NCBI GenBank assembly: GCA_013416795.1
Contig: RQSC01000023.1
Location: 8,968 to 20,654, forward strand
Direction of reading: 5' to 3'
Length of the DNA: 11,687 nt
Origin: Prasinococcaceae sp. CCMP 1430
Taxonomy: Eukaryota; Plantae; Prasinodermophyta
The position numbers were made by a program, and so were the translations under genes. Shown here piece after piece: positions 1-11,687 of this stretch (its first letter is position 1; each line of letters starts with the position of its first letter). The notes below the pieces were generated by a model, which had not been told where the DNA came from, made no database searches, and worked only from the letters and a program-made list of their open reading frames with translations.

Positions 1-101
1 CGCCGCCGCCGCGGGCCTCGCGCCTCGCGGCGCGCGCGCTCTTCCCGGCCCGCCCACGCTCGCAGAGCGGAGCGGATCGCGCGCGTGCCGAAGAAAGACG
101 G

Positions 102-115
102 AAACCCTAAAACCC
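102..115 (+). promoter_or_regulatory. Telo-box (AAACCCTA) within a 14-nt telomere-like tract AAACCCTAAAACCC
   Basis: AAACCCTA read directly at 102-109. The telo-box is a known plant/green-algal promoter and 5'UTR element. Its function here is inferred. Confidence 0.45.
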
Positions 116-443
116 AAACACCCCACATGTTTTTTGACCTTGATGAGCTCCCAACCCCGCGAACTGTCCTCCCCCACTCCCTTCGCATCGACACGGAGCA
201 CAGAGCGCCGGCGCGCGCGCGCGGACGCGGCGACGCGAAGGGGGGGCGCCGCCGCCGAGCCTGAAACGGCGAAACCTGGAAAACGAAAACGGAAAGGCGG
301 GCCTGCGGGGAACAGGCACACGCGGTCCCACGTCAAAACGAATTGATGCCATCCGATCCTGGCGCGCACACGCATGCCTGGAAAAAGCTGTCCCATATCA
401 AAATGCATCGGATTTGCGCACCTGCACCCACCTACAGTACAAC

Positions 444-666
444 ATGAAAAGGCGCCGGAGAGGGGGGACTGGCACGCACCCGCCATCATTTCGCTTCGCC
501 GCGCCGCGCCTCCGCGGCGTCGCCCGTGTGGCGCGCGCGCCCGTGTGGCTGCTCGCGCCGAACTGCGTGTGCTACGCGCGCGCAGCGCTCGGCGCTTACG
601 CGGTGTGTTCCGCGCGCGCCGCCGAGGCGCGCGCACGCGAGGACGGGGGGCAGGCGGCAGCGGAGG
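444..666 (+). CDS. 5' part of a CDP-alcohol phosphatidyltransferase, phosphatidylinositol synthase-like (3' part lost in the gap)
   Basis: ATG at 444 (context caacATG) gives MKRRRRGG...APVWLLAPNCVCYARAALGAYAVCS. This matches the PIS N-terminal motif V-[YF]-L-x-x-P-N-x-[VI]-G-Y-x-R (Arabidopsis PIS1 VYLYIPNIVGYMRVLL, recalled). The catalytic DxxDGxxAR motif is not visible. Confidence 0.6.
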
Positions 667-1146
667 NNNNNNNNNNNNNNNNNNNNNNNNNNNNNNNNNN
701 NNNNNNNNNNNNNNNNNNNNNNNNNNNNNNNNNNNNNNNNNNNNNNNNNNNNNNNNNNNNNNNNNNNNNNNNNNNNNNNNNNNNNNNNNNNNNNNNNNNN
801 NNNNNNNNNNNNNNNNNNNNNNNNNNNNNNNNNNNNNNNNNNNNNNNNNNNNNNNNNNNNNNNNNNNNNNNNNNNNNNNNNNNNNNNNNNNNNNNNNNNN
901 NNNNNNNNNNNNNNNNNNNNNNNNNNNNNNNNNNNNNNNNNNNNNNNNNNNNNNNNNNNNNNNNNNNNNNNNNNNNNNNNNNNNNNNNNNNNNNNNNNNN
1001 NNNNNNNNNNNNNNNNNNNNNNNNNNNNNNNNNNNNNNNNNNNNNNNNNNNNNNNNNNNNNNNNNNNNNNNNNNNNNNNNNNNNNNNNNNNNNNNNNNNN
1101 NNNNNNNNNNNNNNNNNNNNNNNNNNNNNNNNNNNNNNNNNNNNNN
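667..1146. other. Assembly gap (480 N)
   Basis: Run of N. Confidence 0.99.
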
Positions 1147-1147
1147 G

Positions 1148-3088
1148 CGCACGCGCCCGGAGCGCGGCGCCTCGGCGGCCGCGTGGGGCCACGAGCCGCT
1201 GCGCGGGGGCGGGCTCACACTGTCCGTCTCCAACGTGGGCGACTCGCACTGCTACCTCGACACGGGCACGTCGGTTGCGCTGTGCAGCGCGGACCACCGC
1301 CTGGACACGTCCGCGCGCGAGCGCGAGCGCGTGAAGGCGTGCCCCGGCGGCAGCGTCGGGCGCAGCGCGCTCGAGGAGGGCGGCAAGGGCGTGGGCCCGC
1401 TGCGCGCGTGGCCGGGCGGCCTCGCGATGGCGCGCACGCTCGGCGACTGCGCGGCGCACCCGATCATCAGCGCCGAGCCGGAGACGCGCCAGGTGTACGT
1501 GCCGCGCGGCTGCGCGGCGCGCCTCATCATCGCCAGCGACGGCCTGTGGGACGGCCTGAGCGCCAAGGCGGCGGCGAAGCTCGTGCGCGCCAAGCCCGCC
1601 ACCACCGCGGCGCCCGCGCTCTGCCAGGCGGCCAAGAAGGCGCGCGGGCTGCGCGACGACATCACCGTGGTAGTCATCGACGTGCTGCCCGGCGGGGCGG
1701 GCGACACGGGCGCGCACTCGTCGCCTTTCGCGGGCAGGCGGGGGCGGCCCTGGGAGCCCATGGTTGTCGATGCGGACCGCCCGTCGGCGGCGGTGTCGAA
1801 GGCGCTCGGGGGCGAGCCGCCGGAGGAGGCCGCAGCCGACGCGGGCGCGAGCGGCGCCGGCGCAAACGGGGCCGAGGTCGACGTTGCGCCAGCAGATGGT
1901 CGGGGCGCCGACGGAGGCGCCGCGACGGTGGGCGTGACCCCCGCCTCGGCGGACGAGCGCGCGAGCGACCTGCGCGAGCTGGCGGCCGCGCAGGGCCTGC
2001 CGGTGGACGTGGTGCTCGCCAGCGCAGGCGTCTGTGGTGCCGAGACGGACGCCGGCGGCGAGGGATGGACCGACGTGCCGGTGAAGAAGTCGAGGCGCGC
2101 CGTCGCCTCCGCCGCCGCGCTCGCGGACGACGCCGATTCCGGCGCGGACGGGTGGATCGAGGTCAAGAGCGCGCGCGACGGTGACGCCGCCAAGCAGCAG
2201 CGGACGCAACAGCAGCGACAGCGGCAGCAGCATCGGCAGCAGCGACAACAGCAGGGCGGGCTTGCAGGTAGAGGCAGAGGTAGAGGTAGAGGGAACGGCG
2301 GCAGGGGCGTTGCTGGCGGCAGAGCCTCGCCACACGCGCTCGCGGAGACGCAGGAGCAGCTGCCCCGCCAGGGCGATGCACAGGAGGGCAAGGGCCAGCG
2401 CCAGCGCCAGCACACGAGCAACGGCCGTGGGGATGCCGGCGTGGAGGCCGAGGGCGCGCGTGCTGCCGCAGGAAACGCGGAAGGAGCAGACGGCGAGCAC
2501 GCGAGCATCCCGAACGGCGACGTCGCAGCGCCGGACGCCAAGCCTCGGCGCCACACCGGCAAGGGCAAGAACGGAAACGCCGGCAGAGGCAAGGGCACGG
2601 CCACGGGCACGCACGCGAGTGCCCGTAAGGGGGGCGCTGTGGGGGGCGTCCACGGCGGCGAGCTCGCCAACAAGTCAGCGCGCGTGAGCGGGCAGCCGCG
2701 TGAGCAGCAGCAGCGCCGGCAGGCGCAGGGCGGAAAAGGGCCGGGCCGCCAGCACGGCACGGAGCGCAAGGACTGCAAGGATGGGCCCAAGCAGCCGCGT
2801 GGCGACGCTGCGCCGCCGCCGGCGCCGCCGACCAACGGCATCATGGTTGGCAGCGTGCCCTGCGCGCCGGTGTCGGCCCGCAAACCGGCGCAGGCCGTGG
2901 GCGGCGCGGCAGGCGAGGGCGGCAACAGCGAGGACTCCGGCCGTCGGGGCCGTGGCGGCGGCCGCGGTAAGGGGCGGGGCGGCCGTGGCGGCGGCCGCGG
3001 CCGTGAGCGCGGGCGCGGGCGTGGCCGCGTTCCGGGCGCCGGTGGTGCCCCCGACAGCAGTGGCGCGTCCAGTGTGGCAGTGCACTGA
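1148..3088 (+). CDS. Protein phosphatase 2C (PPM family, plant-type clade with the GPLRxWPGGL motif), 5' partial, with a long low-complexity C-terminal tail
   Basis: PP2C motifs SNVGDSHC, DHRL, GPLRAWPGGLAMARTLGD, RLIIASDGLWD and RDDITVVVID. The catalytic domain ends near 1690 and the frame stays open to TGA 3086-3088. The N-terminal metal-binding motifs (ED, DGH) lie in the gap. Confidence 0.9.
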   Translation, partial: RTRPERGASAAAWGHEPLRGGGLTLSVSNVGDSHCYLDTGTSVALCSADHRLDTSARERERVKACPGGSVGRSALEEGGKGVGPLRAWPGGLAMARTLGDCAAHPIISAEPETRQVYVPRGCAARLIIASDGLWDGLSAKAAAKLVRAKPATTAAPALCQAAKKARGLRDDITVVVIDVLPGGAGDTGAHSSPFAGRRGRPWEPMVVDADRPSAAVSKALGGEPPEEAAADAGASGAGANGAEVDVAPADGRGADGGAATVGVTPASADERASDLRELAAAQGLPVDVVLASAGVCGAETDAGGEGWTDVPVKKSRRAVASAAALADDADSGADGWIEVKSARDGDAAKQQRTQQQRQRQQHRQQRQQQGGLAGRGRGRGRGNGGRGVAGGRASPHALAETQEQLPRQGDAQEGKGQRQRQHTSNGRGDAGVEAEGARAAAGNAEGADGEHASIPNGDVAAPDAKPRRHTGKGKNGNAGRGKGTATGTHASARKGGAVGGVHGGELANKSARVSGQPREQQQRRQAQGGKGPGRQHGTERKDCKDGPKQPRGDAAPPPAPPTNGIMVGSVPCAPVSARKPAQAVGGAAGEGGNSEDSGRRGRGGGRGKGRGGRGGGRGRERGRGRGRVPGAGGAPDSSGASSVAVH

Positions 3089-3200
3089 TGCGTGACGACG
3101 CGCCGCCCAAAGCGCGATGCACCAGAGTAGCTAGTACAGAGACAACATTGCACCTATCGTCGTTCGGACCGCACGCGCTCGGCCGGCGCTGCGCTCCGTC

Positions 3201-4769
3201 TCACAGCTCGTCCCTTGCGGCCTCGGCCTCGGCCCCGCGAGCGACGCGCGCCTCCCGCGCCCGGCGCGCGTCGCTCGCGGCGCGCGCTAGGAGCTCCTCG
3301 CCGCGCGCGTTGCGCGCCCTGCGCGCCATCGCGCGCGCTCCGCCGTCCTCCGCCGGTGCCCCGTGGGCGAGCAGAAGCGACGCCACGCGCTCTGCGCGCG
3401 CGGCGTCAGCGTCCTCAAGCGCGTACGCAAGCGCCGATAGACCTCTCCACCGCGCGCTCGCGTCGGCGCCACGCCCGAGCAGCGCCTCGACGACGCCAGC
3501 CTGCGCGGAAGTGAGGCGCGCGCGCGCAGCGGTCAGCGCACGCGCTCTCGTGTGCGCGCCACCGCGCTCGCTTGCGGCCTCGCAAGCGAGCGCCGCCGCG
3601 CGCGTCCGTCGGCTTACCCTTCGGTACTGCACCGCGAGCACCAGTGGTGTCACGCCCCCCATCGAGCGCGTCTCGATGTCGGCGCCGCCGTCTATGAGCG
3701 CGAGCGCCACGTCGACGTGTCCATTCTCGCACGCGGCGTGAAGCGCGGCCGCGCCATTGCCCACCTCGGCCGGCACGCGGCTCATCGGGTCGTACTCGAG
3801 CACCGCCTCCCAGCCGTCGGTCTCGGCGAGGGCGCTGCCACCGCCGTTACCCTGCGAGCGCAGGCGCTCCCTCTCGCGCTGCTTGTTCCACCCCCTGGGC
3901 CGCTTGGGCATCGCGAAGTCCGGCGCGGCGCCTAGACGCAGCAGCTCTCGCACGGCCTCGACGTGCCCGCGCTGCGAAGCCAAGTACAGCGCCGTCGTGT
4001 CCCCCTGCACTAGCGCGTCCACGCTCGCGCCCACGCATGCGGCTGCATGGGTACGATCCGTAGCATCGCCCGAGAGGAGCTGGCGGATCGCCGCGGGCTT
4101 GTTCGCGTCCGCAGCGGCGTGCAGCGGCGTCGCGCCGTTCGCCTTCCGCGCGTCCGCCCGCGCGCCCGCCTCGCACAGCGCCGCCACGACGCCCGCGGCG
4201 CCCACCTCGGCCGCAAAGTGCAGGGGCGACGTCCGCGCCCACGGATGCGCGCGGTCTGCCCGCGCGCCGTGGGTGAGCAGCGTGCGCACCATGGCCTCGT
4301 CGCCCAGCGACGCGGCCACCATCACGGGGGTGGCGCCGCCGGGTCCGACCGCGTCAGGGTCAGCGGCTTCCGTCGGCGCTGCCAGCAGCGCCGCCGCCTC
4401 GCGCGCGTCGCCCTCCGCCACGGCGACGTGCAGCCGCGCGTCGGCGCTCAGGTAGGCGAGCGCGCTCTCGCCGGCGCCCTCGCGCGCTCCGGCGCGCTCT
4501 CGCTCCCTTTCGCGGGCGACCGCGAGCGCGGGGGCCACCGCGAACGCCAGCAGCAGCCGTGCGCTGTCCACAGCGCCCGACGCAGCCTCCCTGTGGAGGT
4601 ACAGCGCCTCGTCGCGGGTGAGCGGTCGGGGCGCCGCGCCGCGCCGCTCTTCGCGCGGCGGCACGAGGCCTTCCTCGCCCGCAAAGGCCACCACGGCCGC
4701 GTACGCGGGCTGCACGACGGCGAGCGCGCCCTCTGCGGTGGCGAGCGCGCGCGCAAGCGCGTCGGCGCC
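3201..4769 (-). CDS. Ankyrin-repeat protein, exons 4769..3618 and 3500..3201 (5' exon unresolved), C-terminus RDEL
   Basis: Several ankyrin repeats: ATPVMVAASLGDEAMVRTLL, TSPLHFAAEVG, ATPLHAAADAN, TTALYLASQRGH, AALHAACENGH. Splicing restores VTPLVLAVQYRR|AGVVEALLGRGAD. Ends ...ARDEL-TGA at 3203-3201. An in-frame TGA at 4811 with a candidate acceptor NAG at 4772-4770 implies a further upstream exon. Confidence 0.85.
   Translation of the reverse strand, partial: GADALARALATAEGALAVVQPAYAAVVAFAGEEGLVPPREERRGAAPRPLTRDEALYLHREAASGAVDSARLLLAFAVAPALAVARERERERAGAREGAGESALAYLSADARLHVAVAEGDAREAAALLAAPTEAADPDAVGPGGATPVMVAASLGDEAMVRTLLTHGARADRAHPWARTSPLHFAAEVGAAGVVAALCEAGARADARKANGATPLHAAADANKPAAIRQLLSGDATDRTHAAACVGASVDALVQGDTTALYLASQRGHVEAVRELLRLGAAPDFAMPKRPRGWNKQRERERLRSQGNGGGSALAETDGWEAVLEYDPMSRVPAEVGNGAAALHAACENGHVDVALALIDGGADIETRSMGGVTPLVLAVQYRRVSRRTRAAALACEAASERGGAHTRARALTAARARLTSAQAGVVEALLGRGADASARWRGLSALAYALEDADAARAERVASLLLAHGAPAEDGGARAMARRARNARGEELLARAASDARRAREARVARGAEAEAARDEL
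3501..3617 (-). other. Spliceosomal intron (117 nt, phase 0) in the ankyrin gene
   Basis: GTAAGC donor, GCTGAC branch point (plus 3532-3537), CCGCGCAG acceptor. Removal restores an ankyrin repeat. Confidence 0.85.
3564..3593. repeat. Perfect inverted repeat, 13-bp stem with 4-nt loop
   Basis: GCGCTCGCTTGCG-gcct-CGCAAGCGAGCGC read directly. Confidence 0.9.
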
Positions 4770-5171
4770 CTNTTGGCCTCCGCCCCGCCCCGCCCCCGCC
4801 CCGCCACGTCAGGCCCCGCCCGCGCGCGCGCTCGCTCGCCGCGTTCGTAACATAGCCATAACAGATTGTGAAGGAAGCCCTCCTCAGTCAGTCTGTCTGT
4901 CGGTGCACGCCGTCCCGCGCCTGCAGGCCTGCTGCGGGCACGGCCGGGGCGTGCGCGTGGGAGTTCGTTTCTTCGTCAGTCATCCGCATCCCATCCGGGG
5001 AAGGGGGGAAAAGACTGGAAAACGGGAAGCGCTGCGAAGCGCGGCGAAGCGCGGCGTCGGCGCCAGCCGGGCCGAGGGGGTCACACCGCGAGCGGTGGGC
5101 GCAGCGGAGCGAAGCGGTGGTTGGTGTGTGTGGGGTGGGGGAGAGTGGGGGGGAAAGAGGCGCGCGGAGGC

Positions 5172-6029
5172 ATGCGCTGGCTGGAGGCGAGCGCCGCGGC
5201 GCCCCTGGTTGGCGCCGCGGCGGACGGCGGGGACGCGCGCGCGTACGCGGCCGTCGCCTGCGCGTACGGCGCCGTCGCGGCCGTCGCGCTCGTGCAGCTG
5301 CTGCGCATCCAGGCGCGCGTGCCCGAGTACGGCTGGACGACGCAAAAGGTGTTCCACCTGCTCAACTTCGTGCAGAACGGCATGCGCGCCGCCGTCTTCG
5401 CGCTCTTTCACGCCGTCGACGGCGGCAAGGGCGGCGTGGGCGGCGTGCGCGTGCTCTCCGACGTGCTCGTCGACGCGCCCATGCTGCTCTTCTTCACGAC
5501 GTACACGCTGCTCGTGCTCTTCTGGGCGGAGATCTTCCACCAGGCGCGCTCGCTGCCCACGGAGAGACTCAAGCCCTGCTTCGTGCTGGCCAACGCGCTG
5601 GTCTACCTGGGCGAGGGCGGCATGTGGGTCGCGCAGGGCGTCCACTACAGCGGGGGCGTCGCGCGCGCCGCGCGGCTCTACCTGGCGGCCGTCTCGCTGC
5701 TGGCGTCCGCGGGCTTTGTCGTGTACGGCGGCCAGCTGTTCTGCATGCTGCGGCGCTTCCCTGTGGAGTCCAAGGGTCGGTCGAAGAAGATGCTGGAGGT
5801 GGGCAGCGTGACGGCCATCTGCACGCTGTGCTTCGCCGGCCGCGCGGCCGCCGTCCTCGCGAGCGAGTTCGCCGGGGGCGGCGCGGCGCTCGACGCGTAC
5901 GACCGGCCCTTCGCCAACGCGCTCTACTACGGGCTGACGGAGCTCGTGCCGAGCGTGCTCGTGCTCTTCATCCTGCGCAAGCTGCCGCCGAAGAGGGCGA
6001 GCGCGGGCGGGTATGAGCCCATCGGCTGA
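5172..6029 (+). CDS. TOM1: TOM1/TOM3/THH1 family (tobamovirus multiplication, DUF1084) multi-pass membrane protein, 285 aa, intronless
   Basis: Family signatures QLLRIQARVPEYGWTTQKVFHLLNF, LLVLFWAEIFHQARSLPT, MLRRFPVESKGRSKKMLEVGSVTAIC and LVLFILRKLPPKR closely match recalled Arabidopsis TOM1/TOM3. ATG at 5172, TGA at 6027-6029. Confidence 0.93.
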   Translation: MRWLEASAAAPLVGAAADGGDARAYAAVACAYGAVAAVALVQLLRIQARVPEYGWTTQKVFHLLNFVQNGMRAAVFALFHAVDGGKGGVGGVRVLSDVLVDAPMLLFFTTYTLLVLFWAEIFHQARSLPTERLKPCFVLANALVYLGEGGMWVAQGVHYSGGVARAARLYLAAVSLLASAGFVVYGGQLFCMLRRFPVESKGRSKKMLEVGSVTAICTLCFAGRAAAVLASEFAGGGAALDAYDRPFANALYYGLTELVPSVLVLFILRKLPPKRASAGGYEPIG

Positions 6030-6162
6030 TGGGCGGACTTAGAGGCGGGGTAGGAGGGCGACGGCTGGGCCGCGGGCGTGGAGGGAGGAAAGGAGGACGG
6101 TCGGGGGGAAATGGTGGTGGCGGCGGCGGGGCTGGGCGCGGCGCGGCGCGGCGCGGCGCGGC

Positions 6163-7010
6163 NNNNNNNNNNNNNNNNNNNNNNNNNNNNNNNNNNNNNN
6201 NNNNNNNNNNNNNNNNNNNNNNNNNNNNNNNNNNNNNNNNNNNNNNNNNNNNNNNNNNNNNNNNNNNNNNNNNNNNNNNNNNNNNNNNNNNNNNNNNNNN
6301 NNNNNNNNNNNNNNNNNNNNNNNNNNNNNNNNNNNNNNNNNNNNNNNNNNNNNNNNNNNNNNNNNNNNNNNNNNNNNNNNNNNNNNNNNNNNNNNNNNNN
6401 NNNNNNNNNNNNNNNNNNNNNNNNNNNNNNNNNNNNNNNNNNNNNNNNNNNNNNNNNNNNNNNNNNNNNNNNNNNNNNNNNNNNNNNNNNNNNNNNNNNN
6501 NNNNNNNNNNNNNNNNNNNNNNNNNNNNNNNNNNNNNNNNNNNNNNNNNNNNNNNNNNNNNNNNNNNNNNNNNNNNNNNNNNNNNNNNNNNNNNNNNNNN
6601 NNNNNNNNNNNNNNNNNNNNNNNNNNNNNNNNNNNNNNNNNNNNNNNNNNNNNNNNNNNNNNNNNNNNNNNNNNNNNNNNNNNNNNNNNNNNNNNNNNNN
6701 NNNNNNNNNNNNNNNNNNNNNNNNNNNNNNNNNNNNNNNNNNNNNNNNNNNNNNNNNNNNNNNNNNNNNNNNNNNNNNNNNNNNNNNNNNNNNNNNNNNN
6801 NNNNNNNNNNNNNNNNNNNNNNNNNNNNNNNNNNNNNNNNNNNNNNNNNNNNNNNNNNNNNNNNNNNNNNNNNNNNNNNNNNNNNNNNNNNNNNNNNNNN
6901 NNNNNNNNNNNNNNNNNNNNNNNNNNNNNNNNNNNNNNNNNNNNNNNNNNNNNNNNNNNNNNNNNNNNNNNNNNNNNNNNNNNNNNNNNNNNNNNNNNNN
7001 NNNNNNNNNN
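6163..7010. other. Assembly gap (848 N), preceded by (GCGCG)n; hides the BIN4 start
   Basis: Run of N. Confidence 0.99.
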
Positions 7011-7011
7011 G

Positions 7012-7830
7012 GGCGCGGGCGCGGCGGGCTCGGGTGGGACGGGCGCGAAGGACGCGAAGGGCGGCGCCGCCAAGCAGGACGTGGCGGCGGCCTGCGGCGG
7101 CAAGAACGACTGGCAGGTGCCCGCGGCGCCGGCGGACGGCTCGACCCCGCTGACCATCCCGGATAAGTTCGGCGCCCTCACCGGCGCGCGCGTACTCCTG
7201 CAGCTCCCGCCCGACTTCGACATGATGGGCGACAGCGGCGCGGTGGGTCGCGTGTCGGACGCCGCCCCGGGGGAGCCCGGCGGCGGCGGCGTGCAGGTCG
7301 ACCTGAAGGGCGTGCTGTACGACTGCGTGGCGGCGCCCTCCGCGACGCTCATGGTGGTCTCCAAGCAGGACGCCGGCGCCAAGGTGGAGATGCTCACCAA
7401 CACGGTCGTGCGAATGCAGAAGCTCAGGGGGATCGACGGGGGCGATCAACGCTTCGGAGCGCTGCTGCGCGAGTCGGACGACGACGACGACCTGGACCGG
7501 CACGGTGAGCGCTGCGCCTGCGACCTGCGCCGGCCGTCGCCGCGAGCGCGCGCGACGCGCTCGCTCGCGCGCGGGCTTGCACCGCAGAGGCCGCTGCTGA
7601 CGATGGCGCCGCGCCGCGCAGATTTCGGCGGGTCCCAGCGCGTGCGCGACGAGCGTCCCGCGAAGAAGGCCAAGGCGACTGCAGCGATCGGTGCGCTCGG
7701 AGCGCTCGCACTTGTTCTCGCTCGCGGCGCGGGCGCGGGCGGGCGCGGCAGGGGCCGCGGGCGGGGGAGGGGCGGCCGCGGTGGGGCCAAGTCGAAGGCT
7801 TCCTCGAAGGCTGCGAGCAAGGTGAAGTGA
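7012..7830 (+). CDS. BIN4: BIN4/MIDGET-like DNA topoisomerase VI accessory protein, 5' partial, exons <7012..7504 and 7622..7830
   Basis: PLTIPDKF...VLLQLPPDFDMMGDSGAVGRV...VDLKGVLYD...SATLMVVS...AKVEMLTNTVVRM matches the recalled BIN4 core (LPLVLP.KV...IDLSGDMGAVGR...LDLKGTIY...SRTFCVV...AKIEAIMNDFIQL). An acidic patch is followed by a basic RG-rich tail. Confidence 0.8.
   Translation, partial: GAGAAGSGGTGAKDAKGGAAKQDVAAACGGKNDWQVPAAPADGSTPLTIPDKFGALTGARVLLQLPPDFDMMGDSGAVGRVSDAAPGEPGGGGVQVDLKGVLYDCVAAPSATLMVVSKQDAGAKVEMLTNTVVRMQKLRGIDGGDQRFGALLRESDDDDDLDRHGERCACDLRRPSPRARATRSLARGLAPQRPLLTMAPRRADFGGSQRVRDERPAKKAKATAAIGALGALALVLARGAGAGGRGRGRGRGRGGRGGAKSKASSKAASKVK
7505..7621 (+). other. Spliceosomal intron (117 nt, phase 1) in BIN4
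   Basis: GTGAGC donor, GCTGAC branch point at 7596-7601, CCGCGCAG acceptor. The frame is preserved (G|AT = Asp). Confidence 0.8.
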
Positions 7831-7882
7831 GCGCTGCATGGGGCGGGGCAGTGCTGTGGACGCATGTGGATTGCAACGCCGA

Positions 7883-10273
7883 TTACTTGCCGGCCCTGCC
7901 GCCCTTGCCGTTCTTGCCGTCCGCGCCGCGCCGATTCTCCTTGTTGTTGGCCGCGGCTGCCTCCTTCTCGTCCTCGGGGTCCACATCGAACGTAAAAAGC
8001 TGGCCGGTTGCTTTCTGCTCGGTGTCTTTCAGGGAGCCGCGCTTGTTGACGCGCGGGCGGTGGTTGGATGGGTCGCGGCGGAAGGTGACGTCCAGCTGCT
8101 TCAGGAACGAGTTGAATCCCTGGACGAGCCCGACGGGCGACAACGCCGTGCACTCCTTGCCCGGGGTGCCCTCGTACACCACCACCTTGTCGGCCAGCGC
8201 TGCGGCCATAACGAAGTCGTGTTCGATCACGAAGGCAGTCTTGCGCTGGTGGTCCACGACCCAGCGGCGGATGACCTTGGCTGCAACGATGCGCTGCTCG
8301 CAGTCGAGCCCGGCGCTGGGTTCGTCGAGCAAGTAGACCGAGGCCCGGCGGCCGAGGCAAAGCACGATCGCGAGGCGCTGCAACTCGCCGCCCGAGAGCG
8401 TTTGCACGCGCTTGTCGTACAGATCGCCCACCTTGAGCGGTTTCAGCACGAGAACGTTGAAGAGGGCGTCGGCGCAGACGCCCTGAATCTCTTTCTCGAT
8501 GATGTCCTGCACCGTGCCCTTGAACTTGCGCAACCGCGGCGCGTACACCTGCCGCTTGTAGCTCACGCCGAGGCCCGCAAGCGAGCAGGCGTCTGCCTCG
8601 CCCTTCGCGCCACCCCCGCTTTCGTCGCCCTCCGGCTTGTCGAAGTGCCCCGCGAGCATGTCCATGAAGGTCGTCTTGCCGCAGCCGTTCTGACCGAGCA
8701 GCCCCACGCACTCGGCGCCCTCGAAGTGGCCCGCGTTCACGTGGAGCGTGAAGCTGCTCGATTCGCCCTTGAGTGTGCGCGACATGGCCGGGTAGTCGAC
8801 GCGGCCCATGACCTCGCCTGCGCCCCCAGGGCCGAGCAGCGCATCGCCCTGGGAGCTCGCAGACGACACGCTGAAGGATATGGCCTCGGCGCGGAAGCGC
8901 ATATTTTCCGCAGGAAAGTAGCCCGCCAGGTAGTTGTTGATGCCGTTGGTCACGCTCGCGACCTTGGTGACGACGCCATAGGCGCCCGGCTCGCCGTAGA
9001 GGCAGCATATTTGGTCGGACATGTAGTCGAGCACGGCGAGGTCGTGCTCGACCACCACCACGTAGCGGGCCTTGTCGCTCGTGGTGCGCAGGTTTGCCAG
9101 GTCGCGGATCACCTCGGTGGCCGTCATGCGCTGTTTGATGTCCAAAAAGCTCGATGCCTCGTCGAACATGTACACGTCCGCGTCTTGGCAGCAGACGACG
9201 CAGATGGCGAAGCGCTGCAGCTCGCCGCCACTCAGCTCCTGCACCTCGCGGTCGAGCACGGCGCCCAGCTCGAGGCGCGCAACCAGCTCCTCCATGGCGC
9301 CGCGCTGGTCGCGCTGCCGCAGCACGTCGCCCACCACGCGCCCGCGCAGCTTGCGCACGTAGTCCGTGTCGAGCTGCACCTTGGTGACCACACGAATGTC
9401 CTCTTCGAGCAGGCGGCTCAGGTACGCCTGCACAGCGCTGCCACGGTAGTAGTTGAGGATCTCCTGCCAGCTGGGCGGGTCGTTCAGCCGCCCGAGGTTG
9501 GGCTTGAGCTTACCCGCGAGCACCTTGAGCGCGGTGGACTTGCCGATGCCGTTGGTGCCCAGCAAGCCCAGGACGCAGCCCGCGCGCGGCGTCGGCAGGC
9601 CGTGCAGCTTGAACGCGTTCTCGCCGTAGCGGTGCGTGCAGTCCGTCTCCAGGTTGGAAGGCAGGTTGACGATCGTGACCGCGTCGCCGGGGCATTTCTT
9701 GGCGCGCATCAGGCACGCGGCGCAGGCATCCTTTGCGAGGAGCGCGCGGCGGCGGTCAGCGCGCTTGCGGGGACGAGGCGGGCGCCGCGCTGCTGCGCGC
9801 GCGTCGCGCGCGGCGCACGAACCTCGGAGATGACGATGCGCCCCGCCGCGGGTACCGGCGGCGCTCCCTCGACTTCCTGCTGGGCGCGCGCCTCCTTCGG
9901 CACGCGCTGCGGCTTCTGCAGCGTGATGCACTGCGGGCGCAGGAGGGGCGGGCCGGCCGGCGGTGCCGTCAGCGAGAGGGGCGGAGGATGCCTTTGCGGA
10001 CGCGGACGCAGGCGCACGCCGGCGAGCTCGGGCGCCCACGCGCACGCATGCGCGCGCGCCCGCTTGCGCTTGCGCTTGCGCAGGCCGTACCTCGCGGCCG
10101 CAGGCGCGCGCGTAGCGGCTGAGGTACTGAAAGGCCTCCGAGTTTGGCTTGCACCTCGCCTGGTCGAGCAGCACGATGCGCCGCCGCTGCAGCGCGTCTG
10201 CGGCGCCGTCCCCCTCGCCGCGCGTCTCGCCGCCGCCGCCCTTGCGCTGCAGCCCCTGCTTGCGCGACGCCAT
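7883..10273 (-). CDS. ABCE1-like: ABCE1/RLI-like twin ABC ATPase (712 aa), exons 10273..10091, 9930..9823, 9730..7883; divergent Fe-S domain
   Basis: Two Walker A motifs (GTNGIGKST, GQNGCGKTT), two LSGGELQ signatures, Walker B DEASS and DEPSA, EHD switches, helix-loop-helix PPSWQEILNYYRGS, hinges GYFPAENMRFR and FRRDPSNHRPRVNK, and IVNLPSNLE. Spliced N-terminus RIVLLDQARCKP...CIT...IVISE|DACAAC...KKCP is colinear with ABCE1. Confidence 0.93.
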   Translation of the reverse strand: MASRKQGLQRKGGGGETRGEGDGAADALQRRRIVLLDQARCKPNSEAFQYLSRYARACGREVRPAQAQAQAGARACVRVGARARRRAPASASAKASSAPLADGTAGRPAPPAPAVHHAAEAAARAEGGARPAGSRGSAAGTRGGAHRHLRGSCAARDARAAARRPPRPRKRADRRRALLAKDACAACLMRAKKCPGDAVTIVNLPSNLETDCTHRYGENAFKLHGLPTPRAGCVLGLLGTNGIGKSTALKVLAGKLKPNLGRLNDPPSWQEILNYYRGSAVQAYLSRLLEEDIRVVTKVQLDTDYVRKLRGRVVGDVLRQRDQRGAMEELVARLELGAVLDREVQELSGGELQRFAICVVCCQDADVYMFDEASSFLDIKQRMTATEVIRDLANLRTTSDKARYVVVVEHDLAVLDYMSDQICCLYGEPGAYGVVTKVASVTNGINNYLAGYFPAENMRFRAEAISFSVSSASSQGDALLGPGGAGEVMGRVDYPAMSRTLKGESSSFTLHVNAGHFEGAECVGLLGQNGCGKTTFMDMLAGHFDKPEGDESGGGAKGEADACSLAGLGVSYKRQVYAPRLRKFKGTVQDIIEKEIQGVCADALFNVLVLKPLKVGDLYDKRVQTLSGGELQRLAIVLCLGRRASVYLLDEPSAGLDCEQRIVAAKVIRRWVVDHQRKTAFVIEHDFVMAAALADKVVVYEGTPGKECTALSPVGLVQGFNSFLKQLDVTFRRDPSNHRPRVNKRGSLKDTEQKATGQLFTFDVDPEDEKEAAAANNKENRRGADGKNGKGGRAGK
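9731..9822 (-). other. Intron 2 of the ABCE-like gene (92 nt, phase 0)
   Basis: GTTCGT donor, GCTGAC branch point (plus 9755-9760), AAAG acceptor. Joins ISE to DAC, as in ABCE1 ISE-TLC. Confidence 0.85.
9931..10090 (-). other. Intron 1 of the ABCE-like gene (160 nt, phase 0), contains (CAAGCG)3
   Basis: GTACGG donor, GCTGAC branch point (plus 9968-9973), pyrimidine-rich CCCGCAG acceptor. Joins GRE to CIT, as in ABCE1 GKL-CIE. Confidence 0.85.
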
Positions 10274-10549
10274 CCCGCCGGCGGGCGGCGGTACGCGCGC
10301 GCACNNNNNNNCCCGCGCGCGCGTGCCCGTTCGGCGCGCGCCCGTTCGCGAGCGCCGCGCGAGCGCGCGCAATCGACGGGAAACACACCGGAAGATGAGG
10401 CGAACAGAGCTGATCGGGCAGGCGAAGCGCCCCGAAACGGCGGAACGCGGAGGCGAAAGCGCGCGGGGCCGGAAGCACCTTCGAGACCCCGTGCGCCGCA
10501 CCGGTTGGGGTAGTGCGCGCATGGGCGCACTCGGGAGCGAGTGTGTGTG

Positions 10550-10589
10550 GGGGGGGTGGGGGTGGGGGCGGGGTGGGGGGCAAGGGGGG
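10550..10589 (+). repeat. G-run cluster (G-quadruplex-capable)
   Basis: Six runs of 4 or more G with short loops, read directly. Confidence 0.6.
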
Positions 10590-10613
10590 CACAGTCGCCA
10601 CTCCGCTACCACT

Positions 10614-10649
10614 GCCGCCGCTGCTGCTGCCGCCGCCGCTGCTGCTGCT
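10614..10649. repeat. Compound trinucleotide repeat (GCC)2(GCT)3(GCC)3(GCT)4
   Basis: Read directly. Confidence 0.9.
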
Positions 10650-10782
10650 GTCAAGGTGGGCGAGGAACGGTCGAAGTCCTCGTGAGCCACAGACGACGAC
10701 GTCCGCGCCGGGACCGGGGAGGGGAGCGGTGGGAGGGCCCGGGGAGGGGCGGGAGAGGGCCCGCCCGGCACCTCGGCACGCA

Positions 10783-10808
10783 CGCGCGCGCGCGAGAGAG
10801 AGAGAGAG
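10783..10808. repeat. Compound microsatellite (CG)6 running into (GA)7
   Basis: cgcgcgcgcgcgagagagagagagag read directly. Confidence 0.9.
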
Positions 10809-10943
10809 CGCACGCGCGAGCGCTGCGGCAGGCGCTCGCCAGGCGCTGCGGCTGGGGTGAGCGTCTGGTGTGCACGTCCCCCACCCGGGCTGCACTCGCT
10901 CGCGAGTGCGGCCGGCGACCAGCGGCGCTTAGCTCGGCAAGCG

Positions 10944-11420
10944 ATGGGCCGGGCCGAGAAGAAGGCGAGCACGAGCGCGCGCGAGGCCGGCGCGCGCGCA
11001 GCGACCGTCTTCCATCTGACGCTCGCGCAGTGCGTGCTCGACATGGCGCTCCGCCTGCTCACGCAACAGCGACCAACTCCTGCGACCGTCGCCGTCGCCA
11101 ACAAGGTCCACCCCCGCATCGGCCTCGCGGACCTCTTGGAGAGCGAGGGCGTGGCTACAGAGAGGCTTCTGGCGCACCTGCGCGGCGCCGACTGCATGCG
11201 GCTCGCGGCGAGCTGCCGCTCGGCGCGCCACGCCGTGGCGGGCTCCCGCGAGGCGGCGCTGCGCGTGCAGCGCTGCCTGGCGGAGAGGGCGCTCGGGGAG
11301 CACGCGTGGGCGTTTGACGCCTTCCTCATCGCCCGCTGGGACCCCTCCATCGCCCGCCACCTGCGGCCTGCGCGCACCGCCCTCCGTCCCTTGCGAGCGA
11401 CGCCGTGCTGGAGTCGCTAG
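10944..11420 (+). CDS. Hypothetical 158-aa protein with an F-box-like motif
   Basis: ATG at 10944, TAG at 11418-11420, codon usage like the neighbouring genes. LADLLESEGVATERLLAHLRGADCMRLAASCRSARHAV resembles the F-box pattern L..L...V...IL.HL...D..RL...CR..R..V. Confidence 0.5.
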   Translation: MGRAEKKASTSAREAGARAATVFHLTLAQCVLDMALRLLTQQRPTPATVAVANKVHPRIGLADLLESEGVATERLLAHLRGADCMRLAASCRSARHAVAGSREAALRVQRCLAERALGEHAWAFDAFLIARWDPSIARHLRPARTALRPLRATPCWSR

Positions 11421-11486
11421 CCTGCGCGCGCCCGTCGAGCGCAACGCGAACGCGCGCGCGCGGCGCGCCACCGATACCAATGAAAT

Positions 11487-11500
11487 TCGAATGCATTCGA
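11487..11500. repeat. Perfect 14-bp palindrome TCGAATGCATTCGA
   Basis: Read directly; self-reverse-complementary. Confidence 0.9.
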
Positions 11501-11687
11501 CTCCCACCCCAACCACCATCGCGCATGCGCGCGCGTCGCCGCATTATCCACTGGCGCCGCGCCGACGAGGTTGCGCGCCCCGGCGCCACTCGGCGCGGAG
11601 GGGGCGGTGGGTGGCCGGGACGGCGGGGAGGGGGGGGGATGGCGAGGAGCTCCGGCGGTGTGGCACGCGGGGCGGCAGTGCGCGCCG

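What the first reader, a model, noticed from the sequence alone, without database searches (positions are those of the whole stretch)
9689..10183. ABCE1/RLI-like ribosome ATPase that has lost half of its Fe-S cluster ligands
Seen: after splicing, the N-domain reads C41-KPNSEAFQYLSRYARA-C58-GRE-C62...C100-AA-C103-LM-R106-AKK-C110-P. Established: ABCE1 has CX4CX3CX3CP...CX2CX2CX3CP (human C16/21/25/29 and C55/58/61/65) binding two [4Fe-4S] clusters, and this domain is needed for ribosome splitting. Here C21, C25, C29 and C61 align to E, Y, Y and R, so each cluster loses ligands. Both ATPase sites, the helix-loop-helix and both hinges are intact and the splice sites are clean, which argues against a pseudogene. 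Inference: this is probably a second ABCE paralog that binds ribosomes and hydrolyses ATP without a normal Fe-S wedge. Possible roles are a non-splitting or hibernation/quality-control factor, or an iron- and oxidation-independent recycler. A naive translation misses this because the 1164-aa ORF reads through both introns and skips exon 2.
Basis: partly seen in the sequence, partly recalled or inferred. Interest (0 to 1): 0.78.

Follow-up and report, generated by a model that had tools for sequence, protein, structure and literature searches.

The report
ABCE1 paralog with rebuilt metal domain
This marine alga expresses a second, divergent version of the ribosome-recycling ATPase ABCE1, shared with diatoms and other marine algae, in which the normally eight-cysteine iron-sulfur domain keeps only four invariant cysteines; I found no description of this version in the paper library, and it may make the protein need less iron.

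Summary
A three-exon gene on the minus strand (10273..7883) encodes a 712-aa ABCE1 homologue. Both splice junctions are confirmed by cDNA contigs, and a relative that lacks intron 2 confirms the second one. The N-domain cysteines are 41, 58, 62, 100, 103 and 110. Canonical C21, C25, C29 and C61 are gone.

It is not a pseudogene. dN/dS is 0.16 against an 88%-identical relative. Both ATP sites, the HLH motif and the hinges are intact. Transcripts occur in a culture cDNA set and in marine metatranscriptomes.

It belongs to a large, well-supported clade (100/100) of ABCE-like proteins that lack the Pfam RLI and Fer4 domains. The clade is found in diatoms, Triparma, pelagophytes and unlabelled marine eukaryotes. 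It coexists with canonical ABCE1 in Seminavis robusta.

Within the clade, exactly four N-domain cysteines are invariant (C58-x3-C62 and C100-x2-C103), and C61 is always Arg or Lys. The AlphaFold model keeps the ABCE1 N-domain fold. The domain therefore looks remodelled around one four-cysteine metal site rather than merely degraded.

The metal, the function, and the presence of a canonical copy in this genome are untested. No paper in the library describes this clade.

The parts
10091..10273 (-). Exon 1 (M1-E61): basic N-terminus, strand beta-1 (RIVLLD), K-C41-K-P loop, and the helix that replaces the CX4CX3CX3CP motif. C41 codon is 10153-10151; C58 codon is 10102-10100.
   Evidence: cDNA contig X1 record 3 covers 10301..10091 with 0 differences. 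TARA contig L001 gives the same peptide.
9931..10090 (-). Intron 1, 160 nt, GT..AG.
   Evidence: A cDNA joint skips exactly 9931-10090. Relative L009 also has this intron.
9823..9930 (-). Exon 2 (C62-E97): C62 codon 9930-9928, strand beta-2 (CITL), a lineage-specific insertion of about 20 residues relative to human ABCE1 in the variable loop, and strand beta-3 (RIVISE).
   Evidence: Exact nucleotide match in L001.
9731..9822 (-). Intron 2, 92 nt, GT..AG.
   Evidence: A cDNA contig ending at exon 3 carries a 15-letter overhang equal to the end of exon 2. The intron is absent from relative L009, where the junction peptide RIVISE|DACAAC is contiguous.
7883..9730 (-). Exon 3 (D98-K712 plus stop): the second Cys motif, the cantilever, NBD1 with HLH, hinge 1, NBD2 and hinge 2.
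   Evidence: cDNA contigs cover 7890-9732 with 0 differences.
9689..9724 (-). Remodelled second motif C100-AA-C103-LM-R106-AKK-C110-P111. The canonical motif is CX2CX2CX3CP. C61 is replaced by Arg.
   Evidence: The C61 position is R or K in 134 of 136 clade members.
9647..9673 (-). Cantilever strand and linker IVNLPSNLE.
   Evidence: Aligned to human IVNLPSNLE. Coordinates.
9533..9559 (-). NBD1 Walker A, GTNGIGKST.
9419..9478 (-). ABCE-specific helix-loop-helix region of NBD1.
   Evidence: Continuous alignment to human ABCE1. Coordinates.
9152..9235 (-). NBD1 signature LSGGELQR and Walker B VYMFDE.
8669..8695 (-). NBD2 Walker A, GQNGCGKTT.
8315..8398 (-). NBD2 signature LSGGELQR and Walker B VYLLDE.
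8042..8086 (-). Hinge 2 motif TFRRDPSNHRPRVNK, the small-subunit anchor.
   Evidence: Invariant R/D/R-P-R/N-K columns. Coordinates.

Best explanation
The locus encodes an expressed member of a conserved ABCE subfamily that I did not find described in the paper library. It is a paralog of the ribosome-recycling ATPase ABCE1/Rli1.

Shown: it keeps the whole ABCE1 machine. That includes two catalytically complete ATP sites, the NBD1 helix-loop-helix, both hinges, the cantilever, the K-P loop that NBD2 pushes on, and the R7 and K36 contact residues. The AlphaFold model of relative P0009 keeps the ABCE1 N-domain fold, docked as in pre-splitting ABCE1. The two-cluster ligand set (eight Cys) is replaced by four invariant cysteines, C58-x3-C62 and C100-x2-C103, and canonical C61 is fixed as Arg or Lys.

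Inferred: the four cysteines hold one structural metal, either zinc or a single Fe-S cluster. This keeps the N-domain rigid. The protein then binds the small-subunit side of ribosomes and uses ATP-driven closure to swing this wedge, as ABCE1 does, with far less dependence on iron and on oxidant-labile clusters. It most likely works beside a canonical ABCE1.
For: Family identity: E 6e-174 to human ABCE1 over residues 55-598, and two ABC_tran domains.

Fold: the model of clade member P0009 (pLDDT 86.8 overall, N-domain 88-95) superposes on rabbit ABCE1 residues 4-598 (590 of 595 aligned, 2.8 A, Z 39) and on P. abyssi ABCE1 (585 of 593).

Clade: 100/100 support and separate from canonical ABCE1. 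Rooted with Asgard archaea, it lies inside eukaryotes.

Coexistence with canonical ABCE1: Seminavis robusta has P0100 (paralog) and P0244 (canonical).

Invariance: C44, C48, C63 and C66 of P0009 are the only invariant N-domain cysteines in 83 full-length members. All Walker, signature and H-loop residues are invariant too. Frequencies over 136 members are.

Loss of the Fe-S signature: Pfam RLI and Fer4 models miss the paralog N-domains but hit canonical controls.

Selection and expression: dN/dS is 0.156.

Background on the role of the FeS domain and its contact residues comes from PMC7196836. Its oxidant lability is described in PMC3442406.
Against: - No coordinates were available, so I did not measure whether the four cysteines converge in space.
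- The metal is unknown.
- There is no functional or ribosome-binding data.
- The h44-contacting stretch of the first motif is replaced by a different helix, so the post-splitting docking may differ.
- The clade evolves about 2.6 times faster than canonical ABCE1 between Seminavis and Triparma (path lengths). It shows class-specific changes near the D-loops: Y246F, S579C, H523D and R96G.
- A canonical ABCE1 in this genome was not demonstrated.
Confidence: 0.6

Rival explanations
1. The four invariant cysteines still bind one Fe-S cluster ([4Fe-4S] or [2Fe-2S]). The protein would be a one-cluster ABCE, not an iron-free one. It would still depend on the cytosolic Fe-S assembly pathway.
For: C100 and C103 are the first two ligands of one canonical cluster. 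C58 follows helix alpha-1 much as canonical C29 does (secondary structure). A faint Fer4_21 hit (E 0.063) covers residues 45-79 of P0009.
Against: The CX2CX2CX3CP signature and the Cys-Pro ligand of motif 1 are gone, and an Arg or Lys sits at C61. CX3C plus CX2C at a helix N-terminus is equally typical of structural zinc sites (general knowledge). No Fer4 model passes its threshold.
Confidence: 0.3
2. It is a non-splitting specialist. The changed N-domain no longer acts as a wedge, and the protein is a ribosome-bound regulator such as an anti-association, hibernation or quality-control factor, or it has a role away from ribosomes.
For: The first-motif surface that contacts h44 in post-splitting complexes (PMC7196836) is replaced. 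Evolution is faster and there are class-specific substitutions. Distribution among diatoms is patchy: no named hit from T. pseudonana or P. tricornutum appears among the best 120.
Against: All elements that couple ATP closure to N-domain movement are conserved: the K-P loop, the cantilever, R7, K36, hinges 1 and 2, and both catalytic sites. A mere binder would not need two fully conserved hydrolytic sites.
Confidence: 0.2
3. It is the only ABCE of this organism, so the canonical gene was replaced.
For: No canonical ABCE1 from this genome was seen.
Against: Seminavis robusta has both forms. Within the genus Triparma both forms occur, the paralog in T. laevis and the canonical form in three other species. 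Canonical ABCE1 is reported in all eukaryotes examined (PMC6088178).
Confidence: 0.08
4. It is a pseudogene, or an artefact of the assembly or the gene model.
For: There is a 7-N gap 32 nt upstream of the ATG. The window is GC-rich and full of spurious ORFs.
Against: Spliced cDNA shows 0 differences. An independent metagenome contig gives the same peptide. dN/dS is 0.16. More than 130 homologues share the same pattern.
Confidence: 0.02

Closest known systems
Canonical ABCE1 / Rli1 (human, yeast, archaeal; PDB 5LZV, 3J16, 3BK7)
   Same: Twin NBDs, HLH, hinges 1 and 2, cantilever, Y-loop, K-P loop and the overall fold (Z 39, 2.4-2.8 A over about 570-590 residues). The match is about 50% identical in the body (E about 1e-174; 52-53% over the structurally aligned residues of relative P0009). 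The origin is eukaryotic.
   Different: Four of the eight cluster ligands are absent (C21, C25, C29, C61). The Pfam PF04068 and PF00037 signatures are lost. A new invariant Cys sits at position 34, and the non-ligand C38 has become one of four invariant cysteines. Evolution is faster.
Plant ABCE paralogs (Arabidopsis ABCE1/ABCE2 and others; PMC11190730, PMC6088178)
   Same: They are extra ABCE copies alongside an essential one.
   Different: Plant paralogs are at least 78% identical to AtABCE2 and keep all FeS motifs. That survey explicitly discarded sequences lacking them. The clade here is only about 50% identical to canonical ABCE1 and has a rebuilt N-domain.
ABCF ribosome ATPases (EttA, ABCF1, ARE-ABCF)
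   Same: They are soluble twin-NBD ATPases that act on ribosomes without any Fe-S cluster.
   Different: They are a different subfamily with an inter-NBD linker (PtIM) in place of an N-terminal wedge and hinges. The structural match is far weaker (TM about 0.45, E about 1e-17 to 1e-18 against 3e-70 for ABCE1).
Iron-sparing protein substitutions in marine phytoplankton (flavodoxin for ferredoxin; general knowledge)
   Same: An iron-rich protein is backed up by an iron-poor version. This paralog occurs mainly in marine algae, including Southern Ocean diatoms (Fragilariopsis kerguelensis, Thalassiosira antarctica, Proboscia).
   Different: This is only an analogy. No regulation by iron was tested, and here the substitute is a paralog of the same protein.

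Membership tests
ABCE subfamily of ABC ATPases | Two ABC nucleotide-binding domains with Walker A, Q-loop, signature, Walker B Asp-Glu and H-loop in both sites | tested here: met
   PF00005 hits twice. All motif residues are present in the window protein and invariant in 83 clade members.
ABCE subfamily of ABC ATPases | ABCE-specific helix-loop-helix insertion in NBD1 and a bipartite hinge (hinge 2 with R-R-D-P..R-P-R-x-N-K) | tested here: met
   The alignment to human ABCE1 is continuous across both regions. The model superposes over residues 4-598. The hinge 2 columns are invariant across paralog and canonical rows.
ABCE subfamily of ABC ATPases | Phylogenetic placement with ABCE proteins | tested here: met
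   It falls inside the eukaryotic ABCE group when rooted with 11 archaeal ABCE1 sequences (100/100 for eukaryotes plus paralogs versus archaea).
Canonical ABCE1/Rli1 (orthologue of the essential recycling factor) | N-terminal domain with eight cysteines, CX4CX3CX3CP and CX2CX2CX3CP, binding two [4Fe-4S] clusters | tested here: not met
   Only C16, C55, C58 and C65 equivalents are present. PF04068 and PF00037 do not hit paralog N-domains but do hit the canonical controls P0244 and P0251.
Canonical ABCE1/Rli1 (orthologue of the essential recycling factor) | Groups with canonical ABCE1 of related organisms | tested here: not met
   It sits in a separate clade on a stem of 0.6-0.84 substitutions per site, with 100/100 support. 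Seminavis robusta has a member on each side.
Canonical ABCE1/Rli1 (orthologue of the essential recycling factor) | Splits 80S ribosomes with eRF1 or Pelota and is essential | not testable with these tools
   This needs biochemistry or genetics.
Structural four-cysteine metal site (zinc-knuckle or treble-clef-like, or a single Fe-S site) | Four cysteine sulfurs converging on one metal | not testable with these tools
   Sequence invariance and secondary-structure context fit: a CX3C loop before beta-2, and CX2C at a helix N-terminus.

The most novel reading that the evidence does not exclude
A family of ribosome-recycling ATPases, either ancient or spread among algae by gene transfer, has replaced ABCE1's two oxidant-labile [4Fe-4S] clusters with a single zinc-type four-cysteine site. 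Marine phytoplankton use it to keep ribosome recycling running under iron scarcity or oxidative stress. This would be a flavodoxin-like backup for one of the most conserved Fe-S proteins of eukaryotes.
Probability: 0.25. Interest if true: 0.82.

Novelty: new variant of a known kind. Interest (0 to 1): 0.62.

Why it matters
ABCE1 is among the most conserved proteins of eukaryotes and archaea. Its eight-cysteine, two-cluster domain is treated as universal and essential (PMC6088178), and it is regarded as a weak point under oxidative stress (PMC3442406).

A widespread, selected and expressed paralog keeps the whole machine but rebuilds that domain around four cysteines. It is a natural experiment on what the clusters are for: structure only, or sensing. 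It would also link translation to iron economy in ocean phytoplankton.

It affects annotation as well. These proteins are currently labelled 'ABCE1' or 'ABC transporter domain-containing protein'. Surveys that filter on FeS motifs discard them.

Tried and rejected
- Searching the scan's earlier notes for a canonical ABCE1 in this genome, by words and by sequence, gave nothing.
- I tested whether P0110, the best canonical hit, came from the same organism. Its loci are 44% GC against 73% here, so it does not. P0141 is 50% GC. P0147 had no DNA on file.
- A screen of amino-acid composition for a GC-rich canonical candidate found none.
- The ESM Atlas look-ups gave only canonical or fragment clusters and no useful taxa.
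- Cluster look-ups gave organism names for only a few members. The taxa of the window's own subclade therefore stay unlabelled. That this genome is a prasinophyte-grade green alga rests only on unverified earlier notes.
- MAFFT aligned C58 with canonical C25 through two large gaps. I rejected this in favour of the one-gap HMMER alignment to the solved structures, which puts C58 at M34.
- Pseudogene and artefact readings are rejected.
Full report
**Observation**

The window is about 73% GC with four N runs. On the minus strand an ATG at 10273 opens a three-exon gene:
- exon 1, 10273..10091
- intron 1, 160 nt, GT..AG
- exon 2, 9930..9823
- intron 2, 92 nt, GT..AG
- exon 3, 9730..7883

The spliced CDS is 2139 nt and encodes 712 aa with one terminal stop. 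The mechanical 1164-aa ORF 7883..11377 reads through both introns and reads exon 2 out of frame.

**Splicing and expression**

Run X1 comes from the window's organism and holds 0.81 of the sampled words. One of its contigs joins 10091 directly to 9930, skipping the 160 nt with CT..AC ends on the plus strand. Another covers 9013-9732 and continues with 15 letters that equal the 3' end of exon 2; with the two ambiguous bases this gives a 17-nt bridge over intron 2. All X1 pieces have 0 differences.

Marine metatranscriptome run X2 holds near-identical pieces of exon 3. The 88%-identical relative on Logan contig L009 has intron 1 but no intron 2, so RIVISE|DACAAC is contiguous in its DNA. TARA metagenome contig L001 matches window 10304..7011 at 98.6% and encodes identical exon 1 and exon 2 peptides. 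Base-call error and a wrong exon model are therefore excluded.

**What it is**

Exon 3 alone matches human, rabbit and yeast ABCE1/Rli1 at E about 1e-174 and archaeal ABCE1 at about 1e-138. Pfam finds two ABC_tran domains. Walker A, Q-loop, signature, Walker B D-E and H-loop are present in both sites. So are the HLH region, the cantilever IVNLPSNLE, the Y-loop and the hinge 2 motif.

HMMER alignment of a clade member's N-domain to solved human ABCE1 gives this mapping:

| Window residue | Canonical position |
|---|---|
| C41 | C16 |
| C58 | M34 |
| C62 | C38 |
| C100 | C55 |
| C103 | C58 |
| R106 | C61 |
| C110 | C65 |

Nothing cysteine-like falls at C21, C25 or C29. Pfam Fer4_RLI and Fer4 hit the canonical controls (P0244, P0251) but none of four paralog N-domains.

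**A conserved clade**

The word-index protein search returned about 115 full-length proteins of 620-750 aa among the best 120. They are 50-88% identical to the window protein, and all lack PF04068 and PF00037. Members that carry a name are:
- Seminavis robusta, Corethron hystrix, Pseudictyota dubia and Triparma laevis
- Synedropsis, Proboscia alata, Thalassiosira antarctica, an unclassified pelagophyte and a Picozoa single-cell assembly
- Pseudo-nitzschia australis and P. heimii, and Fragilariopsis kerguelensis

No named hit from T. pseudonana, P. tricornutum or F. cylindrus appeared among the best 120 of a diatom-paralog query. This suggests patchy retention; it is an inference from non-appearance in a capped search.

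A search with a canonical query returned canonical ABCE1 from the same lineages. These include Seminavis robusta (P0244), three Triparma species, and Chrysophaeum, Rhizochromulina and many diatoms. Seminavis robusta thus has both forms.

**Phylogeny**

In a 100-sequence ML tree, paralogs (59) and canonical proteins (41) are split by one branch (SH-aLRT 100, length about 0.84). Triparma is sister to the diatoms on both sides.

Rooted with 11 archaeal ABCE1 sequences, mostly Asgard, fetched from genome contigs, the careful tree gives:
- archaea, 100/100
- paralog clade, 100/100
- canonical monophyly, only 81/78

The paralog is therefore of eukaryotic origin, but the time of duplication is unresolved. 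It could be an old duplication followed by many losses. It could equally be a later duplication with acceleration and spread among algae.

The Seminavis-Triparma path length is about 1.0 in the paralog clade and about 0.39 in the canonical clade. Earlier unverified notes of this scan call the genome a prasinophyte-grade green alga. A related member sits on a compact, intron-poor TARA contig.

**Selection**

Nei-Gojobori dN/dS against L009 is 0.156 over 644 codons. It is 0.23 for the 62 N-domain codons, which include the variable loop.

**The N-domain is remodelled, not merely degraded**

In 83 full-length clade members the only invariant N-domain cysteines are P0009 C44, C48, C63 and C66, which are window C58, C62, C100 and C103. 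Over 136 members the counts are:

| Window position | Residue counts |
|---|---|
| C58 | Cys 134/134 |
| C62 | Cys 134/134 |
| C100 | Cys 136/136 |
| C103 | Cys 135/136 |
| C61 position (R106) | Arg/Lys 134/136 |
| C41 | Cys 96/136, otherwise V/I/L |
| C110 | Cys 110/136, otherwise A/T/S |

Diatoms add a cysteine one position after the lost C61 (56/136).

The AlphaFold2 model of P0009 was built from the 83-row alignment. It has pLDDT 86.8 overall and 88-95 over residues 21-80. Its topology is beta-alpha-beta-beta-alpha-beta. A 9-residue helix stands where the CX4CX3CX3CP motif was. C44-x3-C48 lies in the loop entering beta-2, and C63-x2-C66 lies at the N-terminus of the second helix.

The model superposes on rabbit ABCE1 residues 4-598 (590 of 595 aligned, 2.8 A, Z 39.1) and on P. 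abyssi ABCE1 (585 of 593, 2.6 A). It fits pre-splitting states better than post-splitting states.

Elements that PMC7196836 identifies as coupling ATP-site closure to N-domain movement or as contacting the small subunit are conserved across both classes. These are the K-P loop, R7, K36, the cantilever and hinges 1 and 2. The first-motif stretch that contacts h44 is replaced. The window's insertion of about 20 residues sits in the loop that the same paper describes as variable and facing away from the ribosome.

Only nine positions are fixed differently in the two classes. They include C61R, R96G, Y246F, H523D and S579C.

**Mechanism**

Shown: this is an intact, expressed, selected ABCE-type twin ATPase. 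Its N-domain has an ABCE1-like fold and an invariant CX3C...CX2C set.

Inferred: the four cysteines hold one structural metal. I put zinc somewhat ahead of a single Fe-S cluster. The protein would act on ribosomes as ABCE1 does, beside a canonical copy, with less dependence on iron and on oxidant-labile clusters. The lability is described in PMC3442406, which also reports that the FeS domain appears to have a structural role.

**Literature**

Seven full-text searches found no description of an ABCE paralog lacking the eight-cysteine set. The plant ABCE survey removed sequences lacking FeS motifs and reports at least 78% identity among those it kept. The 2018 review states eight cysteines and one or two genes per genome. 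Within the held library the clade is undescribed. Subscription journals are not covered.

**Verdict**

The paralog reading is supported at clade level, but not proven for this genome. The 'half-lost ligands' reading should become 'a rebuilt site of four invariant cysteines'. This is a new variant of a known kind, of moderately high interest.

The large representative search was not used.

Noticed in passing
L009:1-700 versus window 9731-9822: The 88%-identical relative has intron 1 but lacks intron 2. This is an intron presence/absence difference between close relatives.
   Followed up: partly
window 10305-10311: A 7-N gap lies 32 nt upstream of the start codon. TARA contig L001 reads through this place, and the cDNA contig reaches only 10301.
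   Followed up: partly
clade members such as P0100, P0055 and P0099 (N-domain): Diatom members carry CX2CX3CX2C(P), with an extra Cys one position after the lost C61 (56 of 136 rows). They often have Val in place of C41. The Cys set is still being reshuffled within the clade.
   Followed up: partly
L012, L014, L015, L016: Heimdall- and Kari-archaeal ABCE1 already have the 'C38' cysteine (G-x-x-C-I-I/V-L), which is not a cluster ligand in eukaryotes. The other archaeal sequences fetched lack it.
   Followed up: no
L011, L017, L023, L025, L026: ABCE1 pieces 65-71% identical to eukaryotic proteins sit in MAGs labelled delta-proteobacterium, Cryomorphaceae, FCB group and Rubritalea. This is probably eukaryotic contamination of the bins.
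   Followed up: no
window 1148-3085 (+) and 3204-4715 (-): The neighbouring ORFs carry a PP2C phosphatase domain (E 1e-16) and ankyrin repeats (E 3e-32). There is no evident link to the ABCE gene.
   Followed up: partly
window 667-1146 and 6163-7010: Large N runs of 480 and 848 bases interrupt the neighbouring genes.
   Followed up: no
L031:5743-7767: A related paralog (P0023) is intronless. It sits on a very gene-dense 36.9-kb TARA contig beside linker histone, Evr1/Alr, Vps39, PX/Vps5 and Sec7-BIG genes, so it comes from a compact picoeukaryote genome.
   Followed up: no
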